Source: Minisyncoccota bacterium (GTDB lineage: Bacteria; Patescibacteriota; Minisyncoccia; Phycocordibacterales; UBA9973). Taken from it: 64,000 bases of DNA. A program made the translations under genes and the position numbers. Under the pieces are notes generated by a model. It did not search any database, was not told where the DNA came from, and worked only from the letters and a program-made list of their open reading frames with translations. Shown one piece after another: positions 1-64,000 of this stretch; the stretch's first letter is position 1, and each line of letters starts with the position of its first letter. The stretch lies in contig JBAZKU010000001.1 in the NCBI GenBank assembly GCA_041650615.1, forward strand, positions 386,360 to 450,359. The letters run 5' to 3'.

Positions 1-762
1 TCATTACTCGATGAAATGCCAGCCGGAAGAAAACAAATAATCACAGAAGTTATTACTCCAAATAAACGTGATGAAACTTATGAAAAAATAAGACAGGAAC
101 TAAAAAATGGCAGACAACTTTATGTTATTTGTCCAAGAATAGAAGAACCGGATCCAGCCAAAGAAATGGCCGTGCAAGCCAAGTCGGCAATAGCGGAAGC
201 TAAACGTTTGAAAAATGAAATTTTTACGGAATATGAAATCGGCGTGCTTCATTCAAAAATGAGTAAGCAGAAAAAAGAAGAAGTGATGAAGGAATTTGTT
301 AGTGGTGAGTTAAATATTCTTTGCGCTACTTCCGTAGTAGAAGTCGGGGTAAATGTGGAAAATGCAACGATAATAATAATTGAAGGCGCGGAAAGATTTG
401 GTTTGGCGCAACTTCATCAACTTCGCGGACGCGTAATCAGAAGCAATCACCAAGCATATTGTTATGTTTTTGCGGAAGCAAAAAGCGATAAAACAGTACA
501 AAGATTAAAAGCGTTGAAAACCGCTAAAAATGGTTTTGAGCTGGCAGAACTGGACCTTACCTTACGCGGTTCGGGAGAACTTGGAGGCACTAAGCAATGG
601 GGTATTTCTGACCTCGGAATGGAAGCGATAAAAAATTTAAAAATGGTGGAAGCCGCTCGCACTGAAGCCATCCGCTTGATTTCCGAAGACCCGGAACTCT
701 TCAAATATCCCCTACTAAGACAAAAAGTTCACGAAAAAGCCAGGGAGTTTCATTTTGAATAA
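1..762 (+). CDS. recG: ATP-dependent DNA helicase RecG, C-terminal helicase domain (5' end cut by window edge)
   Basis: SF2 helicase C-terminal motifs (ILCATSVVEVGVNV, QLRGRVIRS); frame open from base 1. Confidence 0.75.
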   Translation, partial: SLLDEMPAGRKQIITEVITPNKRDETYEKIRQELKNGRQLYVICPRIEEPDPAKEMAVQAKSAIAEAKRLKNEIFTEYEIGVLHSKMSKQKKEEVMKEFVSGELNILCATSVVEVGVNVENATIIIIEGAERFGLAQLHQLRGRVIRSNHQAYCYVFAEAKSDKTVQRLKALKTAKNGFELAELDLTLRGSGELGGTKQWGISDLGMEAIKNLKMVEAARTEAIRLISEDPELFKYPLLRQKVHEKAREFHFE

Positions 763-1055
763 AAATTATATTTTAATATCCCCAAGAATATCCTGTCGCT
801 CCACAATTTCTATCAATAGAATTTAATGCTCCTTCCGCGGTATAACTACCCAATTCCCATCCTTTGATATTAGCATCAATAATAGCCCTACAATTTCTAG
901 GAAGACCTGTGTCTCCATAAATAATTTTTTTATTAGGATCACCATTAATCTTCCCTAAATAAAATGCTCCAACTATGAGGATAATTACAAAAACAATTTC
1001 TGTTATTTTTTTATTTATAATTTCGTGTTAATTAATAAATATTTTTTAATAACTG

Positions 1056-1129
1056 TCCGCCTGCTACGATTCGAACGTAGGACCCTCTAGGTATAAGCTA
1101 GATGCTCTAACCAGCTGAGCTACAGGCGG
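1056..1129 (-). tRNA. tRNA-Ile, anticodon UAU (reads AUA)
   Basis: Clean cloverleaf read by eye: acceptor CCGCCTG/CAGGCGG, D-arm TAGCTCAGCTGGTTAGAGC, anticodon stem TCTAG/CTAGA with loop CTTATAC, T-arm CTACG-TTCGAAT-CGTAG, discriminator A; CCA not encoded. Confidence 0.65.
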
Positions 1130-1162
1130 AGAACTAACAACAATAACTATAGCAAAATAAGG

Positions 1163-1843
1163 TTAAAATGCAATTTTACGCTTATTCAATAAAGCATCTT
1201 GTATATACTGTATCCCCATCATAACCTCGGCAGAGATCGGCCCATTATCAAGGATAACTGAGCATGTTCCCTGCCCAAAACCATTAGTATAAGTAATTGA
1301 CGATAATTTAGTTTTCTTAATATAAGGCTTTCTAAACTGTATAGTAGGAATATTGAGCGTTTTCGACCAAAAATTTATCTGCTTTTTAATATTCATATCA
1401 GAGTATAAATGTAAATGAACTTTGAGTTTTGACTTGGGAACATTAAAAAATTTTAGCCAGCGAATAAATAAAACAAGCATCGCGGGATTTGTATTAGTAA
1501 GTCCAATTGAAAATGTTTTTGTTTTTGAACCCTCAGCCCAGTATAAAAATAATCCCGCAATTAAAAACTCTCTACCAGAAATAGTTCCAATTTTTTGTGC
1601 AATTTTTTGATATGCAATTCTATTTTTTACTTCGCGCTTAGCCCTCATGGTATTTCTATACCTTTCAATGCGAATAGGACTATCAGCCCGTAATTCTCTG
1701 ATTCTCTTTTCAGATAGTGGCATATCATGTAGCCATCCACTTAATGTACTTTTGCTTATTTTTAGTTTTTCTTTGATCTGACTATAACTCATGCCCTTTT
1801 GTCGCATAACTATAGCCCTTTGCTTATCCTTTTTTCTTGCCAT
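1163..1843 (-). CDS. hypothetical protein with N-terminal helix-turn-helix; possible homing-endonuclease/transposase-like remnant next to a tRNA
   Basis: N-terminal HTH-like segment (MSYSQIKEKLKISKSTLSGWL); weak LAGLIDADG-like stretch (LIAGLFLYWAEGS); no confident family match. Confidence 0.35.
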   Translation of the reverse strand: MARKKDKQRAIVMRQKGMSYSQIKEKLKISKSTLSGWLHDMPLSEKRIRELRADSPIRIERYRNTMRAKREVKNRIAYQKIAQKIGTISGREFLIAGLFLYWAEGSKTKTFSIGLTNTNPAMLVLFIRWLKFFNVPKSKLKVHLHLYSDMNIKKQINFWSKTLNIPTIQFRKPYIKKTKLSSITYTNGFGQGTCSVILDNGPISAEVMMGIQYIQDALLNKRKIAF

Positions 1844-1911
1844 AAAAAAATACGAACCACCAGTTAATAATTACTGATAATTATACACCTGTTCGTATTT
1901 TTATACAAACT

Positions 1912-3837
1912 TTAGTTTTTTATTCCCAACTTTGCTTCGTCTCTTTTCTTCGGTATTATTCCATGCGCGATAATTATCTTATCATACTCATCTTGCTCTA
2001 GGGTTTCAACTTCAATAAGTTTAACAGCAATCGCGTCAAGCGCTTTTTTGTGTTCAGTTAAAACTTTCTCGGCTGATTTTATACCATCATTTATGATTCT
2101 GGAAACTTCAGCATCAACTTTTGTGGAAACTGTTTCAGAATATCCTTCTTCTCCTCTCATCTCTCCCCAATTTAATTTGCCTCCCTCCCCAACTAAACTA
2201 ATCGGACCGATTAAATCCGACATCCCCCAACGAGTGACCATGGCGCGAGCTAAATTCGTAGCCACTTGCAAATCACTTGAAGGTCCGGTAGTAATATCGC
2301 CAAAAACCATTTTTTCGGCAACATATCCGCCGAGGGACATTGCAATATCATCAATAAATTCTTTTTTGGACTGAAGCCGTCTATCTTCTAGGGGCAATTT
2401 TAGAGTATACCCCCCAGCGTTGCCACGAGCAATAATAGATACTTTGTGCACCGGGTCAGCATTCGGCAAAACAGATGCAACTATGGCATGTCCTGCCTCA
2501 TGATATGCGGTAATTTCTTTTTCTTTCTTGGAAAGTAAGTGGCTTTTTCTTTCAGGACCAAGCATTACTTTTTCAATAGCGCGAATCAGATCAAATTGAA
2601 AAACTTTCTTACGATTTTCCCGCGCCGCCAAAATGGCTCCTTCGTTCATTAAAGAATATAAATCAGCGCCGGAAAATCCAGGCGTTCGTTCGGCAATCAA
2701 TTTTAAATTAACATCTTCAGCTAATGGTTTTAATTTTGAATGAATTTCCAAAATTTCTTCGCGGTCTATGCGGTCCGGCAAATCTAGTAATACTTTCCTA
2801 TCAAAGCGTCCGGGACGAATAAGAGCCGGATCAAGCACATCTGGTCTATTGGTAGCCGCCATCACAATCACTTTTTCGTTGGGCTCAAAGCCGTCCATCT
2901 CAACTAAAATTTGGTTTAGGGTTTGTTCACGCTCGTCATTTCCTCCCCCAAATCCGCCTCCACGAGTACGCCCGATTGCATCAATTTCATCCATAAAGAT
3001 AATGGCAGGCGCGGATTTTTTGGCCATCTTGAAAAGATCACGCACTCGAGACGCCCCTACTCCAACAAACATTTCCACAAATTCGCTTCCGGATAAATGG
3101 AAAAATGGCACTATCGCTTCTCCTGCTACAGCACGCGCCAATAATGTTTTACCTGTTCCCGGAGCTCCGGTTAAAATTACTCCTTTGGGAATTCTAGCTC
3201 CTATATCCAAAAACTTTTTCGGATTTTTCAGAAAGTCTACAATTTCCTTCAATTCTTCTTTTGCTTCTTTACATCCGGCAACGTCTTTAAAAGTTACTTT
3301 ATTGTTTTTATCATTCGGGTCGGTAATACGAGCTTTGGATTGGCCGAAAGTAAATGCTTGCATACCCGCGCCTTTTACCTGGCGGGAAAGATACCAAAAG
3401 AAAAAGATTATGAAAAGAATCGGCAAAAGAAAAGGCAAGATATTCACCATCCAATACCAAAATCCGCTTTCATTTTTTATTTCTATGCTCGTTGCCGCTA
3501 AAACTTCCGGTTTTACTCCATAATTAAAAAGGGTTTGTGAAAGAGAAGATTCTGTTTCTTTTTTAGAAATTTTTATCGTATCGTCCTTATAGGTAATAGT
3601 CAAATTTTCTCCTTCAACTACAATTCCCTTCACCTCCCCGGCTGAAACGCTTTTAGCTAAATCGGAAATAGAAACATCAGGTATGGTCTTAGAAGTATCA
3701 GCTATTACCAAATAAAGCGCCGTAATGACCATAAAAATCAAAATAGCTCCAAGGATATTGCCCGAAAATTTAGGTGTTTCCTTTTTCTTTTTGCCTTTAT
3801 TTTTTGGCTCTTTTTGATTTAAAAAATTAAAATCCAT
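1912..3837 (-). CDS. ftsH: ATP-dependent zinc metalloprotease FtsH
   Basis: N-terminal TM segments, AAA Walker [19 protein letters not shown], zinc site HEAGHA. Confidence 0.93.
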
Positions 3838-3925
3838 CCCGTTAGAAATAGGAAATCTTTAGATTTCCGTAGTTAATTTTAATCATGAATAACCGTTAAA
3901 CTATATGATTTCTAACGGGATCCAT
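3832..3925. mobile_element. MITE-like element, family 1 copy A: 12-bp terminal inverted repeats CCCGTTAGAAAT/ATTTCTAACGGG flanked by direct repeat ATCCAT, fused to the ftsH start codon
   Basis: TIRs at 3838-3849 and 3908-3919; ATCCAT at 3832-3837 and 3920-3925; the left ATCCAT is the reverse complement of the ftsH ATG-GAT. Confidence 0.5.
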
Positions 3926-4156
3926 AGTCAGGCATTATAGCACAAAAATTTAAAAAATAAAAATTCGGTAAAAAAAATAGCTAATGAAATATTATTAGCT
4001 ATTTTTTATTTTGCTTTTTTTTACTCCACCATTCGTCAATGAAGTAACAGGTTGGGAAAAAAACTATTAAAAAAACAAAGGTTATAATCCCTGCTATTAA
4101 TTTTGCATTTTCCATATTTCCTCCAGATTATTTACAAAATAACATTAAAGAACTAT

Positions 4157-4558
4157 TTGTGGAGATGGGGGGAAATGAGCCCCCGTGCAGAAGGTTTCTG
4201 CAAAAAGATCTACATGCTTAGCGCGCTTTTTGTTTTTAATTGAAAAACTTAAAAACGAGCCAAATATTTTTCAATCGATTCCCTTTGTTTTGGAAAAAAG
4301 CCAGGACTTCTTTTTTCCTATCCCGATAATATTATGCCCAACTCTCATATATCGGAAGTCTATGAGAAGGACATCAGCTTACGCCGAAGCGGAAACTGAA
4401 GCGAAAGCAAAGTCCGCCGAACCGAAGTAAGGAGAAACAATTGCTCTGACTTTAGAAGCTAATTTTGCAATTAACATTTGAACGAATTTTAATGAGATTA
4501 CATTCATTCTCAACATGCATCTTTGCAAGTAGACCCACTGTCTATGCCTTGCATCCCC
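4157..4558 (-). ncRNA. ssrA: tmRNA (SsrA), candidate
   Basis: 12 nt downstream of the smpB stop on the same strand; 5' GGGGAUG pairs with 3' CAUCUCC-A giving the G3:U70 alanine identity wobble; 5' region resembles the E. coli tmRNA tRNA-like/PK1 region (GCAUGUUGAG vs GCAUGCCGAG); T-arm GGGGG-CUCAUUU-CCCCC; internal frame ends ...ADFAFASVSASA-stop; length about 400 nt. Confidence 0.6.
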
Positions 4559-4569
4559 ATATTATATTT

Positions 4570-5016
4570 TCAACGTTCCTTTAACTCGCGTCTGATTTCG
4601 CGGTCAGTCTCGCGTTTTTTAATACTTTCACGTTTATCTTGTTTTTTCTTCCCTTTAACCAAAGCAATTCCTACTTTGATTTTTCTCCCCTTATTATACA
4701 CCGAAATTGGTACTATTGTCAAACTTTTATTTTTCTCACTGCCGGCAAGTGTGGCTATTTCTTTTTTAGTAAGTAAAAGTTTTTTATTTCTGAGCGGGTC
4801 ATAATCTTTAGGCACGTTGTTTGGTTGATAAGGAGGAATATTGGAGTTTATTAAAAAAGCTTCTCCTCCCCTAATAATAACGAAGGCGCCCTCCAAAGAC
4901 ATTCTTCCTCCCCTAACAGATTTAACTTCCACGCCCAAAAGCTCAATGCCTGCTTCGTATTTTTCCAAAATTTCATAATTGAATCTCGCTTTTCTGTTTT
5001 CGGTATAATGAGCCAT
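4570..5016 (-). CDS. smpB: SsrA-binding protein SmpB
   Basis: KARFNYEILEKYEAGIELLGVEVKS is classic SmpB. Confidence 0.9.
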   Translation of the reverse strand: MAHYTENRKARFNYEILEKYEAGIELLGVEVKSVRGGRMSLEGAFVIIRGGEAFLINSNIPPYQPNNVPKDYDPLRNKKLLLTKKEIATLAGSEKNKSLTIVPISVYNKGRKIKVGIALVKGKKKQDKRESIKKRETDREIRRELKER

Positions 5017-5069
5017 GTTTATATCTTAACACTCGGTAGTGAGTTTTGAAAATGTGTTAATATATTAGT

Positions 5070-5486
5070 ATGCCAATAAAACCTGAATTAAATGTTTCCG
5101 GATATAGGGGAATTTGGGGAGAAACTTTAACGGAAGAAATAGTAATAAGATTTACCCGGGCTTTTGCTCGTTTTACCAGAGAAGATTCCAATAAAGAAAA
5201 TCCGACTATTTTAATCGGTCGGGATGGACGCGAAAGCGGTCCAGAAATTAAAAAAATTATACTGAGAGAATTAAAAAGTATCGGAATTAATGCCGTTGAT
5301 GGGAATATCCTCCCTACCCCGACAGTTTTATTTTCTATTCGCAAACATAAATACGATGGAGCTATTATTATTACTGCTTCCCACAATCCGATAGAATATA
5401 ACGGTCTAAAATTTGTCAATAAAGAAGCTCTCTTTACTACCGGAGAAGAAATAGAAAAAATAAAAGAATATTATGATCATTCCTAA
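5070..5486 (+). CDS. phosphohexomutase (GlmM/ManB family), N-terminal part, interrupted by a +1 frameshift
   Basis: Active-site loop TASHNP (ITASHNPIEYNGLKF); ends in an A-run. Confidence 0.7.
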   Translation: MPIKPELNVSGYRGIWGETLTEEIVIRFTRAFARFTREDSNKENPTILIGRDGRESGPEIKKIILRELKSIGINAVDGNILPTPTVLFSIRKHKYDGAIIITASHNPIEYNGLKFVNKEALFTTGEEIEKIKEYYDHS

Positions 5487-6390
5487 TTTTACAAAAGAAC
5501 ACGCTGATAAGATATTAGAAAATGTTAACGTAGAAGCAATTCAAGCTAGAAAATTCAAGGTAGCTGTTGATATGATCAATGCCTCCGCTTGCGTAATGGA
5601 CCCATATCTTTTTGAAAAACTTGGCGTGGAATTAATTCCTTTAAATAATATCCCGAACGGCAAATTTGCCCACAGGCCTGAACCTATCAAAGAAAATCTG
5701 GGTGATATCGCCCACCTGGTTAAAGAATCTAAGGCTGACCTTGGTTTTATACATGATCCCGATGCCGATAGATTGGTAATCGTAGATGAAAAAGGAGAGG
5801 TAATTTCAGAAGAATACGGTCTAGCTTTTGGTATAGAAAATGTTTTATCAAAAAATCCGGGTAAAACAGCCGTAATAAATTTATCAACTTCACAAATGGA
5901 TGTGGATATAGCAAAAAAATACGGCAGCAACTGCATTCGCACAAAAATTGGAGAACCAAATGTAGTGGAAGGAATAATAAACAATGATGGCCTTATCGGT
6001 GGTGAAGGAAATGGCGGTGTTATTTATCCTTCTATTAATCTTGCGCGTGACAGCTTTGTCGGTCTTTCTTTGATTTTAGAAATGCTGGCTGAAAGAAAAC
6101 AAACAATCAGTGAATGTGTCGCAACTTTGCCAAAATATTTTATTAAAAAAGATAAATGGTCGGCAGTCGGAAAAAATTTAAATGAGATATATTCAAAATT
6201 AAAATCCCGCTTCAAAAACGCAAAAATAGACCAACAAGACGGTTTGCGCTTAGATTTTCCTGATAGTTCTTGGCTTCACTTAAGATCGTCAAATACCGAA
6301 CCGATTATCCGTCTTTTTGGGGAAGCAAAAACACAGGAGAGAATAGAAACCTTATTTAATGAAGCTAAGTTGACTTTGAATGAAAAATAA
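5473..6390 (+). CDS. phosphohexomutase (GlmM/ManB family), C-terminal part, continuation in the +1 frame
   Basis: Metal-binding DPDADR, sugar-binding GEGNGG; both parts together are about 443 aa, a normal phosphoglucosamine mutase length. Confidence 0.7.
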   Translation: MIIPNFTKEHADKILENVNVEAIQARKFKVAVDMINASACVMDPYLFEKLGVELIPLNNIPNGKFAHRPEPIKENLGDIAHLVKESKADLGFIHDPDADRLVIVDEKGEVISEEYGLAFGIENVLSKNPGKTAVINLSTSQMDVDIAKKYGSNCIRTKIGEPNVVEGIINNDGLIGGEGNGGVIYPSINLARDSFVGLSLILEMLAERKQTISECVATLPKYFIKKDKWSAVGKNLNEIYSKLKSRFKNAKIDQQDGLRLDFPDSSWLHLRSSNTEPIIRLFGEAKTQERIETLFNEAKLTLNEK

Positions 6391-6427
6391 GCTAAACTTT
6401 TCTTAGTTAAAACTTTTTATATATCAA

Positions 6428-6934
6428 TTGCGAGAAAGAATAAACAACCAAATACGAGCCAAGGAACTTCGGGTTATAGATGGTGAGGGTCAAAATCTAG
6501 GTATTTTAAGCATAAGAGACGCATTAGAACTAGCCCAAAATAAGGGTTTAGATCTGATAGAAATATCACCTAATGCCAATCCTCCGATTGGCAAAATAAT
6601 GGATTTTGGCAAATATCAATATGAAGTTAATAAAAAATTAAAGAAAGCCAAGGCAGGTTCCAAACCGACGGAAACAAAGTCAATCCAAATAAAAATAGGT
6701 ACCGGCGACCATGATTTGGAACTCAAAGCAAAAACTGCTTCAAAATGGTTAAAAGAAGGACATAGAATCAAAGTTGAACTTTTCCTTACTGGCCGCACAA
6801 AATATATGGATGAAAAGTTTTTAAGGGAACGATTAGACAGGGTGCTTCATTTAATTACTGAAGGTTATAAAGTTTCTGATTCATATAAAAGAACCCCTAA
6901 GGGTTTGGTTATAACAATAGAGAAAGCCAAATAA
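6428..6934 (+). CDS. infC: translation initiation factor IF-3
   Basis: ALELAQNKGLDLIEISPNANPPIGKIMDFGKYQYE; TTG or other non-AUG start as usual for infC. Confidence 0.85.
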   Translation: MRERINNQIRAKELRVIDGEGQNLGILSIRDALELAQNKGLDLIEISPNANPPIGKIMDFGKYQYEVNKKLKKAKAGSKPTETKSIQIKIGTGDHDLELKAKTASKWLKEGHRIKVELFLTGRTKYMDEKFLRERLDRVLHLITEGYKVSDSYKRTPKGLVITIEKAK

Positions 6935-6968
6935 TTATAAAGCAAAAAAATTAAAAGAAAAAAGGGAA

Positions 6969-7166
6969 ATGAAAGGAATGAAAACAAATAAGTCATATTC
7001 AAAGAGGTTAAAACTTACAAAGAATGGAAAAACGATTTCTCGAAAGCCGGGTTTTAATCACTTTAATGCGAAACAATCGCGCACCCAGCAATTAGCCGGT
7101 CATAAGAGGCAAGCTTTTTTGATCAAAAATAAACCAAAGAGTCACTTATTACCATTTTCAGCCTAA
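6969..7166 (+). CDS. rpmI: 50S ribosomal protein L35
   Basis: MKTNKSYSKRLKLTKNGK, basic 65 aa, infC-rpmI-rplT order. Confidence 0.85.
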   Translation: MKGMKTNKSYSKRLKLTKNGKTISRKPGFNHFNAKQSRTQQLAGHKRQAFLIKNKPKSHLLPFSA

Positions 7167-7172
7167 GGCTGA

Positions 7173-7188
7173 TCCGCCCTTGGCGGAA
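7173..7188. repeat. GC hairpin motif TCCGCCCTTGGCGGAA (family 4), rpmI-rplT junction
   Basis: Same 16-mer with 1 mismatch at 21155 and 26460; variants at 40264 and 54585. Confidence 0.5.
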
Positions 7189-7205
7189 GTTTAATTTAAA
7201 AAACC

Positions 7206-7550
7206 ATGACAAGAGTAAAAAAAGGAGTGCACGCATTAAAAAGAAGAAGAAGTGTGTTAAAACAAACAAAAGGTTTTCGCCATGGCCGAAGTACGAAAGA
7301 ACGTCAAGCGAAAGAAGCGCTTTTACATTCCGGAAATTATTCTTTTGCTCATAGAAAAGACAAAAAGTCATATAATAGAAAACTTTGGAATATTAAAATA
7401 AATGCGCTCAGCCGCGAGTTGGGCATATCATATTCAAAACTAATCGACACACTAAAAAAGAAAAACATATTGCTTGACCGAAAGATCTTGGCTGATTTAG
7501 CAGAAAATAACCCATCGGTTTTTGCTAGAGTTTTAGAACATACAAAATAA
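7206..7550 (+). CDS. rplT: 50S ribosomal protein L20
   Basis: GFRHGRS...YSFAHRKDKKSYNRKLWNIKINA...ISYSKLID. Confidence 0.9.
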   Translation: MTRVKKGVHALKRRRSVLKQTKGFRHGRSTKERQAKEALLHSGNYSFAHRKDKKSYNRKLWNIKINALSRELGISYSKLIDTLKKKNILLDRKILADLAENNPSVFARVLEHTK

Positions 7551-7580
7551 AAACCCCTTTAGGGGGTTTTTATTTTGTAT
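7551..7580. terminator. bidirectional rho-independent terminator (rplT on +, LOG-family gene on -)
   Basis: AAACCCCTTTAGGGGGTTTTTATTTT, U-rich on both strands. Confidence 0.7.
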
Positions 7581-8169
7581 GTTTGTTCAGTTTATCTTTT
7601 TTAACCAGAGTGGTTACGTCCGCTATAAGTTTTTTAATATTGTCGCCTGCAACAATTTTATCATTCGGGCGGTGGCTTTTTCTGATTATATCTTCTAGTT
7701 GTTCACCAGTTTCCCAAGGTCCTTTTAAAATACCTATGGGTTTGTAATCCTCAAAAGCAACAGTAAACTCATGAATAGTGCCAATGCGTCCAGGACCGCA
7801 TATAACCGCATCGGAAGAGCGAGTAAGAAGAAGATCGCGTCCTGGATAGCCAAAACCGGTGTAAATAATTAAATCCATATAATCAAGAGGGAGCTTATAA
7901 ATTTCCACATGCTCTTTTTCTGAAGCCGCCGGAGAAAAACCGATTGAAATCCCACCTTCTTCTTTAGCTCCCATAGCTGCCCAAAACGGAAAACCGGTAG
8001 TTGCCCCTGTTACTAAAACCGCTCCCTGACGAGCTACTTCCCGTCCAAGTTCTTTTGCTATGTCCAGGGTACCTAATCCGCAATTACTGGTATCAGCTGC
8101 CCCGGAAACGCATATTTTTATTTGATTGTGTCCATGCTTGTTGTAAGGACCTGATGAAATAATATCCAT
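7570..8169 (-). CDS. LOG/TIGR00725-family Rossmann-fold nucleotide-binding protein (SLOG)
   Basis: GGxGT-like PGRIGTIHEF and GATTGFP motifs. Confidence 0.6.
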   Translation of the reverse strand: MDIISSGPYNKHGHNQIKICVSGAADTSNCGLGTLDIAKELGREVARQGAVLVTGATTGFPFWAAMGAKEEGGISIGFSPAASEKEHVEIYKLPLDYMDLIIYTGFGYPGRDLLLTRSSDAVICGPGRIGTIHEFTVAFEDYKPIGILKGPWETGEQLEDIIRKSHRPNDKIVAGDNIKKLIADVTTLVKKDKLNKHTK

Positions 8170-8192
8170 AAATTCAATATAATCTTAGTATA

Positions 8193-9557
8193 TCAAAAAG
8201 AAAGCAAAACACTATCCCCCAATTGAGGCGCGAACGCTTGAATCCCCAAATTATCCCGGATTTTTTGAGTCAGAAACATTGCAGACTTTGGTTCGCCCAT
8301 AACTACAAAAACTTTTTTAACTGTATCTCCCATATCTTCAACAAAACGCAGAAGTCCATCTCTATCTTTATGCCCTGAATATCCTAAAATAATAGCAACA
8401 TGCGCTTTTACATTTACATCTTCTCCGTTGATATGAACTCTTTTTATTCCTTCCTTTATTAATCTTCCCAAACTGCCTATAGATTGATATCCTGTAAGTA
8501 AAATAGTGTTATTTGGATCCGGTAAATAATGTTTCTCGTGATGCACTATTCTCCCCCCAGAAGACATACCCGAACCAGCTATAATTATTTTGGGATTTGG
8601 CGCATTATTAATCATTTTTGAGTCTTCCGATTGCAGAGTAGAATGAAGACCGGGGAAATCAAATAAAAATTTATCTTTGGACAATACTTTCTGGGCTGTT
8701 TCGTTAAAATAATTTTTGTATTGCTTGAAAATTTCCGTTAAACGAATAGCCAAAGGAGAATCAAAAAAAATAGACATTATCGGAATACGACTATTTTCAA
8801 CCAAATCATTCAGTTCAAATAAAAGTTCTTGCGAACGCTCAAGTGAGAAAGTAGGCACAATAAGTGTTCCTTTTCTTTTGTAATTATCCTCTATTATTTG
8901 TTCTAAAAGCTTCTTACGGTCATTTCTAGACTCATGATTTCTATCTCCATAAACGGATTCAATTATTAAATAATCCGCATCGGTAATTTTTTCCGTATCA
9001 GGTAATAATGGAGATGGAGAATTACCTAGATCCCCGGTAAAAAGAATTTTCTTGCCATTATAAATAAATTCAACCATTGCTGAACCTAAAATGTGTCCAG
9101 CGTTTTTGAAAGATACTTCTAAATTAGGGGTTATTTGTATTTTCTCGTGATAATCAAATGAAACCCACTGTTTAAATGTTTTATTTAAATTTTCTTCAGT
9201 ATATATCCTCCCCAAATTAAATTGCTTATTGTTAGATAAAATACCGGCAGTGTCTTCCAGCATCGGACCGGCAAGCGCTTGGGTAGGTTTTGTAGAGTAA
9301 ATTTTTCCATTAAATCCATCATTGATTAATTTTGGAATTCTTCCAATATGGTCTACATGAGCATGAGTAACAAAAAGGATATCTATCTTTCTTGGGTCAT
9401 AAGAAAAAGGTGTCCAGTTGGTGTCATAAGTTACATCTCCTCCTTCCGTAAGTCCACAATCAATTAAGATTTTTTTACTGTCTATCTCCAAAAGAAAATT
9501 CGCGCCCGTAACCGAGCCTGTTCCCCCACAAAATGTTAATTTGGCGGTATTTTGCAT
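8193..9557 (-). CDS. MBL-fold beta-CASP ribonuclease (RNase J/CPSF-like)
   Basis: HAHVDHIGRIP metallo-beta-lactamase motif, DCGL, beta-CASP-like C-terminal region; start set at MQNTAKLTF. Confidence 0.7.
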   Translation of the reverse strand: MQNTAKLTFCGGTGSVTGANFLLEIDSKKILIDCGLTEGGDVTYDTNWTPFSYDPRKIDILFVTHAHVDHIGRIPKLINDGFNGKIYSTKPTQALAGPMLEDTAGILSNNKQFNLGRIYTEENLNKTFKQWVSFDYHEKIQITPNLEVSFKNAGHILGSAMVEFIYNGKKILFTGDLGNSPSPLLPDTEKITDADYLIIESVYGDRNHESRNDRKKLLEQIIEDNYKRKGTLIVPTFSLERSQELLFELNDLVENSRIPIMSIFFDSPLAIRLTEIFKQYKNYFNETAQKVLSKDKFLFDFPGLHSTLQSEDSKMINNAPNPKIIIAGSGMSSGGRIVHHEKHYLPDPNNTILLTGYQSIGSLGRLIKEGIKRVHINGEDVNVKAHVAIILGYSGHKDRDGLLRFVEDMGDTVKKVFVVMGEPKSAMFLTQKIRDNLGIQAFAPQLGDSVLLSF

Positions 9558-9564
9558 TGTTAAA

Positions 9565-9960
9565 TTATACCGCATTTTGAACGGTAAACACAATTTTTTT
9601 AAATGAGTAAAATACCGCAAATAATCCGCCAGAAATATCAAAAAGTATGTCGGAAATGGTGTCAAAGAAATTAAAAGAATCTTGAACTGTATATTTGTTA
9701 ACTAAAATCTCAAATGCTTCCCACCCCGCCCCGATGAGTAATACAATAAAAAATATTTTTAAAATAGGCTTAAGGGAATTATCTTTGAGTGGAAATATGT
9801 AAATACAAGCGAAACCAAGCCAAATTCCTCCTAAAAAATGCATTAGCATATCAAAATACCATATTGATGAATACCAATGAAATTCCATAGCTAAAAAGTT
9901 CAATAAAAAAATTAAGAAAATAAGCGAAATTAAACGTATTAAAAGTTTTTTGGAGTCCAT
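9565..9960 (-). CDS. small integral membrane protein (possibly VanZ-like)
   Basis: 3-4 predicted TM helices; leaderless-type start (TATAAT, 6 nt, ATG). Confidence 0.4.
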   Translation of the reverse strand: MDSKKLLIRLISLIFLIFLLNFLAMEFHWYSSIWYFDMLMHFLGGIWLGFACIYIFPLKDNSLKPILKIFFIVLLIGAGWEAFEILVNKYTVQDSFNFFDTISDILFDISGGLFAVFYSFKKIVFTVQNAV

Positions 9961-10017
9961 ATCAGTATTATACGTCTTTCAAGAAAAATTCCCCACACTA
10001 AGTGGAGGATTTTTCTT

Positions 10018-10142
10018 AGGGTTATTTCCGATGTATTACCATAGCTTTATAGCTAGGTGGGTACCAGACGGATAAGACCAAGGTCAAACACGATCGAGGC
10101 TCCCATAAAATATTGTTCTAGGTAATAATCGGAAATAACCCT
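10018..10142. repeat. 15-bp perfect inverted repeat AGGGTTATTTCCGAT/ATCGGAAATAACCCT enclosing 95 nt; candidate structured ncRNA or MITE
   Basis: Read directly; interior holds further small palindromes (AGCTTTATAGCT). Confidence 0.4.
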
Positions 10143-10216
10143 ACTTAAAGTCTATGCCTTTTAAAAAAGTTAGCAACTGGACGAAACAATTTTTTCGTTT
10201 CTGAATTTTTTATTCT

Positions 10217-10801
10217 TTATTCATCCACTCCAAAACGTTTATATTCGCAAATTTTGGCATTGCCAAACCAATGTTTGATTTCATGTTGCGCTTCTTCCGG
10301 TGTTTCGGAACAATGCACAATATTCATTACTGCTCTTTTTTCCTTATTGGCAAGGGCAGGAGAATCTATAGAAAAATCTCCGCGAATTGTGCCCATATCC
10401 GCTTTGTAAGGCATAGTGTCCCCGGCTATTTTACGAACCACATCCACTGCATGCACGCCTTGCACAATCATTTTTACCAATGGAGTGCTTGTCATATAAC
10501 TTATTAACCATTTGCGAACTTCTGGTCCAATTTTGGAAGTATCGCCTGTGCCAAAATCAGCTACTAAATCATATCCGTATTTTTCATAAGTTGTTTTTGT
10601 CTTTTCTCCAAGACGAGTTATCCATTCTTCTTTTTTGGGATAATGATTGTCAATTTCATCATGAGTGGGCTGAAACATTTCAAGCGCCACAATCTTCAAA
10701 TCGCGTTGCTCAAAACGCTTGATAATCTCGCCGATAAGACCTTTTCTGACCCCGTCCGGCTTTATCATTACATATGTCTGTTCTTCTTTTGGATGTTTCA
10801 T
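10217..10801 (-). CDS. ndk: nucleoside-diphosphate kinase, long form with an internal insertion of about 35 aa
   Basis: YVMIKPDGV, active-site NIVHCSE; 194 aa versus the usual about 140. Confidence 0.75.
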   Translation of the reverse strand: MKHPKEEQTYVMIKPDGVRKGLIGEIIKRFEQRDLKIVALEMFQPTHDEIDNHYPKKEEWITRLGEKTKTTYEKYGYDLVADFGTGDTSKIGPEVRKWLISYMTSTPLVKMIVQGVHAVDVVRKIAGDTMPYKADMGTIRGDFSIDSPALANKEKRAVMNIVHCSETPEEAQHEIKHWFGNAKICEYKRFGVDE

Positions 10802-10943
10802 ATTTTTATCTTAGCAGATTTTTAAAAATTATTCAACAAAATACAAAATTGTGCTTTTTTCGGCATACGCAATATTAGATTCGTAAACCACATTCAGGTT
10901 CGAGTGCGAGCCGTGAAAAAGTACTATTTTGTATTTTATGATA

Positions 10944-13703
10944 TTACTGCATCGAAGCATACCTAGCCATGATTTCTTTTTCCACTTCTTCGCGGTCACG
11001 ACCGTATTTTGTATAAGAAAGTTGTTTTAGACTGTCTACAATTTCCTTATTCCCCTCTTCCGGCGGTAGTGTTTTTAGATTAAAAGGTTTTGTCGGTTGA
11101 CCGTTTACCAACATACTCATATAAGCATTATAATTATCCAATTTGGTTATATCTTGAGCACTGAATGTTGGTTTGAATTTTGGCTCTAAGAAATTCGCGT
11201 CTTCCGTCCCAACGCGAAACACTGCCATTGAACCGACATTGCCAAAAACCGCATTCTTAATATTTTCCCCTAATTGAGTAATATACTGATGAGCAATATT
11301 AAGCGATAGTCTGTATTTTCTGGCCTCGGATAAAATGGAAGCGATAGAGTCGGTTGTTACGTTTTGAAATTCGTCTATGTATAGATAAAAATCATTTATC
11401 GGTTTGCCGAACATATCCACTCGGGAAAGCGCGGCCATTTGAATTTTACCTACAAGCACTAGACCAATCAAATTTGCATTAATATCGCCTAATCTGCCTT
11501 TGGAAAGATTCACCAGTAAAATTTTTTTCTCATCCATAATCTTTCTAAAGTTAAAAACCGAATTTTGTTGGAGCACCACCGGACGCATAATGTCATTGGA
11601 AATAAAATTATCAAATTTTGAAGAAATATAAGGTACAAAGTTTGCCAAGGATTGATCCCCGGTCGTTTGTTCGGCTGAAGTCCAGAACTGTTTTATAATA
11701 GGATTTTTACAGCGGGCTAATTTCAAATCACGAAATTCTTTATCTGCTAAAACTCTGGTAATCTCCAATAAAGTTGAGCCAGATTCGGGATCTTCCATAA
11801 CCAGAAAAGCACTATTGCGAAAATATTGCTCAAACATCGCCCCACCGCCGATTTTCATATCAAAAAGTTTATTAAAGATACCCATCATTTCATTTACCAC
11901 AAATGTTTTTTGCTCCGGATATTTCGGGTCATATTCCAGCATATTCAGCCCCATCGGTCGTATGGTATAAGCCGGGTCAAAATAAATCACATCATCCATG
12001 CGTTTTTTGGGGATACGGGACAAGATAGTTTGAATATCCGTCCCGTGAGGATCAATATAACAACAACCGTCGCCGTTTTTTATATCCTGCGTTATCATAT
12101 TAAGCATAATATTCGTTTTACCGGTTCCGGTTTGGCCAATAGTATAAAAATGCCTCATGCGATCTTCTCGCGACATATGAATAACAGTATCTTTTCCCCT
12201 GTAACTATTTACTCCTAGCACTATTCCCTCTTGTCCCATCTCTAACGGGGCGGGAGCAATGCCAGCTTTTGCTTCTTTTAATTGTGGCTGGCTTCCTATA
12301 CCGACAGGAAAATGAAACACGGAAGAAAGTTCTTTTAAATTCATAGGCAAAATCTTATCTCCAGAAAATGTGCGGTATGAAAAATCGTGGAAAAGTTCTT
12401 TCAACCCACTGTCGGAAATTCTCTCAAACATGAAAGAGTTGCTAGTTGATTCGGTAAATTGATTGAAAGAAGACTCTATTTCCGCCAGTATCATTAAGGC
12501 CCTTTCTTTTGTCGCAGCGGAAGCCACAACTCGAATATTTGCTTTCATGATTGTGCTTTTCATCTTATTGCCTATTTTTTCTATTGCGCCTTCATCTACC
12601 GCTTTTCTGCCTGCCACATATTTTTCCTCGGTCTTTTCTTTTTTCTTCACACCAAAAAGCAAATCTTTTGAAGCTTTCAAAAACGCCTTATTAAATTTAT
12701 AAAAATTATCCGCTGCATGTTTTACTGACATCCCTCCTTTAACATCATCTAAAATCAAATGAAATTCATCTATAAATTTCTCGCCAGCAGGAGCTATCAC
12801 CAGTTGAATGGCAGCACCTTCTCCTTTGGTTTCTAATTTCGAAAAAACATTGAGTAAAGTATTCATTGGATCGTGATCAATTTGATCATAAGTTTTTATA
12901 GGGAGAACAGAACGCTCTGAAAAATTAGCATAAGCTCCGATAGAGACACCATTCTCATTAAAAATATTATAATCATCTGTCACTTCACGGATTTTCGCAT
13001 CATGATAAAAAGCTAGAATTTGTTTCTCAAAAAGCGAGATATTTTTATTTGGTATAGCAGCATAAACTATCACCTCATCCGAGTTATTACTAAGCGCTAT
13101 TTCTAGCGTATAATAATTTTCTTTTTCATTATTTTTTCCTTCCGAGATAGATTGCATTCCTGCATAAAACTGTTCCATAGCACCGATAAATTCTTTAAAA
13201 TTTTTCTGTTTGTCGACTTCTTCCTTGGGCGGGGGAAGAGTTATTTCAAAAAGGGTCATATGAAGAGATTTAAAAAGAGGAGTCCCTTCTTTCAAATCAA
13301 ATATTTTACCTGTTTTTAAATATTGAATTAATACTCGGTGAAAATCATCATCTATGTGCGGATTCTCCATTGTTTCTACTATGGATAATGCATTTCTAAT
13401 TCCTTTAGTTATCACAATACCCAAAAGCTCTTCCATTTTACTATCATGAGTTTCGGGTTTAAGTGCAAGCACTATGCTTTCCGCTTCCTTTCTATTTATA
13501 ATGTTGTCTTTGTGGATAATTTCTTCTATAGGTTTTTCTTTATATTCTCCTATAATATCTTTCACCGCATTTTCATTCGCACGTTCAAGTTTCCCTTTGT
13601 CTATGAGTTCTTGTTCTCTTTTCGCAACATGAGCGCGCAAATAATCCAACTCTTCTTCCGGAGTTTTAAATTTTGGCGCTTCGCTCAAAAACGACTTTTC
13701 CAT
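10944..13703 (-). CDS. FtsK/HerA-superfamily P-loop ATPase, T4SS VirB4/VirD4 (TraC/TraG)-like, with a 500-aa soluble N-terminal region
   Basis: Walker A GQTGTGKT, IDPHGT, Walker B LYIDEFQN, ARKYRLSLNIAHQYITQL (T4SS ATPase RK...Q..QL motif); start set at MEKSFL (the upstream in-frame stretch is translation of a GC-rich repeat). Confidence 0.55.
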   Translation of the reverse strand: MEKSFLSEAPKFKTPEEELDYLRAHVAKREQELIDKGKLERANENAVKDIIGEYKEKPIEEIIHKDNIINRKEAESIVLALKPETHDSKMEELLGIVITKGIRNALSIVETMENPHIDDDFHRVLIQYLKTGKIFDLKEGTPLFKSLHMTLFEITLPPPKEEVDKQKNFKEFIGAMEQFYAGMQSISEGKNNEKENYYTLEIALSNNSDEVIVYAAIPNKNISLFEKQILAFYHDAKIREVTDDYNIFNENGVSIGAYANFSERSVLPIKTYDQIDHDPMNTLLNVFSKLETKGEGAAIQLVIAPAGEKFIDEFHLILDDVKGGMSVKHAADNFYKFNKAFLKASKDLLFGVKKKEKTEEKYVAGRKAVDEGAIEKIGNKMKSTIMKANIRVVASAATKERALMILAEIESSFNQFTESTSNSFMFERISDSGLKELFHDFSYRTFSGDKILPMNLKELSSVFHFPVGIGSQPQLKEAKAGIAPAPLEMGQEGIVLGVNSYRGKDTVIHMSREDRMRHFYTIGQTGTGKTNIMLNMITQDIKNGDGCCYIDPHGTDIQTILSRIPKKRMDDVIYFDPAYTIRPMGLNMLEYDPKYPEQKTFVVNEMMGIFNKLFDMKIGGGAMFEQYFRNSAFLVMEDPESGSTLLEITRVLADKEFRDLKLARCKNPIIKQFWTSAEQTTGDQSLANFVPYISSKFDNFISNDIMRPVVLQQNSVFNFRKIMDEKKILLVNLSKGRLGDINANLIGLVLVGKIQMAALSRVDMFGKPINDFYLYIDEFQNVTTDSIASILSEARKYRLSLNIAHQYITQLGENIKNAVFGNVGSMAVFRVGTEDANFLEPKFKPTFSAQDITKLDNYNAYMSMLVNGQPTKPFNLKTLPPEEGNKEIVDSLKQLSYTKYGRDREEVEKEIMARYASMQ

Positions 13704-13748
13704 AATTATAATTATAACATTAATTTTAAAAATTCGTCGAAGGTGTAG

Positions 13749-13866
13749 TTTTTTCGAGACATTGCGCAGGAGCTTAGAAAATAAAGAAGGTAATCCGACT
13801 ATTATTTTCTTGAGCGACGAGCATAGCAATCCGCAAGCTTGCGGATATGCGTGTCGAGAAAAAATT
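13749..13866. repeat. GC-rich repeat family 5, copy Y (ATTGCGCAGG ... GACGAGCATAGCAA with a 44-nt internal insert; CCGCAAGCTTGCGG palindrome)
   Basis: Shares CATTGCGCAGG and GACGAGC-GAGCATAG blocks with 48632-48660. Confidence 0.45.
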
Positions 13867-13882
13867 ATACCGAGAAAGAATT

Positions 13883-14650
13883 TTAAATCTGTGTCAATAT
13901 CTCCGGTTCGCCATCAGTAATCAAAATAGTGTGTTCAAAATGCGCGCTTTTTTTGCCATCGGCGGTGTGGAAAGTGTATCCATCTTTATCCAAAATCACG
14001 TTTTTTGTCCCATTATTCAACATTGGCTCTATGGCTATAACCATACCAGGTACAAGTTTTGCCCCTGTGCCAGCTTTCCCAAAATTTGGAATATAAGGAT
14101 CTTCATGTATGGCGCGTCCGACGCCGTGCCCGGATAAAACCTCTACAATGCCGTATCTATGCGGACGAACAAAACTTTCTATGCTATTGCTTATGTCTCC
14201 TACTCTGTATCCCGCTTGGGCTGCTCTAATACCCATCATCAAAGCTTTTTCAGTGATTTCTATAAGTTTTGCAGAAGAAGCACTGACTTCGCCCACAGGT
14301 ACAGTAATAGCCATATCAGTAAAAAGTCCGTTATGTTTCAATCCTAAATCCAAAGAAACAATATCGCCTTCTTTTAAAATTTTATTTTTATTTGGAATGC
14401 CATGAACCACTTCATCATTAACAGAAACACATAAAGAAGCCGGGTATGGGAAATCCGCCCCTTCCGGACGATAGTTTAAAAACGCCGGTTCATCATCCAT
14501 ATCTTTTATTAATTTTTCTACATATTTATCCAATTCCCAAGTGGAAATTCCCGGTTTTACTATTTCTTTAACCTTATATAAAACAGTAGCCAATCTTTTG
14601 CCTCCTTCTCGCAATATTTTTATTTCTTCCGGGGTTTTGATTATTATCAT
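13883..14650 (-). CDS. map: methionine aminopeptidase type I
   Basis: Typical Map fold motifs (metal ligands within GHGVGRAIHE and HFEHT). Confidence 0.88.
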   Translation of the reverse strand: MIIIKTPEEIKILREGGKRLATVLYKVKEIVKPGISTWELDKYVEKLIKDMDDEPAFLNYRPEGADFPYPASLCVSVNDEVVHGIPNKNKILKEGDIVSLDLGLKHNGLFTDMAITVPVGEVSASSAKLIEITEKALMMGIRAAQAGYRVGDISNSIESFVRPHRYGIVEVLSGHGVGRAIHEDPYIPNFGKAGTGAKLVPGMVIAIEPMLNNGTKNVILDKDGYTFHTADGKKSAHFEHTILITDGEPEILTQI

Positions 14651-15327
14651 TTTATTACCGTTCCTAAAAACTTCTCGCCATTTAAACACTTGGCTAAATT
14701 ATCAATCGGCTTGCCATTCATTATTACCACCTCTATTCCCTCTTTTTCCGCCATTTCCGAAGCAATGGGGTCAAATGGCGAATTAAGACCCGGATTCCAG
14801 TCTTTTGGAATTAATTTCCTATATTCTGCCCAAGAAATTTTTTCAATTTTTTGGGCGCTTCCATTTATTTTTGGGTCAGAATCATATACATAATCCGTAT
14901 TGGATAAATTAATTATTTTCTTAGCGCCTAATGTTTTTGCTCCCTCAACCGCGTCCCAATCTGTACTGCGTCCGGGACCAAAAGCTGCCCCAATAATTAT
15001 CGGTTTATCAAAAGATAATTTCTCGGATAAATTAAGAATGACCTTTGGATGGGCATATTCGCCAAAGATAACTCTCAGTAATTCGGCATTTAATTTTAAA
15101 GAGGCTATCCCTATCCAATCCAAATCTTCATCGGAAGGATTAGTAAGTTCTTTGGCAACATCTTGATATTTTCTGCAAATTTTTCCACCACCGGTTATAA
15201 TTACAAATTTCTTGCCTTTGGCAACATGGGAAAGAATCAGAGATTTAAAATCCTTTAAAAAATTCAAGTCTAAATTTTCTGGGATAATAAGCGAACCACC
15301 AAGTGAAATTACTATCGTTTCTTCCAT
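14647..15327 (-). CDS. amino-acid-kinase family protein, likely short (archaeal-type) UMP kinase
   Basis: ISLGGSLI, IITGGG, GAAFGPGRSTD; 226 aa; sits between adk and map. Confidence 0.5.
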   Translation of the reverse strand: MEETIVISLGGSLIIPENLDLNFLKDFKSLILSHVAKGKKFVIITGGGKICRKYQDVAKELTNPSDEDLDWIGIASLKLNAELLRVIFGEYAHPKVILNLSEKLSFDKPIIIGAAFGPGRSTDWDAVEGAKTLGAKKIINLSNTDYVYDSDPKINGSAQKIEKISWAEYRKLIPKDWNPGLNSPFDPIASEMAEKEGIEVVIMNGKPIDNLAKCLNGEKFLGTVIK

Positions 15328-15328
15328 A

Positions 15329-15913
15329 TTAAAATTTCAATGCTTTAATAATATCTTTATGCACATTTTCTATAGTTTGCTCCCCATTTATTTCAATAAA
15401 ATTATATCCCGATTTACCGCGAAAATATTCAACCGATGGCATAACATCTTTCTCATACCAATTAAGTCTATTCTGAATTTTTTCTGGCGTATCGTCCGCT
15501 CTTTTACGTTCCATCATTCTAGTATAAGACCAATCTTTTGATACATTCATTAAAATGATATTCGGTTTTTCTATTTTATAAAAATCAAAAGCAGAATCAA
15601 GAGCTATTGATTCTTCTTTTCTACGGCAAACTCCGTCCAAAACCAGATCTTGGCCTCCGGAAAAATTCTTAATTAAAATATCCGTCCAAATCCAAATTGG
15701 TAAAAATACGGGAATAAGACCACCTTCTTTTAATATATTTCCAGCAAGTTTACTGGAATAATTATTTGTTTTTATAAATTCCCTAAATTGATTACCTGTT
15801 TCAGTGTATATAATCTCTTTTCCTTGCGACTTTAAAAAATCAGCCAAAAGTTTGGCTTGAGTTCCTTTTCCACATCCAGATCGCCCAAAAAATACAAAAG
15901 CTTTTGAATTCAT
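15329..15913 (-). CDS. adk: adenylate kinase
   Basis: P-loop GRSGCGKGTQA. Confidence 0.85.
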   Translation of the reverse strand: MNSKAFVFFGRSGCGKGTQAKLLADFLKSQGKEIIYTETGNQFREFIKTNNYSSKLAGNILKEGGLIPVFLPIWIWTDILIKNFSGGQDLVLDGVCRRKEESIALDSAFDFYKIEKPNIILMNVSKDWSYTRMMERKRADDTPEKIQNRLNWYEKDVMPSVEYFRGKSGYNFIEINGEQTIENVHKDIIKALKF

Positions 15914-15995
15914 ATAGAAAGATTACACAATTTTGGTGAAAAAATCAACCCACACACTTATTTTGGCTATACAAAATAAGTGTGTGGGTCAAGAT

Positions 15996-17294
15996 TTAAT
16001 ACTCCCTCATAGAGATTTGAGCATCTACTTTTTTGATGAGGTCAAGCACTACGGAAACTACTATGAGTAAAGCTGTGCCACCGAGAGCGATAGCGGTAAT
16101 GCCAGTGAGAGAACGCATAATCAGAGGTAAAACGGCAATGAAGCCAAGAAAAACTGCACCAAGCAGGGTAATACGGCTTAAAACCTTTGAAATATATTGG
16201 GAAGTGGATATTCCTGGGCGGATGCCTGGAATAAATGCGCCATTTTTTTGCAGATTGGTAGCCAACGCTTCCGGATCAAAAGTGACTGCTGTATAAAAGT
16301 AAGTAAAAAGAAATACTAAAATGAAATAAAGTACAGCGTAAAGCAGGCTTGTTTGTGAAAAAGAAACAAGCACTTTAGAAATGGAAAGTAAAATTGAATT
16401 GGAAGAACTCGCTAAAAAATTACCGATCATTTGAGGAAAAAGCAAAAGGGAAAGCGCAAAAATTATCGGGATAACTCCCGCTTGATTAACCCGAAGAGGC
16501 AAATAAGTAGAGCCTCCGCCATATATTTTCATTCCCCTTACCTGCTTGGCATAAGTTACAGGGATAGGACGTTCCGCTTCCGTTACAACTACCACTCCGG
16601 CAATTACTGCAGCTCCAGCCACGATAAACATCAAGAAGAGAGGAATTTGAGAAACATCAAAAGTAAAGATGAGTTGACTTATTTCTGTCGGAAGTTGAGA
16701 AACGATACCGGCAAAAATTATTAAAGATACTCCGTTTCCAATGCCAAATTCTGACATAAGTTCACCAATCCACATTAACAGCATTGAACCTGCAACAACA
16801 ATAATCAAATTAGTAATACGATCAAAAGCCGTCAAATTTACTAAAATATTCTGCCCTTCTAAAATAGCCAAAAGACTATATCCTTGAATAGCAGCTAAAG
16901 GAACAGTGAGCAATCTTGAGTATTGAGTAAATTTTTTCCTTCCCGCTTCCCCTTCTTCATGATAAATCCTCTTTAGGGCGGGAACCATAATGGTTAATAA
17001 TTGCATAATGATTGAACTGGTGATATAAGGCCCGACACCTAACATTATGATAGAAAGATTGGAAAGCCCGCCTCCAGAGAAGATATTTAAAATGCCAAAA
17101 AATTGATTATTCGTAAGAAAACGATTGAGCTCTAATGCGTCTATCCCTGGGATGGGAACTGAGGAAAGCAATCTAAAAACAACCAGTGCAGCAAGCACAA
17201 ATAAAACTCTTTTTCGTAAAATAGTATCCGTCCAAATCAATTTTATTTTATTCCAAAAATTTTCCATATGTTTACCTAACTCTGATCTTGCCAC
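15996..17294 (-). CDS. secY: preprotein translocase subunit SecY
   Basis: 10 TM helices, SecY signature region, position after rplO. Confidence 0.9.
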   Translation of the reverse strand: MARSELGKHMENFWNKIKLIWTDTILRKRVLFVLAALVVFRLLSSVPIPGIDALELNRFLTNNQFFGILNIFSGGGLSNLSIIMLGVGPYITSSIIMQLLTIMVPALKRIYHEEGEAGRKKFTQYSRLLTVPLAAIQGYSLLAILEGQNILVNLTAFDRITNLIIVVAGSMLLMWIGELMSEFGIGNGVSLIIFAGIVSQLPTEISQLIFTFDVSQIPLFLMFIVAGAAVIAGVVVVTEAERPIPVTYAKQVRGMKIYGGGSTYLPLRVNQAGVIPIIFALSLLLFPQMIGNFLASSSNSILLSISKVLVSFSQTSLLYAVLYFILVFLFTYFYTAVTFDPEALATNLQKNGAFIPGIRPGISTSQYISKVLSRITLLGAVFLGFIAVLPLIMRSLTGITAIALGGTALLIVVSVVLDLIKKVDAQISMREY

Positions 17295-17583
17295 CTTTTA
17301 TATTCAGGCGTTTTCTGAGGAGAGAAAAAGTTTCTATTTCCCCTCCTTCTGAAAGAGCCTTCTCTCGCTTCACTATAAATGGTGCGCGAATTGATTTAAA
17401 CTGATACCCACGATTCTTTGGTAATTTCTTAATGATATCACGAAGTTCGGGACGGCGCTTGTTGCCCGCTCGGGCCGTCTGTCCCTTGCCTCCCCGTCCA
17501 GAAGTTTTGGCATGCTTGCCTCCACGACCGACGATTCGGTCTTTTTTATTTTTATGTTCTCTTTTTAAATTATGTATTTGCAT
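17272..17583 (-). CDS. rplO: 50S ribosomal protein L15
   Basis: GRGGKHAKTSGRGGKGQTARAG. Confidence 0.9.
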   Translation of the reverse strand: MQIHNLKREHKNKKDRIVGRGGKHAKTSGRGGKGQTARAGNKRRPELRDIIKKLPKNRGYQFKSIRAPFIVKREKALSEGGEIETFSLLRKRLNIKGGKIRVR

Positions 17584-17640
17584 TTTTAGTTCTTAAAGTT
17601 TTTAATATTATAAAGTTTTTAAAGTATCTGCTTTGTGACT

Positions 17641-18231
17641 TTATGAACTTGATTTCTTTTCACTTGTTTTACCGTCTTCAGGTAAAACCATTTCTTTATT
17701 GGCAATAATAACCTTTTCCGGAATCAGCTTTGTATATTTTGAAGAAATTTGAGCAAGTGCCGCCATAACCGCTTTGGCGTTGTTTAATTTATTTTTACTT
17801 CCGGATAAAATTTTTCCCGTTACATCTTTCATCCCAGATAATTTTATAATGTCCCGAACTACCGTTCCTGCCACCAACCCACGGCTTTTGTTTGGCATAA
17901 TTACAACACGTGAACTTGAAAATTTAGCGGAAACCTCATAAGGAAGAGACATGGTTTTTGTAAGTTTTAATTTAACCATATTTTTCTTGGCATTTCTTAT
18001 CGCTTTATTTATAGCCAAAGAAGTATCACCCGCCTTTCCTAAGCCCAGACCAACAGAACCTTTCTTGTCTCCTATAACCATGGCAACACTAAAGGAAAAC
18101 CTGCGTCCTCCAGCTACGACACGAGTAACGCGACGAATACTTAAAATCTTTTGATCAAATTCCGGTTTTGGTCTACCAAAAGATGAAGATCGACGATTGC
18201 TATTCTTTTTTTTATTTTCTTCTTCTGCCAT
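17641..18231 (-). CDS. rpsE: 30S ribosomal protein S5
   Basis: RVTRVVAGGRRFSFSVAMVIGDKKG; no L30 gene between S5 and L15. Confidence 0.9.
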   Translation of the reverse strand: MAEEENKKKNSNRRSSSFGRPKPEFDQKILSIRRVTRVVAGGRRFSFSVAMVIGDKKGSVGLGLGKAGDTSLAINKAIRNAKKNMVKLKLTKTMSLPYEVSAKFSSSRVVIMPNKSRGLVAGTVVRDIIKLSGMKDVTGKILSGSKNKLNNAKAVMAALAQISSKYTKLIPEKVIIANKEMVLPEDGKTSEKKSSS

Positions 18232-18248
18232 ATATTTTATCTTATTGA

Positions 18249-18590
18249 TTAAAATTTAAGTCCGGCGGCTCGCGCTTCATCGGCTACTAATTTGATACGT
18301 CCAGTATATTTAAATCCATTTCGGTCAAAAACAACTTTATTGATTTTTATCTTATTGCAAGCTTCTGCAATCATCTGACCTACTTGTTTAGCCCGCTCAG
18401 TCTTTGTCCCTTTTATTATTTTAACATCACTAGCCTGTGTTAAAGTTTTTCCTGTTTTATCGTCTATAATTTGCGCATAAATAAATTTATTGGAACGAAA
18501 AACAGAGAGTCTCGGGCATTTTGAAGTCCCCGCAATCTTTGCCCGAATTTTTGCTTTTAACCTTATTCTCTTTTCGTCTTTTTTAATCAT
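18249..18590 (-). CDS. rplR: 50S ribosomal protein L18
   Basis: RLSVFRSNKFIYAQIIDD. Confidence 0.9.
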   Translation of the reverse strand: MIKKDEKRIRLKAKIRAKIAGTSKCPRLSVFRSNKFIYAQIIDDKTGKTLTQASDVKIIKGTKTERAKQVGQMIAEACNKIKINKVVFDRNGFKYTGRIKLVADEARAAGLKF

Positions 18591-18595
18591 TGATT

Positions 18596-19144
18596 TTAGG
18601 CTGTTTTCTTGCCTTGTTTTCGTCTGATAATTTCTCCCTCATAACGCATTCCCTTGCCTTTATATGGTTCCGGTTTTTTCAATGCGCGGATGGCTGCCGT
18701 AAAACTTCCCACTAATTCTTTATCAATTCCTGTAATGGTAATATTGTTTTTTTCAGCTGTGGCCGTAATGCCTTCCGGAATGGCAACAACAACTGGATGA
18801 GAAAACCCTAAAGCAAAATTAAATTCTTTTCCTTTTACCTCGGACTTAAATCCCACTCCCTCTAAAATTAATTTTTTTTGGTATGGCGTTTCTACCCCCT
18901 TTATCATATTTTTTATGTGCGAAGCATAAGTGCCCCAGAGAGATTTGGAAAATTTGTCATTTCTTTTTATGTTTAAAGTTATTATCTTATCTCCTATATT
19001 AAAAATAATGTCATCTCTAAAAGTTTTAGTGATTGTGCCTTTGGGACCTACCACTTTTAAAATATTGCCACTTTTTGTGACTGTTACTCCTTTGGGTATT
19101 TGTATTTCTTGTTTACCAATTCTGCTCATAAAATTTTTTACCAA
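18596..19144 (-). CDS. rplF: 50S ribosomal protein L6
   Basis: sequence family plus order. Confidence 0.9.
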   Translation of the reverse strand: MVKNFMSRIGKQEIQIPKGVTVTKSGNILKVVGPKGTITKTFRDDIIFNIGDKIITLNIKRNDKFSKSLWGTYASHIKNMIKGVETPYQKKLILEGVGFKSEVKGKEFNFALGFSHPVVVAIPEGITATAEKNNITITGIDKELVGSFTAAIRALKKPEPYKGKGMRYEGEIIRRKQGKKTA

Positions 19145-19524
19145 ATTTTAAACAACGCTTCGCCTCCGACCTGCTCTTTTCTTGCTTCTTTCCCTGACAA
19201 AATTCCTTTTGGTGTTGAAAGCACAAGAAGTCCAGACCCATTTCTAACCGAATGAATGTCTTTCATTTTAAAATAAATGCGACGGGACTGCTTGGAAATT
19301 CTTTCTACTTCGGTAATTTTTGGTTTCTTGTTTACATAAATCAATTCAACCTCCAAAACTGGGAAACCTTTTTTAACTTTCTTTGAAACTTGGTCCACAT
19401 ATTTCTCTTTTTTAAGACATTCGGCAATAGCATTTTTCACATTAGAATATGGAAAAGAAACGGATTCCTTTCCGGCAAGGCTTGCATTCTTCAGCATTAT
19501 TATCATATTTGAAATTGAATCCAT
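19138..19524 (-). CDS. rpsH: 30S ribosomal protein S8
   Basis: sequence family plus order. Confidence 0.9.
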   Translation of the reverse strand: MDSISNMIIMLKNASLAGKESVSFPYSNVKNAIAECLKKEKYVDQVSKKVKKGFPVLEVELIYVNKKPKITEVERISKQSRRIYFKMKDIHSVRNGSGLLVLSTPKGILSGKEARKEQVGGEALFKIW

Positions 19525-19547
19525 AAAGTTTAATTATTTATATTGAA

Positions 19548-19733
19548 CTACCAGCTTGATTTACGAACACCCGGAAGCATTCCTTCATTGGCTAATTCTC
19601 TAAAGCAGATACGGCATACGCCAAAATCTCTCATAAAACCATTCCCTCGCCCGCAACGAAAACATCGATTTTTTTGTCGAGTAGAAAATTTTGGTTTCTT
19701 TAAAGCTCTGGCTTTTACTGATGTTTTTGCCAT
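19548..19733 (-). CDS. rpsZ: 30S ribosomal protein S14 type Z (zinc-binding)
   Basis: CxxC...CxxC (CFRCGR...CRIC), 61 aa. Confidence 0.9.
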   Translation of the reverse strand: MAKTSVKARALKKPKFSTRQKNRCFRCGRGNGFMRDFGVCRICFRELANEGMLPGVRKSSW

Positions 19734-19873
19734 AATTAAAATAATGCCTATTTATATAGATGATATCGTGTATTTTTTCTTAAAACCTCATTTAAGGACT
19801 TGAGGAGAAATACAGATCAACCTATCTCTTAGACTCATTTATCCTAGCAAATAAAAAGAAAAGAGTCAAATTC

Positions 19874-20449
19874 TTATTTTTTCTTTTTTTCTTTAATTTC
19901 CTCTTCTTTTTTGAAAGGAATACCTATGAGTTCAAAGAAGGCTTTGCCCTCTTTTTTATTCTTTGCCGTAGAAACCAAAGTAATAGCAAGTCCGAAGACA
20001 TCTCTGATATCCTCATCGGCTGTTTCTGGGAAAATAGTGTGTTCCTTAATACCTATTGTCAGATTGCCAATATTATCTACCGCTCTTGGATTAATCCCGC
20101 GAAAATCTTTGGTGCGAGGAAGTGCAATGTTTATTAATTTTTCCAAAAAAGCATACATCCTTTTTCCGCGCAAGGTGACAATCACTCCAATCGGGTCACC
20201 TTGTCTGACCTTAAAAGAAGCGACAGATTGCTTAGCCCCCCTTAAAGCTCCTTTTTGGCCGGTAATTTTTGCCAAGCGCTCTCCGATAGCTTCATTTTTA
20301 TTTTTATCTTTTTTAATAGCTGTCCCGGTACCAACATTTAAAACAACTTTCACCATTCTAGGCGCAGCCATGCTATTTTTATAATGAAAATTGCTTTTCA
20401 TTTTTTCAAAAACTAACGCTTCTTTTTCTTTTACTGTTAAATGTTTCAT
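19874..20449 (-). CDS. rplE: 50S ribosomal protein L5
   Basis: sequence family plus order. Confidence 0.9.
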   Translation of the reverse strand: MKHLTVKEKEALVFEKMKSNFHYKNSMAAPRMVKVVLNVGTGTAIKKDKNKNEAIGERLAKITGQKGALRGAKQSVASFKVRQGDPIGVIVTLRGKRMYAFLEKLINIALPRTKDFRGINPRAVDNIGNLTIGIKEHTIFPETADEDIRDVFGLAITLVSTAKNKKEGKAFFELIGIPFKKEEEIKEKKKK

Positions 20450-20459
20450 ATGTAATTAA

Positions 20460-20765
20460 TTAAATTTCTTGACCGCTTTTTTTAGTGATTCTGACCATTT
20501 TATCACCAACTTTCTTTTTCCCAACGCGAGTTCTAAAATCTGTTTTGGGGTCCAAAAGCATAACATTTGAAGCGTGCATTGGCATAGCAATATCTATCTT
20601 AACCCCTTTCTCTCCGGACTTTTTCGGACGCTGATGTTTTTTCATCATATTTATCCCTTCTACCACAACTTTATTTTTATCAACCAAAACAGCCACAATC
20701 TTGCCTTTCTTGCCTTTGTCTTTCCCAGCTATGACTATTATATTGTCTCCTTTTTTTAATTTCAT
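20460..20765 (-). CDS. rplX: 50S ribosomal protein L24
   Basis: KKGDNIIVIAGKDKGKKGKI. Confidence 0.9.
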   Translation of the reverse strand: MKLKKGDNIIVIAGKDKGKKGKIVAVLVDKNKVVVEGINMMKKHQRPKKSGEKGVKIDIAMPMHASNVMLLDPKTDFRTRVGKKKVGDKMVRITKKSGQEI

Positions 20766-20777
20766 ATGTATTTTTAT

Positions 20778-21149
20778 TTAAATTACTTCCGGGGCTAAAG
20801 AAATTATTTTCTGAAATCCTTTTTCAGCAAGTTCTCTTGGAATCGGTCCAAAGACACGTCCAGCTTTTGGATCAAGTTTCCCTTTTTCTAATAAAACTAC
20901 GGCATTGTCGTCAAAACGAATATAAGACCCATCTTTTCTCCTGTAAGCATTTCTGGTACGCACTACCACAGCTTGATGCACATCCTTTTTCTTTACATCT
21001 TTTCTCGGACTAGCAATCTTTACAGAAATAACAACCAAATCTCCAAGGGTTGCATATCTTTTTTTTGAACTGCCTAAAATCTTGAACACTTTGCCTACAG
21101 TGCCTCCTGCATTATCTGTTATTTTTACCAATGTTTCTGTTTGAATCAT
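20778..21149 (-). CDS. rplN: 50S ribosomal protein L14
   Basis: MIQTETLVKITDNAGG. Confidence 0.92.
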   Translation of the reverse strand: MIQTETLVKITDNAGGTVGKVFKILGSSKKRYATLGDLVVISVKIASPRKDVKKKDVHQAVVVRTRNAYRRKDGSYIRFDDNAVVLLEKGKLDPKAGRVFGPIPRELAEKGFQKIISLAPEVI

Positions 21150-21154
21150 ACCTG

Positions 21155-21170
21155 TCCGCCCTTGGCGGAA
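21155..21170. repeat. GC hairpin motif TCCGCCCTTGGCGGAA (family 4), 5 nt upstream of the rplN start
   Basis: Exact 16-mer; gene-strand reading TTCCGCCAAGGGCGGACAGGT-ATG. Confidence 0.5.
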
Positions 21171-21175
21171 AATTA

Positions 21176-21439
21176 TTATTTATAAACGACCCGAAATTTT
21201 TTATCTTTCGAAATGGGTCTGGTTTCAACTATTTCTACTTTGTCTCCTATTTTATATTTGTTTTCTTCATCATGCGCTTTATATTTTTTATTTATTTTAT
21301 AAAACTTCCCATATTTTGGATGCTTTACAAATCGAGAAATAGAAACCACTACGGTCTTGTCCATCTTGTCTGAAACAACCACTCCTCTCAAAAGAGAGCC
21401 ATTATTCTTTTCTATTTCTTTTTTCGCTTTTATTGCCAT
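21176..21439 (-). CDS. rpsQ: 30S ribosomal protein S17
   Basis: sequence family plus order. Confidence 0.9.
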
Positions 21440-21442
21440 ATA

Positions 21443-21640
21443 TTATTTTTTTCTATTTATCTCTGTTAAAATTCTGGCTACTTGTTTCCTTAAATTTACA
21501 GATTCTTTGACATTTTTTGATTTTGACCCCTGTGCCTTAAACCGTAAAACTCTTATATTTTCCTCTAAATCAATAAGCCTTTTCTTAAGCTCGTCTTCTT
21601 TCATCCCTTTTAAATTTTCCGTCTTTTTTGTTTTAGCCAT
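21443..21640 (-). CDS. rpmC: 50S ribosomal protein L29
   Basis: start set at MAKTKK; coiled small protein in the correct position. Confidence 0.8.
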   Translation of the reverse strand: MAKTKKTENLKGMKEDELKKRLIDLEENIRVLRFKAQGSKSKNVKESVNLRKQVARILTEINRKK

Positions 21641-21644
21641 ATAA

Positions 21645-22073
21645 TTATATATTATGAACTCTTGAAACAATTCTAGTTTTGACCGGAAGTTTAGTTCCGG
21701 CTTTCCTTAATGCCTCATAAGCTACTACTTTTTCCACTCCATCTACTTCAAATATAATACGTCCAGGGTAAACATCAAAACAATATCCCTGCGGGTCTCC
21801 TTTCCCTTTTCCCATTCCCATTTCCGCAGCTTTGGCGGTAAAAGGTCTGTCCGGAAAGATACGAACCCAATATTTGCCCGCTTTGGTTAAGGTACGGGAT
21901 ATTACCTTTCTGGCAGATTCAATCTGATTTGATTTGACGCGCGCTTGGGTTAAAGCTTTGAGTCCGTAAGAACCGAAGGAAAGCTTTGTCCCTCGAGTTT
22001 CCGGCGTGGTTGCTTTTGGATTACTGCGCCCCGTTTGCCATTTTCTAAATTTTACTTTTTTAGGTAATAACAT
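21645..22073 (-). CDS. rplP: 50S ribosomal protein L16
   Basis: MLLPKKVKFRKWQTGR. Confidence 0.92.
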   Translation of the reverse strand: MLLPKKVKFRKWQTGRSNPKATTPETRGTKLSFGSYGLKALTQARVKSNQIESARKVISRTLTKAGKYWVRIFPDRPFTAKAAEMGMGKGKGDPQGYCFDVYPGRIIFEVDGVEKVVAYEALRKAGTKLPVKTRIVSRVHNI

Positions 22074-22078
22074 ATATT

Positions 22079-22756
22079 TTAATTAATCTTTTCCTTTTTT
22101 TTATCTGCAAAAATTTTACCACGATAAATCCAAACTTTTATACCGACATCACCATATGGTAAATGGGCTTTCCCCCTTTTAAAATCTATATCCGCGCGGA
22201 AAGTTTGAAGGGGGATGCTTCCTCGCTTCAGTTCTTCTGTACGGGCAATTTCTGCTCCGCCCAACCTGCCGGAAAGCACTACTCTTACTCCTTGTACTCC
22301 ATGAGCGGTCATAACCTTTTCAACCATTTGTTTTATCACTCGGCGATAAGGCAATCTTTTTTCCAGTCCTTCGGCAATCATATAAGCAACGATTGTGGCA
22401 TCAGCCTCCGGGTTTCCTACTTCAACAATTTCAAGTTTAAAGTCTTCTGATTTTGTAAGTTTCAATTTACCAATCTTTTTTAAAATGTCTTCTTTCAGTT
22501 TAGTGACTCCTTCACCGTTTCGGCCAATGATAAGACCGGGGCGGGAAGTATGAATAATAAAACGAGTGGTTTTTTGATTTCTATCAATTTCAATTGAAGA
22601 AATATACATTCCTCGCAACTTTTTTTCTAAATATTCGCGTATCAAAACATCCCCTTTCAAGTAATCGCAGTATTTTTTGGGGTCGGCAAACCAATGAGAT
22701 TTCCAATCTCTTAACATTATCAACCTATGCGCATATGGATGGACTATTTTTGACAT
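22079..22756 (-). CDS. rpsC: 30S ribosomal protein S3
   Basis: KH domain GRNGEGVTKLKED. Confidence 0.92.
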   Translation of the reverse strand: MSKIVHPYAHRLIMLRDWKSHWFADPKKYCDYLKGDVLIREYLEKKLRGMYISSIEIDRNQKTTRFIIHTSRPGLIIGRNGEGVTKLKEDILKKIGKLKLTKSEDFKLEIVEVGNPEADATIVAYMIAEGLEKRLPYRRVIKQMVEKVMTAHGVQGVRVVLSGRLGGAEIARTEELKRGSIPLQTFRADIDFKRGKAHLPYGDVGIKVWIYRGKIFADKKKEKIN

Positions 22757-22758
22757 AA

Positions 22759-23151
22759 TTATTTCTTTACTCCAACTTTTGTCGGAGCTTTCTTATTTTT
22801 TTTTGCCTTTTCTTTAACCACTTTTGCAGCTTTTTCTCCTAAAACAAGCATCACATGGCTTGTACGTTTATTTATTCTATGCCCTACTCCCATAGCTGCC
22901 GGCATCATTCTTTTCATCACAATACCTTTATCCACTCGCAATTCTTTTATAAATAAATTCTCTTTTTCCTTTCCAGCCTGAAGCGCATTTGCCACTGCCG
23001 AAAGTAAAAGTTTTTTAATAGGAAATCCTGCGCGTTTAGCCAAAAAATCCAAAATAGCGATAGCTTCTTCCACGCTTTTCCCCTTAATCAATCCTGCGAC
23101 TAAACGTACTTTTCTCGGGGCTTGTCTGTAATTTTTTAAAAATGCTTTCAT
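22759..23151 (-). CDS. rplV: 50S ribosomal protein L22
   Basis: sequence family plus order. Confidence 0.9.
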   Translation of the reverse strand: MKAFLKNYRQAPRKVRLVAGLIKGKSVEEAIAILDFLAKRAGFPIKKLLLSAVANALQAGKEKENLFIKELRVDKGIVMKRMMPAAMGVGHRINKRTSHVMLVLGEKAAKVVKEKAKKNKKAPTKVGVKK

Positions 23152-23179
23152 AATAATTTATGTGGCGTTAAGCTTGTAG

Positions 23180-23530
23180 TTATTTTTTAGTGGTAGCGGC
23201 AGCGGCAGCTTCTGTTGCAGACTTAGCTTGGGTTATTTCAGCTTCTTTCTTCTTTTGCTCAAGTTCTTTCTGCATTTTTCCGCCGTGTTTTATGAATTTC
23301 TTTGTTGGGGAAAATTCTCCCAATCTGTGTCCGACCATATCTTCGGTTATTAACACTTCAACATGCACCTTGCCGTTATATACGCCAAAAATAAAACCTA
23401 CCATTTCAGGTGAAATCTGACAGGCTCTTTTCCAAGTTTTTATCATTGGAGTTTGAAGCGGGTTTTTGCCGGCTATCTTTTTTAAGAGTCCCTCATCAAT
23501 ATATAAACCCTTTTTAATTGATCTTGTCAT
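23180..23530 (-). CDS. rpsS: 30S ribosomal protein S19 with Ala/Lys-rich C-terminal tail
   Basis: GHRLGEFSPTKKFIKHGG; extra 25-aa tail. Confidence 0.9.
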   Translation of the reverse strand: MTRSIKKGLYIDEGLLKKIAGKNPLQTPMIKTWKRACQISPEMVGFIFGVYNGKVHVEVLITEDMVGHRLGEFSPTKKFIKHGGKMQKELEQKKKEAEITQAKSATEAAAAATTKK

Positions 23531-23616
23531 AACAAAAAGCTCCTAACGAGCTTGTTTTTATAATAGCAAAATACAAAATAAAGTCAAATAAAAGGCAAAA
23601 CTATGCTTTTTATTTT

Positions 23617-24468
23617 TTAAGCTTGTGTTTTCCTTGATTTGCCAGTTTTGCGGCGAGAAACAATAAATAGATTTGAATATTTCTTTGGACCGCGAGTTTT
23701 GCGTCCCCCGGTTACTTTGCCCCACATAGTCTTCGGACGCTTGGTACCACGGCCTTGTCTTCCTTCTCCCCCTCCATATGGATGGTCTACCGGGTTCATA
23801 GCAGTACCTCGGACAGTTGGTCTGATTCCCTTCCAGCGGCTGCGTCCAGCTTTACCGTAATTTTCCAGATGATGTTCTTCGTTTGAAACTGTTCCGATGG
23901 ATGCCCAGCAATTTTCATCTATCTTTCTGACTTCAGATGATGGCATCTTTAAATTCGTATAGCCATCGGCATTGGCCACTACCTGCGCAAAAATTCCCGC
24001 AGAACGGCCGATTTTTGCCCCACCTTTTGGCTTGATTTCAATATTATAAACAAAAGTTCCCACCGGAATATTTCGCAAGGGCAATCTATTACCAGTGGTA
24101 AGTTCCGCTTTTTCCGATACGATAAATGACATTCCCGGTTTTATGGATTTTGGGATTATTACATATTTTTTTTCTCCATCTTTGTAGACAGCTAGTCCAA
24201 TGAAAGCGCTGCGATTTGGATCATATTCAATAGATTTTATTTTCGCTGGAATATCTTTTTTGTTATATAAAAAATCTACATCGCGGTAAAGACGCTTATG
24301 CCCACTGCCTTTATGCCGCATGGTGATACGTCCGGCGCTATTTCTGCCGACAGAACGTCTAAAACCATAAGTAAGAGATTTGGTAGGGGTAGAGACAGTT
24401 AAAAAATCGCGATAATTAATATTCGTCATCTGCCTTCTTGATTTGCTTGTAGGTTTATATGATTTCAT
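23617..24468 (-). CDS. rplB: 50S ribosomal protein L2
   Basis: RNIPVGTFVYNIE, GGGEGRQGRG. Confidence 0.93.
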   Translation of the reverse strand: MKSYKPTSKSRRQMTNINYRDFLTVSTPTKSLTYGFRRSVGRNSAGRITMRHKGSGHKRLYRDVDFLYNKKDIPAKIKSIEYDPNRSAFIGLAVYKDGEKKYVIIPKSIKPGMSFIVSEKAELTTGNRLPLRNIPVGTFVYNIEIKPKGGAKIGRSAGIFAQVVANADGYTNLKMPSSEVRKIDENCWASIGTVSNEEHHLENYGKAGRSRWKGIRPTVRGTAMNPVDHPYGGGEGRQGRGTKRPKTMWGKVTGGRKTRGPKKYSNLFIVSRRKTGKSRKTQA

Positions 24469-24486
24469 CCAATTAATAAATATATG

Positions 24487-24768
24487 CTAAATAAATTCTA
24501 TTTTATCTTCTTTTTTAAAATAAACAATAGCTTTTTTGCCTCCTCCCCTTGTTCCTTTTTTACCTTTGGACATAATACTTTTATGTGGTACTGAAAGTAT
24601 ATTTATTCTTATCGGTTGTACCTTATAAAGAGAAAAAATAGCTTTTTTTATTTCTTTTTTATTGGCCGATGCTGCTACATTAAAAGTATAAACATTTTTT
24701 GCAGATGCATCGCTTGCTTTTTCAGTTATCCTCGGATTTTTAATTGTTTTTAAAATTATATCTGACAT
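24487..24768 (-). CDS. rplW: 50S ribosomal protein L23
   Basis: sequence family plus order. Confidence 0.88.
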   Translation of the reverse strand: MSDIILKTIKNPRITEKASDASAKNVYTFNVAASANKKEIKKAIFSLYKVQPIRINILSVPHKSIMSKGKKGTRGGGKKAIVYFKKEDKIEFI

Positions 24769-24778
24769 ATATTTAAAA

Positions 24779-25438
24779 TTATCCTCTGGATTCCAAAAAT
24801 TTTACGCTTTTTTCCGGATTTTCTATTAAAAGGTATTGATATTTTAAAACATCTAGTGGATTTATATTTTTAAGAAAAACTATTTCAAGCTGTGGTAAAT
24901 TTCTGAAACTCTTTTCTGCTTTTTCATTTCGTTCACATAGAGCAGTCAAAACTCTGGGCTTCTTTGAACTGGCGAGGGATTTCCAACTGGAAGCTTTTGA
25001 AAGATTTTTCATAACTTCCACCGCTTTTTTTGTTTTTGTTTCAGGGAGAGAGAGTGAGTCAACAAAAAGTATTTCACCGTCTTTCATTTTCTTGGAAAGA
25101 ACGGAGAAAAGAGCTTGGGCGCGCATTTTCTTTGAAATTTTTCTCTTATAATTCTTGTCGGAGAGTGGACCATGAGTGACTCCTCCTCCAACCCAGATAG
25201 GAGAACGAGATGATCCATGACGAGCGCGTCCAGTCCCCTTTTGTTTCCAAGGTTTTTTTCCCCCTCCTCTAACTTCGCTGCGATCTTTCGTATCTGCGGT
25301 TCCTGCGCGTTTATTTGAACGCATTCCTTCTACCACTTGATGCACTAAATCCGCGCGCCATTTGGCAGCAAAAACTTTTGAAGGCAAAGTAATTGTCCCT
25401 GCTGAAGTTCCTTTTTGATTGTATATTTTTGCTTCCAT
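24779..25438 (-). CDS. rplD: 50S ribosomal protein L4
   Basis: sequence family plus order. Confidence 0.9.
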   Translation of the reverse strand: MEAKIYNQKGTSAGTITLPSKVFAAKWRADLVHQVVEGMRSNKRAGTADTKDRSEVRGGGKKPWKQKGTGRARHGSSRSPIWVGGGVTHGPLSDKNYKRKISKKMRAQALFSVLSKKMKDGEILFVDSLSLPETKTKKAVEVMKNLSKASSWKSLASSKKPRVLTALCERNEKAEKSFRNLPQLEIVFLKNINPLDVLKYQYLLIENPEKSVKFLESRG

Positions 25439-25447
25439 TTATTTGTT

Positions 25448-26062
25448 TTAACGGCTTATAATTTCAACTAGACTTCCGCGCTTTCCTGCAATAGCTCCTT
25501 TTATAAGCATTGTATTATTTTCTTTGTCTATCAGTATTACTTTCAAATTTTTCTGGGTAATGCGATCACTCCCTGTTCTACCCGCCATTCTCATTCCTTT
25601 CGGCACGTGAGTACGCAAACCTCCGCCGATAGAACCTGGCTCTCTTTCAGAATGTTTTTGGCCATGCGATCGGGGACCTCCGTGAAAACCATGGCGCTTC
25701 ACAACACCTTGAAAACCTTTACCTTTTGAAACGCTTGAAACCTGAAGCTTGTCCCCTAAAGAAAAAATCGAAACATCAATGACATCTCCTTCTTTTGCGT
25801 CATTTTTATCCGCCGGTTTTAGTCTGAACTCTTTAAGATTCTTATAAAAAGCTCCCTTCATCGCTCCTTTCTCTCCTTTTGTAATTCTAGTTTCTTTTTG
25901 GACACCAAAACCAACTTGTACAGCATTGTAACCATCCTTGGACTTTTCAAAAACTTTAGTTACCATCACTGGGCCTGCTGAAACAACGGTTACTGGAAAA
26001 ACCTGCCCCTCGGGAGAAAAATACTCAGTCATATTCTCTTTTTTTCCAAGAATAAATTTCAT
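25448..26062 (-). CDS. rplC: 50S ribosomal protein L3
   Basis: sequence family plus order. Confidence 0.9.
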   Translation of the reverse strand: MKFILGKKENMTEYFSPEGQVFPVTVVSAGPVMVTKVFEKSKDGYNAVQVGFGVQKETRITKGEKGAMKGAFYKNLKEFRLKPADKNDAKEGDVIDVSIFSLGDKLQVSSVSKGKGFQGVVKRHGFHGGPRSHGQKHSEREPGSIGGGLRTHVPKGMRMAGRTGSDRITQKNLKVILIDKENNTMLIKGAIAGKRGSLVEIISR

Positions 26063-26081
26063 AATAACTATTTAATTGCTT

Positions 26082-26543
26082 CTAAAGCATCTTTACATCA
26101 ATATCCACTCCTGAAGGAAGAGATAGGTTAGTAAGCGCCTCAACTGTTTTTGGATTTGGATTTATAATATCAATTAATCTTTTGTGAACTCTTATTTCAA
26201 ATTGTTCTCGAGTATTTTTGTAAATAAAAGATGCGCGATTAACTGTGTATTTTTTAATTTCGGTCGGCAATGGTACTGGTCCGATTATTTCCGCATCATA
26301 ACGCATAGCCGTGTCTATAATTTGTTTGACCGAGCTATCAAGAATTTTACTTTCATACGCTCGTACACGTATGCGAAGTATTACTTTACTTTCTTCTCCG
26401 CTCACTCGGGCTGATTTCTTTTCTTTAAGAGGAGAAATCTTCTTTCCGTCTGAGGAGGATCCGCCCTTAGCGGAAACTTTTTTCACCTTCTCTTTATCAG
26501 TCAAGATTTTTGGCTTTTTTGTTTTTGTTTCTTTAGTTGCCAT
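26082..26543 (-). CDS. rpsJ: 30S ribosomal protein S10; the annotated 50-aa N-terminal extension is doubtful
   Basis: Core S10 begins near SKVILRIRVRAYESKILD; the extension contains the family-4 hairpin 26460-26475, so the true start may be the downstream in-frame GTG (V of VSGEES), about 20 nt 3' of the hairpin. Confidence 0.8.
   Translation of the reverse strand: MATKETKTKKPKILTDKEKVKKVSAKGGSSSDGKKISPLKEKKSARVSGEESKVILRIRVRAYESKILDSSVKQIIDTAMRYDAEIIGPVPLPTEIKKYTVNRASFIYKNTREQFEIRVHKRLIDIINPNPKTVEALTNLSLPSGVDIDVKML
26460..26475. repeat. GC hairpin motif TCCGCCCTTAGCGGAA (family 4), tuf-rpsJ junction
   Basis: 15/16 identity to the 7173 and 21155 copies. Confidence 0.5.
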
Positions 26544-26560
26544 GCAATTTTAACTCAAGT

Positions 26561-27751
26561 TTAACCCAGAATTTTTGTAACCACCCCTGCGCCAACAGTC
26601 TTACCTCCTTCACGAATAGCAAATTTTTGCGTTTCCTCAAGTGCAACTGGAGTAACTAGTTTAACTGTAATCTTTACTGTGTCTCCAGGCATAACCATTT
26701 CTACTCCTTCAGCCAAAGTAACATCACCGGTAACATCCGTTGTACGAATATAGAATTGAGGTTTATAACCTTTAAAAAATGGAGTATGACGTCCACCTTC
26801 TTCTTTTTTCAAAACATATATCTCGCAGGTAAAATGATCATGAGGAGTAACCGTACCCGGTTTTGCAAGAACTTGTCCGCGAGTAACATCTTCCTTCTTG
26901 AGTCCGCGAAGCAAAACTCCGGCATTATCTCCAGCCATACCTTCTTTAAGACTTTTGTTGAACATTTCAATACCGGTAACAACAGACTTTTGAGTAGGCT
27001 TGATTCCGACGATTTCTATTTCCTCGTCAACTTTTATTACTCCCCTTTCAATTTTTCCGGTAACAACCGTACCACGACCTTCAATGGAAAAGATATCTTC
27101 AACTGGCATAAGGAAAGGTTTGGATGTATCTCGCACTGGAATTGGAATATAAGTATCAAGAGCGTTGGTAAGTTCAAGAATCTTTTTTGCCCATTCATCG
27201 TCAAGAGATTTTGATTCAAGAGCCTTAAGAGCTGAACCTCTAATTATCGGGCAATCTTTGTCAAAACCTTGTTTAACGAGAAGTTCACGAATTTCTTCCT
27301 CTACCAAATCAATCATTTCTTTATCATCAACCATATCACACTTGTTTAAGAAAACGATTATTTTTGGCACACCCACTTGTTTTGCAAGCAGAACATGTTC
27401 GCGAGTCTGAGGCATAGCGCCATCACTTGCCGCAACTACCAAAATAGCACCGTCCATTTGAGCGGCACCAGTAATCATATTCTTAATGTAGTCAGCGTGT
27501 CCGGGAGCATCAATGTGCGCATAGTGACGGGCATCTGTAGCATATTCATTGTGGGAAATATTAATAGTGATTCCACGAGCTTTTTCTTCCGGAGCATTAT
27601 CAATCTGATCAACGCCACGAAGTCTGACTGTTTTACCAGCCATATTAAGCACATGTAATATTGCCGCAGTTAAAGTAGTTTTTCCATGGTCAACGTGACC
27701 GATGGTGCCAACATTTATATGCGGTTTATCTCTTTTAAATTCTTCTGCCAT
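26561..27751 (-). CDS. tuf: elongation factor Tu
   Basis: [25 protein letters not shown]. Confidence 0.95.
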
Positions 27752-27916
27752 ATTCTTATGATTAATGGTTAAAACTTAACATACGAGAACCAGTTGCTAA
27801 GGCTTAATCACTAATAAAATTAAACTAATAATAAAAAATGCAATAGAAAAACTGCAAAAGTGCAGTTGTTAGTATAGTAGCAAATTGATAAAAAATGTCA
27901 AATCCCCTAAAACTAC

Positions 27917-27953
27917 AAAACCCCTGGCAATATTACCAGGGGGTTTCTTTTGT
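27917..27953. terminator. rho-independent terminator hairpin CCCCTGG-N9-CCAGGGG with U-rich flanks
   Basis: Immediately 3' of the minus-strand 27960 gene, before tuf. Confidence 0.6.
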
Positions 27954-27959
27954 TTATTC

Positions 27960-28814
27960 TCAACCAACTACCGTACTCTCGTAAGGATTATCAAAATTAT
28001 TAATCCTGAAAGTTTTCTTGTATTCCATCAAAAGATTAAGACCTTTTGAAGACAGCAGAGATTTCTCACTCTTCTTTTCTATCTCCATAAATTTTTCAAG
28101 GGATATTCTTTCTGGGTTTCCATCAACCCCCCTCTTTTTCCAGAAATTTAATTCGGTCCCAAGTATTATGCTCAACAAAATAGCAGTATAATCACTACCC
28201 TCTCTACCGATAGTAGAAAGAAGTCCGTTAACACTTTTTCCAATGAAACCTTGAGTAATAATTAACCGGTTCTCTTGAATTAAATTTCCAGTAAAAATAC
28301 TTTTTATTCCCTGTTCTGTTTCTGAAAAAAGTACTTCCGCATCAATAGAATTTTCACTCGTAACCATAAAATCACGAGCGTCTACCAATTTGTTTTTCAA
28401 ACCTTTACAGTCAAGATAACAGTTAACAATCACTGAGCTTGCCAATTCCCCTAATGGAACAATTTTCCCGTAAATGGAATCGTATGGTTTATTCTTATAT
28501 TTATCAATATCAAATATAAAAAGCTTACCGATTTCATTGGAAATTTCACGATAATACTCTACGGAGAAAAGTTCTCTTACAATATTCATGTGGAAATCAT
28601 ATACTTCATGCCAAGCCTTTTTTGCCTCTAACTGTTTACCTTCATAAAGACACAGTGCCAAAAACTCCAGCATATTTGTTACCTTATCCATAGCAGAGAC
28701 AACAACTATTGTTGGTTCTTTCATGTACTGTTGGACTCGAGAAAGAAAGGTTTTAATAGAAAGAACATCTCTTATTGATGCCCCTCCGACTTTAACGACG
28801 ACGTTGACTTCCAT
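27960..28814 (-). CDS. aspartokinase-like amino-acid kinase catalytic domain (no ACT domains)
   Basis: VVKVGGASI, VVVSAMDKVTNML, GREGSDYTA (aspartokinase motifs); only 284 aa. Confidence 0.55.
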   Translation of the reverse strand: MEVNVVVKVGGASIRDVLSIKTFLSRVQQYMKEPTIVVVSAMDKVTNMLEFLALCLYEGKQLEAKKAWHEVYDFHMNIVRELFSVEYYREISNEIGKLFIFDIDKYKNKPYDSIYGKIVPLGELASSVIVNCYLDCKGLKNKLVDARDFMVTSENSIDAEVLFSETEQGIKSIFTGNLIQENRLIITQGFIGKSVNGLLSTIGREGSDYTAILLSIILGTELNFWKKRGVDGNPERISLEKFMEIEKKSEKSLLSSKGLNLLMEYKKTFRINNFDNPYESTVVG

Positions 28815-28900
28815 AAGAAGTTTCCTTTCAATAAGTTTATATCAAAAAACAGCTTTTTCTGTATTCTAACAACAAAATTCCTTTTATCAAATATGTAAAT

Positions 28901-29248
28901 TTACCTTAAAGGGTTCTCAACCTCCATTAGAGTAAATCTCGCCATTATTTCAAATTCATGCGCTTTTCTGAGAGAATCTTCTTGTTCTAGGTCATTATTC
29001 TTTTTCTTTTGAAATTCTCTAACAACCTCTAATAATCCTAGAGTCCTCAAACGTTTCATAACTTCGGGAGTATCTAATTCTAAATATTTATCCTGTCTTT
29101 CCGGCGGATGAGGACCATTGTAATCGCCTAAATCCGTTAGTATTTTACGATATAAATCTTTCTTTTCTTCTAAAGATAATTCCAGTGGAATTTTTCTCTT
29201 TTCACCAACTCCTATTTCAGGAGAATTATTTAATTCATCAAAACTCAT
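28901..29248 (-). CDS. hypothetical protein (115 aa, acidic)
   Basis: ORF only; between fusA and the aspartokinase-like gene. Confidence 0.4.
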   Translation of the reverse strand: MSFDELNNSPEIGVGEKRKIPLELSLEEKKDLYRKILTDLGDYNGPHPPERQDKYLELDTPEVMKRLRTLGLLEVVREFQKKKNNDLEQEDSLRKAHEFEIMARFTLMEVENPLR

Positions 29249-29265
29249 AGAGTAATTATAAACCT

Positions 29266-31416
29266 TTATTTTCTCGCTGCAATAATAGTTTCTGCCACAT
29301 TGTTCGGAACAATGTCATATCGCAAGAATTCCATCGTAAATGATGCTCGTCCTTCGGTCATAGAACGAAGTCCAGTCATGTATCCGAACATTTCAGAAAG
29401 AGGCACAACTGCGCGGAGCGTTTTGTTCATTCCCCTGTCTTCCATTCCTTCTATAATTCCACGCTTGGAAGAAATATTGCCGGTGATATCTCCCATGAAT
29501 TTTTCCGGAGTAACAACTTCCACTTTCATCATTGGTTCCAAAATCACCGGCTTTGCGCTTCGGCAAGCATCTTGCACCGCCATAGAAGCGGCAATTTTGA
29601 AAGCCATTTCATTTGAGTCAACTTCATGATAACTTCCATCCCAGAGCTCTACGGAAACATTTACCATTTTAAATCCGGCAAGCACTCCGCGGTCTAAACC
29701 TTCTCTAAAACCTTTCTCGCAAGGCGCAATATATTCTTGCGGAATGACCCCTCCTTTAATGGTATTAATGAACTCAAATCCATTTGCTCTTTTTGTATTT
29801 TTAGGCAAATCTTCTATTTCTTCTTTGGAAAGCGGAACCATAGGTTTAACTTTGATTTTAACGTGACCATAGTTTCCTCGTCCGCCAGATTGCTTGATGT
29901 ATTTACCCTCCGCTTCTGAAGTTCCCGTAATTGTCTCACGATAAGCCACTTGCGGTTTCCCAACATTAGCCTCAACGGTAAATTCCCTTTTCATGCGATC
30001 TACAATAATTTCAAGATGTAATTCTCCCATACCGGCAATAATCGTCTCTCCCGTTTCTTGGTCGGTAGAAACCTTAAAGGTAGGATCTTCTTGCGCCAAA
30101 CGATTAAGCGCCATCCCCATTTTTTCCTGGTCGGCTTTTGTTTTCGGTTCAATACGTAATTGAATAACCGGTTCAGGGAAAATTATTCTATCCAGTTCAA
30201 TAGGATGTTCTTCCTCGCAAATAGTATCGGAAGTAATGGTATCTTTCAGTCCCACTGCTGCCGCAATCTCTCCGGCAAAAACTTTTTTTACTTCTTCACG
30301 ATCATTGGCATGCATACGCAATATTCTGCCGATACGTTCTTTGTTTCTGGTTCTAGGATTATAGACATAAGAGCCGGCAACCAAAGTTCCGGAGTAAACT
30401 CTGAAGAAAATAAGCTGTCCGACGAAAGGATCTGTTGCCACTTTAAAAGCGAGAGCGGAAAAAGGTTCTGTATCCGAAGCGTGTCTAAAAATAATTTCAT
30501 CATTATTATCCGGATCTGTTCCTTCCACGGGAGGAATATCCAGAGGAGAAGGAAGATAATCCACCACACCATCAAGCACCAACTGGACACCTTTATTTTT
30601 CAGAGCAGACCCAGCGTAAACCGGAAAAATTTCGTTGGTTATAACCCCTTTTCTCAAAAGTCTTTTCAGGGTATCCATATCCGGACTTTTTCCTTCCAAG
30701 TAATCATTCATCACTGCATCATCTTGTTCTACAATTTTTTCAATAAGTTCATGATGATATTTTTCTGCTTCTGGTTTTAAATTTTCTGGAATTTCTTTTT
30801 CAACTACCCTATTTCCCATTTCTCCTTCAAAATAAAAAGCTTTCATGGCAAGTAAATCCACTACTCCTTCGTGTTTTTCTTCCAGTCCAATAGGTATTTG
30901 CATACGAACAGCTTTTTTAGTCAGACGGTCTAAGATTGTGGCAAAAGAATGTTCAAAAGAGGCACCAGTTCTGTCTAATTTGTTAATAAAACAAATACGA
31001 GGAACCTTAGCTTCATCCGCATAACGCCAATTCGTTTCTGATTGAGGTTCTACTCCTGCCACTCCATCAAAAACAACCACAGCCCCGTCCAACACACGGA
31101 GAGATCTTTTTACTTCAGCTGTAAAATCAATATGCCCGGGCGTATCAATAATATTAAAACGATGCTTTTTATTTTTATCACCCTTAGCATAGATTGGAGT
31201 CCAAAAACATGTAACAGCTGCAGAGGTGATAGTGATGCCTCGTTCTCTTTCTTGTTCCATCCAATCGGTTACAGTTTCACCATCATGCACTTCTCCTATT
31301 TTATGAGACATTCCAGTATAAAAAAGTACGCGTTCTGTCGTGGTTGTTTTCCCCGCATCAATATGCGCGATAATTCCAATATTTCTAACCTTTTCCAGTG
31401 GGTAATCTCGTTCCAT
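29266..31416 (-). CDS. fusA: elongation factor G
   Basis: [20 protein letters not shown], complete 5-domain length. Confidence 0.95.
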
Positions 31417-31425
31417 ATATTTAAA

Positions 31426-31896
31426 TTACCAGGCAAAATGAGCAAAAGCTTTGTTGGCTTCAGCCATTTTATGAATATCTTCTTTCTTTTTAATAGCCGA
31501 GCCTTCATTTTTAGAAGCGGCAATCAATTCGTCGGCAAGTTTTAAATGCATCGGACGTCCTTTGTTTTTACGAGCAGCATCACGAATCCATCGCATAGCT
31601 AGAGCAAGACGGCGTTCCGGTCGGACTTCTCTCGGCACTTGATAGTTTGCCCCTCCGATACGCTTAGAACGTACTTCGGTCAGAGGACCGGCATTTTTCA
31701 TAGCTAAATCAAAAATTTCAAGAGGATTTGGATTACCTGTTTTTTCCTTTATTATATCAAAAGCTTGATACATTACTTTTCTGGCAGTTTCTTTTTTACC
31801 ATTCCACATAATGTAATTGATGAATTTCTCCAATTTTTGAGAATTGTAAATAAAATCCGGCTTGACTATATTTCTGTTGTTTATTTTACGTCGCAT
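31426..31896 (-). CDS. rpsG: 30S ribosomal protein S7
   Basis: sequence family plus order. Confidence 0.92.
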   Translation of the reverse strand: MRRKINNRNIVKPDFIYNSQKLEKFINYIMWNGKKETARKVMYQAFDIIKEKTGNPNPLEIFDLAMKNAGPLTEVRSKRIGGANYQVPREVRPERRLALAMRWIRDAARKNKGRPMHLKLADELIAASKNEGSAIKKKEDIHKMAEANKAFAHFAW

Positions 31897-31902
31897 AATT
31901 TT

Positions 31903-32325
31903 TTATTTTTTTACTTCTTTTGGTCGTTTATTACCATAAAGAGACCTGCCTTGTCTGCGTTTTTCAACTCCTTGCGTATCTAAAACTCCGCGTACGATAT
32001 GATATCTAACTCCAATTAAATCTTTCACGCGTCCTCCGCGAAGCATTACTACAGAGTGTTCCTGTAAATTATGTCCTTCTCCTGGAATGTAAGCCGTAAC
32101 TTCCATACCATTAGTTAGACGCACTCTGGCAATCTTTCGAAGAGCTGAGTTTGGTTTTTTGGGAGTAGTGGTTGAAACTTTAGTGCAAACACCGCGCTTG
32201 AAAGGAGCCGGAAAAAAGACTGGTCTATTTTTCAAAACGTTAAATCCTCGCGCCAAAGCTACCGTTTTTGATTTCGGGTGAGCTTTTACTCTTTTTCTTT
32301 TAATTAATTGATTGATTGTAGGCAT
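31903..32325 (-). CDS. rpsL: 30S ribosomal protein S12
   Basis: [12 protein letters not shown]..., [10 protein letters not shown]. Confidence 0.95.
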
Positions 32326-32398
32326 CCCAGTACTAAAATTTTATTAATAACCTTTATTTTTATGACCTGTACCCAAAAATTTAGTACGGGACAGGTAT
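32326..32398. repeat. family 2 inverted-repeat leader element (CCCAGTACTAAAATTTTATT ... AAAAATTTAGTACGGGACAGGTAT) fused to the rpsL ATG
   Basis: Near-identical termini repeated at 37986-38096 upstream of rplK; gene-strand end is ...TTTTAGTACTGGG-ATG. Confidence 0.5.
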
Positions 32399-32449
32399 CT
32401 AAATAAAATAGCCCCATAGGACTACGGAAATAATATACTATTTAAAGAG

Positions 32450-33061
32450 TTAAAATGCAAGACCGGTAATTAAATGAAATAAAAAGGTTAAGATTGGATA
32501 TAAAAAGTTAGCAAAAAGGACGATAAAGATAACAATTAAAAAAAGCGAGTATTGTTCAAAAAAAGAAATGGCTTTAAAAAAGGAATTCGGCAGAAGAGAA
32601 AAAAGTATTTTAGAACCATCTAGGGGTGGAATAGGCACTAGATTAAAAATTGCCAATCCTAAATTTATTAGAACAATTGAGGAGATTACGGAAATAAAAT
32701 TAACCGAGACTGCGCTATTGATGGAAAAACGAAGAATAAGGCCAAAGAAAATAGCCATGGAAAGATTTGCCAAAATTCCCGCCGAAGCGACGGCGATAGT
32801 TCCCCATTTTCTATTAGTAAGATTATTCGGATTATATGGCACTGGTTTGGCCCAACCGAATAAAAAAGAAGAATGAGTTAAAATAAGAAATGCCGGTAAA
32901 ATAATAGAACCAAAAATATCCAAATGCTTAAGAGGATTCAGGGTGAGACGTCCAGCATAAAGAGCTGTTTTATCGCCAAAACGCAAAGCAATAAAACCAT
33001 GAGAAACTTCATGGATCACGACAGACATTATAAGTATAACAATAAAAAAGATTGTATCCAT
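32450..33061 (-). CDS. site-2 protease family (M50) zinc metalloprotease, small membrane form
   Basis: HEVSHG zinc motif in a TM helix, multiple TM segments. Confidence 0.7.
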   Translation of the reverse strand: MDTIFFIVILIMSVVIHEVSHGFIALRFGDKTALYAGRLTLNPLKHLDIFGSIILPAFLILTHSSFLFGWAKPVPYNPNNLTNRKWGTIAVASAGILANLSMAIFFGLILRFSINSAVSVNFISVISSIVLINLGLAIFNLVPIPPLDGSKILFSLLPNSFFKAISFFEQYSLFLIVIFIVLFANFLYPILTFLFHLITGLAF

Positions 33062-33117
33062 ATGAATCTAAAAGTTGCGAACCCGTTCTTTCTATGATAG
33101 CATACTAGAACTACAAT

Positions 33118-33360
33118 ATGAAAACATGCGCAATATCAAAAAAGGGTCCGATAATTGGTGGCGGGTATTCAAATAGAACTCGTGCTACTAAATTCAACCC
33201 GACCGGCAGAGTCCGAAAATATCCAAATCTTCAAAAGAGGAAAATTTTTGTGCCTGAATTAAATAAAACTGTAAATATAGAAGTTTCTACTCGTGGCATG
33301 CGCACCATCAAAAAAAACGGCATCTATAAAACTCTCAAAAAAACTGGGTTGGTGAAATAA
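33118..33360 (+). CDS. rpmB: 50S ribosomal protein L28
   Basis: C.ISKKGP..G...S......T.R...PNLQ...I.V.E....V...VS....R.I.K.G pattern. Confidence 0.8.
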   Translation: MKTCAISKKGPIIGGGYSNRTRATKFNPTGRVRKYPNLQKRKIFVPELNKTVNIEVSTRGMRTIKKNGIYKTLKKTGLVK

Positions 33361-33362
33361 AA

Positions 33363-33412
33363 ATGAAAAAGCCCCTTGAGAAAGCTTAAGGCTTTCCCAG
33401 GGGGCTTTAATT
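33363..33412. terminator. bidirectional terminator hairpin AGCCCCTTGAGAAAGC-TTAA-GGCTTTCCCAGGGGGCT
   Basis: Between convergent rpmB and the DEAD-box helicase gene. Confidence 0.6.
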
Positions 33413-33631
33413 TCCCTCAAAAATACGTTCTTCTCTTCCTTCTTCTCCTCCTCCTTCTTGATCCAAAAGAACTATGGGGGTAATCTCAGAATTACTAACT
33501 TTCTTTTCTTCTGAAGTTCTTTCTTCAATATCGGAAGAAGGACATAGTACTTTTATATTTTTACCCATGATCTTGCTTCCCTTTCAAATAATGAACAGCC
33601 AATGGATTTCGCTAGGAAGTATACGACAATT

Positions 33632-34849
33632 CTACACAAATGTCAATGCTATCCCTTTTTTGCCAGAACGGCCGGTGCGGCCGATGCGGTGCACATAGGT
33701 ATCGTAAGTTTGTGGAACATCATAGTTGATAACGTGTGTGACATCTGGAATGTCCAGTCCTCGAGCAGCGACATCGGTCGCTATTAAAATGTTGATATGG
33801 TCTTTTTTAAATAAATCCAAGGTGCGAATACGTTCGCGGCTTCTTTTATCGCCGTGAATACAGCCCACTTTAAATCCCAAGCGAGAAAGGTCTTTGGTGA
33901 GAGAATCCACGCTATGTTTCATTTCTCGAAAAATTAAAACTTTATCTGAACCTTCTCTTTTTAAGACTTCGTGCAGTTTATCAAGTTTTTCTTCTTTGCT
34001 TCTAGTGCGAATAATATCTTGGTCAATATTTTTGGCTGTTTCTCCGGAGATTACGGAGATAAAAACAGGGTCTTTGAGAAATTCTGTGGTTAATTTTTTT
34101 ACTTCCGCAGAAAGTGTCGCCGAAAAGAAAAGAGTTTGACGTTTTTCTTTAGGAACTTTTCCAAGTATGAAAACCATATCATCACGAAAGCCCATATCCA
34201 GCATTCTGTCTGCTTCATCCAGCACCACACTGTGGCATGTAGATAAATCTAATACTTTTCTATTTATCAAATCTTTTATGCGTCCCGGCGTACCAATAAT
34301 AAACGATACTCCTCTTTTTATTTCTGTAATCTGTCTCATTATCGGTAATCCCCCGACACAAGCCACGGAAAAAATTCCCAAACCAAAAGCCAGCGCGCGA
34401 AAATCGGATTCTATCTGCATGGCAAGCTCTCTGGTTGGAGCCATAATTAATACTTTTTCATTTTTTCTTTGTCCTTTAGTTTTAACAATTTTTTCTATTA
34501 AAGGAAGCATGAATGCTGCAGTTTTACCTGTGCCGGTATTGGCCATACCAAAAACATCTTTCCCTTCTAAAACAAAGAAAATAGCCTGGTCTTGAATTGG
34601 TCTTGGATTTATAAATCCAGCTCTGGCAATATTTTTATGAATTTGCGGATTAAAAGGAAAGTCTATAAAGGTATGCTTTGAAACATAAGGTTTTTCTTCA
34701 ATTTGTTGCCCTTTTTTAATAAAGCGAGAAAAATCTATGTGCTCAGAAAAACCTCTCTTTTTAGGACGATTATTATTTTTAAAATTCTTTTTAGAATTAA
34801 ATTTTGGACACCCAAATTTCTTCGGACCGGATAGTCGATGTGTATACAT
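33632..34849 (-). CDS. DEAD-box ATP-dependent RNA helicase
   Basis: Q-motif region, ANTGTGKT, DEAD, SAT, HRIGRTGR. Confidence 0.9.
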   Translation of the reverse strand: MYTHRLSGPKKFGCPKFNSKKNFKNNNRPKKRGFSEHIDFSRFIKKGQQIEEKPYVSKHTFIDFPFNPQIHKNIARAGFINPRPIQDQAIFFVLEGKDVFGMANTGTGKTAAFMLPLIEKIVKTKGQRKNEKVLIMAPTRELAMQIESDFRALAFGLGIFSVACVGGLPIMRQITEIKRGVSFIIGTPGRIKDLINRKVLDLSTCHSVVLDEADRMLDMGFRDDMVFILGKVPKEKRQTLFFSATLSAEVKKLTTEFLKDPVFISVISGETAKNIDQDIIRTRSKEEKLDKLHEVLKREGSDKVLIFREMKHSVDSLTKDLSRLGFKVGCIHGDKRSRERIRTLDLFKKDHINILIATDVAARGLDIPDVTHVINYDVPQTYDTYVHRIGRTGRSGKKGIALTFV

Positions 34850-34918
34850 AATGGGTCACTCCCAATATGTAATATAGTCGAGAATGATGTTTAAAGAATA
34901 GCATTTCTACTATATTTT

Positions 34919-34999
34919 GTCAACCCGGTAGTGAGACTTTACGACGCATCTTTGGATGCAGTGCTTCGCACATCGTAAAGTTCTACTAACCGGGTCAAC
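34919..34999. promoter_or_regulatory. 81-bp imperfect palindrome (half-site CCGGTAGTGAGACTTTACG) over the -35 region of the thyA leaderless promoter; family 3
   Basis: Arms 34919-34943 and 34974-34999; related copy at 53715-53752; TATAAT at 35032-35037, ATG at 35044. Confidence 0.5.
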
Positions 35000-35043
35000 T
35001 TTTTTTAGTTTCGTTTATTTTTAAAACCCGCTATAATGTCTCT

Positions 35044-35916
35044 ATGAGAGCTTACCTAGACATTGTAAAAAATGTTTTGGAAAACGGAGAGAAAAAAACC
35101 GATCGTACTGGGACAGGTACTTTGGCTATAGCCGGAGCAATTTTTAAACATGATATGAAAAATGGTTTTCCATTGTTAACTACCAAAAAAACTCCTTTCC
35201 GTTTAATCGCTTCCGAATTGGAGTTTTTTATTAAGGGAATTACCGATAAAAAATGGTTACAAGACAGGAATAATCATATTTGGGATGAATGGTGTACCCC
35301 CCTAAAAATTCCTTACGCTCATGATGAAGAAACAAAAAAGAAAATGTTGGCTGAAAGAGATTTGGGTGCAATTTATGGTTGGGAATGGCGACATTTTGGC
35401 GCTGAATATAAGGACTATCAAACAGATTACACAGGACAAGGAATTGACCAACTGAAACGGATGGTAGAAATGTTAAAAACAAAACCAGACAGTAGACAAA
35501 TGCTGGTACTAGCTTGGAATCCGTTGGATATTGAAAAAGCGGTTCCACCATATTGTCATTATGCCTTCCAAGTAACAGTTATTAATAATCGTCTGAATTT
35601 ATTTTGGAATCAGCGTAGCGTAGATGTGGCTCTTGGTTTGCCTTTTAATATTGCCAGCTATGCAACTCTTTTACATTTACTCGCCCTGGAAACCGGACTG
35701 GAAGAAGGAATGCTTATTGGTTTTTTGGCTGATACGCATATTTATCTTAATCACATTGATGGTTTAAAAGAACAGCTTACTCGAGATCCAAAAAAATATA
35801 AATTGCCACAAATCAAGACAAATAATTTCAAATCTATTTTTGATTGGCAATATACGGATTCAGAAATTATAAATTATGAAAGTTATCCTAGGATTCCATT
35901 TGAAATAGCAGTATAA
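35044..35916 (+). CDS. thyA: thymidylate synthase (ThyA family)
   Basis: DVALGLPFNIASYATLLHLLA, catalytic Cys in PPYCH (one extra residue versus the canonical PCH). Confidence 0.8.
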   Translation: MRAYLDIVKNVLENGEKKTDRTGTGTLAIAGAIFKHDMKNGFPLLTTKKTPFRLIASELEFFIKGITDKKWLQDRNNHIWDEWCTPLKIPYAHDEETKKKMLAERDLGAIYGWEWRHFGAEYKDYQTDYTGQGIDQLKRMVEMLKTKPDSRQMLVLAWNPLDIEKAVPPYCHYAFQVTVINNRLNLFWNQRSVDVALGLPFNIASYATLLHLLALETGLEEGMLIGFLADTHIYLNHIDGLKEQLTRDPKKYKLPQIKTNNFKSIFDWQYTDSEIINYESYPRIPFEIAV

Positions 35917-35958
35917 CCCCGAACTAGAGCAAGCTCAGTACGGGGCAGGAAAAATTTT

Positions 35959-36465
35959 ATGAGCATATCAATCATTGTCGCCATTGGTAAAAATAATGAA
36001 ATTGGAAAAAAGAACGGACTTCTTTGGAATTTGCCCGCGGATATGAAACATTTTAGAGAAAAGACATCCCTGCACACAGTGATAATGGGTCAAAAAACTT
36101 TTGAATCCCTTAAACGTCCACTCCCGAACCGCAGAAATATCGTTCTGACGCTAGATAATTTATTTAAATCAGAAGGAGTTGAAATTGTGCATTCAGTAAA
36201 TGATCTTTTTTATCTATTGGACAAAACTTCGGACCAAAACGATGAAAATTTTGTAATCGGCGGAGGACAAATATATAAATTATTTATGGATAGGGCTGAC
36301 AAACTTTATATCACGCATGTGGATGCGGAGTTCCCCGATGCTGACACGTTTTTCCCTCTTATAGACCCGAGTATCTGGCAAAAAACAAAAAGTGAAAAAC
36401 GCCCGAAGGACGCTTTAAATCAATACGATTTGGAATTTGTAGAATATATTAAGAAACTTTCTTAA
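35959..36465 (+). CDS. folA: dihydrofolate reductase
   Basis: ISIIVAIGKNNEIGKKNGLLWNLPADMKHF. Confidence 0.88.
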   Translation: MSISIIVAIGKNNEIGKKNGLLWNLPADMKHFREKTSLHTVIMGQKTFESLKRPLPNRRNIVLTLDNLFKSEGVEIVHSVNDLFYLLDKTSDQNDENFVIGGGQIYKLFMDRADKLYITHVDAEFPDADTFFPLIDPSIWQKTKSEKRPKDALNQYDLEFVEYIKKLS

Positions 36466-37000
36466 TTATTTCGTCTAATTGCTTATATAGATCCTCTTTT
36501 GTTCCCTCGTTTATAATAGCAAAATCAGCGCGAGCTATGGGTCCTGCCTGGTGGAGATTTTCTATTTGAGCATAATCTCTGGATATAACGTCTTCTCTTT
36601 TAAGAGGGCGCAGTGGACGATTGCAAAGTCTTTCTATTCTTTTTTCTGGGGAAGCAAATACTGTTAATACTTTAAATATATTTCCAAATTCTTTTTTCAT
36701 CTCTAGATATTCTTCCCAAGAGTAGAGACTTTCAACAAAAACACTGGATTTTTCATATAATTCTTTAACTTTTGGGATGCTTAAAATCGCATAAGCCCCC
36801 ATCCCTAATCTTGCTCTAATTTCTTCTCTGGTTTTTCTCTCATTTGCTTCATTTACTTCTAACCCAATCTTTTTCATTTCATCAAAGGTGATGTCGCCAA
36901 AATAAAATTTTGGCCAGCCGGTTTTTTTCATTAGATACTCGACGATTTCGGTTTTACCAGCTCCTGGCAACCCAACTATCGCTAAAATTATTTTAGACAT
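36449..37000 (-). CDS. P-loop nucleotide/(d)NMP kinase-like protein
   Basis: Walker A GLPGAGKT; 183 aa; clustered with thyA/folA/dCMP deaminase. Confidence 0.5.
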   Translation of the reverse strand: MSKIILAIVGLPGAGKTEIVEYLMKKTGWPKFYFGDITFDEMKKIGLEVNEANERKTREEIRARLGMGAYAILSIPKVKELYEKSSVFVESLYSWEEYLEMKKEFGNIFKVLTVFASPEKRIERLCNRPLRPLKREDVISRDYAQIENLHQAGPIARADFAIINEGTKEDLYKQLDEIIKKVS

Positions 37001-37004
37001 AAGT

Positions 37005-37490
37005 TTAAATTTTTCTTATATAATTTCTAAAAGGAATTTTTGCCAACCTCAACATTTTTTTTGAAGCTTTTACTATTGGGGTATCTGCGTACTTATCACT
37101 TTCATAAATAACTTCTTTTATTCCATTTTGGATAAGAGTTTTTGTGCATTCATTGCATGGAAACAGAGTACAGTATATTTTGCAATTTGCTGTGGAATTA
37201 TTAGCATTATAAATTGCATTTTCTTCAGCATGGCAGACATAAGCATATTTTGTGTTTTCAAAATCACCTTCTCTTTCCCAAGGAAGATTATCAATCCCAA
37301 TGCCCCTAGGCCAACCATTATATCCGATTCCAAGAACAACATTATTTTTATTAACTACAACTGCCCCTGCTTGAGTAGATGGGTCTGGAGATCTTTCAGC
37401 AATAACATGCGCAATACGCATAAAACATTCATCCCAGGAAATACGCTGTTTGCGAGCTTGTTGTTTTCTTGTTTTAGTAACCTTTTTCAT
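37005..37490 (-). CDS. dCMP deaminase (ComEB-like)
   Basis: CHAEENAI and PCNECTK zinc-binding motifs. Confidence 0.85.
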   Translation of the reverse strand: MKKVTKTRKQQARKQRISWDECFMRIAHVIAERSPDPSTQAGAVVVNKNNVVLGIGYNGWPRGIGIDNLPWEREGDFENTKYAYVCHAEENAIYNANNSTANCKIYCTLFPCNECTKTLIQNGIKEVIYESDKYADTPIVKASKKMLRLAKIPFRNYIRKI

Positions 37491-37559
37491 ATCATAAATA
37501 TACTCCCAAAAAACAAAAAAGCCAACAGATTTCTCGGTTGGCTTTTTATCTAAAAATTT

Positions 37560-37985
37560 TTAATCTTTAACTTCTATCCCCATTGACCGAGCAGAGCCGG
37601 CGATGATGTTGATAGCCCCTTCTTTATCTTTGGCATTCAAATCTTTCATTTTCTTTTCGGCAATTTCCCAAGCTTGAGCTTTGGTGATTTTTCCGACTTT
37701 TTCGGTAGCATTTTTGCCAGAGCCTTTTTCTATTCCTGCCGCTTTTAAAATAAGCCCTGTAGCCGGAGGAGTTTTTATGACGAAATCATAACTTCGGTCT
37801 TCATAAACCGTAATATTTACGGAAACTTTATCCCCCGCCATTTTAGCAGTCGCCGCATTGAATTTGGTAACAAAGTCTCCTATATTTATCCCTGCTTGTC
37901 CAAGCGCAGGCCCCAACGGTGGTGCCGGAGTCGCTTTAGCAGCTTGGATTTGTAATTTTATCTTTTTTGTTATCTTTTTTGCCAT
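37560..37985 (-). CDS. rplK: 50S ribosomal protein L11
   Basis: [18 protein letters not shown]. Confidence 0.93.
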
Positions 37986-38096
37986 CCCAGTACTAAAATT
38001 TTATTTATAATGAATAATCTTAATCTATACTATTTCCCTTTTTTTGTCTATTTTTTTAATTTTACTTAATCAAAAATTTAATACGGGACAGGTATA
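37986..38096. repeat. family 2 inverted-repeat leader element fused to the rplK ATG (second copy)
   Basis: CCCAGTACTAAAATTTTATTTATAA ... AAAAATTTAATACGGGACAGGTAT; the distal end overlaps the nusG stop. Confidence 0.5.
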
Positions 38097-38099
38097 ATT

Positions 38100-38642
38100 T
38101 TAGACCTTTTTTACTTGTAAAAAGTCTAATTCCACCGGAGTCTCACGACCGAATATTGAAACAAGCACTTTTATTTTTCCACGTTCATTATCAACAGAAT
38201 TTACCTTGCCTTCAAGATCTTTAAAAGGTCCATCCACAATCAAAACTGTTTCATCTATGGCAATATCAATATTGTGTTTAATTGTACCTGTATCCATTTT
38301 CTTAAACAGATATTCAACTTCTTCGCTTTTCAATGGAACTGGATTTACTCCAGCGCCGACGAATCCTGTAACCCGTGGAGTATTGCGAACAACATACCAA
38401 GAATCATCTGTCACAATCATATCCACAAGCACATAGCCAGGATAAATTTTTTCCTCCACTTCCACACGCTTGCCCGCTTTTATTTTTATTTTTTTTTCAA
38501 TTGGTACAATAACATTGAAAATTTTGTCATTCATGCCCAGAGAATCAATACGCTGCTTCAAATTGCGAAGAACAACGTTTTCGTATCCGGCATAAGTATG
38601 GATAGCATACCAATTTCTAGTACCTTGTGTTTCTTGTTTCAT
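38100..38642 (-). CDS. nusG: transcription termination/antitermination factor NusG
   Basis: NGN domain WYAIHTYAGYENVV, KOW motif. Confidence 0.9.
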   Translation of the reverse strand: MKQETQGTRNWYAIHTYAGYENVVLRNLKQRIDSLGMNDKIFNVIVPIEKKIKIKAGKRVEVEEKIYPGYVLVDMIVTDDSWYVVRNTPRVTGFVGAGVNPVPLKSEEVEYLFKKMDTGTIKHNIDIAIDETVLIVDGPFKDLEGKVNSVDNERGKIKVLVSIFGRETPVELDFLQVKKV

Positions 38643-38648
38643 GTTAAT

Positions 38649-38834
38649 TTAGAAAGAAATTATTTTTTGCAAGCCTTGTAAGAAAATAAAATCAAAAATG
38701 CCTAAAAAATAGGCTACTAGAACAGATAATACAACCACAATTAGAGTATAATAAATAGTTTGACGTCTGTTTGGCCAAATTACATGTTTTAATTCTGTTT
38801 TTGTTTCTTTTAAATATTCGGTAATTTTTGACAT
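38649..38834 (-). CDS. secE: preprotein translocase subunit SecE
   Basis: 61 aa, single TM, secE-nusG-rplK order. Confidence 0.8.
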   Translation of the reverse strand: MSKITEYLKETKTELKHVIWPNRRQTIYYTLIVVVLSVLVAYFLGIFDFIFLQGLQKIISF

Positions 38835-38842
38835 TTTTTAAA

Positions 38843-38870
38843 AAAGCCCCCTTTCAAGGGCTTTTTTAAT
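38843..38870. terminator. terminator hairpin AGCCCCCTTTCAAGGGCTTTTTT
   Basis: 3' of the SIMPL gene and before secE. Confidence 0.55.
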
Positions 38871-38903
38871 ATTACTCTTTTCTTAGAAATAGTCAACCCA
38901 TGC

Positions 38904-39698
38904 TTACTTTATTTCGTAAGTAATCGTGACATCCGAACTGATTGTATTTTCTCCTTTCGGTATTTCAACCGGAGCCGGGACAGACTCGCTAACACTATCC
39001 ATCGTTGCCTTAGCACTATACATCACTGGATAATTGCCGGACTCGCTAAAGGAAGTAATCTTTCCTAGTCGAACGCCTAAATCTTTAGCCAAAATTTTTG
39101 CTTTTTCTTTGGCATTATCAATTGCTTTTTTTCTGGCTTCTGCTTTTAGTGTATCCTCATTATCTATGGAAAAATTAGGTCCGCTTAAATCAGAAACGCC
39201 TAGCGTGCCAAGTCCCTGCATAATTTTACCTACATCATCAGTATTCCTAACTTTTACGGTTATACTTTCAGATGCGGTATAACCAACAATAACTCTTTTC
39301 TCGGGTCTGGTCGAATAACTATATTCCGTATAGGGTATTGCTGCTTTGGTATTGTATTGATATTCGTATTTTGGATAAAAAGAAGCATTAGTGGTTTTAA
39401 TATCTTTATCAGGAATATTATTCTCTTTCAAAAAATCCAGAGATTTCTTCTCAATTTCTGCAACCAGAGTTTGGGCTTCTTTGACTGTTTTAGCATCTTG
39501 ACTGATAGTGAAATAAATATTAGCAATATCGGGAACTGCTGTAACCTCTCCGTGTCCAGAAAAAGATATTGTATTTTCCGGTCTATTGTTATTTTTATTT
39601 TCAGCTAAAAAACTAACCGCAATGGCAACTAAAAAAGCGATTAAGGCAATTTCAAACCCGCGATATAATTTTATTTTGAGTTCCGTTGATATATTCAT
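38904..39698 (-). CDS. SIMPL-domain (DUF541) secreted/periplasmic protein
   Basis: N-terminal TM/signal, typical SIMPL length, charged C-terminal pattern. Confidence 0.6.
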   Translation of the reverse strand: MNISTELKIKLYRGFEIALIAFLVAIAVSFLAENKNNNRPENTISFSGHGEVTAVPDIANIYFTISQDAKTVKEAQTLVAEIEKKSLDFLKENNIPDKDIKTTNASFYPKYEYQYNTKAAIPYTEYSYSTRPEKRVIVGYTASESITVKVRNTDDVGKIMQGLGTLGVSDLSGPNFSIDNEDTLKAEARKKAIDNAKEKAKILAKDLGVRLGKITSFSESGNYPVMYSAKATMDSVSESVPAPVEIPKGENTISSDVTITYEIK

Positions 39699-39807
39699 CC
39701 CGTTTAGAAATCATACTATTTATACACATATTTTTATATATAAAAATAGTTGATTTATATTAAATTTATAACTTATTCCCGTTTTGTAAATTTCTAACGG
39801 GATTCAT
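39693..39807. mobile_element. MITE-like element, family 1 copy B: TIRs CCCGTTTAGAAAT/ATTTCTAACGGG, direct repeat ATTCAT, fused to the SIMPL gene start
   Basis: ATTCAT at 39693-39698 and 39802-39807; TIRs 39699-39711 and 39790-39801. Confidence 0.5.
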
Positions 39808-39845
39808 ATATTTTACCCGCATCACCTACGGGATAATCTATTAAT

Positions 39846-40241
39846 TTAATTAATTTTTAAAATTTCAACCTCAAAATTAATTGTCGCGTTCGGAGGAATT
39901 ACTCCACCTGCCCCAGTCTCCCCATAAGCATCTTCAGGCGGGATTTTGAGAGATTTTTTTTCGCCAATTTTCATCCCCACTATTCCTTTTTCCCAACCAG
40001 GAATAACCTGTCCGGCTCCCAATTTAAAGATAAAAGGCTCTACGTGTCCGAATTTTGGATCAATATTGGAATCAAAAACGGTTCCATCCTCCAATGTTCC
40101 CGTATAATTTACAGAAACAGTATCTCCTACTTTTGTAACTTGTTCTTCTGGCATTGTATTTTTATTATTAATTGTAATAAAGACTAAAATTCCTATAACA
40201 ATAATTACTATCAAAGACCACCAAATTATATTTTTATTCAT
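39846..40241 (-). CDS. FKBP-type peptidyl-prolyl cis-trans isomerase, membrane-anchored
   Basis: GDTVSVNYTGTLEDGTVFDSN...GAGQVIPGWEKGIVGMKIGEKK. Confidence 0.85.
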   Translation of the reverse strand: MNKNIIWWSLIVIIVIGILVFITINNKNTMPEEQVTKVGDTVSVNYTGTLEDGTVFDSNIDPKFGHVEPFIFKLGAGQVIPGWEKGIVGMKIGEKKSLKIPPEDAYGETGAGGVIPPNATINFEVEILKIN

Positions 40242-40328
40242 ATTTCTCTTTTCAATCTTAGGTTGGTCCCGCCTTCAGCGGAAAAAACCTATCTTATAAT
40301 AATAGGTTAATTATACACGAGAATTTCG

Positions 40329-41342
40329 TTAAATCAAATTCACCTCTTTTTCAAGCATTAAACCGAACTTGGAATAGACTGAAGCGATTATTTGTTCGGA
40401 TAAATTTTTTACTTCTTCTCCGGTAGCTCCGCCATAATTTACCAACACCAATGCCTGACGTTCATGCACACCTACATTTCCTACCCTTTTCCCTTTCCAC
40501 CCGCATTGTTCAATCAGCCAACCGGCTGGAATTTTCATTATTCCATTCTCTTCAAAAAAAGGCATATCTGGATAGGTTAAAAGTAAACTATTTATTTTTT
40601 CCTTTGTCACAAAAACATTTTTAAAAAAGCTTCCGGCATTGCCAATAATGGCAGGATTGGGTAATTTACTTTTGCGTATAAAAGAAACAGCATCGCTTAT
40701 ATCTTTAGAATTTTTGATTTCAATTTTATTTTTTTCCAGATATTCTTGCAAGGCTTTATAATTTATATTTTCATTTCTCTTTTTATCCAATTTCAAGGTA
40801 ACGCTTGCAATAAAATATTTTCCTTTTAATTTATTTTTAAAAATACTTTCACGATAACCAAATTCGCATTCTTTTTTGTTAAAAATCCTTTTTTCTCCTG
40901 TTTCTATTTCATACGCTTCAACATTTTCCAAAACATCTTTCAGCTCCGCCCCATATGCCCCGATGTTTTGCACAGGCGTAGCTCCGACTGTCCCGGGAAT
41001 AAGAGATAAATTTTCAATTCCCCAAAGTCCGCGGTCAACCGTAAATATGACCAAAGCATGCCACATTTCTCCTCCCATGGATTTTATAAAAACATTTTCA
41101 GGAGTTTCATTGATTATTTCTATCCCTTTCAATTTATTTAAAACAACAATTCCGTCAAAATTTTTGGTAAATAAAATATTACTTCCTCCGCCTAAAAATA
41201 ATTTTTCGCTATTTTTAAATTCCGGAGACTCAAAAAGTTCTTTTAAATCAGATTCGTTATTTAATTCAATAAAAAACTTGGCCCGGACAGATATTCCGAA
41301 GGTGTTCAATTTGATTAAATCGTAATTCTTGGCTATTTTCAT
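40329..41342 (-). CDS. murB: UDP-N-acetylenolpyruvoylglucosamine reductase
   Basis: FAD-binding LGGGSNILF, family length and order of motifs. Confidence 0.85.
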   Translation of the reverse strand: MKIAKNYDLIKLNTFGISVRAKFFIELNNESDLKELFESPEFKNSEKLFLGGGSNILFTKNFDGIVVLNKLKGIEIINETPENVFIKSMGGEMWHALVIFTVDRGLWGIENLSLIPGTVGATPVQNIGAYGAELKDVLENVEAYEIETGEKRIFNKKECEFGYRESIFKNKLKGKYFIASVTLKLDKKRNENINYKALQEYLEKNKIEIKNSKDISDAVSFIRKSKLPNPAIIGNAGSFFKNVFVTKEKINSLLLTYPDMPFFEENGIMKIPAGWLIEQCGWKGKRVGNVGVHERQALVLVNYGGATGEEVKNLSEQIIASVYSKFGLMLEKEVNLI

Positions 41343-41362
41343 ATTTTAATTATGACATATTT

Positions 41363-41926
41363 TTACTCCCTAAGCACAATAATAGAATTGCCATTATTAA
41401 GTTTAATGAGTTTTGATGCTTCCCCTTTTAATTCTCCTCCGTCTATGTATAAATCAATAGAATTCCCAAAATATTTTTTTGCCTCTTTGATATTTAGGGC
41501 AGGAGTAATCCCCTCTTTATTTGCGGATGGCGCTAAAAGCGGACCAGTTTTTAAAAGTAAGTTTTGCAAAAACTCAGACAAAGGCAGACGAAATGCCAAT
41601 GTTTTTGTGCCACGGTGTAGGTATTTAAATGAATCATCAGGACAATCTAAAATAACACTCACTGGCCCGGGCCAATATTCTTTAGTTATTTCTTTCTGCT
41701 TTTTAGACAAAACTACTGAAAATTTATTCAGTTCATCAATATTCCCTATTAATATAATACAGGGCTTATCAGGACTTCTTTCACGTATTTTATAAATACG
41801 CTCTACTACATCTTTATTAAAAGCTTTTCCAACAATTCCATAAATAGTATCAGTAGGCATGACTACAACATCATTTTCATTTAAAACTTTTATAAGATTT
41901 TCATCATTCCAAATATTTTCATTCAT
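41363..41926 (-). CDS. tsaC: L-threonylcarbamoyladenylate synthase TsaC (YrdC/Sua5)
   Basis: VVVMPTDTIYG, APSANKEG. Confidence 0.85.
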   Translation of the reverse strand: MNENIWNDENLIKVLNENDVVVMPTDTIYGIVGKAFNKDVVERIYKIRERSPDKPCIILIGNIDELNKFSVVLSKKQKEITKEYWPGPVSVILDCPDDSFKYLHRGTKTLAFRLPLSEFLQNLLLKTGPLLAPSANKEGITPALNIKEAKKYFGNSIDLYIDGGELKGEASKLIKLNNGNSIIVLRE

Positions 41927-41934
41927 AAAATGAA

Positions 41935-42423
41935 TTACTTTAATTTAAATTCTCTTTGTTTATTATTCTTATGATTGATATAAATAAATTTTGAATGTTT
42001 CGGCATGGCTTTAGATATTCTTTCCGGCCATTCAATAAAAATTAAATGTTCCTTATTGTTAATAATTTCTTCCCAGCCTAAATGTAACAACTCTTTTTCA
42101 TTTTCCAAACGATAGACATCAAAGTGGAAAAAAAATTTATAATCTTTCAGCCCAATCGGGTATTTTTTCATAATCACATAAGTCGGACTGAAAACTTTGT
42201 CTTTTATTCCGAGATGTTTAGCTATAGCTTTTGTAAACGCCGTTTTCCCGGCACCTAAATCCCCGGAAAGACCCACAATCAAAGCGCCTCGTGACCTTTT
42301 TTCATTTTTTAACAACTTATTAAGAAATATTTTGGCTATTTTTTCGGTTTCTTTTATACTTTTTGAAAGCATCGTTTTTATATTAGCACATATGGAGTAT
42401 ATTTTGAAATTGGGGTAATTCAA
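41935..42423 (-). CDS. tsaE: tRNA t6A biosynthesis ATPase TsaE (YjeE)
   Basis: GDLGAGKTAFTKAIAKHLG; TTG start in track, ATG (MLSKS) 17 codons in. Confidence 0.8.
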   Translation of the reverse strand: MNYPNFKIYSICANIKTMLSKSIKETEKIAKIFLNKLLKNEKRSRGALIVGLSGDLGAGKTAFTKAIAKHLGIKDKVFSPTYVIMKKYPIGLKDYKFFFHFDVYRLENEKELLHLGWEEIINNKEHLIFIEWPERISKAMPKHSKFIYINHKNNKQREFKLK

Positions 42424-42435
42424 TGAAATAAAAAA

Positions 42436-42470
42436 GGGCTGTCAGTTTATAAACTGACAGCCCTTGTTGT
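42436..42470. terminator. rho-independent terminator of the secretin operon (GGGCTGTCAGTTTATAAACTGACAGCCC, then U-run on the minus strand)
   Basis: 28-nt perfect hairpin followed by T6 in gene orientation. Confidence 0.7.
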
Positions 42471-42515
42471 TTGTCGTTAACAAAATTTTTTTAAGTTAAC
42501 GAACGATTTAAAGAA

Positions 42516-43853
42516 CTATTGAATGACTCTCGGTGTAACAAAAACTACCAATTCCGTATCTTCTTGCGATTTTTTCAAACCGCCGAATACGGTGCTCCCA
42601 AGAGCCGGTATAGACGAAAGTCCAGGAATCCCATCCGCGTTATCTTGCTTACTCTGCATTAAAAGTCCACCAATGGCAATTGTTTTGCCATTTTCGACTC
42701 TAATAGTTGTCGTTTCCGACCTACGAGCAGTACTGGGAAGATTCTGAGAGCTGCCATTGTTCTCAAATTTTCTTTCCCCGATGATATCGGAGATTTCATG
42801 GTTGAGAACTATTCTCAACATTCCATCGCGAGAAATAAAAGGTTTGACCTTCATTTTGATGCCTGTTTCCACTTCTTTTGTAGTGAAATAGTTATAAAAG
42901 GCACCACCCCCAGAAAGAATTAAGTATAAGTCTTCCTGGGTTATTTTGATCTCCCCTTCACTTCCGTCTTCTACCACTATCCGCGGTTCAGCAATTATGT
43001 TCATCTTGGCTTCATAGCCATTGGCTTTTAATAAATTGCTTAATTGCCCAGTGAGATTTCCCACAAAAATACCGGGGACTTCTTTTTTGAACTCTCCTGT
43101 TCCTAGTGCGCCGAGGTTAATATCCCCCCATTGCATTCCAAGATTAGTCCCCTTGCTCCATTGAAATAAAACAAATCGCACCGAAACTTCAATTTGTCGT
43201 TTTGTTTTATCAATTATAGCAATAACCTTCTCCAATTCATCCAGTACGTCCGATGGTCCAGTTAAAGTTAGACTGTTCCCGGTTTTTGAAGGAGACATAT
43301 ACTGTTTATAATATTCCGAAATTTGATCCACTACTTTTATGGCTTCCTGATTAGTTGTGATAACTCTTGTACTGGAAAGTTGGCCAAAATTCAAATTTTC
43401 TGGGATAGCTTTTCCTACTATATAATAACCTTCCATACAGCGAAAATTAAATCCGCCGACAGAAAGAACCTGAGTAAGAGCAGCCTCCAAAGGGGTATTA
43501 ATAAAGGAAACAGAAATCGTTCCTTGAACCGATTCATCAACAATGATATTGGTTTTCGTCTGTGTAGCAATATCTAATAAAACTTCTTTTATATCAGATC
43601 CGGTGAAAACATTTGTGACTTTGGGCTGAGACTTCAGCCGTTCGTTTCTCTTTTTTTTGATTTCCGAATATTTTTCTTCCGCTTTTTTGGCTTCAGCTGA
43701 TTCAAGCTCTTGAATTTGCTTTGTGGTCAACGTTGGCTGAGACTTGATCGGAAGCATTTTTGGAAGCGCTTCCGGTTTGGTAAGATTGCTTGAGCAACCC
43801 ACCAAAAGAGTGATAGTTGAAAAAATTAACAAACCCATAAATAGGTTTTTCAT
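42516..43853 (-). CDS. secretin-family outer-membrane channel lipoprotein (short PilQ/GspD/RcpA-like)
   Basis: Lipobox LVGCSS; C-terminal secretin motif TIAIGGLLMQSKQDNADGIPGLSSIPALGSTVFG...ELVVFVTPRVIQ. Confidence 0.7.
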   Translation of the reverse strand: MKNLFMGLLIFSTITLLVGCSSNLTKPEALPKMLPIKSQPTLTTKQIQELESAEAKKAEEKYSEIKKKRNERLKSQPKVTNVFTGSDIKEVLLDIATQTKTNIIVDESVQGTISVSFINTPLEAALTQVLSVGGFNFRCMEGYYIVGKAIPENLNFGQLSSTRVITTNQEAIKVVDQISEYYKQYMSPSKTGNSLTLTGPSDVLDELEKVIAIIDKTKRQIEVSVRFVLFQWSKGTNLGMQWGDINLGALGTGEFKKEVPGIFVGNLTGQLSNLLKANGYEAKMNIIAEPRIVVEDGSEGEIKITQEDLYLILSGGGAFYNYFTTKEVETGIKMKVKPFISRDGMLRIVLNHEISDIIGERKFENNGSSQNLPSTARRSETTTIRVENGKTIAIGGLLMQSKQDNADGIPGLSSIPALGSTVFGGLKKSQEDTELVVFVTPRVIQ

Positions 43854-45130
43854 TTAGGCCTCTCTTTCTTTGTGATTTTTTTTGTGATTTTGGATTTTTC
43901 TTCCACTGATAAACTTATTTCTGAAACCAACCCTCTGTCAGGTTTCACAATAATTGTCGTCCTTTTTGGAGACTTACCATCATTGGAAACAATTAGTTTT
44001 ACATCTTTACTCTTCCCTGGTTCAATGGTTAAGCTTTGTGGCTCAACCTTAATCCAAGAATCAGAAACAAAAGAAACATTAATTGGCCGACAGTCGCTGT
44101 TAAAAACTTTGACTACCTTTGTTCTTAATGCTCCGACAGGAATCTGTATATCAACTTTTTTCTCAACAACCAGAAATCCGGTTTTATTTTCGTCAATGTG
44201 AACTTTTCGATTAATTGAGAAGGCTGTTTGGGAAATTGCCTTTTTGACTTTATTCCCATAATCAAACATTACATCAACTACATACTTACCTTTTGGTAAT
44301 TTTTTATCCCAGACTCCGATAAAATTTCTCTCGTCGCCCGGAAAAGTAAATACTTCATCTTTTGGATTTCCCATAGCCAGCAATTTTACCTGGCCGAAAT
44401 TCGTTCTTTTGTCTTCACTTCTGATAATTGCTATACCAGAAACAAAAAGATGAGAATTGCCGATATTTCTGAAAGTCGAAACAATTAGAGTTTTTTCCGC
44501 GAGTTGTTCAAAATTTGGCAACGCGTAGAACAACTGATGATCATCTTTGTAACTACCACTTATTGTCTCGTTTTTGATTTCCTGAATCAATTCTTTATTG
44601 ACAGGGATCATTTCCGCTGAACTAGCCTGAGCTTTTTTTTCATAAATTCTACCCGGCACGTTTAAGATAATGGCAACGTAAATTCTTGATTTGAAATATA
44701 TTGCCATAGGTTTGTCTTTAACCTCTATCCTGGTCGCACCTACTGGTTCAATCATAATAATTGAATAATATTCGCCAGGTTGAGCATTCAGTGGTACAGA
44801 GATTTTAAATTTTAGTTCTTTTTTTTGACCCTCGCTTAAAGCAAGTCTTGTTTCGTCTAATTTAATCCACGATACAGCTGAAAATTTGGAATTACCCATT
44901 TTTTCAAAAGTATAAACACCCATCTTGTTGATTGATAAATCAGTCGGATAAATCATTAGGTTTTCGGTATTCATTCCCTTAGACCCAGTGACAGTTAAAG
45001 TAATATTTTGACTTTGTCCTCTTGGAATTGTTAATTCCACTTTTACAGGACTCACTTTAACAGCCTTAGCTATATTTATCAGCGACAGACAAAAAAACAA
45101 CAATATAATGTTCTTTATGAATTTCTTCAC
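43850..45130 (-). CDS. secreted beta-rich protein with two Ig-like halves (possible periplasmic chaperone-like component)
   Basis: Signal peptide; VSPVKVELTIPRGQSQNITLTVTGS; 4-nt overlap with the secretin gene. Confidence 0.4.
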   Translation of the reverse strand: MKKFIKNIILLFFCLSLINIAKAVKVSPVKVELTIPRGQSQNITLTVTGSKGMNTENLMIYPTDLSINKMGVYTFEKMGNSKFSAVSWIKLDETRLALSEGQKKELKFKISVPLNAQPGEYYSIIMIEPVGATRIEVKDKPMAIYFKSRIYVAIILNVPGRIYEKKAQASSAEMIPVNKELIQEIKNETISGSYKDDHQLFYALPNFEQLAEKTLIVSTFRNIGNSHLFVSGIAIIRSEDKRTNFGQVKLLAMGNPKDEVFTFPGDERNFIGVWDKKLPKGKYVVDVMFDYGNKVKKAISQTAFSINRKVHIDENKTGFLVVEKKVDIQIPVGALRTKVVKVFNSDCRPINVSFVSDSWIKVEPQSLTIEPGKSKDVKLIVSNDGKSPKRTTIIVKPDRGLVSEISLSVEEKSKITKKITKKERPK

Positions 45131-45140
45131 TTTTACCTCC

Positions 45141-45734
45141 TTAGAGTTTTGTTAGTGTTAGGTTAAGAACAGCCAAATATTCTCCGGCATCATCCGAAAG
45201 TTTGTTGTTGATCGGTTTTGATACTGTCTGAATTTTTAAATCCAAATAAAGATTAAACGGTTGTTCAAGAATAGTTGGAAAAACAGGAATTTCAAGAAGA
45301 ACAATTTGTTCGGCGGTTTTGTTCTCAAATAAAATCGGTTCTGCCATATTCGGAGAATATATTTTCCCTGAAAATAGTATTACTAATTTATCAAAAGAAT
45401 TTTTTCCGCCTGAATTACTTTTTTCTTCTCTGGATAAAACAGGAACAGGACTTCCCGGACTATTGCCGGAAAAAACCACTTTGTGCGGACCAAATAAATT
45501 TTCGGCCAATACAATTCCTATTTTTTCTGAAATTACTACATCTCCCGGCTTGTTAATGTTCGCTAATTTGATTTGTTCTTGCGAAAGCAAGCTGAAAGAA
45601 AAAATAAAAAAACACAAAATAAAAGCGAAACTTTTATTTTTCACTATAATCACTCCTTTCTTTATGTGTATTATTATGTCAAAGATCTTATAATTTACTT
45701 GTGGATAATAGCATAATATATACCTAATTGTCAA
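45141..45734 (-). CDS. secreted protein with SCPU-like C-terminal motif (AGEYLAVLNLTLTKL)
   Basis: Hydrophobic signal; C-terminus paralogous to the 45854 gene (AG-x-Y ... T-x-T-L). Confidence 0.4.
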   Translation of the reverse strand: MTIRYILCYYPQVNYKIFDIIIHIKKGVIIVKNKSFAFILCFFIFSFSLLSQEQIKLANINKPGDVVISEKIGIVLAENLFGPHKVVFSGNSPGSPVPVLSREEKSNSGGKNSFDKLVILFSGKIYSPNMAEPILFENKTAEQIVLLEIPVFPTILEQPFNLYLDLKIQTVSKPINNKLSDDAGEYLAVLNLTLTKL

Positions 45735-45853
45735 TAGCTTTTAAATAAACTCTTTTAAAGTAAAAAATAAAAAAAGCGTTCCAATTGGAACGCTTTATAT
45801 AAAAACAAGCAAGGGAACAGATAAAGGGAATCAGCAATACAGGGTGAAAAATT

Positions 45854-46498
45854 TTAAAACGCGCCGAGTGTGACAGTCATATTACATGTATAATTACCGG
45901 CGTCGGCCGATTTATCCCATGTGTAGGCAGGGTTGATTAAAGTTTGTCTTACTGGAACAGCTTCACTAGCGATAGTTGCATTAGCCCAAATATTCAGATC
46001 CATTTTAACTTGACCATTGTGCGGTGCTTCGGCATATTGTTTGGTATATGGGAATTGATGAGCTCCCTGAAGCCAAGTGCCATAGAAGAGATTCGATACG
46101 CCGTTGGTCGTAAAATAGATGGAATAAAGAGTCGGAATGACATCATAGCCATTAGAATGCGGTCCAACTTCTTGCCGAGCGAATCGTGGTTTTCCCTGAC
46201 CCGCCGGATTATCACCTGCTACGGTAACTGAAAATGGACAATTAGCATAAGCTATATTCCAACTTTGCGGCGAGGTATTGTAGTACCACTCTTCATTGCC
46301 ATAATAAGACTGATGTGTGGTAGTACCAAGATTCACATTAACCGGGCCGGGCATAGTTTCAATATATTCATTGAGATACAACGACAGATTAATAGTGGTA
46401 CTTTTGGGTGCCTGAGCGAAACAAGTACTTGCGACCAATAAAATAGCCGCCAAAACCGTGAGGATTTTGAATGTCGTTTTCATAAAACATCCTTTCAT
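45854..46498 (-). CDS. secreted protein with SCPU-like C-terminal motif (DAGNYTCNMTVTLGAF), C-terminal Phe
   Basis: Sec signal with AxA site (CFA-QA); candidate fibre subunit. Confidence 0.4.
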   Translation of the reverse strand: MKGCFMKTTFKILTVLAAILLVASTCFAQAPKSTTINLSLYLNEYIETMPGPVNVNLGTTTHQSYYGNEEWYYNTSPQSWNIAYANCPFSVTVAGDNPAGQGKPRFARQEVGPHSNGYDVIPTLYSIYFTTNGVSNLFYGTWLQGAHQFPYTKQYAEAPHNGQVKMDLNIWANATIASEAVPVRQTLINPAYTWDKSADAGNYTCNMTVTLGAF

Positions 46499-46738
46499 AA
46501 AAGTTTGTTAAACTGTGTGAATGTGGAAAAGTGAGCCTGTTCCCTGCTTATTGTTTTTTTGCTTGTTATTTAAAGATATTTAAAAGAGCCATTCCCATTA
46601 AGTATATTATACAAATACAAAAATTTGTCAAGAGGGTCTGAATATTCCCTACTTTTTATGTAATTAGAAGAAATTATCAAATTGGGTGCCTACACCCACA
46701 CCTATATTTTTATAGTCATAAATCATATAATAGAATGC

Positions 46739-46993
46739 ATGTTTTATGTTTATATTTTAAAAAGTAAAAAAGATGATAATATTTATTTTGGTTCAACTGA
46801 CGATTTACGACGCAGACTTTTAGAACATAATACTGGTAGGGTTCAATCTACTAAAGGTCGCCGTCCTTTTGAACTTAGATATTACGAATCATATTTCAAT
46901 GAAGCTGAAGCTAGAAAAAGAGAAGCTTCTTTAAAGAAGGACGGCAGAGCACTAGCCCAACTTAAAATTAGGATTTCTAAAAGTCTGCAATAA
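46739..46993 (+). CDS. GIY-YIG nuclease family protein (stand-alone, about 84 aa)
   Basis: FYVYILKS...NIYFGSTDDLRRRLLEHN.G...STKGRRPFELRYYE; leaderless-type start (TATAAT, 7 nt, ATG). Confidence 0.75.
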   Translation: MFYVYILKSKKDDNIYFGSTDDLRRRLLEHNTGRVQSTKGRRPFELRYYESYFNEAEARKREASLKKDGRALAQLKIRISKSLQ

Positions 46994-47007
46994 AAACATT
47001 GGTGTGG

Positions 47008-47079
47008 GTGCCTATCGAGATTTGAACTCGAACTGAGGGTTCCACAAACCCTAGTGCTAACCGTTACACCATAGGCACC
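47008..47079 (-). tRNA. tRNA-His (GUG) with encoded G-1
   Basis: Anticodon loop TTGTGGA; extra 5' G pairs with discriminator C73; T-arm TCGAG-TTCAAAT-CTCGA. Confidence 0.75.
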
Positions 47080-47224
47080 ATACGTTGCTATTTATACCAA
47101 AAAAGATAGATAAAAGCCACTTTAAAAAATTATAAAAATTAAAAGATTTTAAGAGTCGTGTTGGTCCCCTGTCCTTATGTCCCCGAGGGCGAAGGCTCAG
47201 AAATCTTTTGAATTTTTGTAATTT

Positions 47225-47776
47225 CTATTTGTAATCCGGGCTTTTTTCTGTTATGCCAGCTTTATGGTTTACCAATCTGGCAAAAGCATAAAGGAGACTT
47301 GAAAGACGATTTAAATATGCCAGAGTGGATTCTTTGACAGATACTTTGTTTTCTTCTTTTACTTCCACTACTCTCCTTTCCGCCCTGCGAGAAATAGTGC
47401 GAGAGATATCAAATAGCGTTGCTAATTCCGTCCCCCCGGAAATAAAGAAGGTTTTTATAGGTGGAAGTTCTTTTTCTATGGAATCAATAATGATTTCTAT
47501 TTCTTTTATCTTCTCTTCATCAATAGACATAGATGCCCCAGCGAGTTCTGCTTGAATGATAAATAAATTTTTCTGGATATCGTGAACTGCTTGACCCATC
47601 TCTAATTTGCCGATAAGAATTTTCTCTTTTTTAGCTTTTACTTTACAAAAACCTAAAAAGGAATTTATTTCATCCAGTGAGCCGAGAGCTTCGGCGATAA
47701 CCGAACTTTTGGAAATACGCTGGTCGCATCCGAATGTTTTAGTTGTTCCTTTGTCCCCCTTTCTGGTATAGAGCAT
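47225..47776 (-). CDS. ATP:cob(I)alamin adenosyltransferase, PduO/MMAB type
   Basis: MLYTRKGDKGTT start and family length. Confidence 0.7.
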   Translation of the reverse strand: MLYTRKGDKGTTKTFGCDQRISKSSVIAEALGSLDEINSFLGFCKVKAKKEKILIGKLEMGQAVHDIQKNLFIIQAELAGASMSIDEEKIKEIEIIIDSIEKELPPIKTFFISGGTELATLFDISRTISRRAERRVVEVKEENKVSVKESTLAYLNRLSSLLYAFARLVNHKAGITEKSPDYK

Positions 47777-47785
47777 AATTTAAAA

Positions 47786-48460
47786 TTAACGTCTTATAAT
47801 TAATTCTTCTTCGGGGGTTTCTTTTTTAAGATTTTCTATAATTTTATCGGCAACAAAATTCGGGTCCATAAATTCATTATAATTTTCCGGCTTACGCTCA
47901 TCAAATAAATTTGTTTGCATCCCCCCAGGATAAATTGAAATTACTTTAATATTTTTCCCATCTACCTCTTTTTTAAGAGATTTCGTAAATCCCATTGCAG
48001 CAAATTTACTTGCACAATATGCTGTTTCATTTATTTTACCTTCCAAAGCGCTTGTTGAAAGAATATTTACTATTAATCCAAAACCTTGTTTCCTCATTTG
48101 AACAAGAGCAACCTTAGATCCATATACTGTGCCAAATAAATTAACCTCAATCAAATCGTGAGCTCTTTTCCAATCTGTTTGCTCTATTGGCAAATGTGGC
48201 AACCAAATACCGGCATTATTAATCCAAATATCCAGTTTCCCAAATTTTTTTTCAGTAAAATTTACAATATTCTGTAATTCATTCTCCTTTGTAACGTCTG
48301 CTTTTATACCCAAAATGCCTTTCTCTAAATTTTTAAATTCATTTTCATCTCTAGAACAAACAACAACATTTGAACTATTTTTTAGAAAACACAAAGCTAG
48401 GGCTTTTCCTAATCCTTTTGATCCTCCTGTAATGACTACTACTTTATCTTTCAATTCCAT
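47786..48460 (-). CDS. short-chain dehydrogenase/reductase (SDR) family oxidoreductase
   Basis: VVITGGSKGLGKALA, YCASKFA. Confidence 0.8.
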   Translation of the reverse strand: MELKDKVVVITGGSKGLGKALALCFLKNSSNVVVCSRDENEFKNLEKGILGIKADVTKENELQNIVNFTEKKFGKLDIWINNAGIWLPHLPIEQTDWKRAHDLIEVNLFGTVYGSKVALVQMRKQGFGLIVNILSTSALEGKINETAYCASKFAAMGFTKSLKKEVDGKNIKVISIYPGGMQTNLFDERKPENYNEFMDPNFVADKIIENLKKETPEEELIIRR

Positions 48461-48485
48461 AAGTTAATTATAGCAAATTATTTTG

Positions 48486-48567
48486 TGCCCAGGGGGGGAC
48501 TCGAACCCCCATGCCTCTCGGCGCTACCACCTCAAGGTAGTAAGTCTACCAATTTCTCCACCTGGGC
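48486..48567 (-). tRNA. tRNA-Leu (GAG), type II
   Basis: Long variable arm, anticodon loop TTGAGGT, T-arm GGGGG-TTCGAGT-CCCCC. Confidence 0.75.
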
Positions 48568-48595
48568 ATTTTTTGATTTTAGCATAGTTACTTAA

Positions 48596-48672
48596 ACTAA
48601 AAAACTCGTCGCGGGCGTACTTTTTAGAAAGCATTGCGCAGGCTGACGAGCCGAGCATAGTAAATTTTCAGC
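48596..48672. repeat. GC-rich repeat family 5, copy X (CATTGCGCAGGCTGACGAGCCGAGCATAG)
   Basis: 19-nt core CGCAGGCTGACGAGCCGAG identical (reverse complement) to 50427-50445. Confidence 0.5.
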
Positions 48673-48719
48673 AGAAAATTATGCGCGGTTTATAAAAAGT
48701 ATGCCAAATAAAGAGTTTT

Positions 48720-49118
48720 TTAGTTTTCTACTTTTTCTATTTCTTCTTCCGAGACAATTGAGCGCAATTTTCGGCGAACGTCTTTCACCGCTTTAGCGCG
48801 AACATAGTAAAGTTTAGACTTGCGAGCGCGAGATTTTTTAGTTATTTCAATTTTATCAATAGCTGGAGAATAAAGCGGAAAAATTCTTTCCACCCCGACA
48901 CCCGAAGCAACTCTTCGGACTGTAAAAGTCCCGCCGATTTCCGTACCATGTTTTCTGGCTAGTACTATGCCTTCAAAGGCTTGCAAACGCGTTTTACCTT
49001 TTTCGTCTAAAACTTTGGACCAAACGCGCACAGTATCCCCTGAGTTGAAATCAAGTTTTTTTCTTTCTTCCACGTCAACTGAAGTAAGTTTAGTTTTATC
49101 TATTTTATTTCCTGCCAT
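48720..49118 (-). CDS. rplS: 50S ribosomal protein L19
   Basis: GDTVRVWSKVLDEKGKTRLQAFEGIV. Confidence 0.9.
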   Translation of the reverse strand: MAGNKIDKTKLTSVDVEERKKLDFNSGDTVRVWSKVLDEKGKTRLQAFEGIVLARKHGTEIGGTFTVRRVASGVGVERIFPLYSPAIDKIEITKKSRARKSKLYYVRAKAVKDVRRKLRSIVSEEEIEKVEN

Positions 49119-49312
49119 AATCGTTTTAATCTAACATAAACGAATTTCAAAGGCAAATTTGGGATTTTCTATAAAAATTCGTCTTATGCATTACGCATAT
49201 TATACATCATATTGGCAATAAATTAATTGGGCAGTCAAATTGACTTTTAAACTTATAAAGAATATCGTTAAATTAAATAAATCAATGTTCTTTAAAAGAA
49301 AAGGAGGGAAAA

Positions 49313-50074
49313 ATGAGTACAAATATCTTGAGTGTACAGAGAATTAGGGAAAGGCCAACTAAAATAAGAACTGTAACAATTGAGTACAATAACTATTTAT
49401 CTACCGAGCCTGAAGAACTGATCAGGCTTAACAACGAATATAAGCGACACGTTCCTGAGTTGCTTGCTTTCGTGAAAAAGAATGAAGGGAATTTTGTGAA
49501 ACTTCTTTTCACTAGAATGAACCCTAATGGTTCAATAATCAGGAATATTGTTAAAGGGATTCCCCTCGAAGTTCAAAATACCAGCTTTAGCTTTTTCACA
49601 AGTGAAACTTTAGATAAGAGTGTTTTCTATGTAGATCCTCAAAAAATATTTGTCAGAACGGATAATGTTTTGGGATTTATCCCATCATTACCTAAAACTG
49701 AAATATATCCTTTTGAGAATAATTCCGAAAAAACTCTTGATTTTCTCAAATTTCTGAGAAAAACTAAAAAACTGTTGCTATCTTGCGTTGGAACTGTTCA
49801 CGCTGCCACAATTCATTGGTGGTATAACAAGAAACACAAGCTTTTTCGTGAAGGAGATTATAGAGTTGAGGGATTCATTCGTAAGGTGAACAAATCCAAT
49901 TTTGAATATGACCACTTCCGCACTATTGCTTATATCAACAAGGAAGATTGGTACGTTGATGTGATACCACGTTATGAGATTGACCGATTCATAGCGCCGG
50001 ATAGAGTTCCACGTAAAATAGTAGTTGCGTTCGGTGTCCATCATCATATAAATCCTTGTGATGACGATGAGTGA
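49313..50074 (+). CDS. hypothetical protein (253 aa, no recognisable family)
   Basis: Strong canonical SD AAAGGAGGG 7 nt before the ATG, unlike most genes here. Confidence 0.45.
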   Translation: MSTNILSVQRIRERPTKIRTVTIEYNNYLSTEPEELIRLNNEYKRHVPELLAFVKKNEGNFVKLLFTRMNPNGSIIRNIVKGIPLEVQNTSFSFFTSETLDKSVFYVDPQKIFVRTDNVLGFIPSLPKTEIYPFENNSEKTLDFLKFLRKTKKLLLSCVGTVHAATIHWWYNKKHKLFREGDYRVEGFIRKVNKSNFEYDHFRTIAYINKEDWYVDVIPRYEIDRFIAPDRVPRKIVVAFGVHHHINPCDDDE

Positions 50075-50123
50075 GGGAAAAATTCTAGGGTATTTACACA
50101 ATTTACTGTGCAGATACCCTTTT

Positions 50124-50936
50124 TTATTTTAGATTTATTATTTTTTTGAACTCAAGAGGTAAAGGAGATTCTACTTTTATTGTTTTGTCTTTTAAATTTT
50201 TAAATTCTATGGACTTCGCATGAAGCGCCAATCTTTTTAATCCTTTTGGGCAAGATCCATTCGGATTATAAAGAGAATCACAGGCTACTGGATGGTTTAT
50301 ATATTTCATATGCACGCGGATTTGATGCGTCCGTCCGGTTTTTGGATGAATTTCCAGATAAGAGAATCGCTCCGGCATTTTCTTTTTTGGGTCGCTGTCT
50401 CCGCGTGCTCGCGGAGCGCTGCCTCTCGGCTCGTCAGCCTGCGAGACACCCAAAAAAGGAACTACCGGAGCGGTAAAAAAGCGTTTCAAAACTCTGTACT
50501 CGGTAATTGCTTCGCGAAGTTCTCCCCTTACCCCGCGGCCAGCCAGATGTCGGCGAAAATCTTTCGGACTTCGCCCAATTGGTTTATTTATCGTGCCGTG
50601 GTCATTTTTTACAAATCCGGAAACAATAGAATGATAAGTCTTTTTTATTTCTCTTCCCTTAAATTGATTTTTAAAAAATTCATAAGCTTTTTGGTTTTTC
50701 ACCAAAAGCAAGACTCCAGAAGTTTCTTTATCTAGCCTGTGAACTATTCCTGGTTTTTTTATTTCTTTGCCTTCAAAAAAAATCGGCTCGCCTACATTTT
50801 TTATTTTGGGGTATTTTTTAACAACCCAATCGGTAATCGTTTCTTCTTTACTGCGCCCATCCGGATGCACAGAAACACCAGAGGGTTTATCTATGGCTAA
50901 AATATTAGAATCTTCGAATAAAATTTTAATTCTCAT
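50124..50936 (-). CDS. RluA-family pseudouridine synthase carrying an in-frame 25-aa GC-rich insertion
   Basis: HRLDKETSGVLLL, TGRTHQIRVH; insertion GVSQADEPRGSAPRARGDSDPKKKM encoded by 50383-50457. Confidence 0.8.
   Translation of the reverse strand: MRIKILFEDSNILAIDKPSGVSVHPDGRSKEETITDWVVKKYPKIKNVGEPIFFEGKEIKKPGIVHRLDKETSGVLLLVKNQKAYEFFKNQFKGREIKKTYHSIVSGFVKNDHGTINKPIGRSPKDFRRHLAGRGVRGELREAITEYRVLKRFFTAPVVPFLGVSQADEPRGSAPRARGDSDPKKKMPERFSYLEIHPKTGRTHQIRVHMKYINHPVACDSLYNPNGSCPKGLKRLALHAKSIEFKNLKDKTIKVESPLPLEFKKIINLK
50383..50457. mobile_element. GC-rich palindromic element, family 5 copy Z: 75 bp, 10-bp TIRs TTTTTTGGGT/ACCCAAAAAA, inside the rluA-like ORF in frame
   Basis: Internal palindromes CTCCGCG/CGCGGAG and GTCTC/GAGAC; local GC far above the genome background. 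Confidence 0.5.
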
Positions 50937-50987
50937 AATTGAAATAATATATAAAATAAGCTAGAATAGCCATAGTTAGATACAGAT

Positions 50988-51063
50988 GCGCGGTTAGCTC
51001 AGTTGGTAGAGCAACCCGTTTACACCGGGAAGGTCGGGGGTTCAAGTCCCTCACCGCGCACCA
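50988..51063 (+). tRNA. tRNA-Val (UAC), CCA encoded
   Basis: Anticodon loop TTTACAC, acceptor GCGCGGT/ACCGCGC, ends ACCA. Confidence 0.75.
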
Positions 51064-51064
51064 A

Positions 51065-51136
51065 GCCCTCGTAGTTCAATGGATAGAACAAGGCTCTTCT
51101 AAGGCCTTGATGTAGGTTCGATTCCTACCGAGGGCA
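51065..51136 (+). tRNA. tRNA-Arg (UCU)
   Basis: Anticodon loop CTTCTAA, T-arm GTAGG-TTCGATT-CCTAC. Confidence 0.75.
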
Positions 51137-51144
51137 CAAAAAAA

Positions 51145-51450
51145 TTACAGCGATGGGTCAACAATAGGCGAAGGGGAACTTAAAATTTCAATGGATTTCT
51201 TCTCACGTTCTTTAAAATACTCCAGCACTTTATCAATTCTTTCTTTTTTTATTGCTTCCCGTTCATTGGTACTTAAAACTGGCGGATTCGGTTCCTTGTT
51301 TATTTTTATAAAAAGATAAAAATCAAACACAAAAGAGAGTATAATTAATATGAATGTTATATAAAGAATATACCTCCAATAAAGATCCGGTTTAATCCCC
51401 AACCCTCCTTTTCTGAACCTTTTTTCCCTTTTCAAAAATTTTATTTCCAT
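51145..51450 (-). CDS. small single-pass membrane protein (hypothetical; position after pilO suggests a possible PilP-like accessory)
   Basis: One TM helix, 101 aa; family-1 element fused to its start. Confidence 0.4.
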   Translation of the reverse strand: MEIKFLKREKRFRKGGLGIKPDLYWRYILYITFILIILSFVFDFYLFIKINKEPNPPVLSTNEREAIKKERIDKVLEYFKEREKKSIEILSSPSPIVDPSL

Positions 51451-51521
51451 CCCGTTAGAAATCTTAATATTTATAATTTTTTCTTTTTATTTCCCGTTAG
51501 TGAATTTCTAACGGGATCCAT
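51445..51521. mobile_element. MITE-like element, family 1 copy C: TIRs CCCGTTAGAAAT/ATTTCTAACGGG, flanks TTCCAT/ATCCAT
   Basis: TIRs 51451-51462 and 51504-51515; inner hairpin CCCGTTAG-TGAATTT-CTAACGGG. Confidence 0.5.
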
Positions 51522-51534
51522 ATTTATTAAATTA

Positions 51535-52083
51535 CTAATTTACAAAACTCAAAAGCTTTATCTGAAAAGTCGCTGTCCATTGCGGAGCTTTGGACTTGCT
51601 ATTTTTATCAGCAGATAAATCTCCCCCATTTTGATTTTGAATATCTGCTGAAACAAATTCAAGGTCATATGGAGAGTTTTCTAAAAGAGTTATTAATTTA
51701 TAAATGGTTCCAAAAGTTCCTAAGGCCTTCATTTCAACCATAAGCGAAGAGTTGTTTTTCGTAGGAGTAACAGAAACAACTTCAGCTTTAACTCCTGCTT
51801 CTTTGGCTAATTTTTCAATTGTATCCAAGAAGGGCACAACATCAGAACTTCGCACAAAATGTGTTTCAAGTAAAATCCTTTCCGGCTCTATTTCTTTAAT
51901 TAAATTAGCTAAGAATTTTGTATTTTCTCTTTGCACATCCTCTGTCTGCCACTTTTCTTGCGCCAGTTGCGATCTCTCTTTTTTATTGTTTATAATTATG
52001 TATAAATACACAAAAACAAAACAGGAAAGGAGAAAAAGCATTATGGAGAAAATTAATGATTTTTTTTGAAAGATAAATTGCAT
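51535..52083 (-). CDS. type IV pilus assembly protein PilO-like
   Basis: N-terminal TM, coiled-coil, about 180 aa, follows pilN. Confidence 0.5.
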   Translation of the reverse strand: MQFIFQKKSLIFSIMLFLLSCFVFVYLYIIINNKKERSQLAQEKWQTEDVQRENTKFLANLIKEIEPERILLETHFVRSSDVVPFLDTIEKLAKEAGVKAEVVSVTPTKNNSSLMVEMKALGTFGTIYKLITLLENSPYDLEFVSADIQNQNGGDLSADKNSKSKAPQWTATFQIKLLSFVN

Positions 52084-52084
52084 A

Positions 52085-52633
52085 TTATGAAGGAATTAAG
52101 CTTAGGCTAAATTTAATGTTGGATCCCTGTATAAAATTGGAAATTGGCAAGTCAACTTTTGAAAAAGCTATGTCGTCTTCAAGTGTTTGACGAAATAAAA
52201 GCAAAATTTCACGATTTGGCGCTATCCCGCCAATGTCTATTTTTTTGCCTGTTTGTGAATTATTTTGGTAAGCAATTCTTGTAATTTTAATATTCGGCAT
52301 TTTTTTTAATATAATTTCATTTATCACTTTCTGGGAAAAGATCAATTTGTTTTTTTGAGTATTTTCAATTAAGTCCAACTTATTTTTTAAATCATTAACA
52401 ACTGCCAATGTACTTTGATCAAGAGGGGTGACAGGGTTGCTTGTTTGTAATTCTAACCTTGCGTTAACGGTATTTTCTTCCACAGAAGAAAGAAAATATG
52501 ATGGTAAAATAGCGACGGAAGCGATTAAGAAAGATATTCCCAGCATAATAAAAATAATAGAGGCAAGCCTGAGATAAAAATCTCTAGACATTTTTTTCTT
52601 ATCTTCATTTGGAATTAAATTAATCATGTTCAA
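52085..52633 (-). CDS. pilN: type IV pilus assembly protein PilN
   Basis: INLIPNEDKKK (INLLP hallmark), TM, about 180 aa. Confidence 0.7.
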   Translation of the reverse strand: MNMINLIPNEDKKKMSRDFYLRLASIIFIMLGISFLIASVAILPSYFLSSVEENTVNARLELQTSNPVTPLDQSTLAVVNDLKNKLDLIENTQKNKLIFSQKVINEIILKKMPNIKITRIAYQNNSQTGKKIDIGGIAPNREILLLFRQTLEDDIAFSKVDLPISNFIQGSNIKFSLSLIPS

Positions 52634-53702
52634 AATCTCTTAAAGCAAGCCCTAAGGTGGTAGCAAATGCCAATGATTGATTAAAATTTATTTCCGGAAT
52701 ATATTTCCCCGTATCTCCGATATTTATCCAAACATCGGCCATTTCCACTCTTGTTTTTGTACTGACAGAAAAATACTCGGAAAGTCCTATTAAATTAGAA
52801 TCCCCTCCGCAAAGAATTATTTTTTTAATCGGAGGTCTGTCTTTCCCCTCTTCGTCTTTATGAGTATGCCAATATAAAAAATGTTTTACTATTTCATCAC
52901 GCAAAACAGAAACACCGTTTAAAAGTATGGTAGATACTTCGGGATTAGAAGCGTCACGTTTTAAGCCACACTCTTTCTTCTTTTTTTCCGCTTCCTCAAA
53001 ACTTATCTTTAAATTTTTCTCAATTATATTGGTAAGCATGACCCCTCCCATATCTAAAGTGGAAGTAAAAATGACAATACCGCCGGACACAATAAAAATA
53101 CCGGTGCGTTTTTTACCAAAATCTACTATCATATAAGTTTCCAAATCACCTTTTTTAATAACGGCCCTAACAATAGCCTGCGCTTCAAGTTCAAACGACT
53201 TGGCAGATATTTTGGAATTCTTAAAAATAGACAGGTATTCTTCAATTACATTTTTGGGAATAGCGGCTACTTGTAGTTTTAAACTTTGTTCGTCTTCGCT
53301 CAATAATTCATAATCAAATATGGTATCTTGCGCTGAGATTGGTATATATTCTTCAAGAGAAAGTTCTATCGCTTCTCTGACATTTTCTAATCCTAATTTT
53401 TCCAGTTTAAGATTAAAAAGATAGACCTGCTCTTCTGGTAAAGAAACCCGAACAGATTTCAGTCCTTCTTCATTCCGAAGCGATATTAAAATTTCTTCCA
53501 TTTTTTTGGGGTCTTTAATTTTACCAGATTCAATGATTCCTGACGGTATTTTTTTCTCTCCATAACGATTCACCTTAATGCTATTTCCTGTTTTAATAAG
53601 TTCCACAAATTTTATGGATTCATCTGAAATGTCCAAGCCAAAAGACGGCAACACTAGAAATTTCGGCGTTGGGAAAAATCTCTTAAAAAAATTTCTAAAC
53701 AT
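52620..53702 (-). CDS. pilM: type IV pilus assembly ATPase-fold protein PilM (FtsA/actin-like)
   Basis: FGLDISDESIKFVEL, actin-fold length; leaderless-type start. Confidence 0.8.
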   Translation of the reverse strand: MFRNFFKRFFPTPKFLVLPSFGLDISDESIKFVELIKTGNSIKVNRYGEKKIPSGIIESGKIKDPKKMEEILISLRNEEGLKSVRVSLPEEQVYLFNLKLEKLGLENVREAIELSLEEYIPISAQDTIFDYELLSEDEQSLKLQVAAIPKNVIEEYLSIFKNSKISAKSFELEAQAIVRAVIKKGDLETYMIVDFGKKRTGIFIVSGGIVIFTSTLDMGGVMLTNIIEKNLKISFEEAEKKKKECGLKRDASNPEVSTILLNGVSVLRDEIVKHFLYWHTHKDEEGKDRPPIKKIILCGGDSNLIGLSEYFSVSTKTRVEMADVWINIGDTGKYIPEINFNQSLAFATTLGLALRDFEHD

Positions 53703-53714
53703 TAGAATATTATA

Positions 53715-53752
53715 CCCCGTAGTGAAACTTTTAACAAAGTTCTACTACAGGG
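53715..53752. promoter_or_regulatory. family 3 inverted repeat CCCCGTAGTGAAACTTT-N5-AAAGTTCTACTACAGGG abutting the pilM -10 box
   Basis: Related to the 34919-34999 palindrome upstream of thyA; TATAAT (minus strand) at 53709-53714. Confidence 0.5.
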
Positions 53753-53761
53753 TTATAACCT

Positions 53762-54091
53762 TTATTTTGCTCGCGTACCAGTAGGAATTTCTTCATTAGG
53801 CAAAAGTAAAGAAAACTTGCCGTCTTCGGTAGAAACTGCCAAGATCATCCCCTGGCTTTCAATTCCGCGAATTATTCTTGTTTCCAAATTGGCGACAAAC
53901 ATACATTTTTTGCCGACCAAAACACTGCAATCAGGGAAATACAGTGAAATACCTGAAACTATTTGCCTTGGTTTTTCTTCAGCTAAATCAACAGATAATT
54001 TTAATAATTTGTCCGTATCGGGAATTTTTTCTGCCGACAAAATTTTACCCACCATAATATCAATTTTTTTAAAATCTTCAATGGAAATCAT
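53762..54091 (-). CDS. tRNA-binding protein (Trbp111/CsaA-like OB-fold)
   Basis: DIMVGKILSAEKIPDTDKLLKLSVDLAEE. Confidence 0.8.
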   Translation of the reverse strand: MISIEDFKKIDIMVGKILSAEKIPDTDKLLKLSVDLAEEKPRQIVSGISLYFPDCSVLVGKKCMFVANLETRIIRGIESQGMILAVSTEDGKFSLLLPNEEIPTGTRAK

Positions 54092-54092
54092 A

Positions 54093-54536
54093 TTATTTTA
54101 TTCTATTGTTTATTTTATCTAAATATCGCTGTAATATCAAAGCGGCGGCAGAAGCGTCTATGCGTCCGCTTTTGATTTGTTTCAATTTGCTATGCGTTTG
54201 TGATTTATTTAAATTTTCTTTATTATCTTTTGATCGGCGAGCTTCCACTGACGTTAAAAATTCTTTCTGCTTATAAATTGGCAATTTAAATTTATCTTCC
54301 AGCTCTTTAATAAAAATTTCAATCCTGGCAGATAAAATATTCAATTTTCCCGAAAAATCTACTGATTCTCCAATCACAATTTCTTTAATGTTTTCTCCTT
54401 TTATAATTTCATCCAGCCTTTTAAAACCATTTAAATCGTTAATTATGATTTCCTTTGGAAAAGCCAACACTCCTTCCTCATCCGAGGTAGCCAAGCCAAT
54501 CCTTTTAGTCCCATAATCAATGCCTAAAAAACGCAT
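54093..54536 (-). CDS. ruvX: Holliday-junction resolvase-like pre-16S rRNA nuclease RuvX/YqgF
   Basis: MRFLGIDYGTKRIGLATSD. Confidence 0.85.
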   Translation of the reverse strand: MRFLGIDYGTKRIGLATSDEEGVLAFPKEIIINDLNGFKRLDEIIKGENIKEIVIGESVDFSGKLNILSARIEIFIKELEDKFKLPIYKQKEFLTSVEARRSKDNKENLNKSQTHSKLKQIKSGRIDASAAALILQRYLDKINNRIK

Positions 54537-54550
54537 AGTAAGATACTAGC

Positions 54551-54622
54551 ACCCCCACACTTATATTTGCAATACAACTTCGTTGCGCGCCTTTGGCGCT
54601 TTGCAAATATAAGTGTGGGGGT
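54551..54622. promoter_or_regulatory. 22-bp perfect inverted repeat ACCCCCACACTTATATTTGCAA/TTGCAAATATAAGTGTGGGGGT around a GC hairpin GCGCGCCTTTGGCGC, in the divergent ruvX / 54657 promoter region
   Basis: Read directly; the GTGTGGGGG motif recurs at 56976 and, reverse-complemented, at 9991. Confidence 0.5.
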
Positions 54623-54656
54623 AGCATAAAAAATTTATTTCTGGTATAATGCGTGC

Positions 54657-54926
54657 ATGATGAACCAATTAAATCCGTTTTTAGTTAGTGGAGGGTGGGG
54701 GTATATTACTATTATATTATTGGTGTGGACTTTGTTTTGGAAAGGATGTTCCTTATGGATAGCGGGCAAAAGGGATGAAAAATGGTGGTTTTTAGCGCTC
54801 CTTGTACTTAATACCGCCGGCATCTTAGATATTGTATATATTTTCCTTATTGCCAAAAAGAAGTGGAGTGATGTGCAGGGAATTTTTACTAAAAAAGCAC
54901 CTCAAAATCAATCCGCTAATCAATAA
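54657..54926 (+). CDS. small membrane protein (hypothetical)
   Basis: 2-3 TM helices; TATAAT, 6 nt, then ATG. Confidence 0.45.
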   Translation: MMNQLNPFLVSGGWGYITIILLVWTLFWKGCSLWIAGKRDEKWWFLALLVLNTAGILDIVYIFLIAKKKWSDVQGIFTKKAPQNQSANQ

Positions 54927-55005
54927 ACTAAAAATGCCTCCGCGAGGAGGCTTTTTAGTTTTCAAAGCTTGAGAAAAGTCTTAAAATAAAGTAAGGTAAT
55001 GAAAC

Positions 55006-55090
55006 GGAGGCGTGCGTGAGCGGTTGAAACGAGCGGTCTTGAAAACCGCCATGGCGAAAGCCATCGTGAGTTCGAATCTCACCGCCTCCG
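55006..55090 (+). tRNA. tRNA-Ser (UGA), type II
   Basis: Anticodon loop CTTGAAA, long variable arm, T-arm GTGAG-TTCGAAT-CTCAC. Confidence 0.75.
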
Positions 55091-55262
55091 CTTTGAGCCC
55101 CGCGAAAAGCGGAGGCGAGCAAGCAAACTGCTTTGCTTGCGTGTGAGATGAGAACGACGGAATGTGAAATTTTCAGTAGAAAATTTCCATGAGTCGGTGG
55201 CTAGGCCAAAATTTTACGACGGGAAAATTTTGAGTCGAAGCCGAACCACCGCCTCCGCAAAC

Positions 55263-55835
55263 ATGAAAATTGGAAAAACTTTATATATAACGAATAGAAA
55301 AGCCTGGCGAGCATGGCTAGCCAAAAATCATAAAAGCAAAACAGAAATTTGGTTAGTTTATTTTCGTAAAAAAACCGGCAAACCCCGTATTCCCTATGAT
55401 GATGCAGTAGAGGAAGCATTATGCTATGGCTGGATAGATAGTATAGTTAAAAATATTGATAAAGAGCGTTTTGCTCAAAGATTTTCTGTACGAAAAAATA
55501 CAAGCGTTTTATCTCAAGTAAATAAAGAACGTATATATAAACTTATCACTGCCAAGAAAATGACAAAAATAGGACTTTCTGCCGTCTCGCATGTTTTTAA
55601 TCCTCAAAAAAATAAGGGTTCACTTTTTATTTTCCCCATAGATATTATTAAATCATTAAAAGCCGATAGCCAAGTTTGGAGAAATTTTCAAAAATTTCCT
55701 GAAGGATACAAGCGAATTAGAATTGCATACATTGAGGGACAAAAAACACGAGGAAAAGAAAAATATCAAAAAACACTTAACTATTTTATAAAAATGACCA
55801 AAAAAAATAAACAATTCGGTTTTGTTAAAGTATAG
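55263..55835 (+). CDS. YdeI/OmpD-associated family protein
   Basis: CYGWIDSIVKNIDKERFAQRFSVRK; start set at internal MKIGKT (track ORF begins at 55164). Confidence 0.55.
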   Translation: MKIGKTLYITNRKAWRAWLAKNHKSKTEIWLVYFRKKTGKPRIPYDDAVEEALCYGWIDSIVKNIDKERFAQRFSVRKNTSVLSQVNKERIYKLITAKKMTKIGLSAVSHVFNPQKNKGSLFIFPIDIIKSLKADSQVWRNFQKFPEGYKRIRIAYIEGQKTRGKEKYQKTLNYFIKMTKKNKQFGFVKV

Positions 55836-55974
55836 TTTTATATTATTGATTATATTAAAAAATTCTAGGCAAAATAAAACGCCCTATAAAATAATAATCG
55901 ACCCTGATACAGTGTACTCAGGATGGATGAAAATATCGTGAAATATGCTATATTTAAAAAGCGAAGAATGATTT

Positions 55975-56904
55975 ATGACAGAAAGCCTTTTAATATTTAT
56001 TTTTTCGTTATTTTTAGTCGTTAAGGGCGCAACCCTGGCGACAAAATATTCCGCCAAACTGGCAGAGAGTTTTCATCTTTCAAAATATGTCGTCGGTTTT
56101 ATTATTGTCGCTTTTATTTCAATTTTACCCGAAACCCTTATATCAATAAATTCAGCCCTTAAGGGAATTCCGGAATTCGGTCTTGGTACTTTATTCGGGT
56201 CAAATGTCGCCGACCTCTCGCTCATTTTTGCTATTTTAATCATCTGTGCCGGACGTGGAATAAAAATAGAAAGCAAGGTAATGAAAGATGTTCGTTTATA
56301 TCCTTTCTTTTTATTACTGCCTCTTATTTTCGGACTAAACGGACACTATTCCCGCATTGAGGGTATTTTTCTCATTATTGCCGGAATAATTTTTTATTAC
56401 ATAGTTTTTAAAAATAGCAAAGACAAATCAACTGCCTTGCATGATGGAAAAAATAAATGTAAAAATTTTTTTCTGCTACTTTTTGCCATGGCCCTTTTGC
56501 TGGTCGGCTCACATTTTACGGTCACCTCAGCAACCACCCTAGCTCAAGAATTGAGAATGACTCCGCTTCTTATCGGCATGCTTGTAGTTAGTTTGGGAAC
56601 AACGATGCCGGAACTATTTTATTCTCTCAAATCGGTAAAAAGAAAAGATGACGGACTGGCAATTGGCGATATTTTAGGATCGGTTTTGGCGGATGCCACT
56701 ATTGTCGTCGGACTTCTTTCTTTTATCAGTCCTTTTTCTTTCCCGGTAAAAATTGTTTATATCACAGGGGCATTCATGATAATTGCTTCGTTTATATTGC
56801 TAAAATTTATGCGTTCGGAACGAATTCTATCAAAAAAAGAAGGTTATTTGCTTTTAGTATTTTGGATCTGTTACGTAATTATTGAATTCATAATAAATAT
56901 ATAA
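55975..56904 (+). CDS. Na+/Ca2+ exchanger (CaCA) family membrane protein
   Basis: Two alpha-repeats (GTLFGSNVADLSLIFAI and GDILGSVLADATIVVGL). Confidence 0.8.
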   Translation: MTESLLIFIFSLFLVVKGATLATKYSAKLAESFHLSKYVVGFIIVAFISILPETLISINSALKGIPEFGLGTLFGSNVADLSLIFAILIICAGRGIKIESKVMKDVRLYPFFLLLPLIFGLNGHYSRIEGIFLIIAGIIFYYIVFKNSKDKSTALHDGKNKCKNFFLLLFAMALLLVGSHFTVTSATTLAQELRMTPLLIGMLVVSLGTTMPELFYSLKSVKRKDDGLAIGDILGSVLADATIVVGLLSFISPFSFPVKIVYITGAFMIIASFILLKFMRSERILSKKEGYLLLVFWICYVIIEFIINI

Positions 56905-56994
56905 GGGATTTATCGGCTACTAACTAGATTTAAAACAGGGGTTGGGGTATGCCCCTATTTTGAATAAAATAGGTGTGGGGGTATAATTATACTA

Positions 56995-57462
56995 ATGGAT
57001 GGAGAAAAAAAAATAGAATGGACTGCGCTGGAATATGAAGAAAAAGAACGAGGCAATGATTGGTTTTGGGCGCTCGGTGTTATTATTGTGGCAAGTTCAA
57101 TCGCTTCATTTATTTATAACAACTATTTCTTTGGACTACTTCTAATCATAGGCGGAATATTACTTGGATTTTTCGCTGTTAAAAAACCGGATTTAGTTTT
57201 TTACGAATTAAATGAAAATGGGTTAAAAATTAAAAATCGTCTTTACCCTTACGAAAATATAAAGTCTTTTTGGGTAAAAAAAGAGGGAAAAAAACCTACG
57301 CTTTTTATAAAATCAGAAAGATTATTTATGCCAATAATTTCTATACCAATACAATCGAATCTTGCAGAAGAAATAAAAAAAATCATGCTTTCAAATAATG
57401 TCATTGAAGAAGAAATGAAGGAACATCTTTCCGAAAAAATAATGGATTCTCTAGGTTTCTAG
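56995..57462 (+). CDS. hypothetical membrane protein
   Basis: 2 TM helices; promoter TTGAAT-N16-TATAAT, 7 nt, then ATG. Confidence 0.45.
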   Translation: MDGEKKIEWTALEYEEKERGNDWFWALGVIIVASSIASFIYNNYFFGLLLIIGGILLGFFAVKKPDLVFYELNENGLKIKNRLYPYENIKSFWVKKEGKKPTLFIKSERLFMPIISIPIQSNLAEEIKKIMLSNNVIEEEMKEHLSEKIMDSLGF

Positions 57463-57505
57463 TTTGAGTTTTTTAATAAAAACTGCTAATCTTCAATTGT
57501 TTGAA

Positions 57506-57577
57506 GCCCTCATAGTTTAATGGATAGAATGCGAGCTTGCGGAGTTTGCGATGTAGGTTCGATTCCTACTGAGGGCA
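57506..57577 (+). tRNA. tRNA-Arg (GCG)
   Basis: Anticodon loop TTGCGGA; same D- and T-arms as the 51065 tRNA-Arg. Confidence 0.65.
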
Positions 57578-57599
57578 CAATTCATGTTATATTTAGCAT

Positions 57600-58178
57600 A
57601 TGTTATTTAACGAGGATGACGAAGAAATAATTGCTTTATATAAAAATGGCGACCAAGAAGCATTTAAGGGCTTAATAAGCCGATATTCTTCCCCTCTTTA
57701 CAATTTTACCGCGCGCTTGACCGATAAAAACAACGCCTCTGATGTGGTTCAAGAAACTTTTATAAAAGTTTGGAAAAATTTGCATAAATTTGATCCTTCA
57801 AAAGCAAGTTTCAAGACCTGGATTTTTACTATCGCTAAAAACACTGCCACTGATTTTTTAAGAAAGAAAAAGAGTTTATCTTTTTCTGATATGGAGGAAA
57901 GTATTAATAAAGATGGCAGTGAAAATATTAATTCTTTTTCAGAAAATATTCCGGATGAGGAATTAATTCCAGATGAAGCTTTGCAGAAATTGCAAGACTC
58001 TATGCTACTTAATAAAGTATTGGACAAACTTCCAATACACTATAAGACGATACTAGTGCTTCATTATCAAGAAGATATGACTTTTGACGAAATAGGAAAA
58101 GTTTTAGACAAACCTTTGAATACGGTAAAAAGTCAGCATCATCGTGCAATTGTCCTGTTGCGAAAAATGATTGATTAA
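57600..58178 (+). CDS. ECF-subfamily RNA polymerase sigma-70 factor
   Basis: Region 2 DVVQETFIKVWKN, region 4 HTH near the C-terminus. Confidence 0.85.
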   Translation: MLFNEDDEEIIALYKNGDQEAFKGLISRYSSPLYNFTARLTDKNNASDVVQETFIKVWKNLHKFDPSKASFKTWIFTIAKNTATDFLRKKKSLSFSDMEESINKDGSENINSFSENIPDEELIPDEALQKLQDSMLLNKVLDKLPIHYKTILVLHYQEDMTFDEIGKVLDKPLNTVKSQHHRAIVLLRKMID

Positions 58179-58641
58179 TGCACCAAAAACAGATTTTTCA
58201 CCGTATATACACAGACATATGGAAAAAGAATTAATAAAAGCGTTTCATAAAGCTAAATATGAAGAAACTCCAGATTTAGCTGAAGATGTTTGGTATAGTA
58301 TAACCGTACGCAATAAACGTATCGCTCGCCTAAAATTATGGACCTTTTCTTTTGCCGGAGTTGCCTCTTTAATAGGAATCGTTCCTGCCTGGAAAGCATT
58401 ATCCAGCGACTTAGCGCAATCCGGGTTTTATGAATATCTTTCTTTGGTCTTTTCCAGTAGCGATTCAATTTTCTCTTATTGGAAAGAACTTGCGTTTTCT
58501 ATTGCCGAATCATTACCAACAACCAGTATTATTTTATCGTTTTCGCTTGTTTTCATTTTGTTTTTATCGCTCAAATATGCGGCAAGACAAATTATTAAAG
58601 GTCAATTATTTTCTACAAGGTTTTCAACCTTATCATTTTAA
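58171..58641 (+). CDS. putative anti-sigma factor (membrane protein), translationally coupled to the ECF sigma gene
   Basis: 8-nt overlap with the sigma gene; N-terminal cytoplasmic region then TM helices. Confidence 0.45.
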   Translation: MINAPKTDFSPYIHRHMEKELIKAFHKAKYEETPDLAEDVWYSITVRNKRIARLKLWTFSFAGVASLIGIVPAWKALSSDLAQSGFYEYLSLVFSSSDSIFSYWKELAFSIAESLPTTSIILSFSLVFILFLSLKYAARQIIKGQLFSTRFSTLSF

Positions 58642-58653
58642 TTAAAAAAATAT

Positions 58654-59148
58654 ATGAAAAAAATATATGAAGATATAAAAAGGGTTTTTGAATCAAAGGT
58701 TTCAACTGGGGTTTTGGTTGGAATTGGAATTATTATAATTGCTATGTTAGTTTTTTCTGCTGGAATTTTTGTCGGTTTTCGTAAGGCGTCTTTTGGGCGC
58801 GCTTGGGGAGAAAATTATGAACGAAATTTCGGAATGAGACCCAATCGTTCTATGTTCGGCGAAGATAATTTTCCAAATGCCCATGGCGCAACAGGGAAAA
58901 TCATAAAAGTAGAATTACCCGCGATTATAGTACAAGATAAAGACAATACAGAAAAAGTGATTTTGATAAAAGATGACACGCAAATACAAAAAATGAAGGG
59001 AGAGGTCGCAACTAATGATTTAAAAACAGATGATTTTGTTGTTGTAATAGGAAATCCCAACGAGCAAGGTCAAATAGAAGCAAAGTTTATAAGAATAATG
59101 CCCATAGGTGATATGCCTGTCTTTCCACCACCGGCACCAATAAAATAA
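58654..59148 (+). CDS. membrane-anchored hypothetical protein
   Basis: One N-terminal TM, Pro-rich tail. Confidence 0.4.
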   Translation: MKKIYEDIKRVFESKVSTGVLVGIGIIIIAMLVFSAGIFVGFRKASFGRAWGENYERNFGMRPNRSMFGEDNFPNAHGATGKIIKVELPAIIVQDKDNTEKVILIKDDTQIQKMKGEVATNDLKTDDFVVVIGNPNEQGQIEAKFIRIMPIGDMPVFPPPAPIK

Positions 59149-59149
59149 T

Positions 59150-60772
59150 ATGAAAAATTATTTAAACAAAATTAAAAATTATATTACTCTGCATAAATTT
59201 ATTAGCACCATTATTCTCATAGTAATTTTACTCATTGGTTATTGGGGATACGGAAAAGCCACAAATACCACTGGTGAGACGCAGTACATAACAACTACCG
59301 TACAAAAAGGTACAATAGTTTCATCCGTTACCGCCAGCGGACAAGTTGAAAGCTCCAACCAAATTGATTTGACTGCAAAAGTTTCCGGTACAATTACTTA
59401 CGTTGGCGTAAAAGCCGGTGATAAAGTCACAAAAGGTAAAACGCTTTTCTCAATTGATAATTCCGATGCAAAAAAAACTATTCGGGATGCGGAAATAAAT
59501 CTAGAAAATGCAAATTTAGCGCTACAAAAACTTAAAATCCAAAACTCCGATACAAATTTGAGCGCAGATCTGGTAAGAGCTTATGATGACGGTTTTAACG
59601 CCGTTTCAAATACATTTCTAGATTTATCATCTGTCATCCCGGGAGTTGAAGATATTTTAAATGAATCAAACCTTTCAGATAATGCCGCTAGAGATAGCGG
59701 TATCATAGCAGTAGATTATAAACGGAAGGCTGAAAAATTATATTATGAAGCTCAAAATGATTTTCAAGAAAATGCAGTATTTTTTAGAACACTTGACCAT
59801 AGTTCATCAGAAACTGATATTGAAAAAATTATAGATGATACTTATAAAGTAACTATTACTTTATCCGATGCTTTAAATAGTACTAAAAATTACGTGGATT
59901 ATTTGGCGCAAAACACAGGCAGAACTTCTGATTTTTCTTCTTTCCAAGATACTCTTTCTGATTATATAAGTAAGATAAATGCGGACACTTCCAGCCTTTT
60001 TTCGGCTAAAACAAACATAACAAGCTATAAAGACACTTCCATAAGCAACAATCTAGATATACAAACTTCAGAATTATCTCTTAAACAAAAAGAAAATGCT
60101 TTACAAGATGCAAAAGATGATTTGTTAAATTATTATTTATTCGCGCCTTTTGACGGAATAATAGCGAGCATCACAGCCAAAGTCGGAGATACTGCTTCTG
60201 GGACACTCGGTTCAATAATTACAAATCAAAAAATTGCCACATTGTCTATGAATGAAGTGGATGTAGCAAAAATAAAACTTGGAGAAAAAGCAATCATAAC
60301 GTTTGATGCCGTAGAAAATTTGTCTATGACCGGCTCCGTAGTAGAAATTGATACTATAGGCACGGTATCTAGTGGAGTTGTAACATATGCCGTAAAAGTT
60401 GCATTTGACACAGAAAATGACCAAGTAAAACCAGGAATGAGCGTATCAGCATCTATTATTACTGATTCAAAAACCGATATTCTTATTGTTCCTTCTAGCG
60501 CAATAAAAACCAAAGGCACTACAAAATATGTTCAAATGTTTACTACCCCACTTGCTGCCCCTGCTACAGGGTCTAGAGGAACACCTTCTAGTGTGGAGCC
60601 AAATCAAGTAACTGTGGAAATAGGAATTTCGGATGATACGAATACAGAAATTATTTCAGGGTTAAAAGAGGGAGATCAAATTGTTTCTAGCACTATAACT
60701 AGTAGCACTACTAATACCACTAGTAAAACTAGCACAAATAGTTTATTAGGTGGAGGGGCGCCAAGAATGTAA
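59150..60772 (+). CDS. HlyD/MacA-family periplasmic adaptor subunit (long form)
   Basis: N-terminal TM, biotinyl-lipoyl-like and beta-barrel regions (QVESSNQIDLTAKVSGTI), coiled-coil. Confidence 0.75.
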   Translation: MKNYLNKIKNYITLHKFISTIILIVILLIGYWGYGKATNTTGETQYITTTVQKGTIVSSVTASGQVESSNQIDLTAKVSGTITYVGVKAGDKVTKGKTLFSIDNSDAKKTIRDAEINLENANLALQKLKIQNSDTNLSADLVRAYDDGFNAVSNTFLDLSSVIPGVEDILNESNLSDNAARDSGIIAVDYKRKAEKLYYEAQNDFQENAVFFRTLDHSSSETDIEKIIDDTYKVTITLSDALNSTKNYVDYLAQNTGRTSDFSSFQDTLSDYISKINADTSSLFSAKTNITSYKDTSISNNLDIQTSELSLKQKENALQDAKDDLLNYYLFAPFDGIIASITAKVGDTASGTLGSIITNQKIATLSMNEVDVAKIKLGEKAIITFDAVENLSMTGSVVEIDTIGTVSSGVVTYAVKVAFDTENDQVKPGMSVSASIITDSKTDILIVPSSAIKTKGTTKYVQMFTTPLAAPATGSRGTPSSVEPNQVTVEIGISDDTNTEIISGLKEGDQIVSSTITSSTTNTTSKTSTNSLLGGGAPRM

Positions 60773-60779
60773 TCTTTCT

Positions 60780-61463
60780 ATGATTGAAATAAAAAATATT
60801 ACTAAAATATATAAAAGTGACGCGGAAGACTTTAAAGCTTTAAATGGAATAACTTTTACCATTAAAGATGGGGAATATGTTGCAATTATGGGACCATCAG
60901 GGTCTGGTAAATCAACCCTTATGCATATTTTGGGGGCGCTTGATAAACCATCTTCTGGTACATATTTTCTTGACGGGAAAGATGTTTCTACCCTTTCTGA
61001 TGACAATCTCGCAGATATTCGAAGAGATAAGATTGGGTTTGTTTTTCAATCATTCAATCTTTTGCCCCGCGCAACGGTATTGCGCAACGTCTCCTTACCG
61101 CTTGTTTATGAAGGAATTCATGATGGCGAACGAGACAGGCGCGCGAAGAAAGCGCTGTTTGATGCAGGACTAGAAGAAACCCATTTCGGGCATCTTTCCA
61201 ATCAGCTTTCAGGGGGACAAATTCAACGAGTGGCAATCGCACGCGCCCTTGTAAATAATCCAACACTTATACTTGCCGATGAACCAACCGGGAACCTTGA
61301 TACAAAAACTGGAGAAATCGTTTTGGATACATTTCAAAAATTAAATCGTGATTTAGGTCGTACAATTATTCTTATCACCCACGAACAAGACGTAGCAGAA
61401 CATGCAGATAGAATCATTCATATTAGAGATGGAATGATTATAAGTGATAAAAAAACAAAATAA
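60780..61463 (+). CDS. ABC transporter ATP-binding protein (MacB/LolD-like)
   Basis: GPSGSGKST, LSGGQIQRVAIARAL, ILADEPTGNLD. Confidence 0.9.
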   Translation: MIEIKNITKIYKSDAEDFKALNGITFTIKDGEYVAIMGPSGSGKSTLMHILGALDKPSSGTYFLDGKDVSTLSDDNLADIRRDKIGFVFQSFNLLPRATVLRNVSLPLVYEGIHDGERDRRAKKALFDAGLEETHFGHLSNQLSGGQIQRVAIARALVNNPTLILADEPTGNLDTKTGEIVLDTFQKLNRDLGRTIILITHEQDVAEHADRIIHIRDGMIISDKKTK

Positions 61464-62697
61464 AAAAACTATGAAAGTAAAAGATATTTTAGAAGAAACA
61501 TACAGCGCGCTTTTTTCAAATAAAACTCGAACAGGACTTACCATGCTTGGTATTGTTATAGGGATAGCTTCGGTTATAGCCATGACCGCAATTGGACAAG
61601 GTTCAAAAAATTCTATCTCGTCAAGTATTGAATCAATAGGGGCAAATTTAATTATGGTTACACCCGGAGCCACACGTTCTTTTGGTGGCGGACCAAACGC
61701 TGCCCGAGGTGGAGCTCAAACATTAACGTTACAAGATGCTGACGCAATTCAGTCTCAAATATCAAATGTGGTTGGAGTTGCAAGAGAAGTATCCGCACGC
61801 CAACAAGTAACAGCAACAGGGACAAATACAAATACAAGCATTATGGGAACTGAACCATCTTATGAAACAGTTCGTAATATTTCTATTGATGAAGGAAATT
61901 TCATATCAGATCAAAATGTAACAAGTGGTTCAAAGGTTGCCGTGTTGGGACCGACCACAAGGGACGATTTATTTGGTGAAAATGCTACCGATGTCGTTGG
62001 CCAAAAAATTCGTATTTCTGGCTCAGAATACAAAGTAATTGGAGTTACAAAATCAAAAGGGGGTTCTGGTTTTAGTAATAGTGACGATATAATTTATATC
62101 CCCTATACCACCGCTCAAAGATATCTTTCCGGCAATAAATATTTAAGCGAGATTGATGTTTCGGCAGAAAGTTCTGAAGCCTCTCCCCAGGTTCAAACCG
62201 ACATAACAGCATTATTACTTGAACGTCATAACATTACAGACGCTACGAAGGCTGATTTTAGTACAATGAACCAAGCGGATGTTATTGAGACTGCTTCAAG
62301 CGTTGCAAGTACTTTTACTACTTTACTTGCTGCGGTAGCCGGTATTTCCCTTTTGGTTGGGGGCATTGGGATTATGAATATGATGTTAACTACAGTGACA
62401 GAACGCACCAGAGAAATAGGATTGCGTAAGGCTATTGGGGCAAAACGAAAAGATATTAATACGCAATTTTTAACAGAGGCGGTTGTTCTTACCTTTGTTG
62501 GCGGGACTGCGGGAATAATCCTCGGATGGCTAATATCTTTCATTCTTACCTATTTTGCAGTTTTAACAGCTGAAGTTTCGTTGTATTCAGTATTGTTGGC
62601 ATTCGGAGTATCTACGGTAATTGGTATTCTCTTCGGTTACTATCCAGCTCGACATGCGGCATCTTTGAATCCAATAGATGCCTTAAGGTATGAGTAA
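61444..62697 (+). CDS. ABC transporter permease, FtsX/MacB family
   Basis: N-terminal TM, large periplasmic domain, 3 C-terminal TM helices. Confidence 0.85.
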   Translation: MIKKQNKKTMKVKDILEETYSALFSNKTRTGLTMLGIVIGIASVIAMTAIGQGSKNSISSSIESIGANLIMVTPGATRSFGGGPNAARGGAQTLTLQDADAIQSQISNVVGVAREVSARQQVTATGTNTNTSIMGTEPSYETVRNISIDEGNFISDQNVTSGSKVAVLGPTTRDDLFGENATDVVGQKIRISGSEYKVIGVTKSKGGSGFSNSDDIIYIPYTTAQRYLSGNKYLSEIDVSAESSEASPQVQTDITALLLERHNITDATKADFSTMNQADVIETASSVASTFTTLLAAVAGISLLVGGIGIMNMMLTTVTERTREIGLRKAIGAKRKDINTQFLTEAVVLTFVGGTAGIILGWLISFILTYFAVLTAEVSLYSVLLAFGVSTVIGILFGYYPARHAASLNPIDALRYE

Positions 62698-62761
62698 ATT
62701 ATTAGTAATTATTAATTAATCCCAGTAGTAGAGCAAAGCTCACTACAGGACAAGTAAAAAA

Positions 62762-63199
62762 ATGAATAAAAAAACAATTATTTATGTAATAGTGGGAATT
62801 ATAGTTTTAGTGGGAATGTTTTTTATAGGTATGTCTTATGGGAAAAATAGCACTAGTGGAATGAAAAATGTAAATGGGTTTGGTGCAGATATACAAAATC
62901 AAGCTGGCCAATTTGGGATGAATAATAAAAACAATAAAAATATTAGCGGAGGAATTGTAAGTGGAGAAATTATCTCAAAAGATGAAAAAAGTGCTACCGT
63001 CAAACTTATAGATGGTGGCTCAAAAATTATTTTCTTTGATACAAATACTGTCGTTTCAAAGATGACCACTGGGTCTTTAACTGACTTGGCAACAAATACA
63101 GAAATTTCAATTACGGGAACAACAAATTCTGACGGTAGTATTACTGCAAAATCCATTCAAATAAGACCTCAAATAAAACCAATTACCCCTTCTCAATAA
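62762..63199 (+). CDS. secreted or membrane-anchored hypothetical protein
   Basis: N-terminal TM/signal; Gly/Asn-rich then beta-rich. Confidence 0.4.
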   Translation: MNKKTIIYVIVGIIVLVGMFFIGMSYGKNSTSGMKNVNGFGADIQNQAGQFGMNNKNNKNISGGIVSGEIISKDEKSATVKLIDGGSKIIFFDTNTVVSKMTTGSLTDLATNTEISITGTTNSDGSITAKSIQIRPQIKPITPSQ

Positions 63200-63359
63200 T
63201 CAAATAAAATTTTAATTTAGTTGTAAAAATACCTTATAAACCTAGTTTATAAGGTATTTTTATGCGAATAAAATAGCTATTGACTTTTTCTCGTAATGGT
63301 GCTATCCTTATAACAGAAAATTCTTTCATAAAACAATTATAAAAAGGAGAAACAACAGA

Positions 63360-64000
63360 TGAGAAATATCCTTATTTTTCTTGCTTTTTTCAGTTTTTTG
63401 GGGGTGTCATGTTTAGCTCAAAATAAATATGAGCCACTGGAAACAAAAATGTTCTTCCAGTCTAGAGAAGAAGCAGAAAAAGCATTTTTGAGTGGAGAAT
63501 TCCGATATTATCAACCAAACCCAAAAAATTTAGTTGCCCGACCTCCGAAATCTAGTAAGGGACTACCTTGCCCCTATGTAGTACTAGAGGAAGTAAGAGA
63601 ATCTAAGGCAGGCTCTCCTGCTTGGGTAATATTAGCATCTGCAACATTGGCAGTGTTTAATTTTGACGGAATACCGTTAATAGATGGTCGTTGTCGAAAT
63701 AGAATTTTTGAAGCCCATCCTTTACCTTTACCTGCCGGCAAAGACGGGTACACTCCAATTAAGGGAATAGATTATTTTGACGGAAAAGACGGGAGAAATG
63801 GCCGCGACGGAAGAATAATAGAAAAAGAATCTTCCTGGATGCAATATGTTGTAGGAATTGCGCTTCTAGGGGGTATCATTTATCTTATGTCAAATCGTAA
63901 CGCCGGCAATAACACTCAAAACGTTATTTACATTCCTCCTGTAATTTCTACTCCCCCATCAGAAGATTTTCCTGAAAATACTTCCGGAGGCGGAACAATC
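63360..64000 (+). CDS. secreted protein with short collagen-like G-X-Y run (3' end beyond the window)
   Basis: SD AAAAGGAG; signal peptide MRNILIFLAFFSFLGVSCLA; GKDGRNGRDGR triplets. Confidence 0.5.

Follow-up and report, generated by a model that had tools for sequence, protein, structure and literature searches.

The window, that is, the whole stretch of 64,000 nucleotides analysed here, contains the genes rpsL and rplK, both read from the minus strand, and each of them is preceded by one copy of an inverted-repeat cassette whose last base touches the ATG. The features are as follows, with the arms named by their position in the gene strand.

31903-32325, minus strand: rpsL (S12), the open reading frame downstream of the short-class copy
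32326-32396, minus strand: rpsL cassette copy, ACCTG...CTGGG, 71 nt, short class, last base at -1 of the rpsL ATG
32326-32342, minus strand: 3′ (proximal) arm AAAATTTTAGTACTGGG of the rpsL copy, followed by ATG at 32323-32325
32365-32374, minus strand: GGGTACAGGT, a putative local competitor in the rpsL copy, predicted to pair with ACCTGTCCC (32388-32396)
32374-32392, minus strand: 5′ (distal) arm GTCCCGTACTAAATTTTTG of the rpsL copy, a 19-mer identical in at least 118 metagenome contigs
32408-32425, minus strand: ancestral rpsL leader hairpin with U-run, kept in relatives, where the ATG comes about 11-20 nt later
32432-32460, minus strand: promoter-like TTGCAT-N17-TATATT upstream of rpsL, read from the sequence and conserved in relatives
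37560-37985, minus strand: rplK (L11), the open reading frame downstream of the long-class copy
37986-38093, minus strand: rplK cassette copy, ACCTG...CTGGG, 108 nt, long class, last base at -1 of the rplK ATG
37986-38002, minus strand: 3′ arm AAAATTTTAGTACTGGG of the rplK copy, followed by ATG at 37983-37985
38022-38050, minus strand: promoter-like TAGACA-N17-TAGATT in the loop of the rplK copy, a consensus match only
38071-38089, minus strand: 5′ arm GTCCCGTATTAAATTTTTG of the rplK copy, with a U variant that gives a G·U pair with the 3′ arm
38100-38642, minus strand: nusG, the cistron upstream of rplK, with its stop codon 6 nt before the cassette

The proximal arm joined to the start codon (AAAATTTTAGTACTGGG plus ATG) has exactly two matches in the window, at 32323-32342 and 37983-38002, and the distal-arm sequence ATACCTGTCCCGTAYTAAATTTTTG also has two, at 32374-32398 and 38071-38095, all on the minus strand. 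Both counts stay at two when three mismatches are allowed, against none expected from shuffled sequences, which bears out the earlier note's report of matching arms at the two genes, the proximal one abutting the ATG. Two of its details need correcting. The distal arm of the rplK copy had been described as overlapping the nusG stop codon; this TAA occupies 38100-38102, and ATACCT lies 4 nt further on, beginning at 38095. A 10-mer had been placed 5 nt before the rplN start; it lies on the opposite strand (21148-21157, plus strand), and the gene strand reads GGACAGGT joined to ATG, overlapping the start codon. None of 212 loci compared contains GGACAGGTATG, so the rplN 10-mer is probably a chance occurrence.

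In rpsL, the cassette is located between the ancestral leader hairpin and the ATG, and this copy is the top match of the covariance model R1 (89 bits). The promoter-like sequence further upstream was not listed by a consensus promoter scan. A 99.3% identical strain, found together with the source contig by an exact-protein look-up of S12, also carries the rpsL element and thus gives no information on polymorphism. In rplK, the promoter-like block of the loop recurs in the long-class copies L163, L195 and L206, and the long-class copy of L195 is orthologous, also standing before rplK. A transcript starting at this block would be without the 5′ arm.

Metagenome contigs were scanned with the 19-nt distal arm alone as an exact query, and matches were obtained in at least 118 of them. 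Among the matches listed, the proximal arm lies downstream in 120 of 122 distal-arm occurrences; the 120 arm pairs reduce to 116 unique copies, and in 109 of these (94%) the proximal arm is directly followed by the ATG of a long open reading frame. The proximal 17-mer is identical in 80 of the 116. The copies fall into two length classes, 67-72 nt and about 101-105 nt (108 nt in the rplK copy), with a conserved left end, (T)ACYTG, a variable 5′ junction and an invariant 3′ junction, and their orientation relative to the downstream gene is strictly single. There are apparently few copies per genome, and virtually no decayed ones in 887 kb of loci. A solitary 19-mer resembling the distal arm, with three matches from one phage and no proximal arm, was set aside as a probable chance match.

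Downstream of the 109 start-flush copies lie at least 80 different genes, which are mostly non-ribosomal and include rodA, folA, dnaB, ddl, clpP, serS, gatA, efp, lepA and secY; ribosomal-protein genes with copies elsewhere are rplQ, rpsI, rpsQ, rplM, rplE and rpsP. In the window and the loci together, the 12-mer in front of the ATG recurs in inverse form 30-150 nt upstream at 111 of 123 start-like ATGs that follow GGG, compared with 5% of other starts. The earlier note had reasoned that additional copies at random non-genic sites would favour a plain MITE; the additional copies turned out to lie almost all at gene starts. Next to the start codons of many unrelated essential genes, the cassette makes up all of the 5′ leader or intercistronic spacer. 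Scattered copies that end at the start codons of such varied genes indicate that the cassette is a leader element that moves, and that it does not regulate ribosomal proteins.

The earlier note had also considered a conserved autoregulatory leader, in which a ribosomal protein (such as L1, L11, S7 or S12) would bind a start-codon hairpin of rpsL and rplK. Both window copies, and some elsewhere, do precede ribosomal-protein genes. Most copies, however, are followed by non-ribosomal genes, and rplA is not adjacent to rplK in this lineage (window and relatives). A search of the whole window against Rfam 15 at gathering score gave no family match to the cassette, only tmRNA, tRNAs and noise, and at both cassette sites a search at E up to 10 returned noise only, with no ribosomal-protein leader. 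Absence from close relatives had been named beforehand as the observation that would count against a leader, and it is what we find: relatives that share the gene order and whose NusG is 89-95% identical have the element in neither the rpsL nor the rplK leader, their flanks align up to the respective ATG, and R1 has no match in these leaders. Among the GTDB species representatives, the best rpsL relatives are 81-86% identical and none has the element. The leaders of these representatives show the ordinary Paceibacterota rpsL leader. Autoregulation is so improbable on these grounds that we practically discount it.

A sister element before rpmB is present in loci L083 and L216 and absent from the window, L213 and L087. 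From filled and empty orthologous sites such as these we conclude that the cassette is an insertion. The proposal that it belongs to a related MITE family is broadly borne out: the copies are dispersed and insertion-polymorphic, and R1, which was built from the cassette, detects copies of family 1 weakly, whereas the start-flush position, the single orientation and the lack of a clear duplication differ from a plain MITE. In family 2, to which both window copies belong, no clear target-site duplication was found among the copies. An AT duplication was rejected, as AT stands at -6/-5 in 35% of copies only, and a TG duplication is inconsistent with the empty sites. ATACCT/ATGCCT was rejected too; ATACCT belongs to the element itself, as shown by its presence at rplK, whose start reads ATGGCA. 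The left flank ACYTG of family 2 is constant and unrelated to the start of the open reading frame, and about 11 of 14 copies of sister family 1 carry on their left side a 5-nt direct repeat, ATGNN, of that start. In two of the three contigs that have two short-class copies, the two share private signatures. Arm pairs spaced 250-4000 nt apart in about 0.9 Mb of loci are only pairs of separate small elements; no transposase-sized segment lies between arms there, and no Y1 transposase was seen.

The inverse relation of the arms, also claimed in the earlier note, stands as far as pairing is concerned: the arms of the window copies can pair over about 15-18 bp with two single-base bulges. The two copies nevertheless fold no better than shuffled sequences (z = -1.15 and -1.4). 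The consensus element folds significantly, with a predicted stem of about 21 bp, -18 to -20 kcal/mol and z about -4. For the rpsL copy the MFE fold is a local hairpin (-16.4 kcal/mol) and the centroid is the long-range stem. In the 68-nt consensus a local hairpin, GUCCCGUA/UACGGGGC, is a predicted alternative to the long-range stem, and the U-G-U of the left end could pair with the A-U-G of the start codon.

The bulges in the roughly 20-bp duplex are invariant, like the arm sequence. Over 18 orthologous gene clusters, the identity of the proximal arm, which was not used to find the copies, is 0.97 versus 0.48 at third codon positions, and arm conservation at orthologous sites reaches 97-100% in genomes whose third codon positions are near saturation. 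Covariation in family 2 consists of one pair at which C:G changes jointly to U:A, and is minimal partly because the exact distal arm was used to find the copies; family-1-like copies (n = 14) show compensatory changes at five arm positions. One-sided arm changes are not clearly biased towards G·U (8 wobble and 6 broken). Because near-invariant arms exceed the need of a purely structural hairpin, protein recognition fits at least as well, and such a protein could be a transposase, a nuclease or a regulator.

Could the cassette then be a MITE that is purely selfish and plays no part in expression? Its arms would be the terminal inverted repeats of young copies or current substrates of a transposase, and the position would follow from ATG being the insertion target, since the other ATGs of compact genomes lie inside essential genes. 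Inverted termini, small size, dispersal, two discrete size classes and filled and empty sites all agree with this account, as do the ATGNN repeat of sister family 1, a classic target duplication, the signatures common to copies within a genome and the high coding density. However, family 2 shows no target duplication and no autonomous partner was found in the loci; copies are few per genome, which is atypical for MITEs, and virtually none is decayed in 887 kb. Arm conservation despite near-saturated third positions is not expected either, nor is the strictly single orientation, and intergenic ATGs should be targets too, yet 109 of 116 copies are at real starts. Pure selfishness is in our judgement doubtful.

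A second reading of the arm conservation is a cassette-borne cis-site for a putative sequence-specific trans factor that acts on the RNA duplex. An RNase III-type enzyme might cut polycistronic mRNA between cistrons, so that the downstream gene keeps a short AU-rich leader, or the cassette might be the operator of a global RNA- or DNA-binding regulator, spread to new genes by mobility. The predicted bulged duplex of about 20 bp with its invariant sequence and bulges, conservation above structural need and the placement of copies between cistrons are consistent with such a site, and the Correia elements of Neisseria are MITEs that RNase III binds, cuts or protects (PMC2649163). But the set of carrier genes varies from genome to genome, which would be odd for a regulon, and processing would not require flush contact with the AUG. 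We regard this reading as unlikely.

What lies upstream of the copies is of two kinds. A long co-directional open reading frame ends -1 to 8 nt ahead of the first base in 59 of 102 copies, and the distal arm begins within 4-12 nt of the upstream stop codon; in 14 of the remaining 43, TGnTAnnnT stands exactly 5-7 nt before the first base. With a -10 box at this left border, transcription would begin at the first base of the cassette. Boxes of the -10 type also occur in the 3′ arm (TAAAAT), and together with the imperfect inverted repeat, its conserved extrahelical bases and a centre that varies among discrete lengths, which look superficially like attC, they might point to a DNA-level site without an RNA role, such as a recombination site, an attC-like folded hairpin, an uptake signal or a promoter/operator pair. 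Against this, the neighbours are core genes in conserved synteny and not cassettes, the ends have no GTTRRRY-type core, the few copies per genome give a density far too low for an uptake signal, promoter matches in the cassettes are no better than in shuffled sequences, and touching the ATG would be unnecessary. A DNA-level function is thus very improbable. A sigma-54 or ECF promoter in the distal arm, a DNA uptake signal, attC and a terminator were each rejected on sequence, density or context. A scan for intrinsic terminators (GC-rich hairpin plus U-run) lists none at either window cassette, and unlike an intrinsic terminator the cassette stem is directly followed by AUG and coding sequence.

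The hosts of the cassette are many genomes of SD-poor Parcubacteria (Paceibacterota, Nomurabacteria-like) in which rplK has no adjacent rplA. The window makes little use of SD motifs. Of 84 open reading frames, 11 have an SD-like motif in front of them, compared with 8% of random 16-mers, and most Parcubacteria without uL1 have been reported to lack the anti-SD (PMC9297842). The loci contain no 16S rRNA with which complementarity to the 3′ arm could be compared. Coding density is high.

We consider it probable that both sites are copies of a dispersed, mobile, MITE-like inverted-repeat cassette that serves as 5′ leader or intercistronic spacer and whose hairpin encloses the start codon. The cassette fills the whole gap between the start codon and either an upstream stop (as at nusG-rplK) or a transcription start or older leader (as at rpsL). 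Transcription, folding in vivo and an effect on translation are inferred: in the mRNA, the 5′ arm (UGUCCCGUACUAAAUUUUUGAUUA) would pair with the 3′ arm (UAAUUAAAAUUUUAGUACUGGG-AUG) to give a bulged hairpin of about 20 bp with the start codon in its base. As the start codon would be enclosed in an RNA hairpin, translation would need unfolding of the stem, and in this SD-poor lineage the downstream gene might be translatable only when the stem is open. Three routes of opening can be envisaged. A ribosome terminating on the upstream cistron may occupy the 5′ arm (RNA-unfolding coupling), a 10-codon uORF in the loop, with its stop 7 nt before the AUG, may be translated, or a competing local hairpin may capture the 5′ arm. 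A uORF of fixed geometry is present in 40 of 116 copies. No single route fits all copies, because the loop has no ATG in 46 of the 116 and the competitor hairpin is missing in about half of the short-class copies.

Alternatively, a mobile element that targets the site just 5′ of start codons might be built to be translationally "invisible". Its paired ends would bring the AUG back beside the upstream stop or, in a gene that used to be leaderless, beside the 5′ end of the mRNA, so that in bacteria that rely little on SD pairing leaderless initiation and termination-reinitiation might still work across the insertion, by shunting at the stem base or by ribosome-driven unfolding. To this possibility we assign a minor but not negligible weight. 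If it is true, the family would reveal how SD-poor Parcubacteria select their start codons, and no repeat element that homes to start codons would have been known before it.

Gene expression in the uncultured bacteria of the candidate phyla radiation is very little understood. A functional cassette would open a way into SD-independent initiation and translational coupling in SD-poor Parcubacteria and might serve as a ready-made expression part, and a selfish one would be an unusual start-codon-specific, strictly oriented repeat in very small genomes with few known transposases. For annotation, GGG-ATG after this arm marks true start codons, and the cassettes should not be taken for gene-specific riboswitches or ribosomal-protein leaders. 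A search of the literature retrieved no account of an element of this kind from Parcubacteria or Patescibacteria.

Among known systems, bypass and shunt devices (the CaMV 35S shunt, the T4 gene 60 hop and the byps of Magnusiomyces mitochondria) use the base of a stable hairpin to bring together a take-off point, at a stop just upstream, and a landing codon just downstream, a geometry that the predicted cassette hairpin would share, and byps are mobile hairpins tolerated as ribosomes skip them. Unlike byps, the cassette stands between open reading frames and not inside them. Ribosomal-protein leaders (the L1-binding rplK leader, the S7 site in the str operon) occupy the same position, and the initiation region likewise forms part of their hairpin; the cassette, in contrast, is not conserved at orthologous loci, not restricted to ribosomal genes and shows no rRNA mimicry and no Rfam match. 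attC sites have R′′/R′ cores (RYYYAAC / GTTRRRY), cassette arrays and a nearby integrase, while the present ends are ACYTGTCCCG and CTGGG and the neighbours are syntenic core genes.

REP/BIME sequences (RAYT) and palindromes derived from IS200/IS605 are intergenic within operons, are not known to duplicate their target and keep a fixed orientation to a short flanking motif. REPs are 20-40 nt long, GC-rich, numerous and usually placed after stop codons, with a GTAG-type head, whereas the cassette is AT-rich, 70-105 nt long, start-codon-anchored and low in copy number. Correia elements come with a TA duplication, a 26-bp Correia repeat and an IHF site, and in hundreds of copies per genome. They are not start-codon-flush and have no sequence similarity to the present cassette, whose termini (TCCCGT.../...GGGA) and host differ from theirs. 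The cassette has a fixed orientation, its 3′ end at -1 of the ATG (94%), few copies and no clear duplication, of TA or otherwise. Correia elements (CREE/NEMIS) of Neisseria are non-coding, about 100-150 bp, with terminal inverted repeats and two size classes, gene-adjacent and co-transcribed; they can act as a source of promoters, and RNase III binds the hairpin in their RNA (PMC2649163). The present cassette resembles them in its two size classes, its optional internal promoter-like block and its long predicted hairpin, with a duplex of about 21 bp.

Like bacterial MITEs such as ERIC, RUP and Nezha (reviewed in PMC3184786 and PMC10969869), the cassette is small and dispersed, has terminal inverted repeats, is insertion-polymorphic and codes for no transposase. 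The window copies are short and non-coding (71 and 108 nt), with arms of about 20 nt that are complementary except for two bulges, and the 116 unique copies are dispersed at non-homologous sites, with presence and absence at rpsL, rplK and, for the sister element, rpmB. Unlike MITEs generally, family 2 has no clear target duplication; no cognate IS was found in about 0.9 Mb of loci, and the start-flush 3′ end and single orientation set it apart from a plain MITE. The terms "start codon" and "Patescibacteria" are absent from one of the reviews (PMC10969869).

Translational coupling by RNA unfolding is established, for example in rpmI-rplT, and spacings of about +50 nt work (PMC12548453). In rpmI-rplT and in MS2 coat-lysis, the downstream start is sequestered by pairing with RNA that becomes covered or unwound as the upstream ribosome passes. 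The cassette shares the geometry only, with an upstream stop near the 5′ arm and a 3′ arm that ends at the AUG, and unlike coupling structures it is also found at transcript 5′ ends without an upstream cistron. The known cases are gene-specific and evolved in place, whereas the cassette is one portable sequence at many unrelated gene pairs.

The arm pair that the earlier note had described before rpsL and rplK is real: the 20-mer AAAATTTTAGTACTGGGATG (32323-32342 and 37983-38002) and the 25-mer ATACCTGTCCCGTAYTAAATTTTTG (32374-32398 and 38071-38095) each occur at two sites on the minus strand of the window, with no further match there at up to 3 mismatches and 0 expected from shuffled sequence. 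The rpsL copy is of a short and the rplK copy of a long size class, and the features around them are:

31903-32325, minus strand: S12 ORF (rpsL), beginning at the ATG that abuts the first copy
32408-32425, minus strand: rpsL leader hairpin, as in relatives (leader comparison)
32432-32460, minus strand: rpsL promoter, as in relatives (leader comparison)
37560-37985, minus strand: L11 ORF (rplK), beginning at the ATG that abuts the second copy
38100-38642, minus strand: NusG ORF, upstream of L11

The stop codon of nusG (38100-38102) lies 4 nt before ATACCT and does not overlap the distal (5') arm, contrary to what had been claimed. The 10-mer placed 5 nt before the rplN start is in fact present as its reverse complement and overlaps the rplN ATG (GGACAGGT, then ATG); as none of the 212 loci fetched up to then has GGACAGGTATG again, we treat it as chance.

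The window is identical to the ENA contig ERZ27247363:k141_2392653, and both copies are unchanged in a JGI contig of 99.3% identity to it. Hundreds of NusG relatives lie at 88-95% identity; their sources name them Nomurabacteria, Parcubacteria or Paceibacterota. The host G+C is about 36%, a GGAG, GAGG or AGGA motif is found at -20 to -5 in 11 of 84 window ORFs, vs. 8% of random 16-mers, and leaderless-looking genes (TATAAT-N6-7-ATG) are numerous in the window. A dCMP deaminase gene (37005-37490, minus strand), not rplA, comes after rplK, as it does in relatives, and rplJ, rplL, rpoB and rpoC do not lie between rplK and rpsL in the window. The absence of rplA beside rplK and the low SD usage are consistent with a host from the uL1-less Parcubacteria subgroup, reported to be mostly without the anti-SD motif (PMC9297842).

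Could the arms form an autoregulatory leader bound by a ribosomal protein, which the earlier note had offered beside a MITE family? Relatives sharing the synteny secE-nusG-rplK ... rpmB-M50 peptidase-rpsL were fetched via their NusG proteins. Their nusG-rplK spacers measure 25, 43, 96 or 176 nt and are AT-rich and unrelated in sequence, while their rpsL leaders are composed of a promoter TTGCA(A/T)-N17-TATAKT, the hairpin AGAGTCYTTGGRCTCT, a U-run, 11-20 nt and the ATG. In the window, a 71-nt element stands between ...TTTATTTAGAT and the ATG of rpsL; the counterpart in the relative L213 is ...TTGTTTTAGTC followed directly by ATG. A search of the rpsL and rplK leaders of 21 related loci with R1, a covariance model built from the element, found no copy, more distant Paceibacterota are without it too, and Rfam gave no match. 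The element is therefore not a conserved ribosomal-protein leader. The hairpin and U-run just upstream of rpsL, (A)AGAGTCYTTGGRCTCT plus UUUUGUUUU, are kept in the window, L083, L087, L088 and L213; the window hairpin and U-run (32408-32425, minus strand) score as terminator-like and could be a 5' stabiliser or a str-operon attenuator.

The element is a dispersed cassette. Copies were gathered by the exact distal-arm 19-mer GTCCCGTAYTAAATTTTTG, which is present in at least 118 JGI metagenome contigs, whose host taxonomy was deduced from gene content. Among the matches listed, the proximal (3') arm lies downstream of the distal arm in 120 of 122 occurrences, is followed directly by ATG in 109 of 116 unique copies (94%) and, despite not being part of the query, is an identical 17-mer in 80 of the 116; the four bases ACYT preceding the query are near-invariant (A 107/112, C 107/112, T 110/112) and therefore belong to the element. 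Measured from GTCCCG to GGG, the 116 listed copies fall into a short class of 67-72 nt (83 copies) and a long class of 88-109 nt (32 copies, mostly 101-105 nt), with one outlier of 175 nt. The length of the long class is kept though its interiors hardly align. In L195 a long copy occupies the orthologous nusG-rplK site; its interior is about 80% similar to that of the window copy and contains a promoter-like block, TAGACA-N16/17-TATAGAT, in common with L163 and L206. Downstream ORFs are diverse among the matches listed, several encoding ribosomal proteins. From their N-terminal sequences, on which most gene identities rest, we take others to be rodA/ftsW-like, DHFR, DnaB, Ddl, ClpP, SerRS, GatA, EF-P, LepA, SecY, RRF, trigger factor, PheT, RNase H and ABC ATPases.

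Some variants were seen alongside these copies. L166 (minus strand, around 393-411) has a canonical AAGGAG-N7-ATG in place of the 3' arm, and in L130, L164, L171 and L172 an ORF begun in the loop continues through the 3' arm (...KILVLGLI...), so that the arm encodes a hydrophobic segment at the N terminus of the protein. A solo distal-arm 19-mer with neither ACYT head nor proximal arm, just upstream of a RuvC-like gene in three IMG/VR contigs of one phage (L210, L211, L212), is probably chance.

The 3' junction is constant, at 0 nt to the ATG, and the 5' junction is variable. A long ORF in the same direction stops -1 to 8 nt ahead of the element's first A in 59 of 102 testable copies, where the cassette is the entire intercistronic spacer, as at nusG-rplK. 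An extended -10 (TGnTAnnnT) stands 5-7 nt upstream of that A in 14 of the remaining 43 copies, a distance at which transcription would begin with the element's first base; leaderless genes of this genome have the same spacing from -10 to ATG. Orientation is single, the arm touching the ATG always being that with the extra A (reverse complement CCCAGTAC...); no gene start abuts the ACYTG end, and divergent ORFs begin at least 18 nt off. At 111 of 123 start-like ATGs after GGG in the window and loci, the 12-mer preceding the ATG is matched by its inverse 30-150 nt upstream, a count biased by seeded copies yet taking in other families, vs. 5% of other starts and 2-5% of other ATGs.

Three orthologous sites with flanks alignable up to the ATG are filled or empty by lineage. 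The rpsL site is filled in the window and empty in L213, L083 and L088; the rplK site is filled in the window and L195 and empty in L213, L087, L088 and L083. At rpmB, a sister element, family 3 (ACAGTG TCCCGTTAAAAAATC...TTTTTTAATGGG ATG; arms ACAGTGTCCCGTTAAAAAATC...TTTTTTAATGGG flush with the ATG), is found in one relative lineage, in L083 (15139-15217, minus strand) and L216, and the otherwise alignable leaders of the window (33062-33117), L213 and L087 are without it, giving a clean filled/empty pair. The rpsL leader of L087 (14420-14472) carries a different, unrelated 47-nt insertion at the same point, directly before the ATG. Insertions seem to recur at this position ahead of rpsL. Private interior signatures are common to both short-class copies in two of three two-copy contigs (within-contig interior identity 0.97 in L110, 0.94 in L151 and 0.75 in L099; between contigs, mean 0.70 and 95th percentile 0.91). 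No arm pair in about 0.9 Mb of loci encloses a transposase-sized segment.

No target duplication is seen for this family. ATACCT is similar to ATGCCT, with which rpsL starts, yet was rejected as one: rplK, whose first bases are ATGGCA, has it too. AT occupies -6/-5 in 35% of copies vs. 14.5% in the background. Family 1, the other inverted-repeat leader family (arms CCCGTTAGAAAT...ATTTCTAACGGG), precedes ftsH, a SIMPL/DUF541 gene and a 101-aa ORF in the window (3838-3919, 39699-39801 and 51451-51515, all minus strand). Directly left of each window copy stands a repeat of the 5 nt that open the ORF (ATGGA or ATGAA); in about 11 of 14 tabulated copies, three from the window and 11 from related loci, the 5 bases left of TCCCG equal the first five of the ORF (ATGGA, ATGAA, ATGAG, ATGTA). 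This repeat looks like a target-site duplication. Its upstream copy opens a short uORF (MDPVRN...). At ftsH this copy is 8 nt downstream of TGcTATAAT, as if translation had once begun there without a leader. R1 gives a weak match to family 1 copies (34.7 bits, E = 2e-4); because TCCCGT.../...GGGA ends all three families, we regard them as one superfamily.

A tmRNA gene (4157-4558, minus strand, 114 bits) shares its strand with the family 1 element of ftsH, which follows about 240 nt downstream. Short compact hairpins of related sequence, CCCnGTAGTAGAG...CTCACTACnGG (62720-62749, plus; 35917-35945, plus; 53708-53742, minus), are positioned either 10-15 nt ahead of gene starts or right in front of a -10 box; one is a weak R1 match (62715-62757, 23.9 bits), and they may be further relatives or remnants. 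ATAAGTGTGGGGGT is repeated directly 5' of -10-like boxes at several promoters (54551-54622; 56973-56982, plus; 15948-15989), and at 54551-54622 it makes up a perfect inverted repeat of 22 nt that separates two divergent genes; the motif may be associated with promoters or bound by a regulator.

Constraint was assessed in 18 clusters (41 copies) of element-bearing orthologous genes from diverged genomes. In their first 80 codons most pairs have 50-79% identical amino acids (one pair 95%), and identity at third positions averages 0.48; the proximal arm reaches 0.97, the interior 0.72 and the 30 nt upstream 0.66. Searching 887 kb of loci from proximal arms, we found the distal arm intact in essentially every copy, so copies are intact or absent and few per genome; only one mildly degenerate extra copy was seen there. 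At one position C:G is changed to U:A on both arms in 3 copies (U.G intermediates in 3, C.A breaks in 2), and little more covariation is visible because the query fixed the distal arm. In 14 family-1-like copies, five arm positions are altered on both sides with complementarity kept. Such covariation supports pairing or two-fold symmetry, and an RNA stem or two ends recognised by one protein would fit it equally.

The short-class consensus is predicted to form a stem of about 21 bp with two bulges (-18 to -20 kcal/mol, z about -4), with 5' strand UCCCGUACUAAA.UUUUUGAUUA and 3' strand UAAUUAAAA.UUUUAGUAC.UGGGA; of the AUG, the A is paired and the other two bases could form U.G and G.U pairs. 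The window copies are weaker than the consensus, and neither folds better than its shuffles. The long-range stem is contained in the minimum-energy fold of the rplK copy; at rpsL it is the centroid, the minimum being a local hairpin of ACCUGUCCC with GGGUACAGGU (-16.4 kcal/mol). A comparable competitor, GUCCCGUA/UACGGGGC, is present in about half of the short copies. Among the matches listed, 40 of 116 copies have a loop uORF of fixed geometry: in 27 the ATG is usually at -40, with about 10 codons (MxIINKNLKF) and a closing UAG that lies within the 3' arm, 7 nt upstream of the main AUG, and 13 end in an AUGA overlap. They are commoner in operon-internal copies (31/59 vs. 7/43).

We infer that the element is transcribed as the whole 5' UTR or whole intercistronic spacer, and that the initiation region would be held within its stem, in a host that seldom relies on SD pairing. 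To stop 4-12 nt ahead of the stem, a ribosome would have to occupy or unwind the 5' arm, and this would make the AUG and the AU-rich 3' arm accessible, a translational coupling by RNA unfolding; loop uORFs and competitor hairpins may serve the same opening role. Coupling of this kind is documented for rpmI-rplT at +52 nt (PMC12548453). RNase III, too, could plausibly act on the duplex of about 21 bp, with Correia elements as a precedent (PMC2649163).

The element works like a MITE, and Correia elements are the closest known system. Of the defining or typical features of MITEs, it is without target duplication and high copy number, and no cognate IS was found in about 0.9 Mb of loci. What it displays beyond MITEs, and for which we found no description in Rfam, a 2024 MITE review or the literature searched, is a flush, oriented association with start codons.

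Follow-up and report, generated by a model that had tools for sequence, protein, structure and literature searches.

Genes and elements at the locus

The window analysed here, a 64-kb stretch of DNA in whose coordinates all positions are given, carries a pseudouridine synthase gene (rluA) that contains an in-frame palindromic insert, and two intergenic palindromes that belong to the same family (Table 1). A sequence-only reading of this DNA had described the insert as a 75-bp element of 25 codons at 50383-50457, bounded by the inverted repeats TTTTTTGGGT/ACCCAAAAAA and containing internal palindromes such as CTCCGCG/CGCGGAG. These repeats and palindromes are present, and the insert does lie within the RluA ORF, where it reads ...FLGVSQADEPRGSAPRARGDSDPKKKM... 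just before TGRTHQIRVH. It is also in frame as proposed, but the full palindrome is longer, with arms of 25 nt each (50368-50392 and 50448-50472) that are 88% complementary. Its in-frame translation is ...TAPVVPFLGVSQADEPRGSAPRARGDSDPKKKMPE....

Table 1. Features of the window that are discussed in the text.
Feature	Position	Strand	Basis
RluA/RluD-family pseudouridine synthase gene (rluA), 270 aa	50124..50936	-	ORF; Pfam PF00849; source names
Copy 1 (in rluA), full palindrome, 105 nt = 35 codons	50368..50472	-	inverted arms; covariance model
P2b hairpin of copy 1, GGCT-GACG-AGCC, within the shared 19-mer	50428..50439	-	
P3 hairpin of copy 1, CTCCGCG-AGCA-CGCGGAG	50399..50416	-	
Copy 2, intergenic, from the rplS stop codon to before tRNA-Leu	48599..48721	+	covariance model; outer arms
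rplS ORF	48720-49118	-	
tRNA-Leu	48485-48567	-	
Copy 3, intergenic, P2 expanded to a long AT-rich hairpin	13729..13884	+	alignment; fold; covariance model
Methionine aminopeptidase-like gene (map), whose stop codon is the start of copy 3	13883-14689	-	

A covariance model built from ~100 family members and applied to the window finds exactly three copies: in rluA (match 50362-50458, 82.6 bits, E=2.9e-27), after rplS (48622-48717, 84.4 bits, E=6.4e-28) and after map (13798-13883, E=2.1e-7). The 19-mer CGCAGGCTGACGAGCCGAG that had been said to link the first two occurs exactly, and twice only, at 48637-48655(+) and 50425-50443(-); 0 occurrences are expected by chance, as no match was seen in 100 shuffles even with up to 3 mismatches tolerated. 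The intergenic block that had been placed at 48596-48672 is thus a genuine member, although its long outer arms (AAAAAACTC...GAGTTTTTT) give it a different extent. The third copy likewise aligns with the other two and folds well (-56 kcal/mol, z=-7.5), and here too the arms reach beyond the borders first suggested. All copies had been thought to stand out as GC-rich; this holds for the rluA copy, which at 58% GC against a window mean of 36% is the sole strikingly GC-rich one of the three, but not for the copy after rplS (38-43%).

Each of copies 2 and 3 starts at a stop codon and has A- and T-runs at its borders, and the sense strand of the copy 2 core is antisense to both rplS and tRNA-Leu. 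A terminator scan made no call at either copy, but the scanner models only simple hairpins with loops of 3-8 nt. We infer, without expression data, that the intergenic copies resemble bidirectional terminator hairpins and probably act as such or replace them. An orthologous copy directly after rplS is found in a second genome (L003), while L005 has a hairpin of a different family there and L116 a plain terminator.

A dispersed family with a conserved centre

A metagenome scan with RCAGGCYGACGRGCCGAGMR as the query yielded ~100 genuine further copies, on Parcubacteria contigs of 29-60% GC, those of high GC being Candidatus Kaiserbacteria; the organism of the window is itself a Candidatus Paceibacterota. 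The genes adjoining these copies are unrelated to one another, and the dispersal implied by the sequence-only reading is thereby borne out well beyond the window. Clustering of the ORFs beside the copies, in search of a candidate transposase, revealed no recurrent neighbour and no autonomous partner or partner IS. Among distant RluA loci (≤45% identity) from a profile search of genome contigs, the few that were run against the model held no copy. In a viral collection, 28 matches to a 17-mer lacked any family context and were set aside as chance matches in GC-rich phages. As far as the published literature could be searched, we found no description of this element family.

The core common to all copies is a three-way junction with two hairpins, P2 and P3. 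P2 has the consensus GGCY-GACG-RGCC and stands on a GCA/GA internal loop; the stem of P3 has 7 bp, varies in sequence and is closed by an AGCA loop, which is found in 80/100 copies. Compensatory changes occur at 7/7 pairs of P3 across 100 copies, and the P2 pair in alignment columns 23/28 covaries between T-A (52) and C-G (45); compensatory pairs number 10/14 in all. Paired cells make up 97.9% of the core, against 67% in shuffles and 31-48% in slid controls, and the covariation score of 0.769 (0.197 in shuffles) was reached by 0/500 shuffles. The outer arms are long and self-complementary within a copy, yet differ between most copies. Three loci (L128, L199 and L221) have identical long arms but differ in their flanks; the arms travel together with the element.

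G·T and A·C pairs are equally rare within the stems, and the two strands have comparable numbers of G·U (315 vs 279). The lack of a G·T excess over A·C points to a palindrome at the DNA level, and we infer that pairing is maintained in DNA, quasi-palindromes being corrected, for instance, through template switching. Searched against Rfam 15 at gathering thresholds, the three copies matched no family, and copies 2 and 3 gave only chance-level matches when the search was extended to E=10. A hammerhead-like reading of CUGACGAG was rejected, as the U of the motif covaries within a helix and the motif is not followed by a GAAA core.

Filled and empty rluA loci

Syntenic rluA loci occur both filled and empty. 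Many syntenic RluA orthologues lack the loop and carry KRF-KISTN-KFTYLE at that site, as the proposal of an insertion had anticipated, and the window RluA shows a net gain of ~34 residues over the empty-site orthologue L005. Other orthologues have unrelated palindromic inserts at the same position. The sharing of the loop by the close orthologues P0002, P0004 and P0007 might suggest an ordinary, vertically inherited part of RluA, its likeness to the intergenic blocks being due to coincidence or to faulty assembly. This explanation, to which we give practically no credence, is already refuted by the exact 19-mer match, by the occurrence of identical peptide and DNA in unrelated genes and organisms, and by the empty orthologues. 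An assembly artefact is further excluded because independent ENA, JGI and NCBI assemblies carry the same protein at the same locus.

In the AlphaFold model of RluA, residues ~156-188 are unstructured (pLDDT 49-57) between strands 144-155 and 189-198, as would suit the loop placement that had been suggested. Solved RluD structures match query residues 2-154 and 191-266 in two blocks, and at the position of the insert they have a tight turn of just 1-2 residues. The insert is therefore predicted to be a disordered loop at a fold-compatible position, RluA being the only host examined in this way.

Between the window and the L007 rluA the core is 98.7% identical, against 81.7% for the remaining gene, and at third codon positions the difference widens to 96% in the core and 64% outside it. 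In a second pair of rluA genes (L237/L238), which share 80% nucleotide identity, one gene has a clean palindromic insert of 75 nt that the other lacks. This is the one close filled/empty pair, and it shows no evident target-site duplication. Copies of the Kaiserbacteria type appeared by eye to have flanking GCGAG(CG) direct repeats in ~11/21 cases, while a motif count found them on both sides in 3/21. Folding of 220-nt segments did not define the element ends, as the stems were over-extended and hence uninformative.

Some orthologues carry the same core in opposite orientation. Flanked by arms that form inverted repeats, the core can invert in place with the frame unbroken, and such an inversion would explain these orthologues. 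When the core of the window rluA is inverted in this manner the ORF stays open and encodes GRCLRVLAERCLSARQPARHP, a peptide of the type seen in P0024 and P0101, two orthologues with the opposite orientation. A simple flip did not account for a pair of TsaD copies, where the flipped L223 core does not give the L169b reading frame; small indels in the arms must be involved besides the flip. The commonest rluA insert, with the peptide NFSSCALPRVRGGTLGDKNF, was first read as the same element minus P2, but the order of its motifs is not colinear with that of the family, and it is therefore treated as a separate palindromic family.

Copies within other genes

In-frame copies, dozens in number, were found in genes for RluA, UvrD/PcrA, TsaD, Tgt, IleRS-like, RecG-like, Dus, Fmt and deformylase proteins, with two copies inside one Tgt gene. 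All copies within long ORFs, among those listed, keep the frame and are free of stops (25/25). Among copies inside genes the two orientations relative to the host gene are of similar frequency (~11 sense, ~16 antisense), and every sense copy is read in the QAD(E/G)P frame. The peptide GVSQAD(E/G)PRGSAPRARGDSDP is common to peptide deformylase, TsaD and UvrD proteins. In type B, the subtype to which the rluA copy belongs, the six frames are open in 36, 24, 21, 34, 28 and 38 of 38 copies. The same loops are occupied repeatedly in RluA, TsaD and UvrD, in both orientations, a pattern that is not an obvious outcome of random insertion followed by selection.

These coding properties bear on the possibility that the element is an intervening sequence, intron-like or excised by RNase III, so that mature RluA would lack the loop. 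In the mRNA each copy can fold into a long, near-perfect hairpin, on which a double-strand-specific RNase might plausibly act, and the conservation of the core at the nucleotide level would be compatible with excision. Yet removal from the RNA would make it unnecessary to keep the frame and to lose stops, as the in-gene copies and specifically the coding subtype have done, or to use one frame in all sense copies. Moreover, the Rfam search showed no sign of a group I or group II intron, and the intergenic copies cannot be introns. We therefore consider excision very improbable.

Functional module or mobile element

A more substantial alternative is that the element is mainly a functional module, such as a structured RNA, a single-stranded DNA motif, a terminator or processing signal or the site bound by a factor peculiar to these bacteria, and that the copies in genes are by-products. 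Very strong covariation and loops that are invariant over 29-60% GC would be expected of such a module, as would a core far more conserved than the synonymous sites of its host gene. The start of intergenic copies at stop codons with A- and T-runs alongside, and the retention of the copy after rplS in the window and L003, point the same way. However, the two orientations within genes are similarly frequent, so that half of these copies cannot be transcribed by the host gene in the sense direction, and G·U pairs are not in excess over A·C. The better fold of the sense strand, seen in 88/103 copies, derives from the shared core and so provides no independent evidence. No Rfam family matches, and the alternatives found in L005 and L116 show that the element is replaceable after rplS. 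A primarily functional origin is thus possible but, in our judgement, unlikely.

We favour, with a probability of roughly three in four, a dispersed family of selfish palindromic elements that are tolerated in coding sequence, resemble the Rickettsia palindromic elements (RPEs), and have a core that can flip in place. Family membership, covarying structure, in-frame residence in unrelated genes, presence and absence among orthologues, loop position and conservation of the core are all observed. Mobility and selfishness are inferred from the distribution, as no transposition event was found and the mobilising enzyme is unidentified. According to this model, the family would consist of non-coding palindromic repeats of ~100-155 nt in Parcubacteria (Paceibacterota, candidate phyla radiation), each copy forming a long hairpin with variable self-complementary outer arms and a conserved asymmetric three-way junction at its tip. 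In intergenic DNA the element would follow immediately on a stop codon, with an A-run on one side and a T-run on the other. Type B would have lost stop codons in most frames, and hence could survive within genes provided that its length keeps the frame and that it comes to lie in a surface loop. In rluA it would be transcribed and translated as a disordered loop of ~35 residues.

With this in mind, one may speculate that the core is the recognition module of an undescribed Parcubacteria system for mobilisation or maintenance, which places coding-compatible hairpins in particular loops. The machinery might be a single-strand DNA enzyme specific for hairpins, or else a copier that works through RNA. 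The target loops would lie in conserved enzymes acting on RNA and DNA, and the system would hold the core near-invariant across 29-60% GC. This proposal is tentative and we hold it to be doubtful; if true, the family would be no passive junk but a genetic element of a new class, site-recurrent and able to flip.

Until now, palindromic repeats lying in frame within essential genes have been regarded as a Rickettsia curiosity. A comparable and apparently far more widely distributed system now emerges in the candidate phyla radiation, whose members are likewise host-dependent and have reduced genomes. The family is a concrete source for many unexplained protein insertions in these bacteria, and annotators and structure predictors should be warned that such loops are repeat-derived. 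The covariance model is ready for genome surveys. How a conserved centre goes together with self-complementary arms that vary, with inversion in place and with target loops that are used again and again is a mechanistic puzzle, and metagenomic, metatranscriptomic and metaproteomic data that already exist could be brought to bear on it.

Relation to known systems

The sequence-only reading had suggested an element of the REP/MITE type tolerated as a loop, and its interpretation as a palindromic element is supported, each of the checks that it proposed having turned out favourably. REPs are extragenic sequences of 20-40 nt with a conserved tetranucleotide and a co-occurring RAYT gene. The present elements share with REPs and BIMEs a palindromic, GC-rich nature and a structure that is kept more than the sequence, but at 100-155 nt and often within genes they do not qualify as members. 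By analogy, it is conceivable that this family, too, is mobilised as a DNA hairpin by an HUH enzyme.

By analogy of function, the closest known system is the RPE rather than the REP. RPEs are described as non-coding palindromic repeats of ~100-150 bp, dispersed in a small host-dependent bacterial genome (Ogata et al. 2000, via PMC10969869), a large share lying in frame in unrelated housekeeping genes at fold-compatible positions (PMC10969869). Size, palindromy, dispersal and in-frame residence in unrelated genes agree with our family, as does the fold-compatible loop position, which was assessed for RluA only; these functional criteria are met, and in both systems the mechanism of mobility is unresolved. 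The likeness is one of function class, and no membership by sequence is claimed, for the hosts are Parcubacteria here and Alphaproteobacteria there. The present family further differs in its conserved asymmetric three-way-junction centre with copy-specific arms, its 29-60% GC range, the repeated occupation of the same loops both ways and the terminator-like intergenic copies.

Like MITEs, the elements are short, multi-copy sequences with inverted arms and no transposase gene. The defining traits of MITEs are target-site duplications and conserved terminal inverted repeats that match those of an autonomous IS, and the Correia elements of Neisseria are bacterial examples. Others are QMITE1 and QMITE2 of Coxiella (PMC5896051) and the pneumococcal RUP, BOX and SPRITE (PMC3049150). 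Some MITEs also overlap ORFs or form terminator-like hairpins, as SPRITE does (PMC3049150). In our family, by contrast, the termini are the least conserved part and the centre is conserved; the terminal-repeat criterion is not met, as the arms differ between most copies and no recurrent partner ORF or IS was found. The family is therefore no typical MITE.

A MITE recognised by a transposase shows the opposite of this pattern of constant centre and varying arms, and this speaks against a mobile element. The strong covariation, the conserved loops and the retention of the post-rplS copy in two genomes would be compatible with a functional RNA or DNA module as well.

Long near-perfect inverted repeats that are transcribed and translated within functional coding genes have been described in the mitochondria of Nematomorpha (PMC6649704), where hairpin and coding sequence are both kept, as they are here. 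There, each of the two arms codes for conserved portions of the protein and no dispersed family with a shared core exists (PMC6649704), whereas the Parcubacteria element is an addition that orthologues lack.

Copies of the element in the window

The window is AT-rich (35.9% GC), and its source genome is assigned to Candidatus Paceibacterota, in the candidate phyla radiation. The sequence-only reading had described a palindromic element at 50383-50457 within an RluA-family ORF; this stretch is indeed as described, but the palindrome is longer than had been stated, extending over 105 nt. A 19-mer, CGCAGGCTGACGAGCCGAG, had been reported to recur; it is found exactly at two positions, where none is expected even with three mismatches, and the three copies proposed can be aligned with one another. 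A covariance model built from about 100 relatives detected exactly these three copies in the 64-kb window and no others, with scores of 84.4, 82.6 and 28.7 bits (E=2e-7 for the last). The RluA protein is identical in the NCBI, JGI and ENA assemblies, on contigs of up to 598 kb.

Element copies and other repeats and features in the window
Feature	Position	Strand	Description
Copy 1, in rluA	50368-50472	-	Arms 50368-50392 / 50448-50472; 105 nt, 35 codons
Copy 2	48599-48721	+	Intergenic, long outer arms; from stop codon of upstream minus-strand rplS
Copy 3	13729-13884	+	Intergenic, long outer arms; from stop codon of minus-strand methionine aminopeptidase-like gene
RluA-family ORF	50124-50936	-	270 aa
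19-mer, in copy 2	48637-48655	+	Exact match
19-mer, in copy 1	50425-50443	-	Exact match
Second hairpin-repeat family	47123-47227	-	Long AT-rich arms around GC-rich core (CTGAGCCTTCGCCCTCGGGGACATAAGGACAGGGGACCAACACGACTC as read on the minus strand)
Structured stretch	55085-55260		About 170 nt, GC-rich, directly after tRNA-Ser
Perfect hairpin	54551-54622		22-bp stem
Perfect hairpin	15948-15989		18-bp stem
Inverted repeat	10838-10937		22-nt arms, 91% complementarity
Inverted repeat	10008-10152		25-nt arms, 84% complementarity, 95 nt apart
Short GC-rich hairpin	7156-7188, 21138-21170, 26443-26475, 40250-40282		TCCGCCCTTGGCGGA
tmRNA gene	4157-4558	-	114 bits by Rfam

A widespread family with a common structure

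The finding is broader than the first reading could see: the copies belong to a family that is widespread, structurally well supported and present in frame in many host genes. A metagenome scan with the pattern RCAGGCYGACGRGCCGAGMR matched at least 120 stretches; after chance matches in GC-rich contigs had been discarded, about 100 distinct copies were counted among the matches listed, on contigs of 29-60% GC. On three of the high-GC contigs there are genes for proteins that belong to Candidatus Kaiserbacteria. All copies share one architecture, in which an outer stem is followed by the hairpin P2, a short junction, the hairpin P3 and a second junction, after which its return strand closes it. 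P2 comprises a lower helix, a GCA/GA internal loop, an upper helix (GGCY/RGCC) and a GACG loop, and P3 has a 7-bp stem, which in 80 of 100 copies is capped by an AGCA loop. RNAalifold recovers both P2 and P3, with compensatory pairs at 10 of 14. Paired cells on this structure reach 97.9%, against 67.0% in shuffles and 31-48% when partners were slid by 1-3 columns, and the covariation score of 0.769 (0.197 in shuffles) was reached by none of 500 shuffles. The search pattern had fixed part of P2, not P3, the P2 lower helix or the AGCA loop.

The junctions distinguish three subtypes, A, B and C. The rluA copy is of type B, and in type C the outer stem and internal loop are conserved over many contigs. 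Copies 2 and 3 have the type-C outer stem, copy 2 nevertheless with type-A junctions. The outer arms are almost always complementary within one copy and different from copy to copy; in a few cases (metagenome loci L128, L199 and L221) the same arms have different flanks, indicating that arms can move together with the element. The copies are flanked by unrelated housekeeping genes, no partner ORF was seen to recur beside them, and no Rfam family matched the element.

Insertion of the element in RluA

The rluA loci are syntenic (RuvX, tRNA-binding protein, PilM ... RluA ... L19), and the compared genes are therefore orthologues. In an alignment of 120 RluA homologues (63-100% identity), only 2-7 residues separate LKRF from KF(T/S)YLE in about half, while the remainder carry inserts of up to 39 residues, of several sequence classes, at exactly the same site. 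Orthologues lacking the loop exist, L005 (KRF-KISTN-KFTYLE) being one, and filled and empty states are intermixed in a rough neighbour-joining tree. One homologue, P0078, has an internal deletion between repeated AAAAATTTT tracts. Two genes with 80% DNA identity, at L237 and L238, are distinguished by a clean palindromic insert of 75 nt, which has the arms TGTACACAAAATTTT/AAAATTTTGTGCACA, belongs to a different palindromic family and shows no evident target duplication.

In the AlphaFold model of RluA (mean pLDDT 86.9), the inserted residues are placed between strands 144-155 and 189-198, and residues ~156-188 have no secondary structure (pLDDT 49-57), in line with the tolerated loop that had been proposed. 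In alignments with solved RluD structures, residues 2-154 and 191-266 form the matching blocks, and the structures have 1-2 residues between these.

The commonest insert at this hot spot, with the peptide NFSSCALPRVRGGTLGDKNF, is a different palindromic element, without P2 and with another motif order. Its peptide is near-identical among RluA proteins that are only 65-70% identical (P0008, P0017, P0040 and others). It is this type that forms the clean insertion between L237 (1501-2289) and L238 (1501-2220), and the class is also present in L116 (4043-4876). The RluA of the orthologous locus L007 (P0002) has two additional insertions, PARSHDSLGAGG and SAPALEIKNKVKMAD, and the beginning of the gene is overlapped by a degenerate copy of the main family (L007 3346-3444, 34.8 bits).

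Copies inside other genes

When a protein database was searched with the element's four open reading frames, the peptide GVSQAD(E/G)PRGSAPRARGDSDP was found within peptide deformylases, one TsaD and one UvrD/PcrA helicase, and the opposite-strand peptide GSLSPRARGALPLGSSACETP within one UvrD and one TsaD. Among the matches listed from metagenome loci, 25 copies are read straight through by ORFs of at least 250 aa. In UvrD/PcrA these invariably lie immediately before ILYRANFQSRALEEA, and in TsaD before PRPMLxSKNFDFSFSGLKTAV, where subtypes A and B are both represented, as are the two orientations; Tgt is another host, one such gene holding two copies, and further hosts are an IleRS-like synthetase, a RecG-like helicase, Dus and Fmt. 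Relative to the core, roughly 11 in-gene copies among the matches listed are sense and 16 antisense, every sense copy using the QAD(E/G)P frame. On low-GC contigs type B occurs almost exclusively in genes and types A and C mainly between them. The six frames of type B are open in 36, 24, 21, 34, 28 and 38 of 38 copies; types A and C have TAG codons in their junctions.

Conservation and possible inversion of the core

The 75-nt core in rluA is 98.7% identical to that of L007 (96% at third codon positions), compared with 81.7% (64%) for the remainder of the gene; it is therefore preserved, or kept uniform, as nucleotide sequence to a degree that goes beyond what the protein requires. G·T pairs in the variable stems have about the same low frequency as A·C mismatches, and G·U pairs in folds of the two strands are similar in number (315 and 279). 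Together with the near-equal in-gene orientations, this speaks for a DNA palindrome, its duplex complementary by Watson-Crick pairing, and against selection acting on a single transcribed strand. Quasi-palindromes are known to be corrected by template switching when DNA is replicated, a process that can keep arms of this kind perfect and lengthen them.

In the rluA of L003 the same core lies in opposite orientation between different, perfect 28-bp arms. When the window core is inverted in place in silico, the ORF remains open and reads ...PFLGRCLRVLAERCLSARQPARHPKKK..., a peptide of the kind carried by P0024 and P0101, two orthologues with the opposite orientation. Between the TsaD loci L169 and L223 the arms are homologous in the gene's reference frame and the core is inverted; the reading frame is not recovered by a flip alone, so small arm indels are also involved. 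In-place flipping by itself fits the rluA case, and opposite orientations at one site therefore need no independent insertions.

Intergenic copies

Copy 2 ends in a T-run, with tRNA-Leu following it, and L003 has an orthologous copy after rplS in the same relative orientation. At this position L005 has a different hairpin family and L116 a plain terminator hairpin. Many type A and C metagenome copies lie between an A-run and a T-run. Judged from sequence alone, the pattern is compatible with a role or niche like that of a terminator, but a simple terminator scanner made no call.

The second hairpin family of the window has a homologue in L005 (~12910-13010), directly after rplS, where the window and L003 carry the main family. 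In L116, rplS is closely followed by an ORF (8841-9524) that gives a faint LAGLIDADG homing-endonuclease signal.

Relation to known elements

The original observation of a palindromic repeat in rluA is confirmed, and its interpretation as a mobile-type element read as an in-frame loop is supported, mobility itself being only inferred, from distribution and from presence or absence among orthologues. The analysis revealed neither an act of transposition nor a partner enzyme, nor a target duplication that holds generally for the element. The findings match a coding-tolerated palindromic repeat behaving like the Rickettsia palindromic elements, which are ~150 bp long and in many cases in frame in unrelated genes at fold-compatible positions (PMC10969869). 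Bacterial MITEs, for example in Coxiella (PMC5896051), and the palindromes found in coding sequence of Nematomorpha mitochondria (PMC6649704) also serve for comparison. Unlike these, the Parcubacteria family has a conserved centre with variable arms, a very wide GC range, a core invertible in place, and insertion sites that recur in the same loops of particular enzymes. We found no description of such elements in Parcubacteria in the searchable literature.

By eye, direct GCGAG(CG) repeats flank about half of the Kaiserbacteria-type copies and may mark a target. By the same inspection they lie on both sides of the hairpin in L121, L138, L143, L196, L197, L200, L217, L222, L224 and L229, and they resemble two CGAG repeats within the core (GACGAGCCGAGC); possible roles for them are as a target site and as a motif for cleavage.

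Other features of the window

The tRNA 3' end is directly repeated (ACCGCCTCCGC) at the boundaries of the structured stretch after tRNA-Ser, which holds a P3-like hairpin (GAAATTTTCAGTAGAAAATTTC) and might be a scar left by integration or a further element. The two perfect hairpins have the common arm ACCC(C/A)CACACTTAT and probably represent either a third small repeat family or a kind of terminator. The 22-nt arms of one inverted repeat resemble the GTRCTTTTT arms of the main family. The short GC-rich hairpins are partly preceded by a second hairpin, CAGCCTAAGGCTG, and at least the copy at 26443 is seemingly in coding sequence. The tmRNA gene was unreported by ARAGORN.
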